Of a DNA stretch of 64,000 nucleotides, positions 1 through 64,000 are shown piece after piece. This DNA comes from Bacteroidota bacterium (lineage in GTDB: Bacteria > Bacteroidota > Bacteroidia > NS11-12g > UBA955). Numbering within the stretch: the first letter of the stretch is position 1; each line of letters begins with the position of its first letter. The translations under genes were made by a program, and so were the position numbers. The notes beneath the pieces are model-generated. The model saw only the letters and a program-made list of their open reading frames with translations, ran no database searches and had not been told where the DNA came from. The stretch is taken from positions 2,902-66,901 of the forward strand of contig JBKCJE010000076.1 of assembly GCA_046301955.1 (NCBI GenBank), given 5' to 3'.

Positions 1-146
1 TGGACGGAATTTTTCAGGACCGATTTACTACTTGGGTTTTACCGCGTTTCCATGGACCTTTTACGAGGATGTTCGAAGGAAAGCGAACAAGCACGGCATG
101 AATTTGCCTTAACGCAAGACGGTATCCTGCAGTCAATGGCTCGTTA

Positions 147-1973
147 TTACTTTTTCTCAGCAGCGGCCTTTTGGGCGCGTTCTTCGTCGAGGTGTTTCAA
201 GAACTCTACCATTTTGTCTACATCGATGCGGTTGGCCACGATTTTGCGGTCGGCATCCAATACATAAATGGTGGGAGAGGCCACAACGTAGTAACTATAC
301 AACGCATCGGCGTATTTCTGGCTTTGAACTTCCCCTCGAATGAGGTGAGTGAGGGCTTGGGTCTCAGGGTGTGAGTTGTAATACTCTTCCCATTCTTTCT
401 TCTTGTCGCCGCTAGAAAGCGCAATGACTTTCCATCCTTTGTCTTTGTTTTCTTGGTCGATTTTGGCCAATTTCGGCATCACTTCTTTGCAATGTCCGCA
501 GGTTGGGTCCCAAAAAATCATCACTACATAGGGACCGCGGATCTTTTGGGTGTTTACCCAGTTGCCTTTGATGTCTTTGAGTTCGAGCTCAGGGGCGGTT
601 TCACCAATGAGTGTGTGGGCTCTTCGGAAGGCATTTTCACACATTTTTGTGATGGTTGCACTGTCAACCCACCAGCTCTTACCTTGGCAGTAGGTGCTCA
701 TCGCCATGCGAACAAAAGCGCGATCCAGACCCATAATATTGGAACTTTCGAAGCGATTGGTGAGGTACCAAATGAGGTATTTCTCCATTTCGATGGTGTT
801 CTTACATTGGTTTAGCAGCTTGTCGGCCACCATCATACAGGTGTCGGCATCTGGCACGATGATTTTATCGAAATAGAAGTCAAGGCGTTGTTTAACGATG
901 TTTACGGGCATTCTAAGCAAGCCGTCATCGCCAAAATCCATGTGGTCGAGGTAGTGATTTTTGTACCAACGAAGGGGGAAGGTGCTGTCTTTGGTTCCAT
1001 CGGGCAGTACTGGGAAAACTTCGGGGTAGGGCACATTGATCATGGCTACCAAAAATTTGGAAAGCAAATGACCGGGGTATTTGAGAATGTAGGCAGAATC
1101 GTAGTTGCCTTTTTCGTTCAGATAGCGATCACGGAGGTTATTCAGGGAATCTTTGGTGTTTTGGGGTGCCATTGAATCGGCTTCGATGACTTGGTCAATG
1201 GCCATGAGTTTTTCAATGACGGCCACCTTGCCTTTTTGGTATTCCAAGAAGGCAGCATTTTCAACAGAGCCACTTACCGACATGCTCTTATAGTAATCAC
1301 GGGTACTCCAAGCAGTATCAAAATCGATTTGGAAATCGAGGTCGTCGTCGACAATGAATTCGAAGTAGTCGCGCTTTTTTGGAAACACGAACAAATACAT
1401 ACCGCGTTGTAATTTCTTGGTACCGATGAAATTGGCAACACCATTTTTATCGATGACGGCGGTATCGCGGAGATATTTTCCACCAATGTTGTGGTCGGCC
1501 AGATACACGGTATCGCCGGCGTAGATGTTGGTGATTTTGGGTGTGGCTTTGGGTGGGGTGATGGTTTTGAAGCGGAAGCGGATGCTATAGTTTCCGGGTT
1601 CACGACCGTCCCATGCGGGGGCACTTTTGATATTGGGGTAATTGCCGAACACGTTGGGTTTTACGGGTGCGGTTCGGGTGTAGGGGATGAATTTGAGTTT
1701 GGATTGTAACTGTTGATTGAGTGCTTCTTCAGTAACGGCACCATTTTGGGGCAATGCTTGCAAGCTATTTGGCGATTGGATGCTTTTGGTATCTACGAGC
1801 ACTGATTCAGTGGGTGCTGATTCAGTGGGCACTGCAATGGTTTGTTCTTTGCCTTTTTGCTTATTTTTCCCTTTTTGTGCATTCAGGGGAAGCGAGCCGC
1901 CGCAGGCGGCGAGCAGGATGGCGAAGCAGGAAATACGGATAATCGACCAGTTGCGCGTAAAATTCATTTTCAT
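147..1973 (-). CDS. Thioredoxin-fold thiol:disulfide oxidoreductase lipoprotein (TlpA/ResA-like C-terminal domain)
   Basis: Track ORF 147..2312 trimmed to the ATG at 1973. MKMNFTRNWSIIRISCFAILLAACGG gives a signal peptide plus lipobox Cys. The C-terminal FWDPTCGHCKEVMPKL is a CxxC thioredoxin motif. The discarded 5' extension overlaps the divergent ATL gene. Confidence 0.75.
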   Translation of the reverse strand: MKMNFTRNWSIIRISCFAILLAACGGSLPLNAQKGKNKQKGKEQTIAVPTESAPTESVLVDTKSIQSPNSLQALPQNGAVTEEALNQQLQSKLKFIPYTRTAPVKPNVFGNYPNIKSAPAWDGREPGNYSIRFRFKTITPPKATPKITNIYAGDTVYLADHNIGGKYLRDTAVIDKNGVANFIGTKKLQRGMYLFVFPKKRDYFEFIVDDDLDFQIDFDTAWSTRDYYKSMSVSGSVENAAFLEYQKGKVAVIEKLMAIDQVIEADSMAPQNTKDSLNNLRDRYLNEKGNYDSAYILKYPGHLLSKFLVAMINVPYPEVFPVLPDGTKDSTFPLRWYKNHYLDHMDFGDDGLLRMPVNIVKQRLDFYFDKIIVPDADTCMMVADKLLNQCKNTIEMEKYLIWYLTNRFESSNIMGLDRAFVRMAMSTYCQGKSWWVDSATITKMCENAFRRAHTLIGETAPELELKDIKGNWVNTQKIRGPYVVMIFWDPTCGHCKEVMPKLAKIDQENKDKGWKVIALSSGDKKKEWEEYYNSHPETQALTHLIRGEVQSQKYADALYSYYVVASPTIYVLDADRKIVANRIDVDKMVEFLKHLDEERAQKAAAEKK

Positions 1974-2030
1974 AGTTGTTGCAATCGAGTCCAAAATAGA
2001 CAAATTTTGTTCCAATTTTGTTGTTTGGCG

Positions 2031-2369
2031 ATGAATGGCAATTCTTTTTACGAAAAGGTCTACGAAGTGGTTCGTTTGGTGCCGTCTGGTAGGGTTACCT
2101 CCTATGGTGCCATCGCCAAGTATTTGGGCGCTGCACGCAGCAGCCGATTGGTGGGATGGGCCATGAATGTATCGCACCAAGTTCAACCGCCTGTGCCTGC
2201 GCATCGCGTAGTGAATCGCGTGGGATTGCTCAGCGGCAAAGCCCATTTTGAAGACAGCAATGCCATGGAGGAAAAACTCAAGTCGGAGGGAATTGAGGTT
2301 CTGAACGACCAAATACAGCGTTTTCAGGACGTGTTTTGGGATCCGGAAAAAGAGTTAGACTTTATTTAA
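2031..2369 (+). CDS. MGMT-family DNA-binding protein, alkyltransferase-like (ATL; active-site Cys replaced by Ala)
   Basis: Track ORF 1842..2369 trimmed to ATG 2031 (MNGNSFYEKVYEVV). Carries the Ogt/MGMT C-terminal domain pattern GRVTSYGAIAKYLG...VPAHRVVN. The canonical PCHRV reads PAHRV here. Confidence 0.8.
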   Translation: MNGNSFYEKVYEVVRLVPSGRVTSYGAIAKYLGAARSSRLVGWAMNVSHQVQPPVPAHRVVNRVGLLSGKAHFEDSNAMEEKLKSEGIEVLNDQIQRFQDVFWDPEKELDFI

Positions 2370-3036
2370 ACAAATCCCACCACCATGTGCCTTTGGGGTG
2401 CGGTGCAGTCACAGAAATCGATGGTTGAGCCGATACCACATGGGGTGTAATCAACGTTCTGCTGTGCAATCCAATGGAGCGATCGGGCAGGGGCTCGGTG
2501 GCGCCGTATTTTAAATCGCCCAGTATTGGACAGCCCATTTTGGACAATTGTGCACGGATTTGGTGGAAGCGACCGGTCTCTAGGGTGATTTCATAGAGCG
2601 ACCGACCGGCAAAATTCTTGAGCAATTTGTAGTGTAACACGCCGGGTTTGGTGCCAGGTTTGTGTGAATTGTAAGCGTGTGCACGCTTGGTTTCGCTGTT
2701 CTTTAACAAATGGTGCGTGAGGGTGCCTTCCTCGCCAGGCAGGGCTTTGGTGGTAATAGCATGATAGATTTTGGTGTTTTTCTTGTCGCGGAAAATCTCA
2801 TTCATCCGCGTAAGTGCTTTTGATGTTTTGGCCATAATCACCACGCCGCTCACCGGACGGTCGAGTCGGTGTACCAAACCCACATAGGCCTTCCCCGGCT
2901 TGTTGTACTTTTCAGCGATGTATCGCTCAGCCAAATCCAACAAGTGAATATCGCCCGTTAAATCGCCCTGAACCGCCAATCCGGCAGGTTTGTTAATCAC
3001 CAACAGGTGATTGTCTTCCCATAATACGTCTACCAC
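2362..3036 (-). CDS. RluA-family pseudouridine synthase
   Basis: GTG start at 3036. VINKPAGLAV and HRLDRPVSGVV (catalytic Asp) motifs are present. No S4 domain. Confidence 0.85.
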   Translation of the reverse strand: MVDVLWEDNHLLVINKPAGLAVQGDLTGDIHLLDLAERYIAEKYNKPGKAYVGLVHRLDRPVSGVVIMAKTSKALTRMNEIFRDKKNTKIYHAITTKALPGEEGTLTHHLLKNSETKRAHAYNSHKPGTKPGVLHYKLLKNFAGRSLYEITLETGRFHQIRAQLSKMGCPILGDLKYGATEPLPDRSIGLHSRTLITPHVVSAQPSISVTAPHPKGTWWWDLFK

Positions 3037-3112
3037 AACGCAAAGTTAATACGAAACCCCGCCCCGCTCGTCGTTTTGGTTTCCATTTGCCCTATTTTTG
3101 CATCTTTCGTCC

Positions 3113-4483
3113 ATGCAAAATCCCTTTTCCGTCTATAAAGTCCAAATTGCAGAAACCCTGAAGTTGGCTTATCCCATCATTTTGGGACAATTGGGCATTA
3201 TTTTGATGGGTGTTGCCGACACGTTGATGGTAGGTCCGCTCGGATCCGAGGTATTGGCCAGCGCGAACCAAGCAAACAACCTGTTTTTTATGGTGAGTGG
3301 TCTTACGTTTGGCGTATTGTTTTCGATTAGTACACTGGTGAGTATCAAGGTTGGGCAGAAGCGTTCTGCCGATGGATTTATCACGTATCGCGCAGGTTTG
3401 GCGGTGGCAGGTATTCTGTTCGTGTTTCAGTATCTGGTATTGCAGGTGTTTGTGTACAATTTCCATTGGTTGGGACAGGATGCGGCAGTCACCCGTATGG
3501 CGCCCGGGCTACTGAATATTTTAAGTTGGAGTATTTTGCCGTTGCTGATTAACGTGGTTACTCGTCAATTTACCGATGGGTTGGGCCACACAAAAATCGC
3601 GATGCTCATTACTTTGGGCGGGTTGGGATTGAATGTGTTGTTGTGTTGGATTTTCATTTACGGACATTGGGGCTTTGAGCCGATGGGTTTAGAAGGGGCT
3701 GGATATGCTACGTTGGTCGCGCGCATTGCGATGGCTTTGGTGGGATTGTGGTATGTGCGATATTCTGCGTTCATGCGCAAGTATGTGCCATCGATCATGC
3801 CAAATTGGGATAAAATCAAGGAAGAAATGCCACATATCTGGAAATTGGGCTTGCCGGTGGCTCTTCAAACGTTCGCGGAGTGGGCATGCTTTGGTCTTTC
3901 CGGGGTGATGGTAGGTTGGTATGGCTCCAAGCAATTGGCGGCCCATGCAGTGGCATTGAACGTAGCCTCGGTAACATATATGGTGGTGAGTGGTATCGCG
4001 ATGGCCGGAGCGATCATTGTGGGCAATTATTATGGAGAGAAAAATCGAAAGCAGATTCGACATGCGGCGCACGCGGTGTTGTTGGTGATAGGTGTGTTTG
4101 AGGTGGTGAATGCGTTGGCGTTTGTGTTTGGCAACCAGGCCATTGCTTCGTTGTATGATGTAAAAGAGGATGTAATGCCTACCATATTGCCGTTGTTTAT
4201 TTTGGCTGCGGTATTCCAATTGGCCGATGGCATCCAGGCCGGTGCGATGAACATGTTGCGCGGCATCAAGGATGTGAATTGGTCTTCCGGTTTGAGTATT
4301 CTCTCTTACTGGGTGATATCATTGCCATTGAGTTATGCATTGGGCGTTTGGCAGAATTGGCAGGTCTATGGCATATGGATTGGGTTTACGGTAGGGTTGT
4401 TTGTGGCAGCGGGCTTGGGGGTTTGGCGATTCTATTCCCACCTAAAAGTGCTCAATTTTGAAGAAGAATCTAGCGTTTCATGA
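3113..4483 (+). CDS. MATE family efflux transporter
   Basis: The track ORF starts at TTG 3098 and the first ATG is at 3113. About 12 hydrophobic helices in a two-fold MATE/NorM-like organisation. The stop overlaps the next start (ATGA at 4480). Confidence 0.85.
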   Translation: MQNPFSVYKVQIAETLKLAYPIILGQLGIILMGVADTLMVGPLGSEVLASANQANNLFFMVSGLTFGVLFSISTLVSIKVGQKRSADGFITYRAGLAVAGILFVFQYLVLQVFVYNFHWLGQDAAVTRMAPGLLNILSWSILPLLINVVTRQFTDGLGHTKIAMLITLGGLGLNVLLCWIFIYGHWGFEPMGLEGAGYATLVARIAMALVGLWYVRYSAFMRKYVPSIMPNWDKIKEEMPHIWKLGLPVALQTFAEWACFGLSGVMVGWYGSKQLAAHAVALNVASVTYMVVSGIAMAGAIIVGNYYGEKNRKQIRHAAHAVLLVIGVFEVVNALAFVFGNQAIASLYDVKEDVMPTILPLFILAAVFQLADGIQAGAMNMLRGIKDVNWSSGLSILSYWVISLPLSYALGVWQNWQVYGIWIGFTVGLFVAAGLGVWRFYSHLKVLNFEEESSVS

Positions 4484-5307
4484 AACAGATAAAACAGTTT
4501 TTGATGTTGGGGGTGATGGTGTGCGTAGCCGCTGTTGATGCCCAAGTTAGCGAGAAAAAGTGGGGCAGTGTATTTACGATATCGGCGACCCCCGCGTGGT
4601 CAACCGGATGGATTACGGCCTATCAGCCAGATTTGCGTGGTGGTTACACAGAGGAACAACTTCGCGATTCATTTTCCCAAGCTGATCGCTCACTGCAAAC
4701 CGTAAACTTGAATTTGGCCTATTCGCGCAAGTTGAATGGCTTTACCAATTTTGTGTTCGGATTGAGTGTTGTGAACACCGGATTTACCCGTGTGAAAGAT
4801 GGTGAGATGTTTAAATATGTGATTCACCCAGACGTGGGTATTTACCCAAATTTGGTACAGGCTGGTTTGATGGAAGTACACTATGAGTTCCGTTCACAAT
4901 ACGCGGGTGCCTTGTTTGCCATTGAAAAGCGTTTGGATGGGGCTCGTTTTCAGATGCAATCGGCCAGTATGTGGTATCAGTTGGGTGTGATGCCGGCATT
5001 ATTGATGCGACAGGATCTACAAATTCATACAGTAGGATTTACCATGCCTCAAGGCAATGATTTTGCTGTGCCGGACTATGTTGCCAGCACCGTAGATACA
5101 GGTGTTGTCCTCACCCGTTCTTCTGCCGTTCGTGCGAATGCTTTCCTCACAGCTTCGATGCGTTTGGAATATAATTTGGATCCAGGGGTGCACATTTTTG
5201 CCTCTCCGAGGGTCATGTTGCCCATCTTGCCCAGTAACAGAGGGGTGCAAACGTATTGGTCGCCCCAGATTGGTGTGGAATTGGGATTGCGCATTCCGCT
5301 CGACTAA
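4480..5307 (+). CDS. Hypothetical secreted / outer-membrane protein
   Basis: ATG overlaps the MATE stop. N-terminal signal peptide (MLGVMVCVAAVDAQ). Beta-strand-like alternating pattern. No family recognised. Confidence 0.5.
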   Translation: MKQIKQFLMLGVMVCVAAVDAQVSEKKWGSVFTISATPAWSTGWITAYQPDLRGGYTEEQLRDSFSQADRSLQTVNLNLAYSRKLNGFTNFVFGLSVVNTGFTRVKDGEMFKYVIHPDVGIYPNLVQAGLMEVHYEFRSQYAGALFAIEKRLDGARFQMQSASMWYQLGVMPALLMRQDLQIHTVGFTMPQGNDFAVPDYVASTVDTGVVLTRSSAVRANAFLTASMRLEYNLDPGVHIFASPRVMLPILPSNRGVQTYWSPQIGVELGLRIPLD

Positions 5308-5337
5308 TATCCTTGTCCTTTTCTTGGTAATAGCGAT

Positions 5338-5376
5338 AAAAATGAGGGGGCGGCCAATGGCCGCCCCCTCATTTTT
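5338..5376. terminator. Bidirectional intrinsic terminator (perfect 18-bp arms, A-tract/T-tract flanks)
   Basis: AAAAATGAGGGGGCGGCC-aat-GGCCGCCCCCTCATTTTT lies between convergent genes (the 4480..5307 ORF on + and sdhB on -). Confidence 0.7.
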
Positions 5377-5398
5377 ATCATCTTGCTATGAATCGAAT

Positions 5399-6154
5399 TT
5401 ATTTGCCGTTCATTTTTGCCAAGATGTATTCGCGGTTCAAATTGGCAATTACACTCAATGGAATTTGCTTTGGACATTCCGCCGCACATGCACCGGTGTT
5501 CGTACAAGCACCGAAGCCCTCAGCATCCATTTGGTTCACCATGGCAACCACGCGGCTTTCGCGCTCTGGCTTACCTTGAGGCAACTTCGACAATTGGGTT
5601 ACTTTCGCACCCACAAACAACATCGCGGAGGCATTCTTGCAAGCGCTCACACACGCACCGCAACCAATACAAGTAGCCGCTTCAAACGCTTCGTCGGCCA
5701 CCTCTTTTGGAATCAATACCGAGTTGGCATCCACCGCGTTACCTGCGTTTGTAGAAATAAATCCACCTGAAGCAATGATGCGGTCAAACGCACTGCGGTT
5801 TACTGTCAAATCCTTGATTACAGGGAATCCATTGGCTCTCCAAGGTTCAACGGTAATGGTGTCACCGTCACTGAAGCTACGCATGTGTAACTGACAGGTG
5901 GTAACGCCTTGCTTCGGTCCGTGAGGACGGCCATCGATGACCATTGAACACATACCGCAAATACCCTCTCTGCAGTCGTGATCAAAAGCTACGGGCTCTT
6001 TCCCTGTTTCAATGAGTTGCTCGTTCAAGACATCGAACATTTCCAAAAAGCTCATATCAGGACTAGCATCCACTTTATATTCTTCAAAGTTACCGGCGCT
6101 GTTGGTGTTTTTTTGGCGCCATACTTTTAGGTTTAATTTCATTAACTTGCTCAT
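5399..6154 (-). CDS. sdhB: Succinate dehydrogenase/fumarate reductase iron-sulfur subunit
   Basis: Cluster motifs CREGICGMC (2Fe-2S), [11 protein letters not shown] (4Fe-4S) and [13 protein letters not shown]. Lies directly downstream of sdhA. Confidence 0.9.
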
Positions 6155-6172
6155 AACCTTTTTGTTATTGGA

Positions 6173-8149
6173 TTATTTGTAACTGCGTTGTTGGATTTTG
6201 ATGTTTTCGTATTTCAACTCGTCTTTGTGAAGTTCCCATGACGCGCCTTTGTTTTCCCAAGCGGCAACATACATGAATTTTTCATCGTCGCGCAAGGCTT
6301 CACCTTCCTCGGTTTGATATTCTTCGCGGAAGTGACCTCCACAGCTTTCGTTGCGGTCTAGTGCATCAACACACATCAATTCGCCCAATTCAAGGAAGTC
6401 GGCAACGCGACCTGCCTTGTCTAATTCGGGGTTGAATTCGTTGATTGATCCTGGGATACGAACGTTTTTGTAGAAATCTGCACGGAGGGCTTGAATTTCG
6501 GCAATGGCCTCTTTCAATCCTTTTTCGCTGCGGGCCATACCACACTTGTTCCACATGATCAATCCCAATTCGCGGTGGTAGCTTTCTACGCTACGGGTCC
6601 CTTGAATGTTCATCAACTGTTGGATGCGGTCGTGAGCCGCTTTTTCGGCAGCCACAAATGCTTCGTGGTCGGTAGAGATGGGCTTGGTATGAATTTCTTT
6701 GCTCAAGTAGTTACCAATGGTGATAGGAATCACAAAATAACCATCGGCCAAACCTTGCATCAAAGCAGAAGCTCCCAAGCGGTTGGCACCGTGGTCTGAG
6801 AAGTTGGCTTCTCCCAAGGCGTACATGCCTGGTACGTTGGTCATCAAATCATAGTCTACCCACAAACCACCCATGGTATAGTGCACTGCAGGGTAAATAC
6901 GCATTGGCACTTCATATGGATCTTCATCGGTGATCTGCTTGTACATATCGAACAAGTTTCCGTACTTTTCTTTGACAACTTCTTTACCTAGACGCATCAA
7001 GGTTTCGTCGTCTGGGTTGGCGATATTCAATTTGCTGGCTTCGGTTCTGCCATATTTCTGCATCATGTTGTATTTGAAATCCAAATACACGGCCATTTTG
7101 CTTTGGCCTACGCCATAGCCGGCATCGCAACGTTCTTTGGCTGCACGCGAAGCAATATCGCGTGGTACCAAGTTTCCGAAGGCAGGGTAGCGACGCTCGA
7201 GGTAGTAATCGCGTTCGTCTTCTGGAATATTGTTGGGGTGACGGTCGTCGTTTTGTTTTTTAGGAACCCAAATTCGTCCATCGTTACGCAGCGATTCACT
7301 CATCAATGTCAATTTGGATTGATAGTGTCCTGAAACGGGAATACAAGTTGGGTGGATTTGGGTGAAGCAGGGGTTGGCAAAATACGCACCCGCTTTATGG
7401 GCTTTCCAAGCAGCGGTTACGTTGCTACCCATCGCGTTGGTTGACAAGTAGAATACGTTGCCATATCCGCCGGTACATAATAACACCGCATGGCCGAAAT
7501 GTCGTTCTAGTTCTCCGGTTACGAGGTTCCTTGCGATAATTCCACGGGCTTTGCCATCAATTTTTACCACTTCGATCATTTCGTGGCGCGCATACATTTT
7601 TACATTGCCCAATCCAACTTGACGCTCTAAGCCGCTGTAGGCACCCAACAACAACTGTTGTCCTGTTTGTCCGGCCGCGTAGAAAGTGCGTTGAACTTGT
7701 GTACCACCGAAAGAACGGTTTGAAAGGGTTCCGCCATATTCACGGGCAAAGGGAACACCTTGGGCTACACATTGGTCAATGATCGAGGTAGAACACTCAG
7801 CCAAGCGATGCACATTGGCTTCGCGAGATCTGTAATCGCCTCCTTTGATGGTATCGTAGAACAAACGGTACACTGAGTCACCGTCGTTTTGGTAGTTTTT
7901 GGCGGCATTGATACCCCCTTGGGCAGCAATAGAGTGGGCGCGGCGGGGGCTATCTTGGAAGCAGAAGGCTTTAACTTTATAGCCCATTTCTGCTAGGGTA
8001 GCGGCTGCGCTGGCACCGGCCAAACCGGTACCCACCACGATGATTTCCAACTGTCTTTTATTGGCGGGGTTTACCAAAGGAACCGTGCTTTTGTACTGGG
8101 TCCATTTGGTGGCTATGTCGCCGGCTGGGATTTTTGATTCGAGTGTCAT
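6173..8149 (-). CDS. sdhA: Succinate dehydrogenase/fumarate reductase flavoprotein subunit
   Basis: FAD-binding [36 protein letters not shown] carries the covalent-FAD His. [10 protein letters not shown] is present. 658 aa. Confidence 0.95.
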
Positions 8150-8170
8150 GGTATTTTGATAAACGATGGG

Positions 8171-8845
8171 TTATTGAATCCAGCCCAAGTGCATGGCAAT
8201 GGGCATGGCCGCAAATACGAGTGGAACAAGGATTGAAAAGCCAACACCAATGCTTTGGATGATGGGGCTGTAGGCGGGGTGGTTAATGCCCAACGATTGG
8301 AAAGCACTTTGGAAGCCGTGCAACAAGTGGTAGGCCAAGCTGATGCAACCAATTACGTAAACAAACACAGGAAGGGGGTCTTTAAACACGACCACCATTT
8401 CATCGAACAGGGTAGAACCTGCAGTTTCTTGAATGGCATCGGTGAAACGAGAAACAACCCAGAAGTGCTTGAGGTGCATCACCAAGAAAATAAGGAGAAG
8501 ACTTCCCAAAATACCCATTGAGCGAGAGTACCATTTGCTGTTGGCATTGCCGGCGCTCGCACCGTATTTGCTGTTTCGCTTTTGGTTGTTCGAAGCGGTA
8601 AGGCTGAGGCCTTGTACGATGTGAATCAGCAGACCAAGGAACAAACCAATTTCCGCACTGCGGATAAGCCAGTTGTGTGCCATGAATTCTGCAGCATGGT
8701 TAAATGTTTCGCCACCGTCGTTAAAGAAAATACAGGCGTTGATACCAGCGTGTACCAACAAAAAAGCCACCAAGGATAAACCGGTGACTGCCATAAGTAC
8801 TTTCCGACCGATACTTGAAGTAAATAGGAAGGAGAGAAGTTTCAT
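8171..8845 (-). CDS. sdhC: Succinate dehydrogenase cytochrome b subunit (b558 family)
   Basis: First gene of the sdhCAB arrangement. Five hydrophobic helices with conserved His residues. 224 aa, as in the Bacteroidota/Bacillus type. Confidence 0.8.
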   Translation of the reverse strand: MKLLSFLFTSSIGRKVLMAVTGLSLVAFLLVHAGINACIFFNDGGETFNHAAEFMAHNWLIRSAEIGLFLGLLIHIVQGLSLTASNNQKRNSKYGASAGNANSKWYSRSMGILGSLLLIFLVMHLKHFWVVSRFTDAIQETAGSTLFDEMVVVFKDPLPVFVYVIGCISLAYHLLHGFQSAFQSLGINHPAYSPIIQSIGVGFSILVPLVFAAMPIAMHLGWIQ

Positions 8846-8858
8846 AAATTGCTAATTG

Positions 8859-9458
8859 CTATTTCTTGGATATTTGCAAAGATACGGAGAATTTTTTCAA
8901 GTATTTCCCTAGGATATCGAACTCTAAGTTAACAGCATCGCCCGTTTTGAGTTTGGAGAGGTTTGTGTGTTCCCAAGTGTAAGGAATGATGGCTACGCTA
9001 AAGGCGTCGGGAAAGCTGTCTACAACGGTCAAACTTATACCATTTACGCAAATGGATCCTTTATTCACGGTGATTCCAGCATCTTGGGGATGGGCGATGA
9101 AAATCATCCAACTTCCATCCAAGTCATGGATTTCATCTACAGTTCCTACACAATCTACATGACCTTGAACAATGTGTCCGTCGAATCTGCCGTGTGCTGG
9201 CATGCATCGCTCCACATTGACCAAGTCGTTGACATGCCAATGGTTGAGGTTGGTGCGTTGAAGTGTTTCATCGATCGCGGTTACCCAGTATCCGTTGTTA
9301 TCAATTTTGGTAACGGTCAAACATACCCCATTGTGGGCCACGCTTTGGTCTACTTTTAACTCGTTTTGGAAAAGTGATGAAAGGCGAAAGTGCACATTGG
9401 ATTGGTCTTTCACAATCTCCTCAACCTTCGCTTGCTGTTCGATAATACCCGTAAACAT
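8859..9458 (-). CDS. ribE: Riboflavin synthase (alpha chain)
   Basis: MFTGIIE N-terminus. Two lumazine-binding repeats (VAHNGVCLTV and GSICVNGISLTV). 199 aa. Confidence 0.9.
   Translation of the reverse strand: MFTGIIEQQAKVEEIVKDQSNVHFRLSSLFQNELKVDQSVAHNGVCLTVTKIDNNGYWVTAIDETLQRTNLNHWHVNDLVNVERCMPAHGRFDGHIVQGHVDCVGTVDEIHDLDGSWMIFIAHPQDAGITVNKGSICVNGISLTVVDSFPDAFSVAIIPYTWEHTNLSKLKTGDAVNLEFDILGKYLKKFSVSLQISKK
8877..8884 (-). promoter_or_regulatory. Bacteroidota -7 promoter box TATCTTTG (TAnnTTTG) for sdhCAB
   Basis: The minus-strand motif sits 31 nt upstream of the sdhC ATG, inside the last codons of ribE. Confidence 0.4.
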
Positions 9459-9563
9459 TTCCTCGCTCCTTATGACAAAGAAACGACATTCGGGTGAAAA
9501 GGTTCATATGACAATATGACATTTTACCATTTGTGGCAATAAAATTGAGTTTGGAGAGAGGCT

Positions 9564-10133
9564 ATGTCAAAGAACAAAGTGAAATCAGAAGCAGAAGAAC
9601 CAATGGATGGCGTGGAAAACACCGTTGAACAAACCACAGAGGATACCCAGAACGAGGCTACGAGTACCGAAGAAGCAACCGCTGCGGATACCGATTTACA
9701 AGGACAATTGCAGCAGGAGCGCGACAAGTATCTTCGCTTGTACAGTGAGTTTGAGAATTTCCGCAGAAGAACCACCAAAGACCGTTTGGATTGGATGCAA
9801 ACCGCTTCAAAGGATGTATTGGTAAACATGCTGCCCGTGGTAGATGACTTTGAGCGTGCATTGAAAGCCGCTGAAAACCTGTCAGAGACTGAAAAAAAGG
9901 CAGTAGAAGGGTTTGATTTGATTCATAAAAAATTGGTGGGAATTTTTACCAAAGTGGGATTGAAGCCCATGGAGTCTATAGGTCAAGTTTTTGACGCCGA
10001 AATCCATGAGGCCATTACACAATTCGCAGCGCCCACGGAGGACATGAAAGGCAAGGTGATCGACGAGGTTGAAAAGGGGTATTATTTGAACGATAAAGTC
10101 ATTCGATTCGCGAAAGTGGTCGTAGGAAATTAA
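9564..10133 (+). CDS. grpE: Nucleotide exchange factor GrpE
   Basis: Acidic N-terminus, coiled-coil (LRLYSEFENFRRRT) and a C-terminal GrpE beta domain. Lies immediately upstream of dnaJ. Confidence 0.9.
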   Translation: MSKNKVKSEAEEPMDGVENTVEQTTEDTQNEATSTEEATAADTDLQGQLQQERDKYLRLYSEFENFRRRTTKDRLDWMQTASKDVLVNMLPVVDDFERALKAAENLSETEKKAVEGFDLIHKKLVGIFTKVGLKPMESIGQVFDAEIHEAITQFAAPTEDMKGKVIDEVEKGYYLNDKVIRFAKVVVGN

Positions 10134-10139
10134 TGCAAT

Positions 10140-11249
10140 ATGAGCAAGAGAGATTATTATGACGTGCTAGGGGTTTCGCGGAGTTCATCGGCCGAGGAGA
10201 TCAAAAAAGCATACCGGAAATTGGCGATCAAATTCCACCCTGATAAGAATCCGGGCGACAAAGAAGCTGAGGAGAATTTCAAGGAGGCGGCTGAGGCCTA
10301 TGATGTGTTGAGTAACCCAGATAAAAAGCAGCGCTACGATCAATTTGGTCATGCGGGTATGGGTGCTGGCGGCGGTGGCGGGGCTCATGGATTTAGCATG
10401 GACGATATTTTCTCTCAATTTGGGGATGTTTTTGGGGATGACGGCGTGTTTGGCTCTTTCTTCGGTGGGGGTGGCGGCGGTCGCTCAAGGCGTTCAGTAG
10501 GATCTAACATCCGCATCAAAATCAAATTGACGTTGCCCGAGATGAAGTCTGGGGTTGAGAAAACGGTGAAGTACCGCAGGATGGTTCAAGCCGAGGGTGT
10601 GAAATACGCCACGTGTAAGCAATGTAATGGATCGGGTGCTGTGCGCCGTGTTCAGAATACTTTCTTGGGTCAGATGGCCACCAATAGTCCCTGTCCGGTT
10701 TGTTCTGGTATGGGTAAGATGATTGAAAGCAAACCCAAAGATGCCAATGAGCAGGGATTGATTTCGCAGGAGATTGAGACGAGTATTCGCATCCCTGGTG
10801 GTGTGGCTGAGGGAATGCAGTTGAGCATGAATGGCAAGGGCAACTACGGTGCCGGCGGCGGAGCCGCCGGGGACCTGATCGTTTTGGTGGAAGGCATCCC
10901 CCACGATGAATTAACCCGTGAAGACAACAATGTCATCTTTCATTTGTGGTTGAGCTTCACCCAAGCCACCCTCGGTGATAGTGTAGAAGTGCCAACCCTC
11001 GATGGCAAAGTAAGAATCAAAATAGACGCCGGTACACAGCCAGGGAAAATGCTGCGCCTGAAAGGCAAAGGGTTCCCCGATTTGAATGGCTACGGCACCG
11101 GTGATCAATTGGTGGTGCTCAATGTTTACGTACCAACCAAGGTGAGCTCAGAAGAAAAAGCTATGTTGGAAAAATTGAATGAATCTGACAATTTTAAACC
11201 ATCGGCAAAAGAGAAATCGTTCTTCGACAAATTGAAAGATTTGTTCTAA
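10140..11249 (+). CDS. dnaJ: Molecular chaperone DnaJ
   Basis: J domain ([10 protein letters not shown]...HPDKN), a G/F-rich linker, and CxxCxGxG zinc fingers ([16 protein letters not shown]). Confidence 0.95.
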
Positions 11250-11382
11250 ATCGGTCTGCTTGACGTCAGTGTTGCGTCATAAATAACCATAAATCATCTA
11301 AACGCTTGGGGGACGCTATAAACGGCATCCCCTATTTTTATTTAGTGATTTGTTGTGCGGAAAATTGGATTATTTTGCGGGC

Positions 11383-13668
11383 ATGTTGAGAAACTGGACA
11401 AAGTGGGCTTGGAATAGCGCATTCTGGGTAGGTGTATTGGGTCTGTCGGCGCTACCATTGCGCGCTCAAACAGGTCAACCGAAGGTTGATTTCGACCGTT
11501 ATTCGGGACTCATGTGCGAAGGTGAATTGCCCTCGGATTTCAAAGAAACCCCCGTCGAAAAAGCCCGCAAAGCAGAGTCAGAGGTTTGGAACAAAGAACT
11601 CGAACGCGACGAGAGGTTGCAAGAAAAAGAGCATGCCGTTCGCTCAGTTTTCGGTGTAGACGAGATTCTAATGTCGGGCAGAGTCCTCTACGGAGACCCC
11701 CTCTCAACCTTCGTTGAGTCGGTGGCCGAGAAATTACTCAAAGCCAACGATCGCGAAGATTTGCTGAATGAGCTTCGGTTCTATGTATTGAAATCGCAAG
11801 AGGTAAATGCCTATGCAACCAGCAATGGGGTGGTGATGGTTACGGTTGGACTATTGAGCAGGATTGAGAACGAGAGTCAGTTGGCGTTCATCTTGGCCCA
11901 CGAGATTCAACATTACACCCAAAAACATTCCTTGCAACAGTACAAACAGCGCTTCGAACAGAACAAACAGAAGGGAAAGCGCGATGAAGATGAAGCAATT
12001 AAGGCGTTTTATAAGTTTTCCAAGGATCATGAAATGGAGGCCGATGAAAAGGGCTTTCAAATGATGTTGCGTTCGGGCTACGATTTGGTGGAGGGTGTTT
12101 TTGTGTTCGACATGTTGAAATACGGCGATTTTCCATTTCTGGAAATGAAATTGTCGCTTGACTCCTTTGAACATCATGCGTATGTGTTTCCTAAAACCTT
12201 GAAAGATGTCGTAGCGCAAAAAGTGGAAGCTGCGGAAATTGAGGATCAAAAGTTTTTGGTTTCACTGGGCGATGATGCCAATACAACCCACCCTAGTTTG
12301 GATCGGCGTGTGGTGCGCTTGCGCGATATGATTGATGGTGAGCCGAAAAAGACGAGGGCATTCTTTTTGGTTGGCGAGGATCGGTTCAAGTCAATGCAGA
12401 AGGTGGCACGTCACGAGTTGTTGTTGATTTACACCCGTCGAGCTGATTTTGGACAATTGTTCTACCTAACCCATGTGATGCGGAAATTGTATGGGGAATC
12501 GGTGTTTTTTGATCGGATGGAGGCGATGTCACTTTACGGGTTATTGCTCCACAAGTCCAAGGAGCATGAGTTGAATCGATATGGGTGCAATTTGACAGAG
12601 ACACGGGGCGATTGGCGTCCGTTAATTGCGGGTTTGCGAGAATTGGATTTGCGCGGGTTGGGCGCTTTTGTGGCGATGCGAATGTGGGTGATTGCGTCTA
12701 GGGAAGGTGCCGATGATAACATGGTGAATCGTTTGGGTAAGGCGGGGTTCGAATTGGTGCAAGGTGCATGTAATTTTAGGCTACAAGATTTTGTAGACTA
12801 TTTACCGGCTGAAGAGGCTGCGAAGTTGGATAGTACCTTGGTGAAGACGGAGGGCGGTGAGGCAGGATTGCGGAATCCGCGGTCCAGGGTTGCGCGAAGC
12901 AGGGCCGCGAACGTAGTGAGCGGCGATTATTTCATGGCTATCTATTATGGACTGCTGAACAGAGATTCACTGCAAGCCTATTTGGGTCAAATGCGCGTGT
13001 TCTCTGCGAGTGTCTCATCGAATACCACCATATCGTCAAGAAAAAAAAATAGTTTCAAAGGGCTACAGAAATTTCATCACTTGGTGCTGTTGGAACCCAA
13101 TGTAAACCGCTCAGTGGGCAATGAAGATAAGTCTGACAGAGATCCATTTGAAGAAGCCATGTTGCGAGAGCAGCTGACAGGGTATTGGAAGAAATTTGGC
13201 AAAGAATTGGATGTGGTTGTGGATGTTTTGCCTGCCACACCGGGTTCCCAAGGCCTCAATACAGAATTGGTGAATCGACAGATGATTGTCAACGATTGGA
13301 TGATGGAGCGAATCAACAACGACACCCAATCGATGATATTGTATGGGTCTCAAAGTATTGCCGGGGCGATGGGCGGTGTAGAAAATCGTTATTTGGCGTG
13401 GACCGCAGTCGAGTCAACGAAGTATCGAAGGCGTTTCAATCCCTTGAATTTGGTCATTTCCATGGTTTTGTATCCAGCACTGCCCTATTATCTGTATTGG
13501 CAGTTGTCTTCGGAACGAACTTTTGAGGAGTTTTTGTTGGTGTATGATGTGAGTGATGGAAAATTGATTCATGTAAAAGAGCGTGAATTTGCGCACCATT
13601 GGCGGAGTGATTTTGTGAAGTCGAGGGTATATAACAATGTGTATTACTTAATCCATGGGGGGAAATAA
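11383..13668 (+). CDS. M48-family zinc metallopeptidase with long uncharacterised C-terminal extension
   Basis: The track ORF begins at TTG 11350. ATG 11383 yields a signal peptide ending ALPLRAQ. HEIQH zinc motif plus downstream EMEADEKG. The C-terminal ~430 aa carry no recognisable motif. Confidence 0.7.
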   Translation: MLRNWTKWAWNSAFWVGVLGLSALPLRAQTGQPKVDFDRYSGLMCEGELPSDFKETPVEKARKAESEVWNKELERDERLQEKEHAVRSVFGVDEILMSGRVLYGDPLSTFVESVAEKLLKANDREDLLNELRFYVLKSQEVNAYATSNGVVMVTVGLLSRIENESQLAFILAHEIQHYTQKHSLQQYKQRFEQNKQKGKRDEDEAIKAFYKFSKDHEMEADEKGFQMMLRSGYDLVEGVFVFDMLKYGDFPFLEMKLSLDSFEHHAYVFPKTLKDVVAQKVEAAEIEDQKFLVSLGDDANTTHPSLDRRVVRLRDMIDGEPKKTRAFFLVGEDRFKSMQKVARHELLLIYTRRADFGQLFYLTHVMRKLYGESVFFDRMEAMSLYGLLLHKSKEHELNRYGCNLTETRGDWRPLIAGLRELDLRGLGAFVAMRMWVIASREGADDNMVNRLGKAGFELVQGACNFRLQDFVDYLPAEEAAKLDSTLVKTEGGEAGLRNPRSRVARSRAANVVSGDYFMAIYYGLLNRDSLQAYLGQMRVFSASVSSNTTISSRKKNSFKGLQKFHHLVLLEPNVNRSVGNEDKSDRDPFEEAMLREQLTGYWKKFGKELDVVVDVLPATPGSQGLNTELVNRQMIVNDWMMERINNDTQSMILYGSQSIAGAMGGVENRYLAWTAVESTKYRRRFNPLNLVISMVLYPALPYYLYWQLSSERTFEEFLLVYDVSDGKLIHVKEREFAHHWRSDFVKSRVYNNVYYLIHGGK

Positions 13669-13669
13669 T

Positions 13670-14485
13670 ATGAGAAAAATATTTTTATTGGTGTTGGGCT
13701 GTTTGGGTTTCTCGTCGTTGGTAACGGCGGATGTGACTGCGAACGGGGGAACTACACCTCCTTTCAATCCGGGTTACCTGGGCCGGAGGCAGGCACTTAC
13801 TGTGCAAACGGTGACCAATTTTGCGGGTCTCTTCAGGACGCCAACGCGGTATCAAAACAATTTCGCGTTCATGTATGAGATTTCATTGAATTCCTCACTT
13901 TCGTATCAGTTTGGATATAAGGGTTACAACAGAAGCGTGGGAGACGGTGATTGGGAAGATTATGATATTCATGTTGTGGAACCAGGAACAATTTGGAGTA
14001 ACGACAAGGTGTATCAAGCCTCGGGAGAGATGGATTTTAACTACAAAGAATTTACGGTTGGAGTGAAAAACTACTTGGGTTCTACAGGTGCAACTGCACC
14101 CTATGGCGGATACGTATTGGCCAATGTGAATTATGGCTTGGTCAATTGTGAGTCGAACAATTTGCATTGGAGGAAGCTGTATTCCTCTTCCTCATGGGAT
14201 ACTTTGGCGCCCGTTGGTAATTCTGGTGTGTCTTCGAGCATCGTGTCCATTTCCTATGGATTTGGTACACGCAACATGATTACGGATCAATTGGGCGTGG
14301 TATTTGAGGCAACATCGGGATTAACGTTGCTCAATTCAGCGGGTTTGAATTTGTATGTCATTGACACATATAGTAGTGGTTATGATCGAACAACGCAACA
14401 AGAGGTAATGACGAGTGTGATGTTGCGTGAGATTCACAAATCGCAGTGGATTCAGTTGAAGTTGGGTTTGAGTTATTTATTTTAA
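13670..14485 (+). CDS. Hypothetical outer-membrane beta-barrel protein
   Basis: ATG lies 2 nt after the M48 stop. Signal peptide present. Beta-strand-rich Gly/Tyr/Asn/Ser composition. C-terminal LGLSYLF ends in the aromatic residue typical of OM barrels. Confidence 0.5.
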   Translation: MRKIFLLVLGCLGFSSLVTADVTANGGTTPPFNPGYLGRRQALTVQTVTNFAGLFRTPTRYQNNFAFMYEISLNSSLSYQFGYKGYNRSVGDGDWEDYDIHVVEPGTIWSNDKVYQASGEMDFNYKEFTVGVKNYLGSTGATAPYGGYVLANVNYGLVNCESNNLHWRKLYSSSSWDTLAPVGNSGVSSSIVSISYGFGTRNMITDQLGVVFEATSGLTLLNSAGLNLYVIDTYSSGYDRTTQQEVMTSVMLREIHKSQWIQLKLGLSYLF

Positions 14486-14549
14486 ATAGGCATCGTATTC
14501 TGCAGTAATATGGTTTTGATGCCTTGAAGGTTGAACGAATGTCTATGAT

Positions 14550-14589
14550 AAAAGAGAGGGCCTCGTTTCAAACGAGGCCCTCTCTTTTT
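14550..14589. terminator. Bidirectional intrinsic terminator, member of a repeated stem family
   Basis: AAAAGAGAGGGCCTCG-tttcaaa-CGAGGCCCTCTCTTTT lies between convergent genes. The same stem sequence recurs at 21450..21490. Confidence 0.7.
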
Positions 14590-14668
14590 GGAGCTAGCTC
14601 CTATATACTGGTAATCTGGTTGACAGCCCCGGCCCTGCCGAGACTGTTTCCCCTTTAGCGCTGTTGGA

Positions 14669-15889
14669 TTATGCCAAACGCGCTTTTAGTTCGCTATTCA
14701 GTGCTTCCAAGAAATCCTCGGTGTACAGGTACTGATCCTCAGATACTTTGTTACCATAGATACAAACCGCCAAATCTTTGGTCATTTTGCCACTTTCTAC
14801 AACATCCACGCAAACTTGTTCGAGGGTTTGACAGAAATTGATGAGGGCTTCGTTGCCATCGAGACGACCTCTGTGCTCCAAACCACGTGTCCAAGCAAAA
14901 ATGCTCGCAATGGGGTTGGTTGAAGTTTTTTGTCCCTTTTGGTGTTGGCGGTAGTGACGTGTAACGGTACCGTGTGCAGCTTCGGCTTCCATGGTTTTGC
15001 CGTCTGGAGTAACCAATACACTGGTCATCAATCCCAATGAACCGAAACCTTGTGCTACTGTATCCGACTGAACATCTCCATCGTAGTTCTTACAAGCCCA
15101 AACGAAGTTTCCGTTCCACTTCAATGCTGAAGCAACCATGTCGTCGATCAAACGATGCTCATACGTGATACCTGCGGCATCCATGGTAGCTTTAAATTCT
15201 GTTTGGTAAATGTCTTCGAATATGTCCTTGAAACGACCATCGTATTTCTTGAGGATGGTGTTTTTTGTGCTCAAGTATAAAGGCCAGCCTTTCGCAATGG
15301 CTTGGTTGAAACAAGAGCGAGCAAATCCTTTGATACTCTCATCGGTATTGTACATCGCCAAAGCAACACCATCGCCTTTGAAATTGTATACTTCGTGCTC
15401 GATCACTTGTCCGTCTTCACCTTCGAATTTGATGGTCAATTTACCTTTGCCTTTGGTTACGAAATCAGTGGCGCGGTATTGATCACCGAATGCGTGGCGG
15501 CCGATACAGATGGGGGCTGTCCAATTGGGAACCAAGCGAGGTACGTTTTTGCAGACGATGGGCTCGCGGAATACGGTTCCGTCCAAGATATTACGAATGG
15601 TTCCGTTTGGGCTCTTCCACATTTGCTTCAAGCCAAATTCTTCCACACGTCCTTCATCAGGGGTGATGGTAGCGCACTTGATTCCTACGTTATATTGTTT
15701 GATGGCTTCAGCTGCATCAATCGTTACTTGGTCGTTGGTGGCATCGCGGTGTTCCATGCCCAAGTCGAAATATTTGATATCAACGTCAAGGTAAGGAAGG
15801 ATTAATTTGTCTTTGATGAAGTGCCAAATGATGCGGGTCATTTCATCACCATCAAGCTCTACTACGGGGTTGGCTACTTTAATTTTCAT
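14669..15889 (-). CDS. icd: NADP-dependent isocitrate dehydrogenase (type II, eukaryote-like homodimeric)
   Basis: [23 protein letters not shown]-terminus. 406 aa. The characteristic type-II IDH sequence runs through the whole protein. Confidence 0.95.
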
Positions 15890-15915
15890 GAATATTGAGT
15901 CAGAATTTCGTGGTG

Positions 15916-15923
15916 CAAAGTTA
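15916..15923 (-). promoter_or_regulatory. -7 promoter box TAACTTTG for icd
   Basis: Minus-strand TAnnTTTG 26 nt upstream of the icd ATG, in the menB-icd spacer. Confidence 0.4.
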
Positions 15924-15939
15924 ATGTTTTTCTGTGGTA

Positions 15940-16761
15940 TTAAGGGAACTTGGGAAACTGCTGGAAATCGGGTGTGCGCTTTTCCAAAAAGGCGTGTTTG
16001 CCTTCTTGGGCTTCTTCGGTTAGGTAGTAAAGCAAGGTGGCATCACCGGCCAGTTCCATGAGGCCGTGCTGACCATCGAGCTCCGCATTGAAGGCGCGCT
16101 TGAGCATACGCAAGGCCATGGGAGACCGCTCCAACATGGTGTTACACCAATCGATGGTTTCGTCTTCGAGCATTTCCAAGGGAACCACTTTGTTCACCAT
16201 GCCCATTTTTTCCGATTCTTCTGCGGTGTATTGGCGGCAAAGAAACCAAATTTCGCGGGCTTTCTTTTGACCTACGTGGCGGGCCAAATAGCTGCTGCCG
16301 AATCCGCCATCGAAGCTTCCCACTTTGGGGCCGGTTTGTCCGAATTTGGCATGTTCTGCGGCAATGGTTAGATCGCAAATTACGTGAAGTACGTGTCCGC
16401 CGCCGATGGCATAGCCGTTCACCATCGCAACAACGGGTTTTGGTAGTGAGCGGATTTTTTTATGTAGGTCTAGGACGTTCAAACGGGGTACACCATTGTC
16501 GTCTACGTATCCTCCAATGCCTTTTACATTTTGATCGCCGCCAGAGCAGAATGCTTTATCGCCCACACCAGTGAGGATGACTACGCCGATATCGGGGCGC
16601 TCGCGGCAGATGTCGAAAGCATCCAACATGTCCATCACAGTTTGCGGACGGAAGGCGTTGTATACTTCAGGACGGTTGATGCTCACCTTGGCGATGTTGC
16701 CGTGCTGTTCAAACAGGATGTCTGAATAGGTTTTGATGGAGTTCCATTGACGTGGGTTCAT
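15940..16761 (-). CDS. menB: 1,4-dihydroxy-2-naphthoyl-CoA synthase
   Basis: Track ORF trimmed to ATG 16761. Crotonase fold with [21 protein letters not shown] and C-terminal [18 protein letters not shown]. Confidence 0.9.
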
Positions 16762-16778
16762 GGCTGTTGCTGTTACTG

Positions 16779-16786
16779 CAAAGATA
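16779..16786 (-). promoter_or_regulatory. -7 promoter box TATCTTTG for menB
   Basis: Minus-strand TAnnTTTG 17 nt upstream of ATG 16761. This supports the trimmed start. Confidence 0.4.
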
Positions 16787-16810
16787 CGAAAAACGGGTGG
16801 GTCTTCCACG

Positions 16811-16836
16811 AAAAAAGCCCCGTCATCGACGAGGCT
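16811..16836 (-). terminator. Intrinsic terminator after the ECF-module OMP gene
   Basis: The minus strand reads AGCCTCGTC-gat-GACGGGGCT followed by TTTTTT, with one mismatch in the stem. Confidence 0.45.
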
Positions 16837-16877
16837 TAGTTCGGTTAAACCAACATAAATAGCCTATGTGGAATGTC

Positions 16878-17798
16878 TTAACTCATCTTCAGCGTGATGC
16901 CGAATTGAACGGATTGTGTGCTGGCTCCCTGTCCGCTCTTGAACAAATTGGTCAACGGATAGCGCATATAAAGGCCCATATCGCCGTAGTTTACATTAAC
17001 AAAAGGCGATAGGTAAAAATCGTTCAAGTTGAAATCGTCGAATTGTTTTTCAACGTTACCACCCGATTGCTTAATCTTGGTATGGGTTCTAACCCTATAT
17101 CCAGCATGCACGCCCACTTTTGCGCTGAATTTGGAATTGTCGCCAGGTTTGTCTTGGAACCCCAAGGAAACTGGAATGCCAATGTAATTGCTCACGACTT
17201 TGGACTTTTCTACCGGAATGGGGTCAATTAATGGGCCGCCCACTTCAACTGCCGTAAATTCGGGCTGGTCTTGGATGAGGCGGGTGTAATTGTTTTGGAA
17301 ACGGTAGTTGTGAATGTCGTACCGAATGCCGGTAAATACGCGCACTTTTCCGCGAATGAGGTTGAATCCCCACTGTTGCTCTATGCCGAAATGGATGCTC
17401 TTGGCATTGCTGAGTTCTGGAAGGAAATTGGATTGATCGCCCATTTGAGTGGGGTTGGTTTTCATCTCCGATTCGTTGATTATTTGGGTGTTGTATCCCC
17501 AGTATTGTCGGGTTTCTTCGATGGTGGCTTTGGGTTTGCGTTTACGCTTTACCATGCGATAGGTGTCTCGCTCAATGATCTCAATTTCTACTTCGTTGAT
17601 TCCATCTTTGATTTCAACTTTGAGATCTTTGGCCTCGTCTTTGATTTCCTTTTTGATTTCGCGGATTACTTCGCTAATCAAGCTATCAGTAATGGAAATT
17701 AGGGTGTCTACCGATGTAGTATCCATGGTTTGGGCTTTCAAAAACGGCGCACCGCTCAACAGGGCCAACAGGGTTGCAATGATGGTTTTTTGTATCAT
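16878..17798 (-). CDS. Hypothetical outer-membrane beta-barrel protein with Lys/Glu-rich linker
   Basis: Signal peptide (LLALLSGAPFLKAQ). EIK-type charged repeats (EVIREIKKEIKDEAKDLKVEIKD). A beta-strand-rich C-terminal ~200 aa. Third gene after the ECF sigma and anti-sigma genes. Confidence 0.55.
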   Translation of the reverse strand: MIQKTIIATLLALLSGAPFLKAQTMDTTSVDTLISITDSLISEVIREIKKEIKDEAKDLKVEIKDGINEVEIEIIERDTYRMVKRKRKPKATIEETRQYWGYNTQIINESEMKTNPTQMGDQSNFLPELSNAKSIHFGIEQQWGFNLIRGKVRVFTGIRYDIHNYRFQNNYTRLIQDQPEFTAVEVGGPLIDPIPVEKSKVVSNYIGIPVSLGFQDKPGDNSKFSAKVGVHAGYRVRTHTKIKQSGGNVEKQFDDFNLNDFYLSPFVNVNYGDMGLYMRYPLTNLFKSGQGASTQSVQFGITLKMS

Positions 17799-17820
17799 GG
17801 TTGAAGGGTTTTTGGGATGA

Positions 17821-18645
17821 TTATGGGTTAAATGAAGTCAATATTACGTTGTTTTCGAGGGTGAGTCCCACTTGGAATTCAGGCATCCAATCGGCGTCGT
17901 TGTTCACGGTTTTTACTTTCACGTGCGGTAGATGACCGTTCTCTACCATTCTCCGCGCATCCAAATAGAAGGATTTCAGCAATTCTTTTCTGGTTTTTTG
18001 CTGGGCGATGCTGGGCGATGGCCTGTCGTTTTGGGCGAGCACAATCGCTGATTTGTTGGGAGAAGGTTTGCGGGTATTCACGCTGTCGTTGATGTTGCGC
18101 ACTTTTCGAATGGGTTCAGTGGCTGCAATCAACGGGTGGATATCTTGTTTGTTGGGATTCTCTGTAACAGTGGATGTTGTTTCCCAAGTTTGTTTCTGCT
18201 GGGTTCGATCCACAAGGGTTGCAACGTTTTGCTTGGTTCCTTGACGATTGAGTGACGGTTTTGGTGGCGCTGATTCTGTGTTTGAAGGCGTTGTTATGTC
18301 AACCGAAGGACTTGTTTTTGCTATTTGTGATTGTATCGGGGCGATGTTCTGCGTGGCGATACTGGCTTTGAAGAACCACAGAATGACGAGGGAGGCCGCG
18401 ACCGACATCGAAGCATAGAACAGCACAGTGCGGTTGGAAGTCTTCTTTTTCAGCAACGGGGCATCGGGGTAAAGTGTGGTGGTAGGTTGCAAATAGGTTT
18501 GAGCCAAGGCCTCATAATGGGCTTTCAGATTGGCATCGCCGTGCATCGCTTGGTGTAATTCTGAGGCAGCCGTTTTGGATAAATTGCCTTCCAACAGTTC
18601 AAACAACTGCCACGCTTGCTCGTCGGTGATGGGAGATGGTTTCAT
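17821..18645 (-). CDS. Putative anti-sigma factor (single-pass membrane protein)
   Basis: ATG 18645 lies 5 nt after the ECF sigma stop. Cytoplasmic domain of ~60 aa, one TM helix (VLFYASMSVAASLVILWFF), an S/T/P/Q-rich linker and a small C-terminal domain. The call rests on position and topology only. Confidence 0.45.
   Translation of the reverse strand: MKPSPITDEQAWQLFELLEGNLSKTAASELHQAMHGDANLKAHYEALAQTYLQPTTTLYPDAPLLKKKTSNRTVLFYASMSVAASLVILWFFKASIATQNIAPIQSQIAKTSPSVDITTPSNTESAPPKPSLNRQGTKQNVATLVDRTQQKQTWETTSTVTENPNKQDIHPLIAATEPIRKVRNINDSVNTRKPSPNKSAIVLAQNDRPSPSIAQQKTRKELLKSFYLDARRMVENGHLPHVKVKTVNNDADWMPEFQVGLTLENNVILTSFNP
18001..18020. repeat. Perfect tandem duplication of a 10-mer (CTGGGCGATG x2) inside the anti-sigma CDS
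   Basis: Read directly: ctgggcgatgctgggcgatg. Confidence 0.9.
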
Positions 18646-18649
18646 GGTG

Positions 18650-19141
18650 TTAGATGAGGTTGTTGGGGTTGCCGATAATGTCTTTGAGTGCTTGTCGGCC
18701 ACGGAAGATATTCACCTTCACTTGGGCTTCGTTGAGTCCGGTGATTTCGCCGATTTCCGCATAGGAGTAGCCTTCGTAATCGCGCAGTAAAATCACGGTT
18801 CTTTGGATTTGACTGATTTGTGAGAGGGCTTTTTCCAAGGATTCCATCAGGCCGGTGTAGGCAGAGGCTTCGGTGGTGGGGTGTTTTGCGTGTGCTAAAT
18901 TGTGGATGTCTTCTGTGGGTTTTTGCGCGCGCCAGATGTCTACCATGCTGTGATAGGCCGTTGTGAACAGGTAGCTCTTTGCGGTGTCTATGTTTACAGT
19001 ATTGCGTTTCATCCAGAGTTTTTCGAAGGTTATTTGTACAATTTCTTTGGCGTCATCGGGGTTGCGTAACTGTTTGAGCGCGAATCGGAAAACCGCATTG
19101 CTGTGGAGATCCACGCACTTGTTATAATCCGATACCGTCAT
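18650..19141 (-). CDS. ECF-type RNA polymerase sigma-70 factor
   Basis: Region 2 (FTTAYHSMVDIWR) and region 4 HTH (GYSYAEIGEITGLNEAQVKVNIFRGRQAL). 163 aa. Confidence 0.85.
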   Translation of the reverse strand: MTVSDYNKCVDLHSNAVFRFALKQLRNPDDAKEIVQITFEKLWMKRNTVNIDTAKSYLFTTAYHSMVDIWRAQKPTEDIHNLAHAKHPTTEASAYTGLMESLEKALSQISQIQRTVILLRDYEGYSYAEIGEITGLNEAQVKVNIFRGRQALKDIIGNPNNLI

Positions 19142-19184
19142 GCAGCTGTTTGTTAATACGCGAAAGGGATGCCAAAAGTTACAT

Positions 19185-19192
19185 TACCTTTG
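19185..19192 (+). promoter_or_regulatory. -7 promoter box TACCTTTG for the methyltransferase gene
   Basis: TAnnTTTG 21 nt upstream of ATG 19214 and downstream of the track start 19169. Confidence 0.45.
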
Positions 19193-19213
19193 ATAAATAA
19201 TTTGAAAGTGGGT

Positions 19214-19939
19214 ATGGAATGGTTTGAATCTTGGTTTGATACGTTGTACTATCACGCCCTTTATCAGCATCGCAACGATGCCGAGGCTGCGGCGTTTATG
19301 GATCGATTGTTGGCGCATTTGAAACTTGATTCTGGGATGAGGGTTTTGGATGTGGCTTGCGGCAAAGGTAGGCATAGTGCGCATTTGGCCTCGAGGGGTT
19401 TGCGGGTTTGCGGGTTTGATTTGAGTGAGAACAGCATCGGCATCGCGAAGGGCTTGGGTGTGGAAGGGGCTGAGTTTTTGGTTCATGATATGCGACAGCC
19501 GTTTCCGGTTTCGGGGATGGATGCGGTTTTCAATGTGTTTACATCATTTGGGTATTTCGACGATCCGGCCGAGGATGCTCAAGTATTGAAAAACATGGCA
19601 GCGGCATGCAGACCGGGCGGTTATGTGGTGCAGGATTATTTGAATGCAGTGTCTGTGCTTGATGATTTGCCGCAAGAGGCTGCTTTGGAGCGCGGGGGCT
19701 ATGGATTTAAAACGCGAAAACATCGTACAGAAAGCCACATCGTGAAGGACATTGCGGTTACCGATGGCGATCAAACGCATGTGTTTCAAGAGCAAGTGAG
19801 GATTTTCGACTCTGAAACGCTACTGAAATTGCATGTTCAGGCCGGCCTGCAGGTGGTGGATGTGTTTGGCGACGACCAATTGGGTGCGTTTGATGCGAAA
19901 ACTTCGCCCCGCATTGTGGTGATTTCCAAGAAAAGTTGA
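19214..19939 (+). CDS. Class I SAM-dependent methyltransferase
   Basis: SAM motif I is VLDVACGKGRHS. The start was moved to MEWFESWFD because the promoter box lies inside the longer track ORF. Confidence 0.8.
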   Translation: MEWFESWFDTLYYHALYQHRNDAEAAAFMDRLLAHLKLDSGMRVLDVACGKGRHSAHLASRGLRVCGFDLSENSIGIAKGLGVEGAEFLVHDMRQPFPVSGMDAVFNVFTSFGYFDDPAEDAQVLKNMAAACRPGGYVVQDYLNAVSVLDDLPQEAALERGGYGFKTRKHRTESHIVKDIAVTDGDQTHVFQEQVRIFDSETLLKLHVQAGLQVVDVFGDDQLGAFDAKTSPRIVVISKKS

Positions 19940-19951
19940 TATTCGCTATTG

Positions 19952-20521
19952 ATGTTGTTTGTTTTAGATTTTTTTGATCGCGATTTGTTTGTGTTGATCA
20001 ACCAGCGATGGGCCAGTCCTGCATTGGATCCCATGATGATTTTTTTGAGCAGTAAGTGGGCGTTTGTGCCATTGTACGCGGTGTTTGTTTGGTTATTTTG
20101 GCGAAAGTTTGGCGTGAAATGCTGGGTGCCGATTTTGCTCACAGTGGCGTCTTTTGGGTTGGCAGATAGCATCAGTTCGAAAATTTGTAAACCCATGTTT
20201 GCCAGGGTGAGACCGGCTTGGGAAAGTTCGCTGAATCCGCGATTGCCCGATGGACCTCCGGGCAGCAGGTTTGGCTTTGTGAGTAGTCATTCTGCCAATT
20301 CTTTTGCTGTTTTTTCAACGGCGATGATGTTGTTGGGTTTGGGCCGACGGTGGCGATTGGGTTTGATGTATTTGGCATCGGCGATAGCGTATTCAAGGGT
20401 TTATTTGGGGGTGCATTATGTGGGCGATGTGTTTTTTGGCGCTTTGCTGGGGTTGGGTATCGCTTATGGGCTGCTGTGGTTGTATCGAAATTGGTTATCG
20501 CCTCGCATGGAGCATGGATAG
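19952..20521 (+). CDS. PAP2-family phosphatase (undecaprenyl-diphosphatase-like)
   Basis: Three PAP2 motifs are present: KPMFARVRP (Kx6RP), FVSSHSANSF, and SRVYLGVHYVGD (SRx5Hx3D). Membrane protein. Confidence 0.8.
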   Translation: MLFVLDFFDRDLFVLINQRWASPALDPMMIFLSSKWAFVPLYAVFVWLFWRKFGVKCWVPILLTVASFGLADSISSKICKPMFARVRPAWESSLNPRLPDGPPGSRFGFVSSHSANSFAVFSTAMMLLGLGRRWRLGLMYLASAIAYSRVYLGVHYVGDVFFGALLGLGIAYGLLWLYRNWLSPRMEHG

Positions 20522-20598
20522 GCATCTTGCCGTGGAAGTATCGCCGAGAGGAAGAATCGCTCCGTGAGGATCTGTGAGAAAATTGTAACTTCGCACTT

Positions 20599-21378
20599 AT
20601 GTCGTATGAATTTATATTGGTAGATGCCCAGGTGGCGCCTTTTGTAGCGAAGATTCAGTTGAATCGGCCCAAGGAATTGAACGCTTTAAACCTGCAATTG
20701 ATGGGTGAAATTCGGGATGCTTTGTTGGCTTTGGATGCGGACGACGCAGTGCGGGCGATAGTGATAACGGGGAATGAGCGGGCATTTGCAGCGGGGGCGG
20801 ATATCAAGCAAATGGCAGGTAGAACGGCCATTGATATGTTAAAGATTGATCAGTTCAGCACGTGGGATAGCATTCGTAAAACGAAGAAGCCGATCATTGC
20901 TGCGGTTTCGGGATTTGCTTTGGGTGGTGGTTGCGAGTTGTGTATGTTGTGTGATATGATTGTGGCCAGTGAAACGGCGCAATTTGGTCAGCCCGAAATC
21001 AACATTGGTGTTATGCCTGGTGCAGGGGGTACTCAGCGTTTAACGCGCGCTGTGGGCAAGGTTAGGGCGATGGAGATGGTTTTAACTGGGAAGTTTATCA
21101 GTGCGGAGGAGGCGAAAGCGGCTGGGTTGGTGAATAAGATTGTGCCGGTGGAATTGTATTTGGACGAGGCCATTAAATTGGCTTCAGATATCGCGGGGAA
21201 ATCGCCCATTGCGGTTCAAATGGCGAAGGAGAGTGTGCTGAAGGCTTTTGATACGCATTTACAGGAGGGTTTGTTTTTTGAGCGCAAGAATTTCTATATG
21301 TTGTTTGCTACTGAAGATCAGAAAGAGGGCATGGCGGCATTTGTGGAGAAGCGCAAACCCGATTTCAAGGGAAAATAA
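20599..21378 (+). CDS. Enoyl-CoA hydratase (crotonase family)
   Basis: FAAGADIKQM and GFALGGGCELCMLCD oxyanion-hole segments. 259 aa. Confidence 0.9.
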   Translation: MSYEFILVDAQVAPFVAKIQLNRPKELNALNLQLMGEIRDALLALDADDAVRAIVITGNERAFAAGADIKQMAGRTAIDMLKIDQFSTWDSIRKTKKPIIAAVSGFALGGGCELCMLCDMIVASETAQFGQPEINIGVMPGAGGTQRLTRAVGKVRAMEMVLTGKFISAEEAKAAGLVNKIVPVELYLDEAIKLASDIAGKSPIAVQMAKESVLKAFDTHLQEGLFFERKNFYMLFATEDQKEGMAAFVEKRKPDFKGK

Positions 21379-21449
21379 AGGGTAAGTTTTTCTAGTATAG
21401 TTCCCTTCAAGGGGCGTCTTCGCTGATTGCTCGATGGGATGCATTGTAT

Positions 21450-21490
21450 AAAAAGAGAGGGCCTCGTCTGTGACAAGGCCCTCTCTTTTT
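21450..21490. terminator. Bidirectional intrinsic terminator, second member of the repeated stem family
   Basis: AAAAAGAGAGGGCCTCGTC-tgt-GACAAGGCCCTCTCTTTTT with one C/A mismatch, between convergent genes. Confidence 0.65.
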
Positions 21491-21513
21491 ATAATTGCTA
21501 TGATTGGGTGAAA

Positions 21514-22452
21514 TTATTTCACGTCAGCCCAAACAGCGTTGATCAAGAACCAAGGCTTGGTTGGGTTGTCGGTTACTTTTCTCCAAACGGCTACAACCAC
21601 ACCAGTGTTGGCAGGGTTCCAGCTCCACCAAGGCAAACCGAAAGACGCATATTTGTCTTTCACCGCTTGAGGGATTGCAGAGTAAGTCCAAGAAAGGGAC
21701 TTTTCAACTTCAGCGTTTGCAGCAGGGCTGCTCATGATAGCAGAAGTAGAGAACGCAACTGGCTTGCCAGTAGCATCAGCTTGAGCAGATGCACGAATGA
21801 TGTGCTCGTGGTCCATGGCAACGTCGCCAGCACCTGAAACAGTTTGTAATGCGTTTACTTTCTTTTCAGCAACGAATACAGATACGTAGTAGTCACCAGC
21901 CTCAGGAGCAAATGCCTTCAATTTGTATTTGATGTTCAAAGTCTGTCCGCTAGCAGTAGCACTTGCAGCAACACCTACCTCAGCAGTAGCTTGGTTCGCA
22001 TTCACAGATGCAGCTTCGATGTCGGTAGCCTTTACTGAACTAGTTCCCAACAAAGAGTTGTTCAACCAGAAAGAAGGGATAGAGTACTGACCTTGAGCGT
22101 TGATGTTAGATACAGTCGTCAACAATTCAAAAGAGAAAGGCGCGATGAACAAAGTGTCATTATTTGGCTTCATCCACAAAGGAACCAACTTAGAAGAGTT
22201 AGAAGAATGGTAGTCAACGGCAACGATGTTGTCAGGGTTGGCGTTAGTTACCAATTTCTTGAACTCAGGCATGGCGTAAAGACCGCAAGGTCCACACCAA
22301 GTAGCAGTGTGATACACAACGAATGAACGCTGTTTGTTGGTCACGGTCAAAGAAGCTCCGCCGTTACCGCCATCTGGACTGTCGGGCTTACAGCTCTGCA
22401 TTATTCCCGCAAAACTTGCAGCAACAACGGCCAAAAGAAGTAATTTTTTCAT
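21514..22452 (-). CDS. Thioredoxin-motif (WCGPC) lipoprotein, otherwise uncharacterised
   Basis: Signal peptide with Cys (AGIMQSC). VVYHTATWCGPCGLYAMPEF is a canonical thioredoxin active site. The C-terminal ~200 aa carry no recognised motifs. Confidence 0.6.
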   Translation of the reverse strand: MKKLLLLAVVAASFAGIMQSCKPDSPDGGNGGASLTVTNKQRSFVVYHTATWCGPCGLYAMPEFKKLVTNANPDNIVAVDYHSSNSSKLVPLWMKPNNDTLFIAPFSFELLTTVSNINAQGQYSIPSFWLNNSLLGTSSVKATDIEAASVNANQATAEVGVAASATASGQTLNIKYKLKAFAPEAGDYYVSVFVAEKKVNALQTVSGAGDVAMDHEHIIRASAQADATGKPVAFSTSAIMSSPAANAEVEKSLSWTYSAIPQAVKDKYASFGLPWWSWNPANTGVVVAVWRKVTDNPTKPWFLINAVWADVK

Positions 22453-22564
22453 AGGTTTATAAGTGTTCTAAATAGTTGAATAGCGAATTAACACTTTTTC
22501 CCCTTCAATTCCAATTCAAAGACGATTGATTTTTCGGAAAATTCAAAACTAATGACAGCAACAT

Positions 22565-22572
22565 TACCTTTG
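22565..22572 (+). promoter_or_regulatory. -7 promoter box TACCTTTG for wzx (near-leaderless spacing)
   Basis: TAnnTTTG ends 5 nt before ATG 22578. Confidence 0.45.
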
Positions 22573-22577
22573 TAATT

Positions 22578-24083
22578 ATGTCAGGGGTCATCGCCAAGAA
22601 TAGTTTTTGGGCTTCCATTGTGAATTACAGTGGTAGTTTGGTTGGCCTATTTACTACCTTTTACTTGTTTCCGTTGGTGTTTACTACCAGCGAGAATGGG
22701 GTTTTTCGCCTCTTTATCGAAATGGGGGCCCTGCTGGCAGGCGTTGCTCAATTGGGTACGGGATATTCCATTTGGAAGTTTTTTCCTCGGTTTAAGAGTG
22801 AAGACGGACATCATGGCGCCGGATTTTGGTTATTGGCCATTCCGCTCGTTGGGTTTGTTTTTGTAGCGCTTTTGTTGTTGTGGGGTCAGCCGTGGGTGGT
22901 TAAATATTTGATTGAGAACAGTTCCGATTTTCTGCCGTATTACCACTGGCTTATTCCATTTGTATTTTTCTTTGTTTTCAATACGGTTTTTGAGATTTTC
23001 CTGGCGGCCCTGGGCAACATTGTCTTTTCCTCGTTCTTGCGAGAAAATGTGGTAAGAATCCTGCTAGGGCTTTTGGGTTGGTGTTACTACATCGGCGTGG
23101 TAAATTTTGACCAAACCATGTATTCGATTTCCGCGGTTTACGGGGTCGTAATGCTCTTAAATTTTGTGTATTTGCTCAAGAATACGCGGTTGAGTTTTCA
23201 GCCCAATATGGGATTTATTCGCGAGCAAGAGGGACTTAAGGGCGAGTTTTATCGCTATACGGGTTACTTGTTTTTGACATATGTGGCGATGTTGGTTTTG
23301 CAACGCATGGATTTTTTGATGGTGAGTTCAATGAAGGGATCTGCGGATACAGGGATTTACGCCATCGCGGTGAATATGGCCGTTTTAATTGAAATTCCTA
23401 CGCGCAGTATTTTGCAAATTGCCAATCCCAAATTGTCAGAGGCCATTCATGCCGGTGATGATAAGGAAATTAAGCGCCTATATCAAAAAACCAGCCTCAA
23501 CCAATTCATTTTGGGCGCACTGGCGCTGCTGCTGATTTGGATCAATATCGATGTGTTTTATCACTACATGCCCAATGGACATCTTTATGAAACCGGTAAG
23601 TGGGCGGTGTTTTACCTTGGCGTGGGCAAATTGTGTGTGTTGTTGCAAGGCAATTCTTCTGCAATGCTTATTTTTTCGAAGCGATATTATTTGTCACTGC
23701 TGATCAATGGAATTTCTATTGTCGTTGGTGTTCTTCTCAATCAATATTTGATTCCTATTTATGGCATCAACGGCGCGGCATTGGCCACGGGCGGTGTTTG
23801 GTTGGCTTCGGGCATTGTGATGGCTGTGTTGATATATTCCGTATATGGTATGCAGCCCATCACGCGTGGAATATTAACGAGCGTTTTACTATTTGCGGGA
23901 TTGTTTTTACTCAACCACCTTTGGCCGGTGAATTCGAATTTCTTGTTGATTGGATCTTTGGGTAAATCGCTACTATTGATGGGTACAGCGATGTTCATTC
24001 TGCTGCGTTTCAGGTTGAGCGATGACGTCTACAGCATGGCCAAGAAAATGTTGGCACCCATTGGTATTCGGTTGAAAGACTAA
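22578..24083 (+). CDS. Oligosaccharide/polysaccharide flippase (Wzx, MOP superfamily)
   Basis: 501 aa with ~12-14 hydrophobic helices. The pattern is typical of polysaccharide-biosynthesis flippases (GIYAIAVNMA..., GINGAALATG). Converges on the nonulosonic-acid operon. Confidence 0.75.
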   Translation: MSGVIAKNSFWASIVNYSGSLVGLFTTFYLFPLVFTTSENGVFRLFIEMGALLAGVAQLGTGYSIWKFFPRFKSEDGHHGAGFWLLAIPLVGFVFVALLLLWGQPWVVKYLIENSSDFLPYYHWLIPFVFFFVFNTVFEIFLAALGNIVFSSFLRENVVRILLGLLGWCYYIGVVNFDQTMYSISAVYGVVMLLNFVYLLKNTRLSFQPNMGFIREQEGLKGEFYRYTGYLFLTYVAMLVLQRMDFLMVSSMKGSADTGIYAIAVNMAVLIEIPTRSILQIANPKLSEAIHAGDDKEIKRLYQKTSLNQFILGALALLLIWINIDVFYHYMPNGHLYETGKWAVFYLGVGKLCVLLQGNSSAMLIFSKRYYLSLLINGISIVVGVLLNQYLIPIYGINGAALATGGVWLASGIVMAVLIYSVYGMQPITRGILTSVLLFAGLFLLNHLWPVNSNFLLIGSLGKSLLLMGTAMFILLRFRLSDDVYSMAKKMLAPIGIRLKD

Positions 24084-24087
24084 TGAA

Positions 24088-25031
24088 TTAGTTTTTTTGG
24101 GAGAACTGTCCAAAGAAATCGCCCAGGCTCATTCGATCGAATGCATCTACGTAGCCACCTTCGGTTAGATTGATTACCTTCTTGTGGATGTGTTTTGCGT
24201 AGCGCGATGTTTCATCGTAACCCGTGTGCACTTTTACCAAACTATGAAACAATTCGTGGAGGCGAATCTTACCGGTTGTGCCATCCGCTTCTTGTTTCAA
24301 TAAAGGGTGTTTTTTGTTCTCGTCAGCATAAAAATGCGATTCAGTACGGATTATGGTGTTATCGGTGTCCACCATGATGTTGATGTGGAAGTCGTGATCC
24401 ACCCCGGTGATGAACACTTCCTCAAATCCTGAAAGCATCGCATTGAAAATGCATGAATTGACCACGTTTTCGCATTGTGGACTGCCCAAACGCCATTGGT
24501 ACATTCGGTTGCGGAAACCCGCTGTGCCGCCGATAACTGTGTAGTTGTAAGTGACGAATTGGATGTTGGGGTTGTTTAGGTTGTTAACGATATAGCAATT
24601 GCGGTACAGTTGGGGTACAAAGAAAATCATGGGCCAATCCACTTTTTGAAGCGCCTGCCATGTTTCATTGATCATTCGCTGTGTCTTTTCGAAGTCGGGT
24701 TTGTATTGTGCGATAGGATGCAAACCTGGATTCTCGAAAACCGCTTTTGAGAATTCGAAAAAATACAGATCTAACATCAAGTAATACTTGGGTTTCAGGC
24801 TGAAAAATTCGGGCTGACAGCTGAACTTGTTCACGGCAAAAAAGGCCAAACCCTGTTTTTTTAAGTTGTCGATTCCCACAGATGTGCATTTGTCGATGAA
24901 AGACCGTGCTGATGGTCCGTTGGCAATCACAACCACCGATTTTTCAGGTGCTGTATACGATGGGAGGTTGATCTTGCTCTTCAGCAGGATTTTTCCCATG
25001 GTGAGTGCCGATTGGAACAGGTCTTTTAACA

Positions 25032-25032
<1 letters not shown>
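24088..25032 (-). CDS. Putative nonulosonic-acid (sialyl/KDN) transferase, uncharacterised GNGPS-motif family
   Basis: The ATG at 25032 overlaps the stop of the HAD phosphatase gene by 1 nt. VVVIANGPSARSF, FFAVNKF and VFITGVDHDF resemble the AGNGPS, CNQFYF and YLSGIDFY blocks of Cst-type GT42 sialyltransferases and of DUF115/Maf proteins. That comparison is from memory and no alignment was run. Confidence 0.45.
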
Positions 25033-25556
<524 letters not shown>

Positions 25557-26606
25557 TTATGAAAGATGTTGGGGGTAAACAATTTCATCGGCCGGTATCT
25601 TGGTAACGGCTTTTTTGCCCACCACTTTTTCCAATTCATGCCATTTGAAACCATCTCCGGGAGAAAGCAAGTGCAAATCAGCTTCTTGGATCACTTCGCC
25701 AACTTGAATCTCGCGATTGGTGGCGATAGAGCGTTCCAATTTGTGCTTTGCAGAAACCGTTGATTCCGCAATAAATACATCTTCAACACCCATGGATCGC
25801 TCAATCAAACGAATGTCTCGAACCATGCGTTGAATACCTTCTACACCCAAAGAACCGGCTTGGTCTGTGCCTTTCATGCGGCGGTCTAAGGTGATGTGTT
25901 TCTCTACGATTTTGGCCCCCATGGCCACAGCGGACACAGGTGCACTGATGCCCACAGTGTGGTCTGAGTACCCGATATTATACCCAGGATATTTGTTCTG
26001 CAATGCTTTGATGGAAAGCAAGTTGGTATTTTCGGGTCGCGTAGGATATTCCGAAACACAATGCAATATGGAAATGTTGTTGTGGTATCGTGTAATGGTG
26101 GCCAACGCATCGTCGATTTCTTTGTATCCACCCATTCCAGTTGATAGGATGATGGGGATTTGGGTTTCGGCCAATGCACTCAACAAGGGTAAATTGGTTA
26201 AATCGCGACTGGCAACTTTCAATCGGTCGGGCATGAAATATTTGGTCATGCTCAAGCAGCCCACTGCACACAGCGTTTCCACGAAATCCAACCCATGGGA
26301 TTTTGCGTATTGGTATAACTCAAAATGCTGTTCGTCGTTCAATTCCAATTTCTCCCGATGCTCTCCATAGGTCTTGCCAAAAGAGTGGGGTGAGTTGTAT
26401 TCGCGCGACATTTGGGAGGCGGAAAGTTCCTGCGACAAATCCCGTTTTGTGAGTTTCACGGCGTCCATTCGAGGAAGGTCCAAATCGAATAAGTCGTCTT
26501 TTACCGGCCTTGCTGCTGCATCAATGATGAGCTTGGCAATGTCTACGGAACCGTTGTGGTTCTGTCCGATTTCTCCAATGATATAGGTGTGCTGATGCTG
26601 CTGCAT
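25557..26606 (-). CDS. neuB: NeuB-family nonulosonate synthase with SAF domain, NANS-like (9-phosphate-forming) subtype
   Basis: YIIGEIGQNHNGSVDIAKLII. The SPHSFGKTYGEHREKLEL block resembles animal sialate-9-P synthase. SDHTVGISAPVSAVAMGAKIVEKHITLD is present, and a C-terminal SAF domain. Confidence 0.9.
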   Translation of the reverse strand: MQQHQHTYIIGEIGQNHNGSVDIAKLIIDAAARPVKDDLFDLDLPRMDAVKLTKRDLSQELSASQMSREYNSPHSFGKTYGEHREKLELNDEQHFELYQYAKSHGLDFVETLCAVGCLSMTKYFMPDRLKVASRDLTNLPLLSALAETQIPIILSTGMGGYKEIDDALATITRYHNNISILHCVSEYPTRPENTNLLSIKALQNKYPGYNIGYSDHTVGISAPVSAVAMGAKIVEKHITLDRRMKGTDQAGSLGVEGIQRMVRDIRLIERSMGVEDVFIAESTVSAKHKLERSIATNREIQVGEVIQEADLHLLSPGDGFKWHELEKVVGKKAVTKIPADEIVYPQHLS

Positions 26607-26610
26607 GCGA

Positions 26611-27351
26611 TTATTTTTGGTATTTGTTGATTTGATTTTCCATCAAAGTTACCCAACTTTTTTCACTTAGTAGCAGATTTCGCTGTGCGGGAAAGTCCAA
26701 ATGGGCAAGCTGTGGGTAGGTGCTGAGGCAAAAGTTCCAATCGTCTTGATCATCGATTGTGAGTCGGATTTGTTCAAATTGCGGTTGCCAGTCTTCTGGG
26801 ATGGCCAAGATGGCTATGGCGTATTGGTTTGGATTTTCATACAAACCGATGGTGACATGTTCATTGTACCAGGGGTTATTTTTTGGCACAAGCGATTGCA
26901 GTGCTGCGACTTTTACCGCCTCTACAAAAATGCCTGTGTGGTGTTTGATACCGGGTTTGCCTGCGTAACCGAATGAAATGTAATCCATCGTTGGGCGTAT
27001 TTCGCAGGCGGCCAAGGTTTGGTCAATGATGTAATGACTGAGATAGGGGTTGTCGGCACAAATGCGAAGCACAAAATCGTTTTCTGCGATACCAAAATGG
27101 GCTGCTGCTTCGGTGAAGCGACTCAGTACATGGGTCTCATCGCCCCGAAAAACGGAAATGCCGTGACGTTCTGCCATTTGAGCGAGTGAATCATCCGCGG
27201 GTTGTTTTGTCGTGAGGAGTACAGGGGTTACATCGTGGCTTGCAAGCCGAGCAATGACGGCCTCCAGCAAGGTTTTCCCATCCGGTAACAGCATGGCCAT
27301 TTTGCCGGGTAATCGCGAAGAACCCATACGGGCTTGGATGAACGCGTACAT
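26611..27351 (-). CDS. SpsF-type cytidylyltransferase (putative CMP-nonulosonate synthetase)
   Basis: The track start is TTG 27360. ATG 27351 gives MYAFIQARMGSSRLPGK (COG1861/SpsF-type motif). The promoter box at 27358 supports the ATG. Confidence 0.75.
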   Translation of the reverse strand: MYAFIQARMGSSRLPGKMAMLLPDGKTLLEAVIARLASHDVTPVLLTTKQPADDSLAQMAERHGISVFRGDETHVLSRFTEAAAHFGIAENDFVLRICADNPYLSHYIIDQTLAACEIRPTMDYISFGYAGKPGIKHHTGIFVEAVKVAALQSLVPKNNPWYNEHVTIGLYENPNQYAIAILAIPEDWQPQFEQIRLTIDDQDDWNFCLSTYPQLAHLDFPAQRNLLLSEKSWVTLMENQINKYQK

Positions 27352-27357
27352 GATTTT

Positions 27358-27365
27358 CAAAGGTA
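27358..27365 (-). promoter_or_regulatory. -7 promoter box TACCTTTG for the nonulosonic-acid operon (near-leaderless spacing)
   Basis: Minus-strand TAnnTTTG ends 6 nt before ATG 27351. Confidence 0.5.
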
Positions 27366-27422
27366 AAGAAAATCGAGGTTGCTGAAGTTCGGGGGATGTC
27401 GTTTCTTTGCGACCACTACATT

Positions 27423-27995
27423 ATGCTGAATCTGATCATTTTTGGCCCTCCGGGTGCGGGCAAAGGTACCCAAAGCGAAAAATTGTTGAGCAAATACCAG
27501 TTGCAACACATTTCTACTGGCGATTTGTTGCGCGCTGAGCGTAATGCTGGCACCGAATTGGGCAATCAAGCCAATGAGTTTATTGCCAAGGGGGAGTTGG
27601 TTCCCGATGCAGTGGTTATTGGCATGGTGAAGAATTTCATGTTGGCACATCCTGAAGCCAATGGTTTTATTTTTGACGGGTTTCCCCGCACCACGCCGCA
27701 AGCGGATGCTTTGGATGTGATGTTGGCCGATTTTAACACGGGAATTTCTATTGTGTTGGGCTTGGAAGTAAACGAAGATGAATTGGTGAAACGCCTGTTG
27801 TTGCGTGGACAAAGCAGTGGTAGAGCGGATGATCAAGACGAATCAACCATTCGCAATCGTTTTCAAGAATACCAAAACAAAACCTTGCCATTGCAGGGGT
27901 ACTATCAAGCGCAGGGTAAATATCACGGCGTGATGGGTATCGGTGAAGTGGAAGATATTTTTGGGTCGTTGTGCGCCCACATCGAAGCCCTCTAA
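27423..27995 (+). CDS. adk: Adenylate kinase
   Basis: Trimmed to MLNLIIFGPPGAGKGTQ (P-loop). Short lid type. 190 aa. Confidence 0.95.
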   Translation: MLNLIIFGPPGAGKGTQSEKLLSKYQLQHISTGDLLRAERNAGTELGNQANEFIAKGELVPDAVVIGMVKNFMLAHPEANGFIFDGFPRTTPQADALDVMLADFNTGISIVLGLEVNEDELVKRLLLRGQSSGRADDQDESTIRNRFQEYQNKTLPLQGYYQAQGKYHGVMGIGEVEDIFGSLCAHIEAL

Positions 27996-27996
27996 C

Positions 27997-28713
27997 ATGT
28001 TGAAACCATTTCCCACCGGCGTAAAATGGGTCTTTTTGGACTTGGATAATACGCTGTGGGATTTTGATGCCAATGCCACGGAGGCGCTGAAAGAATTGTA
28101 TCGCAGGCATCATTTACACTTGCACACGGATTATCATGTGGATCAGTTTGTGGCTTTGTACCAAGATGTAAATGCCGCTTATTGGAAGCGATATGAAAGG
28201 GGTGAAGTGACCAAAGAAGTGTTGCGAACCCGGCGATTTACCGATACTTTTGATGCGATGGGTATTCCAACTCTGCTGCAGCCGGCAGATGTTTGGCAGG
28301 AATATTTGGAGATCTGTCCGCTAATGACTTTGATGATGCCGAATGCTTTGACGGCATTGGAAGGATTGAGCAAGCGATACAATGTTGCCCTTTTAACCAA
28401 TGGGTTTGAAGCAACGCAACAAACCAAAATTCGTTGTTCAGGCATCGCTTCGTTTATAAAATTTATGGTAACTTCAGAAACCTTGGGAGTGGCAAAACCA
28501 TCGCCCTTGTTCTTTGAAAGGGCTTTGTCCGAAGCCAATTGTTCGGCTCAAGAAGCGGTGTATTTGGGTGATACATGGGATACAGATGTTGAGGGAGGAA
28601 TGGGCGCAGGAATCCTCACATATTGGTATCGACGAGGTCAGACTGAGCGAATAGTAGAAAATGAATTTTACGGTGGTGCCATAGACGATTTGATGGGGTT
28701 TGTTCAATTGTAA
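27997..28713 (+). CDS. HAD-family hydrolase (YjjG-like nucleotidase subfamily)
   Basis: ATG lies 1 nt after the adk stop. FLDLDNTLWDF (DxDxT), LLTNG and YLGDTWDTDVEGG motifs are present. Confidence 0.8.
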   Translation: MLKPFPTGVKWVFLDLDNTLWDFDANATEALKELYRRHHLHLHTDYHVDQFVALYQDVNAAYWKRYERGEVTKEVLRTRRFTDTFDAMGIPTLLQPADVWQEYLEICPLMTLMMPNALTALEGLSKRYNVALLTNGFEATQQTKIRCSGIASFIKFMVTSETLGVAKPSPLFFERALSEANCSAQEAVYLGDTWDTDVEGGMGAGILTYWYRRGQTERIVENEFYGGAIDDLMGFVQL

Positions 28714-28735
28714 CCAACCTGTATGCTCTTTTGCG

Positions 28736-28743
28736 TATTTTTG
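28736..28743 (+). promoter_or_regulatory. -7 promoter box TATTTTTG (near-leaderless spacing)
   Basis: TAnnTTTG ends 5 nt before ATG 28749. Confidence 0.4.
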
Positions 28744-28748
28744 CCTTA

Positions 28749-29429
28749 ATGAAACGCATGATGAATCGCAGTTTGGCCGTTTTGGCATTGATGTTTGCTG
28801 GCATGGGCGCAGTGAAAGCCCAAGGTTTTGAATTGGAGAATGGCAAAGCAGAGCACACTTTCTACCCAGATGCAACCGCACCGGTAGATTGCACCATTCA
28901 TTTCAAGAATTTGAAAAAGTCTGCGATTGTATTTGCCTATGAGAAGTTGAGTGTTGATTATCCTTCTGTTTGGGATGTTTCTTTTTGCGACAATCGCAAT
29001 TGTTTTGCAACTTTTGTGAACAATGATACCATGGCGAAGGTCGCTCCCAACGCGGAAGCATCATTGAAAATTACGGTTTTTCCAAATGGAAAGGCGGATA
29101 CTGCTTTGGTGAAATATGCTTTGTGGGACTATGACAATCCAACGGATCGCGATACCCTTACATGGAATATTTACATCCGCTGGGGTGCTGATACCAAGTC
29201 TTGGATGGTTGATATGCTGTTGGCTTACCCTAACCCGGTTGCCGATGTGTTGCATGTGGTGGGTGTTGATGCTTGCAAAGGACAGTTGATTGATGCCAAA
29301 GGCAGTGTGGTGAGGGATGTTGTGTTGGAAGATGGTAAGTTGGATGTTTCTGAATTGCCTTCGGGGGTTTATGCCTTGATGTTGCAGACTCCTGCGGGTA
29401 TTGCTCGTGTTGGATTCGTTAGAAAATAA
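28749..29429 (+). CDS. Small secreted protein with T9SS type A C-terminal sorting domain
   Basis: Signal peptide (LAVLALMFAGMGAVKAQ). C-terminal LLAYPNPVADVLHV...LPSGVYALMLQT...FVRK matches the Por secretion tail pattern. Confidence 0.65.
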   Translation: MKRMMNRSLAVLALMFAGMGAVKAQGFELENGKAEHTFYPDATAPVDCTIHFKNLKKSAIVFAYEKLSVDYPSVWDVSFCDNRNCFATFVNNDTMAKVAPNAEASLKITVFPNGKADTALVKYALWDYDNPTDRDTLTWNIYIRWGADTKSWMVDMLLAYPNPVADVLHVVGVDACKGQLIDAKGSVVRDVVLEDGKLDVSELPSGVYALMLQTPAGIARVGFVRK

Positions 29430-29451
29430 CCAAGATTTCACTGGATAAACC

Positions 29452-31497
29452 ATGCTCGGCGTTCCAGTTATCGGTTGGGTAATTTCTTTTTTAATTGCCG
29501 CTGTTTTGGCGGTTTTACAATACTACAAATGGGTAAAAGAAAGCGGAGGAGTTAAGTCTCCTTGGCTTTTGGCGATGCTATTCCGCTTTTTTGCGTGGAT
29601 GGCACTGGTGCTATTGTTGTTCAATCCCTGGTGGATTCATGTTAAACAGTGGGTGCAAGACCCTGTATTGTTGGTATACACCGATGCGAGTATGTCGGTA
29701 AGTAAATCCGATCAAAAGCAATGGTTGCTGGCTTTGAAGAAAGTGCGTGATACCAAAGGGGTGAGGGTGGAACCTTATTTAGCCGCTGATGCGGTGGTAT
29801 TGGGTGGGCAATTGCAGGGGTTGGATACGTTCCATACAAATATGTCGGCCGTGCTTCAGCACGCCAGTGGGATTGCTTCGAATACGGCGGTTGCGGGGGT
29901 TGTTTGGATGACGGATGGCATCAATAACAGTGGGAGAAATCCGCAGTTTGAACCCGTGTTGGGGGGTGTTCCCCTTTTGTGGGTGGGGGCGGGGAATCCC
30001 AATCCACAAGTTGACGCTTCCGTTGAGGCCATACAATGTAACGAAGAGGCCTTTCTGGGGAATTCGTTTTCTGTGGAAATATCTGTCAAAAGTCAACGGA
30101 TGAAAGGCCAGTCGCTGCGCATTCAATTGAAGGCTGGCGGGGAGTTGATGTCACAAATGTGGACACCCAGTAGCGATCAAGATTGGCGAAGGTTTTCTTT
30201 CAATGTGCAGCCCAAAACAAAAGGGGCTATGCCCTTAGAAGTGATTGTGGTGGGTGACCGAAGCGATCAGAATCTGGCAAACAATAGCAAATCTAAATTC
30301 ATCAAAGTGGTGGATGAAAGGAAAAAAGTGGCCTTGTTATATGGGGCCCCTCACCCAGATATTGCTGCATTGAAAACGGCGTTGGAGTTGGGCGGACAGT
30401 ATCTCGTGACGTCGGTATCGAAAAGTCAATTTAACACAGAAGCCGATGTATATGTGCTGCACGGATGGACGATGCAATCCAAGGCTGAATTGCAACAAGT
30501 GGCCGATTGGGTGGCCTCAGGCAAAGCCCTTTGGTTGTTTACAACGGAGTCGCAAAATGTATTTGGATTATCAAAAGTTATAGGCCTTGGGGGTGAAACA
30601 AATTCTCCCAGAAATTGGCAGGAAGTGCAAGCCCATTGGAATGAGAATGAGTTGAATTGGGGCTTGGATGAGAAGGAATCGATGCGTTGGAAGGGCTATC
30701 CACCGGTGTATTCGCCTGTGTTGAAGACGGCCATCCCTCCCGGAGGTGAAACGGTCCTTTTTCAGCGATGGAGCGGAGTGAATACACAGTTGCCGCTGAT
30801 GGTGTATTGGAAAAAAGAGGCGTCTGCTTTGGCTATGTTTTATGGCGAGGGGATTTGGCGTTGGCGCATCCAAGAAAAGGCACAGAATGGCGATGCCATG
30901 GCTTTTGATGCTTGGGTGAGGCGTATGGTTGGACAGTTAGCAACGGCATCAACACAGAAGAAATCCATAGAGATTGTGCTCAGCGGCAATCAGTTTGATG
31001 TGAGAGACCGCGTGATTGCAAAGGTGGTGTGTAGAGACCGCGGAGGGATGCTGGATGATCGGGTGGAGCGTAGGCTAAGTTTATTGAATGCAAAAGGTGT
31101 ATCGCGCCCAATCAATTTGGTAAAATCAACACAAGGTTGGGAAGCAAATATATCGGGTCTTACCCAGGGTAACTACCAGTTGCGCGCTGAAACATCGGCT
31201 GGCAAGGACGTAGATGAAAAACAAATTGTGGTGGTGGATCAGCCATCTGAGACCCTGAATACCCAGGCAAATCATGCACTGTTGAAACAGTTGGCCACCC
31301 AAACAGATGGGGGCTTTTTGCCACTGGAACAGGCTGATTCGTTGTCGCAGCTCATCGCCCAGAAAATTGTGGCTAAGCCGATTTTGAAAGCGCAGTCACA
31401 GAATGTGCATTGGTGGGAGCTTTGGGGTTGGATGTTGACAATCGCACTGTGTTTTGGAGTGGAATGGTGGATTCGTCGTTATTTGGGTAAGTATTAA
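29452..31497 (+). CDS. Membrane-anchored VWA-like domain protein (BatA-like N-terminal double TM, C-terminal TM)
   Basis: Two N-terminal TM helices. DASMS (DxSxS MIDAS) at LLVYTDASMSV, with WMTDGINNSG downstream. A terminal TM helix (WELWGWMLTIALCFGVEWWI). Confidence 0.5.
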   Translation: MLGVPVIGWVISFLIAAVLAVLQYYKWVKESGGVKSPWLLAMLFRFFAWMALVLLLFNPWWIHVKQWVQDPVLLVYTDASMSVSKSDQKQWLLALKKVRDTKGVRVEPYLAADAVVLGGQLQGLDTFHTNMSAVLQHASGIASNTAVAGVVWMTDGINNSGRNPQFEPVLGGVPLLWVGAGNPNPQVDASVEAIQCNEEAFLGNSFSVEISVKSQRMKGQSLRIQLKAGGELMSQMWTPSSDQDWRRFSFNVQPKTKGAMPLEVIVVGDRSDQNLANNSKSKFIKVVDERKKVALLYGAPHPDIAALKTALELGGQYLVTSVSKSQFNTEADVYVLHGWTMQSKAELQQVADWVASGKALWLFTTESQNVFGLSKVIGLGGETNSPRNWQEVQAHWNENELNWGLDEKESMRWKGYPPVYSPVLKTAIPPGGETVLFQRWSGVNTQLPLMVYWKKEASALAMFYGEGIWRWRIQEKAQNGDAMAFDAWVRRMVGQLATASTQKKSIEIVLSGNQFDVRDRVIAKVVCRDRGGMLDDRVERRLSLLNAKGVSRPINLVKSTQGWEANISGLTQGNYQLRAETSAGKDVDEKQIVVVDQPSETLNTQANHALLKQLATQTDGGFLPLEQADSLSQLIAQKIVAKPILKAQSQNVHWWELWGWMLTIALCFGVEWWIRRYLGKY

Positions 31498-31523
31498 TCA
31501 ATCACAATCCCGAACTTTGTGCC

Positions 31524-32714
31524 ATGGCGAGAATTGTCGTTGGTATGAGTGGCGGAGTTGATAGCTCTGTGGTGGCTTTGTTGTTGAAGCAGCAAGGTCA
31601 TGAGGTCATCGGACTTTTCATGCGCAATTGGAATGACGCCAGCGTTACCCTGGAAGATGAATGTCCATGGATCGACGATAGCAGAGATGCAATGTTGGTG
31701 GCTGAGCATTTGGGAATTCCCTTTCAGGTATTGGATTTGAGTGCCTTGTACAAGGAACGTATTGTAGACTATATGTTTGCGGAGTATGGTCGCGGACGAA
31801 CGCCCAATCCCGATGTTTTGTGTAATCGCGAGATTAAATTTGACGTGTTTTTGGATGAGGCGCTGAAGTTGGGTGCCGATTTTGTGGCAACCGGACACTA
31901 CGTTCGCAAGGAGGAGGTTGTTGGGGTGGATGACAAGAGGGAATACCGACTGATGCGCGGCAGGGATGCGAACAAGGATCAGAGTTATTTTCTGTGTCAA
32001 TTGAATCAGTTTCAATTGTCGAAGGCGTTGTTTCCAATTGGTGATCTGGAAAAAAGTGAGGTACGGCGATTGGCCGAAGCGGGTGGATTGGTGACGGCGG
32101 GGAAGAAAGACAGTCAGGGTTTGTGTTTCATTGGCCATGTGAGTTTGCCTGATTTTTTACAGCAAAAGCTCAGTGTGAAAGAAGGGGATGTGATTGAAAT
32201 TGCGCGCGATGCACCCGCAGTATTGGCCCATAAGGAACGGGTCTTGCGGGGCGATGGGATTGATAATCCTTCGGTATGGCACGCCCATTTTGAGCGTGGT
32301 GACGGCAAGGTGATTGCCAAACACAATGGCGCACATTTTTATACGCGCGGTCAGCGAAGGGGGTTGCAAATTGGTGGGAAACCATTGCCATTGTTTGTGT
32401 TGCAGACCAATGTGGTAGAAAATGTGATTTATGTAGGACAGGGTGATAATCACTGGGGATTAATATCTAGTGGCTTGTTTATTCGGATGGAAGAAGCCCA
32501 TTGGGTGAGGCCGAGTTTGAAGCAAGCAGTTTTGGAATCGGCTGAATTGCAATGTAGATTTCGATACCGACAGGCGCTGGTTGGTTGTAAATTATTGGCA
32601 ATGAATGGGGGTTACCAAGTGGTTTTTGGTGCGCCCGATAAGGCCGTTACGGCAGGACAATTTGTTGCGATTTATTGGAACGACGAGATTGTTTTCAGCG
32701 GTGCAATTGCTTGA
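31524..32714 (+). CDS. mnmA: tRNA 2-thiouridine(34) synthase
   Basis: MARIVVGMSGGVDSSV PP-loop. The CNREIKF and GHY segments are present. 396 aa. Confidence 0.95.
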   Translation: MARIVVGMSGGVDSSVVALLLKQQGHEVIGLFMRNWNDASVTLEDECPWIDDSRDAMLVAEHLGIPFQVLDLSALYKERIVDYMFAEYGRGRTPNPDVLCNREIKFDVFLDEALKLGADFVATGHYVRKEEVVGVDDKREYRLMRGRDANKDQSYFLCQLNQFQLSKALFPIGDLEKSEVRRLAEAGGLVTAGKKDSQGLCFIGHVSLPDFLQQKLSVKEGDVIEIARDAPAVLAHKERVLRGDGIDNPSVWHAHFERGDGKVIAKHNGAHFYTRGQRRGLQIGGKPLPLFVLQTNVVENVIYVGQGDNHWGLISSGLFIRMEEAHWVRPSLKQAVLESAELQCRFRYRQALVGCKLLAMNGGYQVVFGAPDKAVTAGQFVAIYWNDEIVFSGAIA

Positions 32715-32830
32715 TGGCATGGATTATGACCATATTGGTCTTTGAATTGTCATAAATATTCATCTCAAAGCAACGAAAATGGGGTTTTAAGCGTTATGTA
32801 CTTTGTACATAATCGGAACTAATCACAGTA

Positions 32831-35800
32831 ATGAAAATAATTAAAAAAATTACGCTCGTTTTATTCATTTTATTTTTGGCGAGTGGTAAGAATTTGAATG
32901 CCCAGATCACCTCTACCGGTAAAACGTTTTATATGAGTTTTATGGAGATGGAAACCCGTAACGGGGGTCTGCCCGACACGTTGTTGTTATTCGTTACCTC
33001 AGAGGTGAATACAACGCTTGTCCTAGACAATCCTCGTGTGGCGGGATCTAATCAAACGGTGAATATCACTGCGGGCAAGGTGAACCGCATTGAAGTTGAT
33101 AGAACCTATTACTATCCAGTGGGTTCTGAGTTTACTGCCACGGATGTGAACAGTAAAAAGGGGTTGCGTATCGTAGCCAAGGATCCAGTAAACGTATATT
33201 GTTTGAATCTAGAGTTAAACCGTTCAGACGCCACGTTTGTGCTGCCTTACGAGAGTATTCCCTCTGCGCCGGAGTTTTACATTGCAAGTTTCCCAAACAA
33301 TGCAGGTACAGGAGGTTTTCCGACTTCCAATCGTTGGGCTGAGAGTGAATTTGTGATCATCGGTATGGATGCCAACGTAAAAGTAGAAATCACACCTACG
33401 GTTGATACCAAAGGAGGGAAAACGGCGGGTACGCCATTTACGGTAACATTGGCACGGGGGCAAGTTTATGAATTGCAATCGAAAAATACTGATGGTACGA
33501 ACAATACGGATCCTGCAGCTACCTCTTGGTCAACTACGGGTGCGATAAAAGGTGATTTAACAGGAACGCGCGTGAGGGTGGTTGAGGGATGCGGTAAAAT
33601 CAACGTTTTCTCCGGTGCTCGTTCAAGCCACGTTACCAAAGGGAACTGCGGTTCAGGAATCAATGGTCGGGATCACTTGTATACGCAAGTATTGCCAACG
33701 GCCGCTTTGGGTAAGGATTATGTATTGATGCCGTTTAGTGGGCAAACCGGTGGATACGCCTACAAAGTGATCGCTGCGAAGGATACCACTAAGGTATTTG
33801 TAAACGGAACCTTGGTCAATACAATATTGAAAAAGGGACAGTGGATCTACGGACATATTACCACTGCGGTAGCCACCAGTATTTCAACGGATAAACCAGC
33901 GTATGTAGTTCAATACATGAAAAATGGCGTTTGTTCAGGTTTGTCGGGACAGAATGGTGATCCTGCCATGTTTATTTCTCCCGATGTAAATCAACAACTG
34001 ATTAAAACCCTGGTGGGAACAGCCACAACGAGCAATATGAACCAACACTGGGTGAATATTTTGATCCGTCAAACGGCCAAGAACTCAGTAAAAGTCAACG
34101 GTTCTTCAATTACGGCGGGTAGCTTTACCAACGTTGGAACAAAGTATGCTTACGCACAGGTAAAAGTGAACAATCCAAGTTCAAATACCATCCAGAGCGA
34201 TTCTGGTTTTGTTTGTGTGGCATATGGCGTAGGTCCGTATGAAAGTTATGCTTATTCTGCCGGTGCCGTTTTCGAAAACGTGGATTACGACATAAAAGTA
34301 ACCCGTAAGACCCAGTGTCCGGGAGAAGATGTAAAAATCGAAGCTGTGGTCGCCGGTAAGCCCAAAATCAAGGGGTACCGTTGGAATTTCGGTGATGGAA
34401 CATCCGATACGGGTAAATCAGTAGTGCATAAATTCAAAAAAATTGGAACCTATTATGTGGTGGTGAAAATTCCCATCACGGCTGATTGTGGCCAGGTGGA
34501 TACCATTACAAGGAGTAAAATCGTGACCATCAAACAAGGTCCTGTATTTGACTTTCCTGATACCACAACCCAGTGCTCTACTGCGGTGAAGCAATTATTT
34601 ACAGGTCCAACATCGAACAAGTTCTTGTACAAGTGGCAGGATTCAACAAGATTGCAAACCTTCACGATGCAAAAAGAGGGTAAGGTTTGGCTCCGCGTGT
34701 TGGATACCTCCACCAATTGCGTAACCATTGACTCTTCTTGGGTGCGCAGGGCCGATGCCTTGAATGCGAAAATCAATTTTGATACCTTGGATATGTGTTA
34801 CAAGACGAACCGTTTTGTGATGACCGATGGAACAAAATTCAATAATGACGCTTGGAAGATTTCTCGCTGGCGTTTGTTTGATGATTATAAACAGATGTTT
34901 GTGAGTAGAGATAGTTTCAGATTCCGATACACCTTTGATTCTCTCAGTACAAACAAATTGCGCTACATAGTTGAGTCTACGAAGGGGTGCAGGGATACAA
35001 TTGATACACTGCTGATTGTTTATCCATATCCCATGGCGAAACTAGCGGCATCTTCTGCGTATTTCTGCCAGAATGCCGATGTGACCTTTACCGATAGTTC
35101 TGTCAGTAACGAGGGTGTGGGTTCTTCCATTTGGGATTTTGGCAATGGGGCGAAGGACACTGCTTTGCCTTACACGACCAAATATAAATTTACGGCTGAA
35201 GGGTCATTCAAAGTGAGATTAATCACGGTTACGCCGTTTGGATGTAGGGACACCATCGACTCTACTTTTGTGGTAAGACCGGCACCGCTGAACAAGATAG
35301 ATATCAAACAGATTAGTTTGTGTTTAAAGACGAATGAATTCGATTTTACCGATCAGTCTACGATCTCTGCTGGTACCTACACCACCGGCTGGACGTTTAA
35401 AAATAATCAAACAGCCACCACGTCGGCCATCAAATCTGTTAAGTTTACCGATACCGGTTGGCACAGGGTGATACTGAAAAATACCTCGGATTATGGTTGT
35501 ATCGATATAGATACGGTCAAGGTTTTTGTGGCGCCCGAGCCAAAAGCATATTTTCAGGTTACAGATTCGTCGCAATGTTTTCAAGGACACTTCTTTGACT
35601 TGGCCGATGCAAGTACTGCACCCATTAATGCGTTGTTGAATTCGAAATCGGACTGGAAATATCAAAACGGTACCTACAACTACGCGAAGATTGTACCGAA
35701 TAAAACCTTTACGTCGCCAGGAAAATATTGGATACGCATCATCGCCACCACTGCCGTTGGATGTAAAGATTCTTTCCAACGAGAGGTAGAGGTATTTGAT

Positions 35801-37339
35801 ATGCCAAAGGCAGATATTTTGGGTGCTGGCAAGCAACAGTGTTTGGCAGGTAATAAATTTACCTTCAAGCAACAATATCCTTGGACAGGCGCAAATCCTA
35901 CCCACGTTTGGACAACTTCAGATGGAGGCAGCGGTTCTGGTGATTCTTTGGTGAGGTCTTTCACCGCGATGGGTAAGTATCGTGTTTTCCATAGTATTAC
36001 GACGAATGATGGCTGTTTTGATTCCACTTCGGAAGTGGTTGATGTTGTGCCATCGCCCAAAGCATCGTTTACCACAAGCAAGGATACTGCTTGTTTGGGC
36101 GGACATCAATTCACGTTTACTGATAATACTGTCTTTGGTTCAACCTATACCAGTGAATGGTCTTTGGGTGATGGAACCAAATCTACTTTGAAGAGCATTA
36201 CCGCAAAAGGCTATCTGTCGGCCGGTAAATTTGATGTCAAGTTGGTGCTTTCTTCTTCTGCGGGTTGTAAGGATTCCATCACGAAATCAGTGAATGTTTG
36301 GCCTGTGCCGCAAGCCAATTTTGCGGTGAACAATGCAGAACAGTGTTTAACAGGGAATTCCTTTGTTGCAAGCAATATTACTTCTGAAAATTCTGCAACC
36401 GGTGTAGCGTATACTTGGTTGGTGAAGGGAGTGCCATTGGCGAGCGTAAAAAACATTCCTGCTCAAACCTTGCCTGATACCGGAGACTATCCAGTGAAAT
36501 TGCGTGTGGTGTCTGACAAAGGTTGTGGCAGTGAAAAGTCGATGGTATTGCGTGTAAATGAGCATCCCACAGTGAGTATAACAGGAATGAATGCTTGTGC
36601 GGAAGTGCCCATTCAATTTGGATCAAATGCAAAGGTGAATCGCGGAAGTATTGCTTCTTACAGCTGGAATTTCGGCAATGGTTTTACTTCGAACATTGCA
36701 AATCCCCTGCAAGCGTACAGTACAGACGGAGCTTATAATGTGAGTTTGACAGTGGTTTCTGACAAAGGATGTTCAACAACATCAGCGGCTTTGCCCATTG
36801 CGGTGCAGCCGAAGCCGGTGGCAGACTTTACAGGGGAGTATTTACTGTCGCGCGGACTTGAGACCGATTGGAAATTTACCTTTACGGGCAAGAATACGGA
36901 TACCTACAATTGGGTATTCCAAGACGGACAGACTTCTACGTCGAGTGTGCCATTCTTCATGACATTCTCCGGAACGGGGGATTTCAAGACGATGTTGATC
37001 GCAAGCAATTCGAGTGGGTGTTCGGATACCATTTGGAAGAATATTTTCTTGAAGCCAGAGTTGTTGTTCCATTTGCCCAATGCCTTTACGCCAAACGTGG
37101 ATGGATTGAATGAGGAGTTTAAGCCATTCCAATCTTTTGGGATGTCGAAGTACCGCATGACAATTGTGAATCGTTGGGGAGAGATCTTGTTCTACTCAGA
37201 GGATCCAAGTGTGGGATGGAAGGGTCTTGACGCTGAGGGCGATCCGGTGATGGAAGGTGTTTACGCGTATGCAATTACGTTCCGTTATATCGACGGGGTG
37301 ATGCATGCTTATAAGGGTACTGTGACGATTATAAAGTAA
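32831..37339 (+). CDS. Giant PKD-repeat surface protein with T9SS type B (gliding-motility-associated CHU_C) C-terminal domain
   Basis: Signal peptide. An N-terminal ~450 aa IgGFc-binding-like domain. Many PKD-like repeats (WNFGDGT, WDFGNGA, WSLGDGT, WNFGNGF, each ending ...GC.D). C-terminal LPNAFTPNVDGLNEEF...NRWGEILF...GVYAYA. Confidence 0.8.
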   Translation: MKIIKKITLVLFILFLASGKNLNAQITSTGKTFYMSFMEMETRNGGLPDTLLLFVTSEVNTTLVLDNPRVAGSNQTVNITAGKVNRIEVDRTYYYPVGSEFTATDVNSKKGLRIVAKDPVNVYCLNLELNRSDATFVLPYESIPSAPEFYIASFPNNAGTGGFPTSNRWAESEFVIIGMDANVKVEITPTVDTKGGKTAGTPFTVTLARGQVYELQSKNTDGTNNTDPAATSWSTTGAIKGDLTGTRVRVVEGCGKINVFSGARSSHVTKGNCGSGINGRDHLYTQVLPTAALGKDYVLMPFSGQTGGYAYKVIAAKDTTKVFVNGTLVNTILKKGQWIYGHITTAVATSISTDKPAYVVQYMKNGVCSGLSGQNGDPAMFISPDVNQQLIKTLVGTATTSNMNQHWVNILIRQTAKNSVKVNGSSITAGSFTNVGTKYAYAQVKVNNPSSNTIQSDSGFVCVAYGVGPYESYAYSAGAVFENVDYDIKVTRKTQCPGEDVKIEAVVAGKPKIKGYRWNFGDGTSDTGKSVVHKFKKIGTYYVVVKIPITADCGQVDTITRSKIVTIKQGPVFDFPDTTTQCSTAVKQLFTGPTSNKFLYKWQDSTRLQTFTMQKEGKVWLRVLDTSTNCVTIDSSWVRRADALNAKINFDTLDMCYKTNRFVMTDGTKFNNDAWKISRWRLFDDYKQMFVSRDSFRFRYTFDSLSTNKLRYIVESTKGCRDTIDTLLIVYPYPMAKLAASSAYFCQNADVTFTDSSVSNEGVGSSIWDFGNGAKDTALPYTTKYKFTAEGSFKVRLITVTPFGCRDTIDSTFVVRPAPLNKIDIKQISLCLKTNEFDFTDQSTISAGTYTTGWTFKNNQTATTSAIKSVKFTDTGWHRVILKNTSDYGCIDIDTVKVFVAPEPKAYFQVTDSSQCFQGHFFDLADASTAPINALLNSKSDWKYQNGTYNYAKIVPNKTFTSPGKYWIRIIATTAVGCKDSFQREVEVFDMPKADILGAGKQQCLAGNKFTFKQQYPWTGANPTHVWTTSDGGSGSGDSLVRSFTAMGKYRVFHSITTNDGCFDSTSEVVDVVPSPKASFTTSKDTACLGGHQFTFTDNTVFGSTYTSEWSLGDGTKSTLKSITAKGYLSAGKFDVKLVLSSSAGCKDSITKSVNVWPVPQANFAVNNAEQCLTGNSFVASNITSENSATGVAYTWLVKGVPLASVKNIPAQTLPDTGDYPVKLRVVSDKGCGSEKSMVLRVNEHPTVSITGMNACAEVPIQFGSNAKVNRGSIASYSWNFGNGFTSNIANPLQAYSTDGAYNVSLTVVSDKGCSTTSAALPIAVQPKPVADFTGEYLLSRGLETDWKFTFTGKNTDTYNWVFQDGQTSTSSVPFFMTFSGTGDFKTMLIASNSSGCSDTIWKNIFLKPELLFHLPNAFTPNVDGLNEEFKPFQSFGMSKYRMTIVNRWGEILFYSEDPSVGWKGLDAEGDPVMEGVYAYAITFRYIDGVMHAYKGTVTIIK

Positions 37340-37366
37340 CGATTGTTGGGGTGGTGGATTCTCCGC

Positions 37367-37416
37367 CACATAAAACAGAAAAGGGACGCCATGGCGTCCC
37401 TTTTCTGTTTTATGTG
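37367..37416. terminator. Perfect 50-bp palindrome; bidirectional terminator between the giant adhesin gene and rpoD
   Basis: CACATAAAACAGAAAAGGGACGCCAT|ATGGCGTCCCTTTTCTGTTTTATGTG (the central AT is written on both sides of the bar; the site is 50 bp). GC core flanked by A-rich and T-rich arms. Read directly. Confidence 0.7.
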
Positions 37417-37519
37417 CTCAGTCTATTTACAATTGCTGATTATCTATTGAGTCTCCAAATGAGGAAAGACAAGAAAATCAGGACGGCAATTGTAATAATC
37501 ACTGTTACTGGTCTGATTG

Positions 37520-38383
37520 TTAACCCAAGTATGTTTTCAAGATTTTGCTCTTACTCGATTTGCGTAAACGACGCAATGCCTTTTCTTTAATCTGACGAAC
37601 GCGCTCACGGGTTAAACCTACCTTCTCTGAAATGTCTTCCAGTGTGTGTGCGGCATTGCCATCCAAACCGAAGTAGTATTTCAATACATCGCGCTCTTTG
37701 TCGGATAGGGTAGAGATCACACGGTTGATTTCGTTTTGCAACGATTCGTTCAACAATGGCATATCGGGATTGGGTTCGTCGTTTTGGTCCAAAACACCCA
37801 ACAAAGTATTGTCTTCACCTTCTGCCAATGGTGCATCGATGCTCAAATGACGACCGGATGAACGCAAAGCATTTTCAACCTCTGACAACGAAATTTCCAA
37901 CGATTCGGCAATTTCTTGTGGCGTTGGTTCACGCTCCAGTTCTTGCTCCAAACGAGCCGATGCCTGGGTAATTCTTCCCAAACTGCCTACTTTGTTCAAT
38001 GGTAAACGTACGATACGACTTTGGTCTGCCAATGCCTGCAAAATGCTCTGACGAATCCACCAAACGGCGTAGGAGATGAATTTGAAACCACGGGTTTCAT
38101 CGAATCGCTTTGCTGCTTTGATGAGGCCCATGTTGCCTTCATTGATCAAATCGCCGAGTGTAAGACCTTGGTTTTGGTACTGTTTAGACACAGAAACCAC
38201 AAAACGCAAGTTGGCATTCACCAGTTTTTCCAATGCAGCTTGGTCGCCTTCGCGAATTCTACGTGCCAACTCAACTTCCTCTTGGGCGTCGATCATTGGT
38301 ACTTTTGAGATTTCGTTGAGGTATTTGTCAAGCGATTTGTTTTCGCGATTGGTAAACTGTTTTGAAATTTTTAACTGCCTCAT
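37520..38383 (-). CDS. rpoD: RNA polymerase primary sigma factor (Bacteroidota sigma A)
   Basis: 287 aa. Region 2 ([12 protein letters not shown]), region 3 and region 4 ([28 protein letters not shown]) are present. Confidence 0.95.
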
Positions 38384-38436
38384 GTTTGCTATTGCTATTC
38401 TGTGTTACTTTAGTGACTGATGTATATTCAGCCTTG

Positions 38437-38444
38437 CAAAAATA
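38437..38444 (-). promoter_or_regulatory. -7 promoter box TATTTTTG upstream of rpoD
   Basis: Minus-strand TAnnTTTG about 53 nt upstream of the rpoD ATG. Confidence 0.35.
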
Positions 38445-38518
38445 CAAAATAAAGTTGAATAGATTTTGGGATAATTTTGAATCTCCCACTTTGTTTGTAG
38501 AAGTTTCGCTGGGTATTT

Positions 38519-40489
38519 TTATTGAAGATGTAGAGCCATTTGGTAGGTGATGTAAGCCCCCAAATACGCAATCAAACCGTAGATGAAAAACAAGGCAATT
38601 GGCCAGTTCCACGATCCAATTTCACGCTTCATTACAGCCATCGTACTCATGCATTGCAATGCAAAAGCATAGAATACAATCAAACTCAAAGCATAGGGTA
38701 ACCCGTACAGTGGCTTTCCCGTTTTTGGATTGATTTGAGCCTGCATCTTTTGTCGTATACCCGATTCGTCATCCTCCGAAGATTGAAACAAGGTTCCCAT
38801 CGTACCTACAAATACTTCCCTTGCGGCAAAGCTGGTAATCAGTGCGATGCCCGTTTTCCAATCATAGCCCAACGGTTCAATTAATGGTTCAAAGGCCTTG
38901 CCCAAATGTCCGGCATAACTGGCTTCCAAACGCAAATTGGATTTGATTTCACCCTCGTGAGAAGGATCGAGTTGTGCCAAAATCACGCCTTCAGTTTCTG
39001 CTTTTTTCATCGATTCTGATGGGCCGAAATTGGAGAGAAACCAAAGGATCATAGAGATGATGACGATGACTTTTCCGGCTTCGGAAAGAAAGCTCAAACA
39101 CTTCAGCCAAGCTTGATGCACCACGGTTTGGAAACGCGGTCTTTGGTAGGCTGGAAGTTCTAAGATGAATTCGCTGGGCATCGCATCGCGCTGAAAAATG
39201 CGAAAAACGAAGGCCAATAATATCGCTACAATGATTCCGGCCATGTAGGCGGCGGTGATAACAAAGGTTTGAGCGTGAAAGGGTCCCCAGAACTCGGCGA
39301 AGGGGATCGCCACACTCACTAAAAGCACATATACAGGTAAGCGGGCGCTGCAGCTCATCAGCGGAACAACCAACATCGTTGCCAATCGCTCTCGTCTACT
39401 TTTGATGCTCCGGGTTGCCATAATGCTTGGTATTGCACAGGCAAATCCGCCAATCATTGGGATGATACTGCGTCCGTTTAATCCCAATTTTCGCATAATT
39501 CTATCGGTAATGAAAGACGCTCTCACCATGTATCCTGAGTCTTCCAAAATGCCAATTAGAAAGAATAGAATGAATATCTGGGGTACAAAAACGACCACGC
39601 CTTCTAAGCCGCCGATCAGTCCTTGGGTGATGAAATTCGTGACCATGCCGGTGGGTAGCAGTTGTTCAACGATATTGGTGAGTTGTCGGAAGCCCATTTC
39701 AATCCACTCCATGGGTTTTGCTGCCAAGCTAAAAACGCCCTGAAACAGGACCATCATGATGAGTGCAAACAGCAAATAGCCCAACCATTTGTGGGTGAAA
39801 AACTGATCCAATTTGAGGGTGATGCTTTTCAAACCCACCGGAAATTTGGTGGTGGTGCGCTGAATGACTTTTTCAATGTCGATGTAGCGACGCAAGGTTT
39901 CTTCGCTCAGACCTGGGAGCTTGCCTTGCTCAGAGTAAGTCTTTAATCGATCCGTTAGTTGCGTGGGTTGTCCAAGCAATTTGGGCGTTGCGAATTCCTT
40001 GAAGAGTTGTTTTACTGGGTCGATGTTTTTCTCACGGCGTGGGTTGAAAAAGATGCACGGGATTCCCAATTCTTTGGAAAGGGCATCAGCATCGATTTTT
40101 ACGCCTCTGCGTTTTGCAGAATCGCTCAAAGTGAGCACACAAACAGCAGGAATGCCCAACTCAGCTACTTGAGAGTATAGCAAGAGGTTTCTTCGCAAAT
40201 TGGATGCATCGATGACCAACAATAGGGCTTCGGGCTTGGTCTCGCCAAATCCTGCCAGGTGTTGAACCACCAATCGCTCGTCATCGGAATGGGTGAAGAG
40301 ACTATAAATACCCGGAAGGTCTATCAACTCGATCTTTTGTCCGTCGATTTGAACAAATCCAGTGGATGCTTCAACGGTGGTGCCGGGTAAGTTGCTGGTT
40401 TTTTGGGTGAGTCCGGTTAAACGATTGAACAGGGTGGATTTCCCGCAGTTGGGGTTGCCCACGAAGGCAATGCGTTTGGGTAGACTCAT
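38519..40489 (-). CDS. feoB: Ferrous iron transporter FeoB
   Basis: N-terminal G-domain GNPNCGKSTLFN and DLPG. A large polytopic membrane domain. The start overlaps the feoA stop (ATGA). Confidence 0.95.
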   Translation of the reverse strand: MSLPKRIAFVGNPNCGKSTLFNRLTGLTQKTSNLPGTTVEASTGFVQIDGQKIELIDLPGIYSLFTHSDDERLVVQHLAGFGETKPEALLLVIDASNLRRNLLLYSQVAELGIPAVCVLTLSDSAKRRGVKIDADALSKELGIPCIFFNPRREKNIDPVKQLFKEFATPKLLGQPTQLTDRLKTYSEQGKLPGLSEETLRRYIDIEKVIQRTTTKFPVGLKSITLKLDQFFTHKWLGYLLFALIMMVLFQGVFSLAAKPMEWIEMGFRQLTNIVEQLLPTGMVTNFITQGLIGGLEGVVVFVPQIFILFFLIGILEDSGYMVRASFITDRIMRKLGLNGRSIIPMIGGFACAIPSIMATRSIKSRRERLATMLVVPLMSCSARLPVYVLLVSVAIPFAEFWGPFHAQTFVITAAYMAGIIVAILLAFVFRIFQRDAMPSEFILELPAYQRPRFQTVVHQAWLKCLSFLSEAGKVIVIISMILWFLSNFGPSESMKKAETEGVILAQLDPSHEGEIKSNLRLEASYAGHLGKAFEPLIEPLGYDWKTGIALITSFAAREVFVGTMGTLFQSSEDDESGIRQKMQAQINPKTGKPLYGLPYALSLIVFYAFALQCMSTMAVMKREIGSWNWPIALFFIYGLIAYLGAYITYQMALHLQ

Positions 40490-40728
40490 GCGATAACAGT
40501 TTCTATGGGTTCTACCTGAATGAGGCGGGCCTCTTCTTTTCGCAAGCCCAATAGATAAGTGTCGATGCGATATGCGATGGTTGATCCTCCGGATGATTCG
40601 TACAAACGAATGATTTCTGTACCGGGAACACAGCCCATTTCCGCGAGTTTTAGCGAAAATTGCCCCTCTGTGAGACCGGCAATTTTGGCTTTTTCTCCTT
40701 CCTTGAGAAGATCCGCGGTGGCTTCCAT
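40486..40728 (-). CDS. feoA: Ferrous iron transport protein FeoA
   Basis: Small SH3-like FeoA (LKLAEMGCVPGTEIIRL). ATG 40728 was chosen because a promoter box lies within the longer track ORF. Confidence 0.8.
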   Translation of the reverse strand: MEATADLLKEGEKAKIAGLTEGQFSLKLAEMGCVPGTEIIRLYESSGGSTIAYRIDTYLLGLRKEEARLIQVEPIETVIA

Positions 40729-40734
40729 GATATG

Positions 40735-40742
40735 CAAATTTA
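40735..40742 (-). promoter_or_regulatory. feoAB promoter: -7 box TAAATTTG, with -33 TTTG at 40763..40766
   Basis: Minus-strand TAnnTTTG ends 6 nt before ATG 40728. A TTTG lies 20 nt upstream of the box, within the consensus 19-21 nt spacing. Confidence 0.5.
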
Positions 40743-40743
40743 G

Positions 40744-40770
40744 AATGATTTTAAATAACAACCAAATGAT
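40744..40770. promoter_or_regulatory. Possible Fur-type operator: two AATGAT hexamers 21 bp apart overlapping the feoAB promoter
   Basis: AATGAT at 40744..40749 and at 40765..40770. 40741..40759 matches 12 of 19 positions of the E. coli-type Fur box GATAATGATAATCATTATC by eye. Confidence 0.25.
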
Positions 40771-40845
40771 TGTTGAGAATGCCCCAAAACATTCGGTTTT
40801 GGGATTTTTGGGTGCGCGAAAATCGGGGTTGGTTTTTTGGGAAAC

Positions 40846-40861
40846 ACTGACATTTGTCAGT
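40846..40861. promoter_or_regulatory. Perfect 7-2-7 palindrome ACTGACA-TT-TGTCAGT (candidate dimeric regulator operator)
   Basis: Read directly. Lies in the aroE-feoA spacer about 80 nt upstream of the feoAB -33 element. Confidence 0.3.
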
Positions 40862-40910
40862 CAATCAAAAAAATACTTTCGTGGGGCACTGGATGCCAAA
40901 AAATCAAGGG

Positions 40911-41699
40911 TTAATAGAGGTTTTGTTTGAATAAGTTCCACGCCGCAATGGCTTGGTGTTGTAGCATGGGTTTACCGTTGACGGCCATGGCGCCTTTCTC
41001 TTGGAATCGTTGCATGAGCAGTGTGGATTCTGGATTGTAAACCAAATCAATGAGCTTGTGGGTTGGTTGGATTTCATGCCATGGCAAGTCAACACATTCT
41101 TGGGTATTGGGCCACATACCGACCGGTGTTGTGTGAATGAATAGGGTGTTGGGTTGAATGTAGTGCGACAGTATTGTGTCCGAGAGATGATGGTTGATCA
41201 ATTCATTTCGATGCCAAACCACAAAGGGTATGTGTTCCTGCTCCAAGACAAATTTCACTGCTTTTGCACTGCCGCCGTTTCCCAGAATGATGGCGTTAGA
41301 AATTTCAGGGTGGGATGGGTTGTGCATTCGCGTTAAACTGTGTGCAAAACCATCCACATCTGTGTTGTGTCCGCTGAGGGTTATGCCCGTGTCTGATTGT
41401 TGAACCAACACGGTGTTAACCGCGCCTACGGCGCGGGCCCCTGCAGAAATCCAATCCAAATGGTCTAAAATGCCCACCTTGTGGGGCACCGTAACATTAA
41501 AGCCAATCAAGGGCAAGTCTTGGTTGAGTTGTGCCTGTAAAAAAGAAGGGAAATCCTCTATCGAAGGCAAATCAAACAGTTGGTATTCTGCCTCGTCTAG
41601 GCCCTCATCCCTAAAAAATGCTGCAAAAATCTCGGGTGAACTAGAATGCGATACCGGATGTCCCAATAATCCCAATCGGAAAGCGCGAGGATTTTGCAT
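40911..41699 (-). CDS. aroE: Shikimate dehydrogenase
   Basis: GLLGHPVSHSSSPEIF substrate-binding N-terminus. ILGNGGSAKAV is the Rossmann motif. 262 aa. Confidence 0.85.
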   Translation of the reverse strand: MQNPRAFRLGLLGHPVSHSSSPEIFAAFFRDEGLDEAEYQLFDLPSIEDFPSFLQAQLNQDLPLIGFNVTVPHKVGILDHLDWISAGARAVGAVNTVLVQQSDTGITLSGHNTDVDGFAHSLTRMHNPSHPEISNAIILGNGGSAKAVKFVLEQEHIPFVVWHRNELINHHLSDTILSHYIQPNTLFIHTTPVGMWPNTQECVDLPWHEIQPTHKLIDLVYNPESTLLMQRFQEKGAMAVNGKPMLQHQAIAAWNLFKQNLY

Positions 41700-41723
41700 C
41701 GGGTTCTATTTAAAACGATCGGA

Positions 41724-42374
41724 TTATTTTGAAAACTTCGCTTTCACCGCACTGAAAACAATGGGCATGAGCGACAGTCCAATAATGCCGAAAACAACGG
41801 TTTCAAAGTGGTCGTGCACCCAAGGAATGGATCCCAACAAATAGCCCAAGGTTGTAATGCTGCTTACCCATAGAACGGCGCCAGCAATACAATAGGTCAA
41901 GAATTTGCTGTACTTCATCGTACCCAAACCTGCTGCGAAGGGAGCGAATGTGCGGACAATCGGAACAAAACGCGCCATAATCAACGTGTATCCGCCATGC
42001 TTTTCATAAAAAGCCTCGGTTTGTTCCAAATACTCTCGCTTCAATAATTTCCATTTCAAGTCGAATATTCTTACGCCGATTCTCGATCCAATAAAATAAT
42101 TGGTGTTATCGCCCAGCAACGCAGCACAAATCAACAAAGGAATCAATACGAAAATATTCAGGGGATTGCCATCCATGGCAGCAATTGAACCAGCCGCAAA
42201 GAGCAAACTGTCGCCCGGTAACAGGGGCATAACCACCAAACCAGTTTCTACGAAAACAATGGCAAACAAAATCAAATAGGTGAGGTTTTTGTATTCTCCA
42301 ACCAAATATTGAAGTTTGTCGTCGAGGTGTAAAAGCCAATCTTTGGCAAAATCAATGAGCGAAAGTACAGTCAT
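41724..42374 (-). CDS. DedA family membrane protein
   Basis: 216 aa. ETGLVVMPLLPGDSLLFAAG and the FVPIVRTFAPFAAG re-entrant motifs are present. Confidence 0.85.
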   Translation of the reverse strand: MTVLSLIDFAKDWLLHLDDKLQYLVGEYKNLTYLILFAIVFVETGLVVMPLLPGDSLLFAAGSIAAMDGNPLNIFVLIPLLICAALLGDNTNYFIGSRIGVRIFDLKWKLLKREYLEQTEAFYEKHGGYTLIMARFVPIVRTFAPFAAGLGTMKYSKFLTYCIAGAVLWVSSITTLGYLLGSIPWVHDHFETVVFGIIGLSLMPIVFSAVKAKFSK

Positions 42375-42441
42375 AATGGTACTGCAATTTTACAACACGG
42401 GTTTGATGCGATTGACATCTGTTGGTGTATATTTGTGTTAA

Positions 42442-42591
42442 ATGCAAAAAAATCGCTCATTCATAGCTCGCTTTGTTGGCCTCGTGATGATTTGTTCCAT
42501 TGTGGGATTTGCGGTCATGTCTACCGGATGTGGCAGTGCCAAGCATGGCAGGGTTAAAGCGAAGAATACCGGTTGCAACTGCGGTTTTTGA
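42442..42591 (+). CDS. Small (49 aa) putative lipoprotein, Cys-rich C-terminus; not in ORF track
   Basis: ATG...TGA translated by hand: MQKNRSFIARFVGLVMICSIVGFAVMSTGCGSAKHGRVKAKNTGCNCGF. Signal peptide plus lipobox STGC. Fills an otherwise empty 348-nt gap. Confidence 0.35.
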   Translation: MQKNRSFIARFVGLVMICSIVGFAVMSTGCGSAKHGRVKAKNTGCNCGF

Positions 42592-42700
42592 CCAGATTGG
42601 TTGATTTTTAACCAATTATCTTGTTCAATTTATCATAAGAATTACGGTGAGCGATGCATCTTTGTTGGTGTATCGTAGGGGGAAATTGCCGGATGATGCC

Positions 42701-42708
42701 TAATTTTG
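42701..42708 (+). promoter_or_regulatory. -7 promoter box TAATTTTG for ahcY
   Basis: TAnnTTTG 14 nt upstream of ATG 42723. This supports the trimmed start. Confidence 0.4.
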
Positions 42709-42722
42709 CGCAAAATTTTACA

Positions 42723-44036
42723 ATGACAACACAATCTTCATACGTTCCTTACAAGGTAAAAGACATCTCATTGGCAGAATGGGGTAGAAAAGAAATTAAA
42801 ATGGCTGAAGCCGAAATGCCCGGTTTGATGGCCTTGCGTGCCGAATACGGTGCTTCTAAGCCATTGGCTGGTGCCCGCGTTGCCGGTTGCTTGCACATGA
42901 CCATCCAAACTGCCGTTTTGATTGAAACTTTGGTAGAATTGGGTGCCGAGGTAACTTGGAGCTCTTGCAACATTTTCTCAACCCAAGACCATGCCGCTGC
43001 GGCAATTGCTGCTGCCGGAATCTCTGTGTATGCATGGAAAGGTCAGAACGAAGAAGAATTTGACTGGTGCATCGAGCAAACATTGCATTTTGGTGAAGAC
43101 CAAAAGCCCCTGAACATGATTTTGGATGATGGCGGCGATTTGACCAACATGGTGTTTGATAAATACCCTGAATTGATCGCTGGTATCAAAGGTTTGAGTG
43201 AAGAAACCACCACCGGTGTTCACCGTTTGTATGAGCGTATGGCGAAAGGCACTTTGCACATCCCTGCGATCAACGTAAACGATAGCGTTACCAAGAGCAA
43301 ATTCGATAACAAATACGGTTGTAAAGAAAGTTTGGTGGACGCAATCCGCAGAGCTACTGATGTGATGATGGCCGGTAAAGTGGCTGTGGTTTGCGGATAT
43401 GGCGACGTAGGAAAAGGTTCTGCCGATTCTTTACGCGGTGCAGGTGCACGTGTTATGGTAACAGACATCGATCCGAATTGCGCTTTGCAAGCAGCGATGG
43501 ACGGCTACCACGTGGTACACATCGACAAAGCGATCCCTCAGGCGAACATCGTAGTAACCGCTACCGGTAACTGTAACATCGTAACCGCGAAGCATTTCGA
43601 ATCAATGAAGGACAAAACCATTGTTTGTAACATCGGTCACTTCGACAATGAAATCGATATGGCTTGGTTGAATCAAAACCATGGTGATACTAAATACACC
43701 ATCAAACCACAGGTTGACGTGTACAACTTGAATGGCAACGAAATCATCGTATTGGCTGAAGGTCGTTTGGTGAACTTGGGTTGTGCGATGGGTCACCCTA
43801 GCTTTGTGATGAGTAATAGCTTCACCAACCAAACTTTGGCTCAGTTGGAATTGTGGAACAACCACGCCAGCTACAAAAATGAGGTTTACGTGTTGCCAAA
43901 GCACTTGGATGAAAAGGTTGCTAAATTGCACTTGGCGCACATTGGTGCTGAGTTGACCGAGTTAACCCAAGAGCAAGCGGATTATATCGGCGTGAATTTG
44001 AACGGTCCTTTCAAAAAGGATACTTACAGATATTAA
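42723..44036 (+). CDS. ahcY: Adenosylhomocysteinase
   Basis: Trimmed to [28 protein letters not shown]-binding [10 protein letters not shown]. 437 aa. Confidence 0.95.
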
Positions 44037-45556
44037 TTTTGATTTGCGGCAGGGTTCCACTGTTGATAGGTGGTGCCCTGCTCAAATTGGAAGTAGCGAG
44101 GGTTCAATTGATCGATTCGCTGCGGCATCTCAAAGGGTGCCCCAATAATCACTGTGTCGCCGATGCGGTGTTGAATATTCTCCCAATCTCCCAATTCTTC
44201 TGTGCTCATAGCCTTCATGGTCTTCGTTTTTGGCGCCTTGTTCAAATGGCCAATCTCGTCAATATGAGTTTTGCTGATGCTAGTGCTGTGCATGCAGGAA
44301 ATCAAAGCCGTTTCATAAGTTAATCCCCACAAGGATCCGGGAAACACCCGTTGCGACAGTGTATCGTAGTGTGAAATCATTTTTGCCGATGGCATTTGAT
44401 CTACCAGTAATTTCACTTGTGTAATGCGGTTTTTGTAGATGGGGCTGTATTTCTGAATGCCCAGCAACATGTTGAGCGATAAAAACCACGGAAGAATGCC
44501 AATCAAGCTATGCGATAGCCCGCGTTGTTTTGCGGTGAGCTGAACCAAGCGATATTCGCCATGCTTGGGTCTTTGGCTGGCCCATAGGTAGGCGGGTATC
44601 GACATCATGGTAACTACTGCGATGGGATAAAAGAACTTCTCCATATTGATGTGTGCATCGCCTTGCGAATAAATCAACAGTGCAATCATCGCATCCACAG
44701 CAACGACCCCGAAAAACAGGATGGAAATCCATCGCCATGGCTTCGTGAGACCGATCAACAGGCAGGCAAGTGCTGTAATCGCTGGGATGAAAAACCAACT
44801 TGCGTGAACCAGATAATTTACGCTCCACAATTCAGTAAAATGCACCCAAGTAGTTGGGTCAAGCAAAGTGTGATACAGTCCGCTATCGTATGCATTGCTG
44901 GGGAAGGCCATCGCCTTTAAAAGGAAAACAACCCCCAGACTTAATCCCAAAATTAGCCAGTCCTTTTTTGCGAGGATAGCCAATCCCAAACCAAGTAACA
45001 ACGGCGTATAGAGCAAAGCGGCGGGGTGCGATAAAAACATGGTGGCAATTCCCAATATGAGGACCACCAACTGTTTGTGCTTGTGCGATTGCGACGGACT
45101 GTTTTGGGTAAGGATGTCTGTGAATACCGCTGTGGCCAAAAAAGCCAATGTGGCCAGTCCGATTTCGCTGTAGCCAATGAAGAAAACTTCTGAACCACCT
45201 ATAAAAAAGAGCAAGAAAAATACCCAGCGGTGAGCGCTTTTTGCGGTTGCAGCCCAAGCCATCCAAGCCATCAAGGGGAGTATGAGATTGACGCTTTGAA
45301 GTACCCAATGAATTGGCGCACCCAAATATGTAAGTAACTGTCCTGGCCAAACGATCAGTTCACATGCAAATCGGTCGTAAAACAGCGGTTGATGATTGAG
45401 GATGCGATAAAGGGTGTAGGCGCTATCGGTGTGCAGCCATCGCTCCTGCCCCAAATGGAAAACTACGAACAACCAAAGCGGCCAAATGAGTCCTTCTGCA
45501 TGTTTGCCAAGCCACCGCGACTGGGTTGATATGACAGGGCGCAAAGGGCTGTTCAT
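44033..45556 (-). CDS. Hypothetical polytopic membrane protein with C-terminal soluble domain
   Basis: About 10-12 hydrophobic helices, then a non-membrane tail of ~130 aa. The stop codon overlaps the ahcY stop. No family recognised. Confidence 0.6.
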
Positions 45557-45560
45557 TGGC

Positions 45561-47456
45561 TTAGTCCTCGGCCAAAGCTGCGTCGGGTTCCAAAACGGTT
45601 TTTACAATCTCCGGCTGATCGTCCTTCTCAACAATGAGGTTGTCGATGATGAATTCTTGACGTTCAGGGGTGTTTTTGCCCATGTAATAATTGAGCAATT
45701 TTTCGATGTTCGATTCCTGGCTCAAGATCACGGGTTCGATGCGAATATCGGGACCAATGAAACCAGCAAATTCATCGGGCGATATCTCACCTAGTCCCTT
45801 AAATCGTGTGATTTCGGGTTTGTGTCCAAGCTTGGCGATGGCATTTTTACGTTCATCATCGGAATAGCAGTAGATGGTTTCCTTTTTGTTTCTTACGCGG
45901 AATAGCGGGGTGCCCAGGATGTATAGGTGTCCATTTCTTACCAAATCGGGGAAGAATTGCAAGAAGAAGGTCATCAATAGCAGACGAATGTGCATCCCAT
46001 CGACGTCGGCATCGGTGGCGATGACGATTTTGTTGTAGCGCAGGTTTTCAAGTCCTTCCTCGATGTCTAGGGCGTGCTGCAACCGGTTGAATTCTTCATT
46101 TTCGTATACGATTTTCTTCTTTAGTCCATAGCAGTTTAGCGGTTTACCACGTAAACTAAAAACGGCTTGAAGGTTGGGGTTTCTGCTTTTGGTGATGGAT
46201 CCGCTGGCGCTATCTCCCTCGGTAATGAATAGGGTTGTTTCAAAGCGCACATCCGATTTTGCATCGCCGAGGTGGGTTTTGCAATCGCGTAGTTTTTTGT
46301 TGTGTAGGTTGGCTCGTTTAGCCCTTTCCTTGGCCAATTTTTGCACGCCTGCCATGTCTTTCCGTTCGCGTTCATTTTGCAGGATTTTCTTGAGCAATGC
46401 ATCCGCAGCGGTTGGGTTTTTATGCAGGTAATCGTCAACGTTTTTCTTGACGAAATCGAGCATGGCAGTTTTGATACTTGGTCCGTCGGGACCCATATCT
46501 GCGCTACCCAATTTGGTTTTGGTCTGACTTTCAAACACCGGTTCCATGATGCGTATGCTGATGGCGGCGGTGATGGAAGCGCGAATGTCTGTGGCATCGA
46601 ACTCTTTTTTGTAGAATTCACGGATGGTTTTCACGAAGGCTTCGCGGAATGCGGCCAAGTGTGTGCCTCCTTGGGTGGTATACTGTCCGTTAACAAACGA
46701 GTAGTACTCTTCGCCATAGGAATCAGTGTGGGTAAAGGCCAATTCTACATCGTCGTTTTTGACATGAATAACAGGGTAGAGTGCGGCTTCGGCAGTAACC
46801 TTGTGTTCAAGCAAATCGAGGAGGCCTCGCCGCGACGCATAACTTTCGCCATTGAAGCGAATGGTAAGGGCCGAGTTGAGGTAGGTATAATTCTTGATTT
46901 GCTCGCGCAGAAATTCATTGATGTAGCGGTAGTTTTTGAAGATGCTGGCATCGGGTTCGAAGACCATCATGGTGCCGTTTGGTTCTGTGGTGTCGCCCTC
47001 AGGGGTATCGACCATGAGTTCGCCGCGCTCAAATTCGGCCCGTTTGGTTCTGCCATCACGGAAACTCTGCACTACGAAATAATTTGACAGGGCGTTCACC
47101 GCTTTGGTACCCACACCATTCAATCCAACCGATTTTTGGAAGGCTTTGGAATCGTACTTACCACCGGTGTTGATTTTGGATACGCAATCAATCACTTTTC
47201 CCAACGGAATACCCCGACCCCAGTCGCGAATGGTTACTCGCTTGTCATCGATTGTTATATCGATGCGTTTGCCATTGCCCATCACGTGTTCGTCGATGGA
47301 GTTATCGACAATCTCCTTCACCAAAACGTAGATGCCATCATCTGCAGCGGTACCATCGCCCAGTTTTCCGATGTACATACCGGGACGCAGGCGGATGTGT
47401 TCTTTCCAATCCAGACTCCTGATTTCGTCTTCGGTATACCTAGCCTGTTCACTCAT
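45561..47456 (-). CDS. parE: Type IIA topoisomerase subunit B (topoisomerase IV ParE-type)
   Basis: GHKL ATPase ([28 protein letters not shown]). Toprim ([21 protein letters not shown]). The 631-aa size and N-terminus are typical of Bacteroidota ParE rather than GyrB. Confidence 0.85.
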
Positions 47457-47528
47457 AAATACAATATTAATGATTGGATTTCAACCACTATGCCCGAGTT
47501 TTTCACATCCTTCACTTATTTTCGCGTT

Positions 47529-48065
47529 ATGAAATGGTATGGATTGATGGGTGTGCTTTTGATGATTTCGGGGTGCACTTCGAAATTTGATCAGGATTTT
47601 GCCAAGGTGGCTCCTTACGAGGCGATGATTGTGCCCAAAGTACAGTGGGATAAACTCCCCGATTCAGCCACGATTCCTTTGATGACGTTTGCCAAAGCGC
47701 ATCCGGAATATAAGCACAGCAGCGATTTTGTGTATGTGTGTACAAGGATTGTGGAGCGACAAGGGATGGTATTTAAGGCTGCGGAATACAGCGAATATTA
47801 CATCGAACAGTTCAAGCCATCGGGCAAGCCTTTGATGGAAATGTTGGTGGTGGCGTCGCACTATTACGAGCAAGGCGGGGCCTTAGATAAGGCGTTGAAA
47901 TACTATCAGCGATTGGCCAAAGAGTTCGCAAATGAAGAAGTTGGCAAGCAAGCGGTGACCATGATTGATATGCTGAATTTGGGACTTACAACCCCCGAAG
48001 CACAGATGAATTACATCCTGAAAAAGGCAGCCAAAGACTCAGGAAATACGGCGAATGCTCATTGA
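47529..48065 (+). CDS. Hypothetical lipoprotein, first gene of the Moco operon
   Basis: Track ORF 47136..48065 trimmed to MKWYGLMGVLLMISGCTS (lipobox ISGC). The 3' end overlaps the moaA start by 11 nt. Confidence 0.55.
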   Translation: MKWYGLMGVLLMISGCTSKFDQDFAKVAPYEAMIVPKVQWDKLPDSATIPLMTFAKAHPEYKHSSDFVYVCTRIVERQGMVFKAAEYSEYYIEQFKPSGKPLMEMLVVASHYYEQGGALDKALKYYQRLAKEFANEEVGKQAVTMIDMLNLGLTTPEAQMNYILKKAAKDSGNTANAH

Positions 48066-49041
48066 TTCCTTCCATCGGGTACACGATTATTTGCGAATTT
48101 CGCTAACGGATAATTGCAATTTGCGATGTTCGTATTGCATGCCCGAGGAGGACTACGATTTCACGCCGGCCAGTCGGTTGATGCAGGTGAACGAAGTGGT
48201 GACGATTGCCAAGGCTTTTGTGGATGCGGGGGTAAAGAAAATTCGGTTAACCGGCGGTGAGCCATTGGTGAGAAAGGATGCCGGAGAAATAATACAACAA
48301 TTGAGCGGCTTGGGAGTAGAACTCACAATGACCACCAACGCCACCCAAATTCATTTGTATGCCGATTTGATGTGGGAGGCGGGTGTGCGGAAAATCAACG
48401 TGAGTTTGGATACGCTCAACCGGGATACGTTTTTGTTTTTGACCAAGCGCGATTTGTTTGATCGGGTGAAGGAAAATATCGACTTGTTGCTGAAAAAGGG
48501 ATTTGCTGTTAAGGTGAATGCGGTGGTGATGAAAGGCGTGAACGAGGCCGAGATTTTGGATTTTGTAACATGGAGTGCAGCTGCGCCGGTGGATGTTCGC
48601 TTCATTGAGTTTATGCCGTTTGAAGGAAATCGCTGGGAGCAGGAAAAGGTGGTAACTTGGCAACAGATGTTGGACGTTGTTCGCAATGCGTATGGTGCTG
48701 GGATTGAGCCACTGCCGCGCAAAGCCCATGAAACGGTGAAGCAATATCGGGTGATTGGCGGAAAGGGAACGTTTGCGGTGATTAGTACAATGAGTGCGCC
48801 TTTTTGTGGCGATTGCAATCGGATGCGCCTTACGGCCGACGGGAAAATGAAAAATTGCCTGTTTAGCAAAGGAGAAACCGATTTGTTGGGCGCTTTGCGG
48901 AAGGGAGAGTCCTTGTTGCCCTTGATTGAGGACAACATTGGTCAGAAGGCGATGGCCTTGGGCGGACAGTTTGCGGGGGATTTGGAGAACATTGATGCGG
49001 CGAGCATTGTGAATCGGAGTATGATAACCATTGGCGGATAG
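48055..49041 (+). CDS. moaA: GTP 3',8-cyclase (radical SAM)
   Basis: CNLRCSYC radical-SAM cluster. C-terminal CGDCNRMRLTADG second cluster. 328 aa. Confidence 0.95.
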   Translation: MLIDSFHRVHDYLRISLTDNCNLRCSYCMPEEDYDFTPASRLMQVNEVVTIAKAFVDAGVKKIRLTGGEPLVRKDAGEIIQQLSGLGVELTMTTNATQIHLYADLMWEAGVRKINVSLDTLNRDTFLFLTKRDLFDRVKENIDLLLKKGFAVKVNAVVMKGVNEAEILDFVTWSAAAPVDVRFIEFMPFEGNRWEQEKVVTWQQMLDVVRNAYGAGIEPLPRKAHETVKQYRVIGGKGTFAVISTMSAPFCGDCNRMRLTADGKMKNCLFSKGETDLLGALRKGESLLPLIEDNIGQKAMALGGQFAGDLENIDAASIVNRSMITIGG

Positions 49042-49059
49042 GGTGTAAATTGCAGCGGA

Positions 49060-50316
49060 ATGACGCAAACCATGATTTCTGTGGCTGAGGCCAAATCGTT
49101 GATACAATCCCATGTTGGTCGGTTGAAGCCTGTGAATGTGTTACTGGGCGATGCCTTGGGTTGTTGTTTGGCTCAGGATGTGATTTCGCCGTTGAGCATG
49201 CCGGGTTTTGCGCAAAGTGCGATGGATGGCTATGCTTTTTCATGGGATGGATACAAGGAATTTGGGGCTTTGGAAATTGCGGGAGAGGTAGCGGCGGGGG
49301 CTTCTGAATCTGGTCCAAGGCGGTCCTCAAATCAGGCGGTGCGGATTTTTACGGGTGCGCCAGTGCCTGAAGGGTTCGATACGGTGGTGATGCAGGAAAA
49401 GGTAAAGGTGGAGGGCGGATGGCTCTATGTGGAAGATGCAGCTTTGGTGCAAGGTAGAAATGTGCGATTGGTGGGTAGCGAAATTGCTGAAGGGGCCTTG
49501 GCGATGCAGTTAGGTATGGTGATTACCCCGGCGGCCATTGGTTTTTTAGCGAGTTTGGGGCTGACGCATGTTTTGGTAATTCCAAGGCCGCGGATTGCGT
49601 TGATTGTAACGGGCGATGAATTGCAAACTCCCGGCGAGGCATTGTCGTTCGGACAAGTATATGAGTCGAATTCGCAGTTGTTGCAATCGGCGTTGCAGTG
49701 GTTGCGATTTTCGCAAGTGGAAATTCACTATGCAAAGGATGATTTGGCATCGCTGACCAAAACATTGGCGGCGGCGTTATCCGTTGCTGATTTGGTGTTG
49801 TTACCGGGTGGCGTGAGTGTTGGGGATTATGATTTTGTGCCCAAAGCCGCCGCCGCCGCAGGGGTAGAGGCCATCTTCCATAAAATCAAACAAAAGCCGG
49901 GAAAGCCCCTGTTTTTTGGGATGAAGCATGGTGTTGCTGATGCAAAATCGGATGTGGGTACAACGAATCAAACGGTGGTTTTTGGACTCCCTGGCAATCC
50001 CGCATCGGTGTTGACCTGTTTCTATCAGTACGTAACGGTGGCACTGGAACAACTCACAGGTACCCCGGTGGCACCAGTGGCTTGTCGTGCCCAGATCCAA
50101 TCGGGGTATACTAAGCCCATCGGACTGACCCATTTTTTGAAAGTGGATTTGCAACTGCCGAAGGATGAGCGCGCGCCGATTGCCGTTTTTGTGATGGGTG
50201 CACAGGAATCTTTTCGCTTAAGTTCGTTCGCGGTTTCCAATGCCATCATTGAAATTCCTGCGGAGACCACGACGGTTGAAAAGGGGGATTGGGTTATGGT
50301 TTACCCCATCGGATAA
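49060..50316 (+). CDS. moeA: Molybdopterin molybdenumtransferase
   Basis: MoeA domain order. SAMDGYAF and the MoCF-binding domain (LPGGVSVGDYDF) are present. 418 aa. Confidence 0.9.
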   Translation: MTQTMISVAEAKSLIQSHVGRLKPVNVLLGDALGCCLAQDVISPLSMPGFAQSAMDGYAFSWDGYKEFGALEIAGEVAAGASESGPRRSSNQAVRIFTGAPVPEGFDTVVMQEKVKVEGGWLYVEDAALVQGRNVRLVGSEIAEGALAMQLGMVITPAAIGFLASLGLTHVLVIPRPRIALIVTGDELQTPGEALSFGQVYESNSQLLQSALQWLRFSQVEIHYAKDDLASLTKTLAAALSVADLVLLPGGVSVGDYDFVPKAAAAAGVEAIFHKIKQKPGKPLFFGMKHGVADAKSDVGTTNQTVVFGLPGNPASVLTCFYQYVTVALEQLTGTPVAPVACRAQIQSGYTKPIGLTHFLKVDLQLPKDERAPIAVFVMGAQESFRLSSFAVSNAIIEIPAETTTVEKGDWVMVYPIG

Positions 50317-50342
50317 CATCAAATTCATTACCTTCGAAACCA

Positions 50343-51212
50343 ATGTTTGGATTGGGCGGACTCACTTGGGTTGTGTTATTTTTTGTTGTAGCATTTTTAT
50401 ACTCGGCGGTTGGACATGGGGGCGCGAGCGGTTATTTGGCTTTGCTGTCGCTCCATGATATAGCCCCGGAATATATGAAGCCCATCGCGTTGGTGTTGAA
50501 TCTGTTGGTGAGTGGGATGGCGTTTATTCAATTTTATCGTCAAGGTCATTTTTTGTGGCGATTGTTTTTGCCCATTGCTTTGTTTTCCGTGCCGATGGCT
50601 TATTGGGGCGGTTTAACACCCCTGAAGGATCTATGGTATCAGCGTGGATTGGGAGTTTTTTTATTGGTTTCTGTGGCGATGATGTTGTGGCCTCGTGTTT
50701 CTGGCGTGGGACAAGGCACATCGAGCAATGATGGGGATGTTTCAAACAATGGGGGCGGCACGCTGTGGAATCGACAAACAGGCATTGCGGCGTTTATGGG
50801 CGCGGTCATTGGCTATGTTTCTGGTTTGTTGGGCATTGGCGGAGGGATTTTGCTGTCGCCGGTGTTGTTGATGATTCGTTGGACCCAGCAAAAGCAAACG
50901 GCGGCGATCAGTGCGGCCTTTATTTTTGTGAATTCGGCAGCGGGATTGCTTGGGTTTGTGCAGCAGCATACGCCGTGGATTATAGATTCTCAAAAGACGG
51001 GCGGTGAGGCGGATGCCGAGATGGCTGGACGATGTGCTTTTGGTGATCCTTGGTTTGCGGTGGTGGCCATCCTCTCTGTCTTGATTTTGCCGGTTTTGTT
51101 GGGCGGTTTTTTTGGGTCGTGGTACGGCGCCAAGAAATTCGATCAAACCGTGATGAAGTACATTTTGTGCGTTGTGTTGTTGATTGCGGCAATCAAATTA
51201 CTTTTGCCATGA
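50343..51212 (+). CDS. TauE/SafE-family anion permease embedded in the Moco operon
   Basis: Trimmed to MFGLGGLTWVVLFFVVAFLYSAVGHGGASGY. Duplicated 4-TM halves with GIGGGILLSP. The stop overlaps the moaD start (ATGA at 51209..51212). Confidence 0.8.
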   Translation: MFGLGGLTWVVLFFVVAFLYSAVGHGGASGYLALLSLHDIAPEYMKPIALVLNLLVSGMAFIQFYRQGHFLWRLFLPIALFSVPMAYWGGLTPLKDLWYQRGLGVFLLVSVAMMLWPRVSGVGQGTSSNDGDVSNNGGGTLWNRQTGIAAFMGAVIGYVSGLLGIGGGILLSPVLLMIRWTQQKQTAAISAAFIFVNSAAGLLGFVQQHTPWIIDSQKTGGEADAEMAGRCAFGDPWFAVVAILSVLILPVLLGGFFGSWYGAKKFDQTVMKYILCVVLLIAAIKLLLP

Positions 51213-51454
51213 TGCAGGTTCAATTGATGAGTTACGGCGCCCTTACCGATGTTACAGGGTCTGAAGTGTTTGAATTGGAAATTCCGCAGCAGGCATTGAC
51301 CGTGGCTGAAATGAAGTTGCTTTTATTGGCGCGATATCCTGCTTTGGAGGGGAAAACGTTCCGAATGGCGGTGAATGAGCGATTTGTGGGCGATGATTTT
51401 GAAGTCCTTTCTGGAGTAAAAATTGCGTTGATGCCACCCTTTTCAGGGGGGTAG
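51209..51454 (+). CDS. moaD: Molybdopterin synthase sulfur-carrier subunit
   Basis: Track ORF 51050..51454 trimmed to MMQVQLMSYGALTDVTG. 81 aa with a ubiquitin-like fold pattern, ending ...PPFSGG (C-terminal Gly-Gly). Confidence 0.8.
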   Translation: MMQVQLMSYGALTDVTGSEVFELEIPQQALTVAEMKLLLLARYPALEGKTFRMAVNERFVGDDFEVLSGVKIALMPPFSGG

Positions 51455-51506
51455 TAGATAAGCCTGAGGTGGATTTACAATGAATTTATTATGAATTTTA
51501 TAGCCT

Positions 51507-51514
51507 TACATTTG
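51507..51514 (+). promoter_or_regulatory. Possible internal -7 promoter box TACATTTG for moeB-moaE-moaC
   Basis: TAnnTTTG in the AT-rich 125-nt moaD-moeB gap, 65 nt upstream of ATG 51580. Confidence 0.3.
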
Positions 51515-51579
51515 AATTGTCGCAGTTGATGAAATCAGAAGTTAGCGCCAATTGAATAACCCGAAATATAGATTTGACG

Positions 51580-52377
51580 ATGGAAATGGAGCCCGATTTC
51601 TTGGATAGATACCAACGACAGTTGATGTTGCGTGAGGTGGGTTTGAGTGGGCAGCGCGCTTTGCGTAAAGCCCGTGTGATGGTTGTTGGTCTCGGTGGAT
51701 TGGGGTGCCCCGTGGTTCAATATCTCGCTGCGGCGGGTGTTGGGCATCTGGTTTTGGTGGATGCCGATCGGGTGTCGTTAAGTAATCTACAGCGACAAAT
51801 TTTGTATACGCAAAAGGATGTTGGAGAGTTGAAAGTGGAGGTGGCGAGGGGCTTTGTACAAAGACAAAATCCCCAAATAGAGGTATCGCTACATACGGAC
51901 ATGGTGTCTGCGGATAACGGACCTGAATTGTTGGCTTTGGCGGATATCTTGGTGGATTGTACCGATAATTTTGCAGCTCGTTATTTGATCAACGATGCTT
52001 GTGCTTCGGCGAATAAACCTTGGGTGTATGGGTCTATCGCGAAGTTTGAAGGTCAGGTGGCGGTTTTCAATGCATTGATTGCGACTTCGGAGGATAAAAG
52101 TGGGGATGTGCTGGTGTCCCGCCCGACCGAGGAAAGTGTTGTTCGTTCTTTGAATTATAGGGATGTATTTCCCAATCCACCGGGTGACGGTGAAATTCAA
52201 AACTGCGCCGAAGCGGGTGTGTTGGGTGCTTTGGCCGGGATTGTTGGATCGATACAAGGAATGGAGGTGATGAAATGGATTTTGGGATTGAATGGTCTTT
52301 TGGTGAATCAAATGCTCACGTATAACGCAATCAATCACAGCATGGTGAAATTCCAACTCAACGAAAATGCTGTTTGA
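51580..52377 (+). CDS. moeB: Molybdopterin-synthase adenylyltransferase (ThiF/MoeB family)
   Basis: The track start is TTG 51574 and the first ATG is at 51580. YQRQLML and the VVGLGGLGCPVVQYLAAAGVG nucleotide-binding motif are present. No rhodanese domain. Confidence 0.85.
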   Translation: MEMEPDFLDRYQRQLMLREVGLSGQRALRKARVMVVGLGGLGCPVVQYLAAAGVGHLVLVDADRVSLSNLQRQILYTQKDVGELKVEVARGFVQRQNPQIEVSLHTDMVSADNGPELLALADILVDCTDNFAARYLINDACASANKPWVYGSIAKFEGQVAVFNALIATSEDKSGDVLVSRPTEESVVRSLNYRDVFPNPPGDGEIQNCAEAGVLGALAGIVGSIQGMEVMKWILGLNGLLVNQMLTYNAINHSMVKFQLNENAV

Positions 52378-52400
52378 AAGTAGTAACTTTACCCTTGGAA

Positions 52401-52847
52401 ATGTCTGATAAAAAACCCAAAAATATATTTGTTGAAGGACCCATTTCTCCGGTGAAAATTGGGGAGGATATTGCACATCATCAGAAAAAGACCAACATCG
52501 GTGCCCACAGTATTTTCTTGGGTCAGGTAAGGGCGGATTCTGTGGAGGGGGCGGCTGTATTGGCGATTGAATATACTGCGCATCAGGAAATGGTACTGGC
52601 GGCCATGCATGAAATTCGCGAGGCGATTTTTGTAAAATACCCACTAACCTGTTTGCACATCACCCACAGTTTGGGATTGGTGAAGGCGGGTGAAATTTGT
52701 TTGTTTGTATTTGCCTCGGCGGTACATCGAAAAGAGGCTATCGATGCTTGTGAGGAAGTGGTGGAGCGCATCAAAAAGGAATTGCCCATTTGGGGGAAAG
52801 AGCTATTGACAAACGAAGACCATCAGTGGAAGGAAAATCGATCATGA
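52401..52847 (+). CDS. moaE: Molybdopterin synthase catalytic subunit
   Basis: The track start is TTG 52374 and the first ATG is at 52401. GAHSIFLGQVR and WGKE near the C-terminus. The stop overlaps the next start (ATGA). Confidence 0.85.
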   Translation: MSDKKPKNIFVEGPISPVKIGEDIAHHQKKTNIGAHSIFLGQVRADSVEGAAVLAIEYTAHQEMVLAAMHEIREAIFVKYPLTCLHITHSLGLVKAGEICLFVFASAVHRKEAIDACEEVVERIKKELPIWGKELLTNEDHQWKENRS

Positions 52848-53764
52848 TTCACATTACACACAAGTCGAATACGTTGAGAAAGGCCATTGCAGAAGCAGTG
52901 GTGAAAACATCGTCACAAGCCACCATAGAGGCAGTGCGAAATCGCGCGGTGCCCAAGGGAGATGTGCTCGAATTTGCTCGGGTTGCGGGGTTGTTCGCTG
53001 TGAAAAAAACGGCGGATATGATACCAGATTGTCATCCCATGCCAGTGGAGTTTACATCGGTGAGTTATGAGTTGGTTGAGTGCGAGATTCGGATTCGAAT
53101 GGAGGTTCATACGGTGTACAAAACGGGGGTAGAAGTGGAGGCGATGCACGGTGTTTCGGTGGTGGCACTTACCTTATACGATATGCTGAAACCGATTGAC
53201 AAGCATATAGAAATTGCGCACATTCGGTTGGTATCGAAAACGGGCGGGAAAACGGATGCCCAGAAATTGGTCCTTAATCAAATTTGTGCAACCAAAAGTG
53301 CCCAAGTGGTGGTATGTAGCGATTCGGTCTTCCATGGGGATGCCGAAGACAAAGCCGGGGCGATGGTGGCCGAGCGATTGAAAGCGGCGGGGTTGGATGT
53401 GTTGCCAGTTATTGTGGTGCCCGATGAAATTGCCGATATTCAATCGTGTTTGTTGGAGCATGCGCCCAAGGTAGATGTACTGTTGTTTGTGGGTGGCACG
53501 GGGCTGTCGCACCGCGATGTTACACCAGAGGCAGTGAAACCTATGCTGACCCGTGAAATTGAGGGGGTGATGGAGACGGCGCGACAGTATGGACAAGATC
53601 GTATGCCTTTTGCGATGCTCTCAAGGGGCGTTGCAGGGATGGTTAACGATACCTTGGTGATGACGCTGCCCGGATCAACCAAGGGGGCTCAAGAGACACT
53701 GGATGCGGTTTTTCCGGCAGTAATGCACGTGTTTGCCGTGAAGGACGGACAAAAACATTCTTAA
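52844..53764 (+). CDS. moaC: Fusion protein: cyclic pyranopterin monophosphate synthase MoaC + MogA/MoaB-type MPT adenylyltransferase domain
   Basis: The N-terminal half aligns by eye with MoaC (KGDVLEFARVAG...IPDCHP...TGVEVEAM...ALTLYDM...SKTGGK). The C-terminal half has the MoCF-binding pattern (VVVCSDS...LFVGGTGLSHRDVTPEA). Confidence 0.85.
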   Translation: MIHITHKSNTLRKAIAEAVVKTSSQATIEAVRNRAVPKGDVLEFARVAGLFAVKKTADMIPDCHPMPVEFTSVSYELVECEIRIRMEVHTVYKTGVEVEAMHGVSVVALTLYDMLKPIDKHIEIAHIRLVSKTGGKTDAQKLVLNQICATKSAQVVVCSDSVFHGDAEDKAGAMVAERLKAAGLDVLPVIVVPDEIADIQSCLLEHAPKVDVLLFVGGTGLSHRDVTPEAVKPMLTREIEGVMETARQYGQDRMPFAMLSRGVAGMVNDTLVMTLPGSTKGAQETLDAVFPAVMHVFAVKDGQKHS

Positions 53765-53812
53765 TTTTAGATTCTCATTCAGGGCGATGCCAACGATGAG
53801 CGTCAACAAGCC

Positions 53813-54490
53813 TTAGTATGGTGATACATACGTTGACTTTTTCTGGTTTGGCTTCTTTTTGTAATCGCCACGTTTCCAGGCTTCTAGGAATTGTACCCAA
53901 GCGCCCGGACTAAAATAGTTTTGCGGTGGTGCTTGTTTGTAGTAATACAATTGGTTTGCTCTGGATTGTGCAAGCAGACTTTGGCTCATATTGGGGTCGG
54001 CGGGACGCAAACGTTGCTCATCTTTCAACGCTTCGGCTTCTAAGTTTTGACGGGCCCGTTCATAGGCGTCGTCTGGGATCTCTTTGCTCACAAACTCGTT
54101 TTCGAACAATGACTTCAACGGCAGCGCACGAATAAAAATGGCGGCCATTTGAAAGGTGTCTTGGGTCATCAATTTGATGATGCTGTAGCGGTTGCCATGC
54201 AAGGTATCTGGCACCACATGCCAGGAGGGTTCCTGTTCTACTTGTTGGAAAAGAATGGTATCGCCCTTTCTAACCACAACGTCGAAATGACCCATGTAAT
54301 CGGTAAAGCCAATCAATCCTCGCTTGGGGGTGCGTATGTTGACAAACGGGATGGGTTTTAGGCTGTCTGATGTGAGAACCAATCCTGTAAAGAGGATGTA
54401 CGGGTTGTTTTGTTTACCAGGCTGGGCCTTCAACGGATTTAGGCTGCCGCAAATCGCCAAAAGCAAAACCAATACCCAACGAAGTCTCAT
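53813..54490 (-). CDS. Hypothetical secreted protein with carboxypeptidase-regulatory-like (CarboxypepD_reg) N-domain
   Basis: Trimmed to MRLRWVLVLLLAICGSLNPLKAQ. The FTGLVLTSDSLKPIPFVNI...GHFDVVVRKGDTILF pattern is present. Confidence 0.5.
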   Translation of the reverse strand: MRLRWVLVLLLAICGSLNPLKAQPGKQNNPYILFTGLVLTSDSLKPIPFVNIRTPKRGLIGFTDYMGHFDVVVRKGDTILFQQVEQEPSWHVVPDTLHGNRYSIIKLMTQDTFQMAAIFIRALPLKSLFENEFVSKEIPDDAYERARQNLEAEALKDEQRLRPADPNMSQSLLAQSRANQLYYYKQAPPQNYFSPGAWVQFLEAWKRGDYKKKPNQKKSTYVSPY

Positions 54491-54523
54491 GAATTCAAAG
54501 GTAATTAAAAACTGCACATGGCG

Positions 54524-55771
54524 TTACAGTGGTATCAACCATCCCATGAGTATCATCAATAAGACGATGAATGGCGTGGGAATCCGCTTGGTGCACAACA
54601 AAGTCAGCGTAAGTGCGAAAACCCCAATTTGCAAATAGGTGTGCTGATTGAACGTAGTGAATTGCTGCCAATAGTAGTAATTGATAAGGAGCGCAGCGGT
54701 GAGAATGAAGCCCACAGCTGCGGCAAAAATGCCATCCAGGGCCAAGCGTATGGAGCGATGCGATTGCAATCGATCCCACAGTGGATAGGCGAAAAAGACC
54801 ATGAGGGTTCCGGGCATGAATACGGCAATCAGGCCTATTAAACAGCCCATCAACTGGTAAAAGGCGTTGTATCCAAAGGATTTCATGGCTACAGAATTCA
54901 CATACACCATGAAGTTGAAATTGGGTCCCGGAAGCGCTTGTAGCAGGCCTAAACCATTGTTGAATTCTTGGGACGTGAGGCGATGATGGTAGACCACATA
55001 TTGCTCGTGACTCATGGCCGCAAGGGTGTTACCGCCGCCAAAACTTAGTGCACCGATGCGATAGGTGTTTTCGAACAGCACAAAGGGCTGCGCAAGTTTT
55101 AAGTATTCAGCGTTTTGGTTGAGCAACAATCCCAATCCACCCACTACAACGAAGATGATTCCAAAAGCAGTAAGGTTTCGCCATTTGATGGGTTTGGGTT
55201 TGGAAATGGCAATTGTGGGCAGTTCGTAGGTATTGAATCTCGCGCTGATGATTCCGGCCAAGATCATGCCCAATGGGAAAAGCAAGGGCGTGTTGGTGAG
55301 GAATCCCAGTATGCCAAATCCCAAAAATAAACTGTAATTCAAGGTAGATTTGCGAATCCAAGGAGCCATGGAAATAACTGAATAGGCCAAAAACGCGGCT
55401 ACCATGGGTTGCATGAACTGTAAATGTGCTGCGCCGAGAAATTTGGGTGATAAAGCAATGACGCTCATCAAAATTGCCCCGGGCAATGCCCAAGCTACCA
55501 AGCCCAATAGCGCCAGTATCGGTCCTCCCAATTTGAGTCCCAAAACGGTGATCGTTTGGGTGGTTGAGGGTCCCGGAAGCAAACTGCAAAAAGCGTTCAC
55601 ATCCTTCAGCGTGTCTTGATCGAAGAACCTGTGCTTGTCTACCAACCTCCGCTTGAACTGAGGGATATGCATTTGAGGTCCGCCAAATGCCGTGAGCCCC
55701 AGCCAAAAAACCGAACGCAAAAATTTGATATGCCTCGCCTTTGTTATCTTTGTAGAATGCTGTTGAGACAT
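54524..55771 (-). CDS. chrA: Chromate-ion-transporter (CHR) family oxyanion transporter, two-domain form
   Basis: Duplicated CHR domains (GLTAFGGPQMHIPQF and GALSFGGGNTLAAM; LLPGPSTT and ALPGPNFN). 415 aa. Confidence 0.85.
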   Translation of the reverse strand: MSQQHSTKITKARHIKFLRSVFWLGLTAFGGPQMHIPQFKRRLVDKHRFFDQDTLKDVNAFCSLLPGPSTTQTITVLGLKLGGPILALLGLVAWALPGAILMSVIALSPKFLGAAHLQFMQPMVAAFLAYSVISMAPWIRKSTLNYSLFLGFGILGFLTNTPLLFPLGMILAGIISARFNTYELPTIAISKPKPIKWRNLTAFGIIFVVVGGLGLLLNQNAEYLKLAQPFVLFENTYRIGALSFGGGNTLAAMSHEQYVVYHHRLTSQEFNNGLGLLQALPGPNFNFMVYVNSVAMKSFGYNAFYQLMGCLIGLIAVFMPGTLMVFFAYPLWDRLQSHRSIRLALDGIFAAAVGFILTAALLINYYYWQQFTTFNQHTYLQIGVFALTLTLLCTKRIPTPFIVLLMILMGWLIPL

Positions 55772-56371
55772 GAATTGGTTCGCTTGGTAAGCAAAGTTGC
55801 GAAAAATTTGGGTATTTGTTGGGTATTTGTCACCTTTTTTGCGGTGGGCTGTGGAGATTCAACGAATGGAGAATCAGAAAAACAAGCCATTATGTTACAA
55901 TACAGTGATTCGCTGTGGCAAGAACACAAATTGGTGACCTCGTTGTTTCGTTTCAAATTGGATGTAATCAAAGAGCGAAAAACGGATATGAAAGCGGCCT
56001 TGCAGCAGTTGAAATTTGTAGAGGCGTCTTCGTTGAGTGAAGAGCAAGAATCACAAGTTGTGAAATACGAGGCGGTGTATCGGGTCTATCGTGATATCGT
56101 GGAAACCTACACCAACACAGTGTTAAGGGCTGAGGAGTTGTTCTACGCGATCAAAGGACTGGAAAAGCAAGTGAAGGCGGGCAATTACGGCACTGGGAGC
56201 GATGCTGAGCAGTTGAATCAATTCAAAAAGGAATTTCAATCTTTGAAACTAAAGTTGGATACCTTGCTCGTGGATGCGGAATTCATTGAACACCAACTGT
56301 CGGCCGTGGAGCCAGCCTATCAGAGTGCGGCGCCCAAAGTGGAGGCGTTATTGCCGAAAAACGAACTGTAA
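55757..56371 (+). CDS. Hypothetical coiled-coil lipoprotein
   Basis: Track ORF trimmed to MLLRHELV...FFAVGCGDS (lipobox). Helical, heptad-like sequence. The start is uncertain because it overlaps the chrA start by 15 nt. Confidence 0.45.
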   Translation: MLLRHELVRLVSKVAKNLGICWVFVTFFAVGCGDSTNGESEKQAIMLQYSDSLWQEHKLVTSLFRFKLDVIKERKTDMKAALQQLKFVEASSLSEEQESQVVKYEAVYRVYRDIVETYTNTVLRAEELFYAIKGLEKQVKAGNYGTGSDAEQLNQFKKEFQSLKLKLDTLLVDAEFIEHQLSAVEPAYQSAAPKVEALLPKNEL

Positions 56372-57195
56372 AATCGCTCAAAAACGTGGTCTATGGCATC
56401 GGCGGTTGGATGCATGTGGTCCTCTTTGTAATACTTCCAATCGTTGAGTTCTTCCCGCACAATTTCATAGGCTGGGAAATAGTGTACATTCGGTGCGGCG
56501 GATTCCAATACTTCATGCAATGCGCTGATAAGGGTCGATTTTGATCGTAAATTTTCTAGAATGCCATCACGCAAGTGCTTGACAGGGCTCACAGTGAAAA
56601 CGATGTGGGCGTTGGGGTTGATCTGTTTTATGGTGGTGATGATGCCTTGGATGTGTGCCTTGATGTCTGACTGTTTACTGATCAATTTTAAGAAGTCTTG
56701 CTGCGGTAATTTGTGGCAATTGCCCACGAATTGTTGGGTTGGGATGTGTTGGTAAATCCAGGCGGTGCCTAAGGTGACACAAAAAAGATCAGCTTTGGTG
56801 GCTTGTTCATGAGCGCGATTCGCGGCTTCAAATACTTGGTTAATCAAACTGGGTTCATTGGTGTGCTGAAACCGGTTGGCGTGAAACAAGCTGTGGAAGA
56901 CGCCCTGGTGTTGGTATGTGTTCTCTCTATGAAACGCTGCGTCAAATGTGGTTTTTTTATTGGAATTGGCGATGAGCTGCCAATTTCTCCAAAGGGGGAA
57001 TGGGTGGAAAATGACCCCAAAAGGATTGGAAATGGATGTGTGTTGCTTTTCGATGAGGCGTAAATGCATTTCCTCCCCAAAGCAAGATCCCATAAAAAAT
57101 ATAGATGCTTCGGTGGAAAGTTCTAAGCGTTTTTTGCTTTCAACCTGTCTGCGATCCTTTGGGGTTTGTAAATGCGAATTCACACTGCAAACCAA
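56320..57195 (-). CDS. GSCFA-domain protein
   Basis: The FFMGSCFGEEM motif and overall family pattern are present. Non-ATG (TTG) start, position uncertain. The 3' end overlaps the convergent lipoprotein gene by 52 nt. Confidence 0.7.
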   Translation of the reverse strand: MVCSVNSHLQTPKDRRQVESKKRLELSTEASIFFMGSCFGEEMHLRLIEKQHTSISNPFGVIFHPFPLWRNWQLIANSNKKTTFDAAFHRENTYQHQGVFHSLFHANRFQHTNEPSLINQVFEAANRAHEQATKADLFCVTLGTAWIYQHIPTQQFVGNCHKLPQQDFLKLISKQSDIKAHIQGIITTIKQINPNAHIVFTVSPVKHLRDGILENLRSKSTLISALHEVLESAAPNVHYFPAYEIVREELNDWKYYKEDHMHPTADAIDHVFERFYSSFFGNNASTLGAAL

Positions 57196-57259
57196 AGGCT
57201 TTTTATTGAATTTGGCATTAGGTTGGTAGGTTGTTAAACAAATTTGTAGTCGCTGTCCT

Positions 57260-57267
57260 TATTTTTG
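57260..57267 (+). promoter_or_regulatory. -7 promoter box TATTTTTG (near-leaderless spacing) for the beta-helix/PKD giant gene
   Basis: TAnnTTTG ends 5 nt before ATG 57273. Confidence 0.4.
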
Positions 57268-57272
57268 TTGGT

Positions 57273-60200
57273 ATGAGATTTTTGTTTCTGTCGTTCGCAC
57301 TGTTGTTGAATACCCTGGCTCAGGCACAATTGAGCGGAAATTATACCATTGGCGGCGCCACCGCCGCCACAAATTATGCCACTTGGTCTGATTTTACTTC
57401 GGCCATTTCAAGCAATGGGGTATCGGGCAATGTATCAGTTAAGGTGATGTCTGACCTCACCGTTACAGCAGCCGTAGAATTAAAACAAAACAGCAGCAAT
57501 CCAACATCGTCGAGCAAGAAAATCAGCATCGATGGGAATGGGAAAAAGCTCACAGGGTCGCTCATTTATGAGGTATTGTACTTGAATGGAATCGATTTTG
57601 TTGAAATCCAAAATCTGACCGTTGTTAACAGCACCACGGCGAGTACGGGGATTTGTGTGAGATTGGCGAACGGCGCCGATGACAATGTGTTGAGCAGCTG
57701 TGCGTTGGAGTTTTCGAATATCGCGAGTTCTGGCAGTCCGTCTGCTGCTTATTTGGCTTTTGCCACTTCTCAAAGCAATGTGTTGACCATCAGTTCATCG
57801 AACAATGGCGTGAGAAATACGATCAAGAACTGTACGATGACCACCACGGCGACCAACAGTCCGGGTCCATTGTATGCCATCGTGGACCAACAGGGTTCGG
57901 CGACGTATTCAGGAACGGGTACTGAGAATGCGATATCCGGAAATGTGATAAAGAACTTTTTCAAGACGGCGATTTTGTTGCAATACGTGAACGGTGAGGT
58001 GGTGTCTGGAAACGATATCAGCAGAAGTGCAGTGGGAGGGTCGGCACCGGTGGATACGGTTGTTACCGGTATTCGCATCACCAACGGTGCTTGTACCAAT
58101 GCATCGATTCAATTGGTGAATAACGCAATCCATGATTTGCCTTATTCGGGGGCAGGGTCTGGCAGCACCACCAATTACATTAGTCGTTTTTGGGGAATTG
58201 CTTGTGGTGCTGTATCGGGGAAGTCTACCTATCCTGTAGTGTTCTCTGGAAATGGATTCAAGCGCATTGCAGTATTGAACAACTTTGTGGGGATTGAAAT
58301 GGCGAAAGGACAGTATTTTCTGGTGAAGAAAAACGAGATGAATCGCCTTTTGGCGGATAAATCAGGAAACTCGTACGGGTTGAATATCCAAACGATCTCT
58401 GATTTGGATGTAGTTGGCAACGTGGTGCGCAGCTGTCAGTTTGGGTCGAATAGTGGTGGTGGAAGGGTCATGTTTTTTGGCGATTGCGGTAATGCGGGAT
58501 ATAGTTGGAATCGCATTGAAGACAATGTGTTGGACTCGAACAAAGCCGGAGATCAGTTGGTTTGTTTGGCTGTATATGACGATGGAGACTGGCAGATAAA
58601 CCGAAATAAAATTTTATTAAATCAGACCACATCAACCAAGAGCAGTTTCAACGGGGTGTATTTGTGGTTTCTGCACGATGTGGTTTTTAATTCGAATTTG
58701 ATTGCCCGTAACGAAGGCTATAATCAAACCGATAATTTTTACGTGGTGAATTATAACACAGGGTATAAGACCGAGGTACGCCAGAATACCGTTTACAGTA
58801 GGCCGAGTAGTTTGTCGACCCACGTGGGTTTGGGGTATTACTTGGAGGATGAGTCGGAGGTGACGTTTGTGGGGAATGTTTTGGATATTCGGGGTGATGA
58901 TTTTGGTTATGGGATCAATGTTTGGTCATCGACCAAAATGAAAGAATTGAATCACAATACATGTTTTGTGCGATTTGCGGGTGGAGAACAGTGGGGTGTA
59001 GAATCGAATTATTATAGCAGTTGGAGCGATTATAAAGCAGGGGGTACAGCCGGCAGCGGTGAGTATTTTGGGAACCCGGGTTGGGTAGATGTGGCAAAAA
59101 ATGATTTTCGGTCAGCGATTTTCGAAAACCAAAACAATGTACCTACCGTTGCCAACAACGACATGGATGTATCCGGTGTTAAGCGGTCTACGGTAAAATC
59201 TGATCGAGGCAGTACGGAGAGTGTGATGGATTTGGCGGCGGTGAAGACCACGTTTAGCATCGCATCGCAAATTTGTTCAGGGTATGAGGGCAAGGTGAAT
59301 ATCACGGTGAAGAACAATTACACCGATACGGCTTCAAAATTTAATGTGGCTTATTCATTGAATGGTGTTGCGACCAGACAGTGGGTGAGTAGCAAAATCT
59401 TGCCGAAGGATTCTCTGAGCATTGATTTTACTGTGCCATTGAAGATTTCGGCGGCTGGAAATGCCGTGATTCAGATTTTTGTTGAAGGGTTTGATGATGT
59501 GCGTAAGAACGATACGTTGACATTTAAGACGTTTGTAAAGCCGGCCCCTGGCGGTGGGTATTATGAGTTTTCAGCCAAGACGCAAACGGGGAACAATCCG
59601 GTCTATCAGCGCGGAAAACCCTTGGATGTGACTGTATTGGATGTGCCGGTCATTTATGATATCAAAGCACCTAGGTTGTATACGAATGCCCAATATGGCA
59701 GTGGTAGTACGAGTAAGTGGAATGCCAGTGTCTCGGCGATTTCGCCGAGCGGTCGCGCCGTGACGGGTGCAACCCTCACGGCGCCGACCGCTTCGGCTGA
59801 CCTCGAACTGCAATTCAAAACCAGTGATGCTGGATTGGAAGACAGCCTGATAACCATCCTACTGAAAATTTCGGACCTCAGCAATGGGTGTGATACAGTG
59901 TTGAAGCGACAGGTATTCATCTATCCGGCGGTAACGACAGATTTTACCTTGCCTAACAAAGTTTGTATCGGTGATACCGTGAAATTTGTCAATACCTCCA
60001 AATACAAATCGGGGTACGTAGAAAACTGGTGGAGCTATGGCACAGGTGATCCCAACGATACCTCCAACCTCGTAGACGGTGAATTCATTTTTAAGAAAGC
60101 GGGAACCTACACCGTGAAACTCCGTGGAACCACCAATCCCCATGGTTTCGTGTTTGAAAAATCCATGGCCGTAGTGGTGAATGCCATTCCGAAAGCTACG

Positions 60201-61721
60201 TTTACCCGACAAAATGCCTGTGTGGGTGAATCTGTGAAATTTGTCAATCAAACCACCCCTACAACGGCCAAAATGTATTGGGATTTTGGGGATGGAAAAG
60301 GCTTCGTACTCAACAATTCCACCAATATTTCCCTCAATTACGGCGCAGCCGGTACCTATGTGGTTACCCTCAAAGCAGATATATCTGGCTGTGAAGCCAC
60401 CGAAACCCAAAAAGTGTATCAATTTGTGGTACCCAAAGCATCCTTCAATACTTTGAGTGGTCGGTGCAACGGTGATGCCTTTACCTTTCAAAACAACAGC
60501 AGCATCGCCACGGGTAACATTGGAAGTAAATGGTACTTCAACCACCCCGATAGCAGTAGCAATGATCTAAATCCCAGTTACGTTTTCAATACATCCGGTA
60601 GTAAATCAGTGAAGTTGGTGGTTAAGTCGGAATTTGGTTGCAAAGACTCACAAACCCGCACTGTAACGGTGTTTGAATCGCCCAAAGTAGCTTTCAAATA
60701 CGATGCGGCCTGTATTCGTACATCTACCCAATTTACCAACGAAACCCCCGCCGTAGCTGGGGCAGTCGCTAACTATTCTTGGAATTTCGGCGATGGCAAA
60801 ACAGCCACGGCATCTTCTCCATTACACGGTTGGACATCCCTCGGCAAAAAGCAGGTTGTGTTTATAGTGAAGCTCGACAATGGATGTACTGATTCCACCA
60901 CGGCTTTGTTGGATATCTTGATGCAGCCAACGGCTGATTTTACGGCTGCTCCAGTGTGTTCTGGTGAGGAATTGTCGTTCCTAAACAAAAGCACAACCGC
61001 CTCAGGGACCATGTCCTATGAATGGGAATTTGGTGATAATTCTAATTCCACCTTAGAAAGTCCCAAAAAGCGATACACAGTTAAACAAACTACAGCCTAC
61101 AATGTAACGTTGGTGGTGCGATTGAAAGATGGATGCGCAGATTCGGTGACCAAAGCCGTGACCATCCAAGAGCTGCCTAGAACATGTGATTTTATGGCTT
61201 CGCCCGATTATCAATTTGCCTTCTTCGGCCTGGCGCTAGAGCCGGTGGATGATGTGCAGGTGGCTGGTGGACAGGCGGGCATTGATTACACTTGGACGGT
61301 CGCTGGATTGGGTATCAAGAATTCCAAAGACGTGAATGCCAAGGTGAACTATGATTTGCAACAGGATGGTGTGTATACGGTTACTGTGAAATCGGTGGTA
61401 AGGACCACGGGCTGCGAATGCAGTAAAACCAAACAGGTTGTTATGGATCGTGCTTCTGTGCAAGCCACGGATATTACAACTTTGCAAGTATATCCCAATC
61501 CTACCATTGATCTTCTGTGGGTGAGAATACCTTCAGGGATGCGTGCTACAGAGTACTGCATTCGCAATGCCATGGGCGCCCTGGTTGCGCAAGGTGCGGT
61601 CAGGGAGCAGTCACTCATCTCAGTGGATTTGCCACAACTTTCGGCAGGTCTATATACCCTTGAGTTGTTGGGTGATCAAGGCAAGAAAGAAGCCAAATTT
61701 GTGGTGGCGGATCATCGTTAA
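57273..61721 (+). CDS. Giant secreted protein: right-handed beta-helix-like N-terminal region, PKD repeats, T9SS type A C-terminal sorting domain
   Basis: The track start is TTG 57231. ATG 57273 gives signal peptide MRFLFLSFALLLNTLAQAQ. Repeated N/G/S/T-rich ~25-aa periodic segments. PKD repeats (YWDFGDGK, YSWNFGDGK, YEWEFGDNS, each with ...GC.DS). C-terminal LQVYPNPTIDLLWV...GLYTLELL. Confidence 0.8.
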   Translation: MRFLFLSFALLLNTLAQAQLSGNYTIGGATAATNYATWSDFTSAISSNGVSGNVSVKVMSDLTVTAAVELKQNSSNPTSSSKKISIDGNGKKLTGSLIYEVLYLNGIDFVEIQNLTVVNSTTASTGICVRLANGADDNVLSSCALEFSNIASSGSPSAAYLAFATSQSNVLTISSSNNGVRNTIKNCTMTTTATNSPGPLYAIVDQQGSATYSGTGTENAISGNVIKNFFKTAILLQYVNGEVVSGNDISRSAVGGSAPVDTVVTGIRITNGACTNASIQLVNNAIHDLPYSGAGSGSTTNYISRFWGIACGAVSGKSTYPVVFSGNGFKRIAVLNNFVGIEMAKGQYFLVKKNEMNRLLADKSGNSYGLNIQTISDLDVVGNVVRSCQFGSNSGGGRVMFFGDCGNAGYSWNRIEDNVLDSNKAGDQLVCLAVYDDGDWQINRNKILLNQTTSTKSSFNGVYLWFLHDVVFNSNLIARNEGYNQTDNFYVVNYNTGYKTEVRQNTVYSRPSSLSTHVGLGYYLEDESEVTFVGNVLDIRGDDFGYGINVWSSTKMKELNHNTCFVRFAGGEQWGVESNYYSSWSDYKAGGTAGSGEYFGNPGWVDVAKNDFRSAIFENQNNVPTVANNDMDVSGVKRSTVKSDRGSTESVMDLAAVKTTFSIASQICSGYEGKVNITVKNNYTDTASKFNVAYSLNGVATRQWVSSKILPKDSLSIDFTVPLKISAAGNAVIQIFVEGFDDVRKNDTLTFKTFVKPAPGGGYYEFSAKTQTGNNPVYQRGKPLDVTVLDVPVIYDIKAPRLYTNAQYGSGSTSKWNASVSAISPSGRAVTGATLTAPTASADLELQFKTSDAGLEDSLITILLKISDLSNGCDTVLKRQVFIYPAVTTDFTLPNKVCIGDTVKFVNTSKYKSGYVENWWSYGTGDPNDTSNLVDGEFIFKKAGTYTVKLRGTTNPHGFVFEKSMAVVVNAIPKATFTRQNACVGESVKFVNQTTPTTAKMYWDFGDGKGFVLNNSTNISLNYGAAGTYVVTLKADISGCEATETQKVYQFVVPKASFNTLSGRCNGDAFTFQNNSSIATGNIGSKWYFNHPDSSSNDLNPSYVFNTSGSKSVKLVVKSEFGCKDSQTRTVTVFESPKVAFKYDAACIRTSTQFTNETPAVAGAVANYSWNFGDGKTATASSPLHGWTSLGKKQVVFIVKLDNGCTDSTTALLDILMQPTADFTAAPVCSGEELSFLNKSTTASGTMSYEWEFGDNSNSTLESPKKRYTVKQTTAYNVTLVVRLKDGCADSVTKAVTIQELPRTCDFMASPDYQFAFFGLALEPVDDVQVAGGQAGIDYTWTVAGLGIKNSKDVNAKVNYDLQQDGVYTVTVKSVVRTTGCECSKTKQVVMDRASVQATDITTLQVYPNPTIDLLWVRIPSGMRATEYCIRNAMGALVAQGAVREQSLISVDLPQLSAGLYTLELLGDQGKKEAKFVVADHR

Positions 61722-61734
61722 CAACTCAGAATTC

Positions 61735-62082
61735 ATGAAATCGCTCAAAGAAAAAGAAAATCTGCATGTGGTGTTTTGGTTGGTGAAAGACTTTGCTTGG
61801 CTCATGCACTTCCGCGAATTGGGTATGGCGATGGCGCTACCAACCATAGCCCTCTCAATTTGGATTACTTGGAAGAGCTTCCGGTCTTCGGTGGCTGATT
61901 TTTATCACAATCTAGCCATCAGTTGTTGGATTTTCGGCAATGCCATTTGGATGACAGGGGAATTCTATTTCAACGATGAAATCCGGGGTGTGGCGATGCC
62001 TTTTTTTGGTGCAGGTTTGGTGGTGGTTGCTTACTATTACAGCTGGATTAAAGCGCGTACTCCCAAGTGGGGCGAAGACTAA
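61735..62082 (+). CDS. Small hypothetical membrane protein (115 aa, ~4 TM)
   Basis: Track ORF 61543..62082 trimmed to ATG 61735, 14 nt after the giant gene's stop. Hydrophobic segments rich in Trp/Phe. Confidence 0.5.
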   Translation: MKSLKEKENLHVVFWLVKDFAWLMHFRELGMAMALPTIALSIWITWKSFRSSVADFYHNLAISCWIFGNAIWMTGEFYFNDEIRGVAMPFFGAGLVVVAYYYSWIKARTPKWGED

Positions 62083-62085
62083 AAC

Positions 62086-62109
62086 AAAAAGGCCCCTATG
62101 CAAGAGGCC
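62086..62109 (-). terminator. Intrinsic terminator for the 62142..62837 lipoprotein gene
   Basis: The minus strand reads GGCCTCT-tgcat-AGGGGCC followed by TTTTT, with one mismatch. Confidence 0.4.
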
Positions 62110-62141
62110 CCTTCGCTAACTATAACCCATGAACAACTACA

Positions 62142-62837
62142 CTACCGTTGATGGCAAATGTAGAACTGTTTAAATTGAGACTCGCTCAGCGTGGATTTGA
62201 TGGTTTCCAATGCTTTGCGATAATTTACTGATAGCATAGACAAGTTTTTATTTGCATTTCGTTGCCTGCTAAATGCAGCGATAAAATCTTGTTGGTATTG
62301 ATCCATTTTTTGCTGAAACGATTGGTTGTCAATGTTTCCGTGCTGTAATGAGTCGATATCGGATGCGATTCTTTCTTTGTACTCAGATTTCAGGTCGACG
62401 AACAACTGATATTCATCGTTGAGAATCGGTTTTTGCAAGGCTGCGTAATCGATTAGCGTTTTTTCTAATGCTACGGATTGCTGTGCATTGAGGTTTAAGT
62501 TTGTTAGACATCTCCCAAAACCACGCTCTTTTAAAAATTCGCTATTGCATTCTTTTTTCCAAGGTTCCATTTGAGCGTTTGTATCCAGACTCGACAATGA
62601 TTTAAGGTGGTTCTCATTCACAAAATAATCGGCACTCAGAGCCAAATTTTCTATGCTAATTGCGGCCGCGGTGAGGTCGATACTGCTCTGAATTTTCTTG
62701 GTTTCCGATTCCGCCTGAGTAACGAGTGCTGTGATTTTGTCTGTAGCACTGACCGGCGCAATGGTGTTATCGCGACAACTCCCCAATGCAATGATCGCGA
62801 TGGTAGCAAGGACGGAAGGGTAGATGGACTTTTTCAT
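62142..62837 (-). CDS. Hypothetical helical lipoprotein
   Basis: Track ORF trimmed to MKKSIYPSVLATIAIIALGSCRDN (lipobox LGSC). Gln/Leu-rich helical sequence. No family recognised. Confidence 0.5.
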   Translation of the reverse strand: MKKSIYPSVLATIAIIALGSCRDNTIAPVSATDKITALVTQAESETKKIQSSIDLTAAAISIENLALSADYFVNENHLKSLSSLDTNAQMEPWKKECNSEFLKERGFGRCLTNLNLNAQQSVALEKTLIDYAALQKPILNDEYQLFVDLKSEYKERIASDIDSLQHGNIDNQSFQQKMDQYQQDFIAAFSRQRNANKNLSMLSVNYRKALETIKSTLSESQFKQFYICHQR

Positions 62838-62994
62838 TTCAGAAATCACAGACCCATAAACACCAAATTGAATCATTACCCCCAATAAAATCGAAACAAT
62901 GAGTGCGAAAGCGCGAAATATCACGGAGATAGGTTGGGAAGGATTCAATGAGATCAACGCATTGGGGTGGGTAGGGGGTTTGCCCAACATCGAT

Positions 62995-63002
62995 TACCTT
63001 TG
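62995..63002 (+). promoter_or_regulatory. -7 promoter box TACCTTTG for icmF
   Basis: TAnnTTTG 18 nt upstream of ATG 63021. Confidence 0.4.
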
Positions 63003-63020
63003 CAGTTCAACGCCAAATCA

Positions 63021-64000
63021 ATGGATACAACAGTGTACGTCCCGAAGAACAAGGTTAGGGTGGTTACCGCCGCCAGCTTGTTCGATGGTCACGATGCCGC
63101 AATCAACGTAATGCGCCGCATCATTCAGTCAACCGGTTGTGAAGTGATTCACTTGGGTCACGATCGCAGTGTGCAGGAGGTGGTGGAAACCGCCATTCAG
63201 GAGGATGCCAACGCCATTGCAATGACTAGCTACCAAGGCGGTCACAACGAGTACTTCAAATACATGTATGATTTGTTGAAGGAAAGGGGTGCCGAGCACA
63301 TCAAGATTTTTGGTGGTGGTGGCGGTGTGATTTTGCCTGAAGAGATCAAAGAACTCATGGATTATGGCATCACAAGGATATATGCTCCCGACGATGGCCG
63401 TGCGATGGGTTTACAAGGCATGATCAATGATTTGGTGATGCAGGCCGATTATCCCACAGGTGCGCATCTTCAAGGCGAAGAAAAGAAATTGAATACTGGT
63501 GTACAGGCCAAATTGGATATCGCGCGATTGATTTCGGCGGCCGAAAATTACCCCGATCAAAATCTGGTTGTTTTGAACGATTTGCGCAGCCAAGCCAAGT
63601 TAATCAAAACCCCTGTTTTGGGTATCACAGGTACCGGCGGTGCGGGTAAAAGTAGTTTGGTGGATGAGTTGGTGCGCAGGTTCTTGTCGGATTTTCCCGA
63701 GAAAAAACTGGCCATCATTTCCATCGATCCATCGAAAAGAAGAACTGGTGGTGCCTTGCTAGGAGACCGCATTAGAATGAATAGCATCAACCACGATCGC
63801 GTTTATATGCGTTCAATGGCAACCCGTCAGGCCAACTTGGCGTTGAGTTCACACGTAGACGATGCGGTGAGCATTTTGAAGGTGGCGGGCTATGATTTGA
63901 TCGTGGTGGAGACCAGTGGAATTGGTCAGAGCGATACCATGATCACCGAGCACAGCGATGTGGCTTTGTATGTAATGACGCCCGAATATGGGGCAGCGAC
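63021..64000 (+). CDS. icmF: Fused isobutyryl-CoA mutase (IcmF-like): B12-binding domain + MeaB-type G-protein domain; truncated by the window end
   Basis: Hand translation: [30 protein letters not shown] (DxHxxG B12 motif)...[17 protein letters not shown] (P-loop)...[11 protein letters not shown]. The reading frame stays open to position 64000. Absent from the ORF track because no stop is reached. Confidence 0.85.

Follow-up and report, generated by a model that had tools for sequence, protein, structure and literature searches.

A stand-alone GT42/Maf-like protein closing a KDN operon of a freshwater Bacteroidota bacterium as a candidate CMP-KDN-dependent glycosyltransferase

The final gene of a four-gene KDN operon in a freshwater Bacteroidota bacterium encodes a protein that is, judging from its sequence, a candidate stand-alone GT42/Maf-like catalytic domain of the PF01973 superfamily, and we put at about two in three the probability that it works as an inverting, CMP-KDN-dependent glycosyltransferase on a glycan built elsewhere, a reading for which we infer the donor, the acceptor and the catalytic base. 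The gene lies in the 64-kb stretch of DNA that was analysed (hereafter the window), whose relevant features are collected in Table 1. Bacterial nonulosonic-acid transferases are far less known than the corresponding biosynthetic enzymes (PMC5420450). No cognate or dedicated KDN transferase of bacteria is named in PMC6200933 or PMC9000132 or emerged from our literature searches, which likewise returned no biochemical characterisation of any member of the target's subfamily.

The junction between the target and the gene upstream of it reads GGGTGATGTTA, base 25032 being common to the TGA of the HAD phosphatase (25034-25032) and the ATG of the target (25032-30), and the two genes are translationally coupled. 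An in-frame GTG is found one codon 5' of this ATG, and the gene callers, on identical contigs, choose the ATG. Along the operon the successive genes are separated by 4 nt, by 9 nt and by this 1-nt overlap. A first-pass annotation made from the letters of the window had described the one-base overlap, the last place of the gene in its operon and the lack of a transmembrane segment or signal peptide; all of this holds, since the convergent gene ends 4 nt from the target's stop codon, the Kyte-Doolittle mean over 19 residues does not exceed 1.26 and the N-terminus is predicted to form a helix. It is equally true that the target is the sole glycosyltransferase-like gene of the module: no glycosyltransferase domain was detected among the window ORFs examined, for which Pfam was run on all five proteins of the module and on 20 of the remaining ORFs that reach 220 aa, and the precomputed gene calls of identical contigs were consulted over about 14-34 kb. 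Among these ORFs there was also no other glycan-assembly gene or initiating transferase, and no flagellar gene was seen among those scanned. A scan for sigma-70 promoters and terminators, which is uninformative for Bacteroidota, yielded fewer sites than shuffled sequence and none within the operon.

The three genes preceding the target are of the same type as those of the CMP-KDN pathway of Bacteroides thetaiotaomicron, which comprises the phosphatase BT1713, the KDN-9-P synthase BT1714 and a CMP-KDN synthetase (PMC6200933). The operon has a phosphatase, which passes the BT1713-based equivalog model, a NeuB-family synthase and a CMP-synthetase, and it contains no NeuC, epimerase or other ManNAc-forming gene, which is the composition expected of a B. 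thetaiotaomicron-type module. The NeuB-family protein scores under the NeuB and PseI equivalog cutoffs and is presumably the KDN-9-P synthase, and the CMP-synthetase, for which the start chosen by the gene callers gives 246 aa, shows weak KdsB-family matches. The Wzx-type protein has no Pfam match of its own; its homologues carry PF01943/PF13440 and are annotated as O-antigen export or oligosaccharide flippase proteins. As to the Omp28-like lipoprotein, its gene and the Wzx gene keep their synteny in most of the close loci having that flank assembled, and its membership of the module is uncertain.

Table 1. Features of the target gene and its neighbourhood (window coordinates)
Feature	Position	Strand	Basis or remark
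Omp28-like lipoprotein, 312 aa	21514..22452	-	PF11551, 36.3 bits
Divergent Wzx-type oligosaccharide flippase, 501 aa, multi-TM	22578..24083	+	PF01943/PF13440 of homologues, hydropathy, synteny
Target, candidate CMP-KDN-dependent glycosyltransferase, 314 aa	24088..25032	-	ORF and start/stop overlap
C-terminal conserved block, residues 288-300, NLTEGGYVDAFDR	24133..24171	-	consensus N-x-S-x-x-S-Y-I-D-A-F-E-R
SHFY, residues 232-235, after G-x-D	24328..24339	-	near-invariant H-F-Y
Strand and G-x-D motif, residues 203-215, FEEVFITGVDHDF	24388..24426	-	aligned with Cst-II YKEIYLSGIDFY
Second strand, residues 64-77, FFAVNKFSCQPEFF	24802..24843	-	N68 aligned with N31 of the Cst-II 'CNQF' block
GNGPS loop and beta-strand, residues 33-45, VVVIANGPSARSF	24898..24936	-	aligned with Cst-II IIAGNGPSL
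KDN-9-phosphate phosphatase (HAD, KdsC-like)	25032..25547	-	NCBIfam NF058599 equivalog, 264.6 bits against a cutoff of 180; PF08282
NeuB-family nonulosonate(-9-phosphate) synthase with SAF domain	25557..26606	-	PF03102, E = 4e-64; PF08666
CMP-nonulosonate synthetase (cytidylyltransferase), operon gene 1	26611..27360	-	PF02348 CTP_transf_3, E = 2e-16

The first-pass annotation took the target for an orphan that might found a family of its own, a label that we reject: a word-indexed search gave 21 related clusters, and exhaustive phmmer gave 1238 representatives (50% clustering, E <= 1e-3), 809 of them at E <= 1e-10. Flavobacteriales, Cytophagales and Bacteroidales/Muribaculaceae all contain relatives, and a Roseburia (Firmicutes) genome supplied a distant match; PF01973 is recognised in 89 of the 92 relatives that were sampled (E < 0.1, best E = 1.6e-13) and, as a precomputed match, on many close homologues. 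The target itself scores 20.3 bits against PF01973 (E = 5e-4), short of the gathering threshold (34.6), and matches over residues 135-216 only. When the PDB sequences were searched with a family profile of the 92 sequences, the significant matches (E < 0.01) were to GT42 only, that is Cst-I (2p2v, E = 3.1e-4) and six distinct Cst-II sequences (E = 1e-3 to 3.5e-3), and one unrelated chain appeared at E = 2; the same search with the target alone or with a 20-sequence profile gave nothing useful, the larger profile alone reaching GT42. With hhalign, the family aligned with Cst-II (a sequence identical to 1RO7) at a probability of 96.5% and E = 7e-10 over 146 columns (target 31-215, Cst-II 2-157), and with a 26-sequence GT42 profile at 96.4%; in the profile search and in hhalign the GNGPSL, (C/V)N.F and G.D elements fall in register with those of Cst-I/II. 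The GT42 family PF06002 did not match the target at E <= 1 or any of the 92 relatives at E <= 0.1; genuine GT42 proteins all carry PF06002, and some also match PF01973. Taken together, the profile comparisons show the N-terminal ~185 residues to be homologous to GT42 and PF01973. The likeness to Cst-I/II and to DUF115/Maf proteins remarked upon at first pass is therefore confirmed by the Cst-I, hhalign and PF01973 scores, and the companion view that the remainder of the sequence is unrelated has to be given up, given the extent of the hhalign alignment and the share of relatives recognised by PF01973.

Three motifs had been singled out at first pass, and they are both correctly placed (VVVIANGPSARSF at 33-45, FFAVNKFSCQPEFF at 64-77, FEEVFITGVDHDF at 203-215) and conserved in the 92-sequence family alignment, whose mean column identity is 29%; these matches go beyond chance. 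The residues N38, G39, P40 and S41 of the GNGPS loop, which presumably binds the nucleotide (CMP), are kept in 90-91 sequences. N68 and P81 are invariant (92/92), and the LKPxYYLMLD stretch after the second strand brings D88 (86/92), which is aligned with N51 of Cst-II. G210 is again found in all 92 sequences, with D212 in 83 and H213 in 80, and the G-x-D strand marks the end of the core common to PF01973, where the target's own PF01973 match stops. Conserved blocks also occur beyond these three, at H233-F234-Y235 (90/92, 87/92 and 84/92) and, in the C-terminal block that follows a long helix (258-281), at N288 and D296 (each 92/92), R300 being kept in 76/92. It is tempting to propose H233 as a candidate general base and Y235 as a candidate phosphate ligand. 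Y235 was paired with Y162 of Cst-II in one hhalign run, the lid alignment being unstable between runs, and the SHFY region has the lowest confidence in the structure model from a shallow MSA. In GT42 the lid terminates in the catalytic His (His188 in Cst-II, His202 in Cst-I; for the role of His188 see PMC4202792). When the C-terminal halves were aligned with hhalign, the non-conserved K254 or L265 came to lie opposite H188 of Cst-II, and no conserved His of the target family was found opposite it in this lid alignment, which varies between runs. The C-terminal helix and strand align weakly with Cst-II 193-215, at a score of 20.7 against 8-14 in 30 column-shuffled controls.

A further argument comes from the comparison of gene neighbourhoods. 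Among 17 close loci from GTDB, that is those with homologues at >=37% identity in a genome scan with a 20-sequence alignment, a NeuB-family gene is present in 15 and the Wzx gene stands alongside in 15. Two of these loci (L022 and L023) have a Wzx protein 86-87% identical to that of the window, together with, on L022 only, an Omp28-like protein at 94%; their cassette comprises a NeuB 32% identical to that of the window, a different CMP-synthetase and an extra methyltransferase, and their homologue of the target is 41-42% identical. A third locus (L013) has the same backbone identity as these two, with the Omp28-like lipoprotein again at 94%, and carries the cassette type of the window and a homologue that is 85% identical. 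Three further loci (L024-L026) contain a legionaminic-acid cassette (LegB, NeuC-like, PtmE-like) and homologues at 37-39% identity. L006 encodes a complete Pse pathway (PseB, C, F, G, I), its homologue being fused to a PseH-like GNAT domain, and in two Spirosoma loci (L083 and L089, the latter from Spirosoma oryzae DSM 28354) the homologue lies 4 nt upstream of PseB-PseC-...-PseF-PseG-PseI. The Wzx gene is kept beside every cassette type, and in an NJ tree the homologues cluster according to NulO type. The homologue thus co-varies with the type of NulO pathway, be it a KDN variant, legionaminic or pseudaminic, across related genomes. One reasonable inference is that the KDN, Leg and Pse cassettes share just one step for which no other gene is a candidate, namely CMP-NulO transfer, and the earlier argument that the target is the logical user of the CMP-sugar gains strength from this co-variation and from the NeuB-family genes of the close loci. 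The association is looser further out. At one locus (L021), where the homologue is 53% identical, the Wzx gene is present and no NulO gene occurs within 10 kb. Among distant homologues (<=32% identity, mostly Muribaculaceae/Bacteroidales) a NeuB-family gene lies within 10 kb in 7 of 63, a count that comes from single-sequence phmmer, which is too insensitive for the distant Muribaculaceae clade; of the loci spot-checked in that clade, one was a CPS locus and two had mostly housekeeping genes around them. The homologue of the cultured Duncaniella muris DSM 103720 (L072) lies in a CPS locus.

Two AF2 models of the target were obtained, a first one from a shallow MSA (pLDDT 87.3) and a second one with pLDDT 96.1 and pTM 0.93, and Foldseek matched them at a probability of 1.00 to PF01973 structures only, the Maf glycosyltransferase 5mu5 and the MptE kinase 8sd5. 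The first model brought up Maf 5mu5 at the top (E = 7.5e-6, TMt 0.23) and MptE 8sd5 in second and third place; with the second and better model the Maf match was lost and the chains 8sd5_C and 8sd5_B led (E = 7e-4 to 8e-4, TMt 0.38-0.42). Over both models MptE was matched at E = 4e-4 to 8e-4 with a probability of 1.00. Foldseek TM-scores, at 0.28-0.42, are low and the order of the matches changes from one model to the other; neither Cst-I nor Cst-II is among the top 50 PDB matches of either model. Of the comparisons proposed at first pass, that by profile relates the family to Cst-II (96.5% in hhalign), and that by fold returns PF01973 structures without GT42. The first-pass reading only half escapes the refutation set for it, as Foldseek finds MptE as readily as Maf. 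Since it retrieves transferase and kinase alike, structure alone cannot part the two; genomic context does.

The target could accordingly be read as an MptE-like kinase or pyrophosphokinase that drives an ATP-dependent phosphorylation of a sugar or pterin-type substrate, and such a reading can point to the name of the Pfam family, which is taken from MptE, to the lead of the M. jannaschii HPPK (MptE) chains 8sd5_C/8sd5_B with the high-confidence model, and to the GxGPS-type loop, which binds nucleotides and by itself would not distinguish CMP from ATP. We nevertheless consider it very improbable. The family profile has no match to 8sd5 at E <= 10 yet finds GT42 at about E = 1e-3; MptE measures about 215 aa, whereas the target continues for ~100 residues past the G-x-D motif, and the helix and strand of this extra part align weakly with Cst-II, scoring better than the shuffled controls. 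MptE is, moreover, an archaeal pterin enzyme (PMC12506659), while the target is coupled to CMP-KDN synthesis and its homologues occur within cassettes for Leg and for Pse. The neighbours of the target include no gene for pterin or folate, moa/moe being >23 kb away. To our knowledge, the KDN, Leg and Pse pathways need no extra kinase. Hardly more probable, in our opinion, is a role as a non-transferase accessory, whether as a regulator or chaperone that binds CMP-NulO, as a hydrolase of CMP-NulO or as a substitute for a pathway enzyme such as the nucleotide-sugar hydrolase PseG. It is suggested by the L006 homologue, whose PseH-like GNAT partner is joined to PseG in the PseG-PseH fusion of another locus (L007), and by the fact that the function of the target is argued from homology and context only. 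L006 has a separate PseG-like protein (TIGR03590, E = 7e-32) besides PseB, C, F and I and hence a full pathway, for which reason we rejected the PseG analogue; the KDN pathway includes no nucleotide-sugar hydrolase step (PMC6200933), the positions shared with GT42 fall in the donor-binding core, and the family retains polar residues, besides the invariant H-F-Y, of the kind expected in an active enzyme.

A further departure from our reading would keep the target as a NulO transferase and change its substrates: its donor might not be KDN-specific, it might transfer directly to protein (Ser/Thr), for instance to the Omp28-like lipoprotein, or it might polymerise KDN. Relatives give some grounds for this, Maf being promiscuous, as flagellin receives both Neu5Ac and Kdo on Ser/Thr from CbMaf and GkMaf (bioRxiv 10.1101/2020.06.03.131540), and Cst-II being bifunctional (PMC4202792); the window ORFs examined include no further glycosyltransferase or initiating transferase, the Omp28-like lipoprotein is syntenic, and the distant family members with no NulO gene nearby could use housekeeping CMP-Kdo. 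We regard it as unlikely all the same, because the sequence of the homologue tracks the type of cassette even on a near-identical backbone, which argues for a donor-specific adaptation. The presence of a Wzx flippase beside every cassette type favours a route through a lipid-linked oligosaccharide, and the target, with 314 aa where 5mu5 has 632 aa, is without the additional domains by which Maf binds its acceptor.

Among characterised enzymes, Cst-I and Cst-II (GT42, PF06002; PDB 2P2V, 1RO7) share with the target the N-terminal nucleotide-sugar-binding core (GNGPS, (C/V)N.F, and G-x-D with the preceding helix), the order of elements (core, variable lid, long helix, strand, C-terminal segment), a size of about 260-315 aa, the absence of a DXD motif and a position beside CMP-NulO synthesis genes. 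They differ in that the target lacks both a PF06002 match and a GT42 match in Foldseek, has a longer and unlike lid with beta-hairpins (219-255), and belongs to a family with an invariant H233-F-Y and no conserved His placed opposite His188 in the varying lid alignments; its presumed donor is KDN rather than Neu5Ac, its host a member of the Bacteroidota, and its route Wzx-linked rather than sialylation of the LOS outer core. In Maf the PF01973 domain adopts a modified GT-A fold akin to that of Cst-II, and Maf enzymes take Neu5Ac and Kdo from CMP donors; the M. magneticum enzyme has E324 and D415 as catalytic acidic residues, and a conserved Ser (bioRxiv 10.1101/2020.06.03.131540). Maf (Maf_flag10/PF01973; PDB 5MU5; CbMaf, GkMaf) resembles the target in its Pfam superfamily, in leading the Foldseek matches of the first model, in its CMP-activated NulO/Kdo donors and in the location of its genes beside NulO biosynthesis; it is, however, a multi-domain enzyme (632 aa for 5mu5) acting on Ser/Thr of flagellin, whereas the target consists of one domain of 314 aa and stands in a non-flagellar setting with a Wzx neighbour, its family profile does not match the 5mu5 sequence, and the fold match disappears with the better model. 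MptE (archaeal 6-hydroxymethyl-7,8-dihydropterin pyrophosphokinase, PDB 8SD5) has the PF01973 fold in common with the target; it differs by an identity of about 10%, no sequence-profile match, ~100 aa less, an archaeal pterin pathway and a wholly different genomic context. Functional analogues within the phylum are the Pse/Leg transferases Tanf_01245/TFUB4_00887 of Tannerella forsythia, which lie directly downstream of the CMP-NulO genes, are strain-specific to the NulO type and supply the NulO that caps a Wzx-dependent protein O-glycan; these proteins of 442-445 aa are GT-B/TagB-like with D/E-D/E-G and HP motifs, so that their fold and sequence are unrelated to the target (PMC5420450), and the idea that they are Maf-like was rejected on that ground.

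We return to transfer of KDN as the preferred reading, under which the target would be an inverting glycosyltransferase with a GT42/Maf-like (PF01973) fold, independent of metal and either soluble or peripherally associated with the membrane. The upstream enzymes would convert Man-6-P and PEP to KDN-9-P, KDN and finally CMP-KDN. On the cytoplasmic side of the membrane, the target would hold CMP-KDN with its GNGPS loop, N68, D88 and the strand bearing G210-x-D212, and the lid-like segment (about residues 213-257) would shut over the donor. KDN would then be moved onto a hydroxyl group of a glycan whose assembly is encoded elsewhere in the genome, probably an oligosaccharide linked to undecaprenyl, and the KDN-bearing product would be flipped by the adjacent Wzx. 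In this scheme CMP-KDN as the donor, the inversion giving an alpha-KDN linkage, the attachment of the acceptor to a lipid and the part played by Wzx are all putative, as are the roles of H233 and Y235.

It is quite possible, though we advance it only tentatively, that the target is the first dedicated bacterial KDN transferase and gives a handle on a family (>1200 clusters at 50% identity) of stand-alone GT42/Maf-like proteins serving as the cognate transferases of interchangeable cassettes (KDN, methylated-KDN-type, legionaminic and pseudaminic) at one adk-wzx locus of freshwater Bacteroidota, with a donor specificity set by the divergent lid, a family that would merit its own place in CAZy. 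If the target is a KDN transferase, it would offer a compact and soluble catalyst for KDN glycosides. If our reading is true, more than 1000 Bacteroidota proteins now called 'hypothetical' or 'MptE-like', those of gut Muribaculaceae included, would receive a functional label, and the target would connect, in sequence space, the sialyltransferases of GT42 with Maf enzymes and MptE kinases. Finally, the swapping of cassettes at one locus amounts to a natural experiment on the evolution of donor specificity and on the diversification of surface glycans in abundant freshwater bacteria.

The candidate CMP-KDN-dependent glycosyltransferase studied here (hereafter, the target) closes a tightly packed operon, whose genes are separated by gaps of 4 nt and 9 nt and then by a 1-nt overlap; at this last junction (GGGTGATGTTA), base 25032 is common to the phosphatase TGA and the target ATG. 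The first-pass annotation had described the last place in the operon, the shared base, three sequence motifs and a protein without transmembrane segment, and had seen in the target the sole glycosyltransferase-like gene of its module. The ORF, junction, operon, motif and window checks confirmed all these factual parts: the motifs sit at residues 33-45, 64-77 and 203-215, the highest Kyte-Doolittle 19-residue mean (1.26) reveals no hydrophobic segment, and no glycosyltransferase domain was found among the other window ORFs examined. Outside the module, the 64-kb window carries housekeeping genes (sdhA, dnaJ, icd, feoB, ahcY and a gyrB/parE-like gene), together with molybdenum-cofactor genes and T9SS cargo proteins. 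Near the module lie an ECF sigma factor with a putative anti-sigma partner, a SAM methyltransferase and a PAP2 phosphatase (18650-19141 / 17821-18702 (-); 19169-20521 (+)), whose gene order is conserved wherever the flanks of close loci are assembled (L001-L003, L005); the Omp28-like lipoprotein gene keeps its synteny with the convergent gene in the majority of close loci whose assembly covers that flank, and its product may be either a glycoprotein acceptor or unrelated to the module. The target gene is 100% identical to its counterpart in a Columbia River Bacteroidota MAG, and its close relatives come from freshwater Flavobacteriales and Bacteroidota MAGs.

Features of the target module and its flank (window numbering)
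Feature	Coordinates	Strand	Remarks
Target	24088..25032	-	314 aa; ORF; fourth and last operon gene
CTP_transf_3 cytidylyltransferase	27360-26611	-	Pfam domain; operon gene 1
NeuB-family synthase with SAF domain	26606-25557	-	operon gene 2
HAD phosphatase, KDN-9-phosphate phosphatase equivalog	25547-25032	-	NF058599 (NCBI), 264.6 bits vs cutoff 180
Convergent multi-TM gene	22578-24083	+	501 aa; ends 4 nt from target stop codon
Omp28-like lipoprotein	21514-22452	-	312 aa; CGPC motif; syntenic with Wzx gene

The target had also been regarded as an orphan and as the candidate founding member of a family, and neither term survives database searches. A word-indexed search returned 21 clusters with identity down to 24%, while exhaustive phmmer against 1.84 billion representatives retrieved 1238 proteins at E <= 1e-3 (809 at E <= 1e-10), almost all of 280-310 aa and aligning end to end with the target; a large family is thus already present in databases. 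An alignment of 92 sequences (mean column identity 29%) yields the consensus ILGNGPSL ... CVN.F ... LKP..Y...DP ... QNV ... GADHSWH ... HFY ... N.S..SYIDAFER, in which N68, P81, G210, N288 and D296 are invariant and N38, G39, P40, S41, D88, N189, D212, H233, F234 and Y235 nearly so. The alignment shows the three motifs to be the core that a genuine family conserves, and this family holds further conserved blocks beyond them.

The resemblance to the sequence blocks of Campylobacter Cst-I and Cst-II (family GT42) proposed at first reading is well founded. When the 92-sequence profile was run against all PDB sequences, seven of the eight matches were GT42 sialyltransferases, the only ones with E < 0.01 (Cst-I 2p2v, E = 3.1e-4; six Cst-II entries, E = 1e-3 to 3.5e-3), the eighth being an unrelated 79-residue chain (E = 2); GNGPSL, (C/V)N.F and G.D were in register in these alignments. 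With hhalign, the family matched Cst-II (a sequence checked to be identical to 1RO7) with Prob 96.5% and E = 7e-10, target residues 31-215 lying on Cst-II 2-157, and, along the first 56 columns, matched a 26-sequence GT42 profile with Prob 96.4%; the alignments with GT42 pair N68 with Cst-II N31, D88 with Cst-II N51 and D212 with Cst-II D154. The GT42 Pfam model PF06002 was matched by none of the 92 members, and NCBIfam has no model for the target. Its sole Pfam match is PF01973 (MptE-like, formerly DUF115/Maf_flag10), sub-threshold for the target itself (E = 5e-4, 20.3 bits, cutoff 34.6) and found in 89 of the 92 members (best E = 1.6e-13). Several genuine GT42 proteins (P0304, P0324, P0335, P0370, P0399, P0403) also carry precomputed PF01973 matches, a direct sequence-level overlap of the two Pfam families, and the PF01973 domain of Maf is described as having a modified GT-A fold that is Cst-II-like at the donor site (bioRxiv 10.1101/2020.06.03.131540). 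On these grounds, GT42, Maf, MptE and the target family make up one superfamily.

Structure prediction led to the same superfamily. From 20 sequences AF2 built a good model (pLDDT 87.3, weakest at 210-260), and from 92 an excellent one (pLDDT 96.1, pTM 0.93), in which an N-terminal helix is predicted to precede a Rossmann-like alpha/beta core closing at strand 205-209 and G-x-D, followed by a beta-hairpin-rich segment (219-255), a long helix (258-281), a strand (285-288) and a C-terminal helix. Only PF01973 structures reached Foldseek probability 1.00 against the PDB: with the first model, the Maf glycosyltransferase 5mu5 (E = 7.5e-6, TMq 0.42) and then the MptE HPPK 8sd5 (E = 4e-4). Of these, 8sd5 alone was left with the better model (E = 7e-4 to 8e-4), a point for the rival reading of an MptE-like kinase. 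Foldseek thus confirms the superfamily and does not divide glycosyltransferase from kinase, and its ranking is unstable between models. We consider a kinase very improbable. The region that follows G-x-D, which MptE (~215 aa) largely lacks, aligns weakly with its GT42 counterpart, yet above controls (hhalign score 20.7 vs 8.2-13.8 for 30 column-shuffled controls); this signal stems from the helix-strand part (target ~272-295 on Cst-II ~193-215). Cst-I and Cst-II were absent from the Foldseek top 50 with either model, so that the Foldseek comparison with Cst-II suggested by the first-pass annotation came out negative; this is real evidence against the simple claim that the target is a GT42 enzyme. 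The lid aligned inconsistently between hhalign runs, Y235 facing the invariant GT42 Y162 in one of them, and no conserved histidine stood opposite His188, the GT42 base (PMC4202792), in any run; H233 is the obvious candidate for this role.

Genomic context, the DISCRIMINATING evidence, was compared across 80 GTDB loci. Among the 17 loci with a homologue of at least 37% identity, 15 contain a NeuB-family gene and 15 a Wzx flippase gene, and in every case the cassette is bounded by adk and wzx. The convergent 501-aa protein of the window had no Pfam or NCBIfam match; its homologues, named O-antigen export protein or oligosaccharide flippase, carry PF01943/PF13440 (PF01943 being found at 30-60% identity), which identifies it as a divergent Wzx, and it represents a flippase clade that standard annotation misses. 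Locus L013 shares with the window both the backbone (Wzx 87%, Omp28-like lipoprotein 94%) and the KDN cassette (NeuB 92%), and the identity of its homologue is 85%. The backbone of L022 and L023 is equally close to that of the window (Wzx 86-87%; lipoprotein 94%, L022 only), but their cassette differs: a SAM methyltransferase is present, NeuB is short and only 32% identical, the cytidylyltransferase is PseF-like, and there is a second KDN-9-P-phosphatase equivalog (254 bits). Their homologue reaches just 41-42%. The NeuB of the L022 cassette (4862-7990) has 314 aa and no SAF domain, and the product may be a methylated KDN-type sugar; O-methyl-KDN is known in the Sinorhizobium K-antigen. At ~60% Wzx identity, homologues are 57% identical in loci with a KDN cassette (L005, L018, L019), 37-39% with a legionaminic-acid (Leg) cassette (L024-L026: LegB above cutoff, NeuC-type epimerase, PtmE-like NTP-transferase with CBS domain) and 33% in L006, where the pseudaminic-acid (Pse) pathway is complete (PseB, PseC, PseF and PseI exceed equivalog cutoffs, and a PseG-like gene is present). 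A neighbor-joining tree likewise groups homologues by type of nonulosonic acid (NulO). As homologue identity follows cassette type and not backbone, the target gene is part of an exchangeable NulO cassette rather than of the conserved backbone.

The site between adk and the divergent wzx appears as a hot-spot (window 22578-27995; L022 3533-10407; L024 3056-12930; L006 2129-10844) where four cassettes (KDN, methyltransferase-bearing KDN variant, Leg-type and Pse-type) sit on near-identical backbones, and each cassette brings a diverged target-family gene of its own. The MAG JAHEMG01 (Flavobacteriales Ww67; L014 and L022) holds both a window-type KDN cassette (homologue 83%) and the variant (42%), which could reflect strain heterogeneity, mis-binning or two loci in one genome. 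Within the Pse operon of L006 (6691-8079), a PseH-like GNAT is joined to the C-terminal side of the target-family domain, giving a predicted transferase-acetyltransferase of 462 aa; P0018 is a second such fusion protein. The separate PseG of L006 rules out the domain as a PseG substitute. In L083 and in the cultured Spirosoma oryzae DSM 28354 (L089), just 4 nt separate the homologue from a downstream PseB-PseC-...-PseF-PseG-PseI series, after which comes a Wzx gene.

KDN, Leg and Pse cassettes share a single component without an assigned step, the target family, and the only step common to these pathways without a gene is sugar transfer from CMP-NulO. A predicted CMP-KDN-dependent transferase is accordingly our best explanation for the target, at a probability of about 0.65; the kinship first proposed thus stands, and so does the likely role, as a prediction, both stripped of the orphan and founder labels. 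We give little credence to a non-transferase accessory protein, and the remaining likelihood falls to other donors or acceptors for a transferase. The predicted mode of action is like that of a GT42 or Maf enzyme. The target nevertheless falls outside GT42, with no PF06002 match, no GT42 structure in the Foldseek top 50 and, in the inconsistent lid alignments, no aligned catalytic histidine; outside Maf proper, being a single domain with no flagellar context among the window ORFs scanned; and outside MptE, from which it differs in size and context and to which the family profile has no sequence match. Its best placement is in an uncharacterised, stand-alone subfamily within the PF01973/GT42-like superfamily. 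A limited literature search, to be read as absence of evidence, found no paper on this subfamily or on a dedicated bacterial KDN transferase.

As a CMP-KDN-dependent transferase, the target would use the product of the three upstream enzymes, which would operate a B. thetaiotaomicron-type route (Man-6-P + PEP -> KDN-9-P -> KDN -> CMP-KDN; PMC6200933). CMP-KDN would bind in the GNGPS / N68 / D88 / G-x-D pocket, and segment 213-257 may close on it in the manner of the Cst-II lid, which closes upon CMP binding (PMC4202792). The acceptor hydroxyl, deprotonated by a base (candidate H233), would attack C2 with inversion, and an undecaprenyl-linked oligosaccharide would gain KDN, probably terminal, ahead of flipping by Wzx. 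Such an acceptor is suggested by the conserved adjacent Wzx, and it must be built elsewhere since no other glycosyltransferase or initiating transferase occurs among the window ORFs examined. The donor, the stereochemistry, the base, the acceptor and the link to Wzx each rest on inference. The Tannerella O-glycan, with its terminal Pse or Leg, is formally similar to the proposed KDN, although its transferases are unrelated GT-B enzymes (PMC5420450).

Distant members fit this context less well. In the distant clade (<= 32% identity; 63 loci, mostly Muribaculaceae and other Bacteroidales), a NeuB-family gene lies within 10 kb in 7 loci; the Duncaniella muris homologue is the first gene of a UGDH-Wzx-EpsG-GT4-GT2 polysaccharide locus, and two more loci are chiefly housekeeping, yet L027 has PtmE-like and PseF-like genes nearby. 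L021 (53% identity) keeps Wzx and has no NulO genes within 10 kb. Distant members might use housekeeping CMP-Kdo as donor, rely on NulO genes elsewhere or do something different; Maf enzymes can use CMP-Kdo (bioRxiv 10.1101/2020.06.03.131540). Next to a distant homologue (27% identity) in Roseburia sp. (L008/L009 6368-12199), NeuB is absent and a DegT aminotransferase, a hexapeptide acetyltransferase, a CTP_transf_3 gene, an HMGL-like aldolase and a split TPP enzyme form an unusual CMP-linked pathway. Family members are carried by the cultured strains Duncaniella muris DSM 103720 (L072 9962-17103) and Spirosoma oryzae DSM 28354 (L089 9839-17000), which makes the family accessible to genetics.
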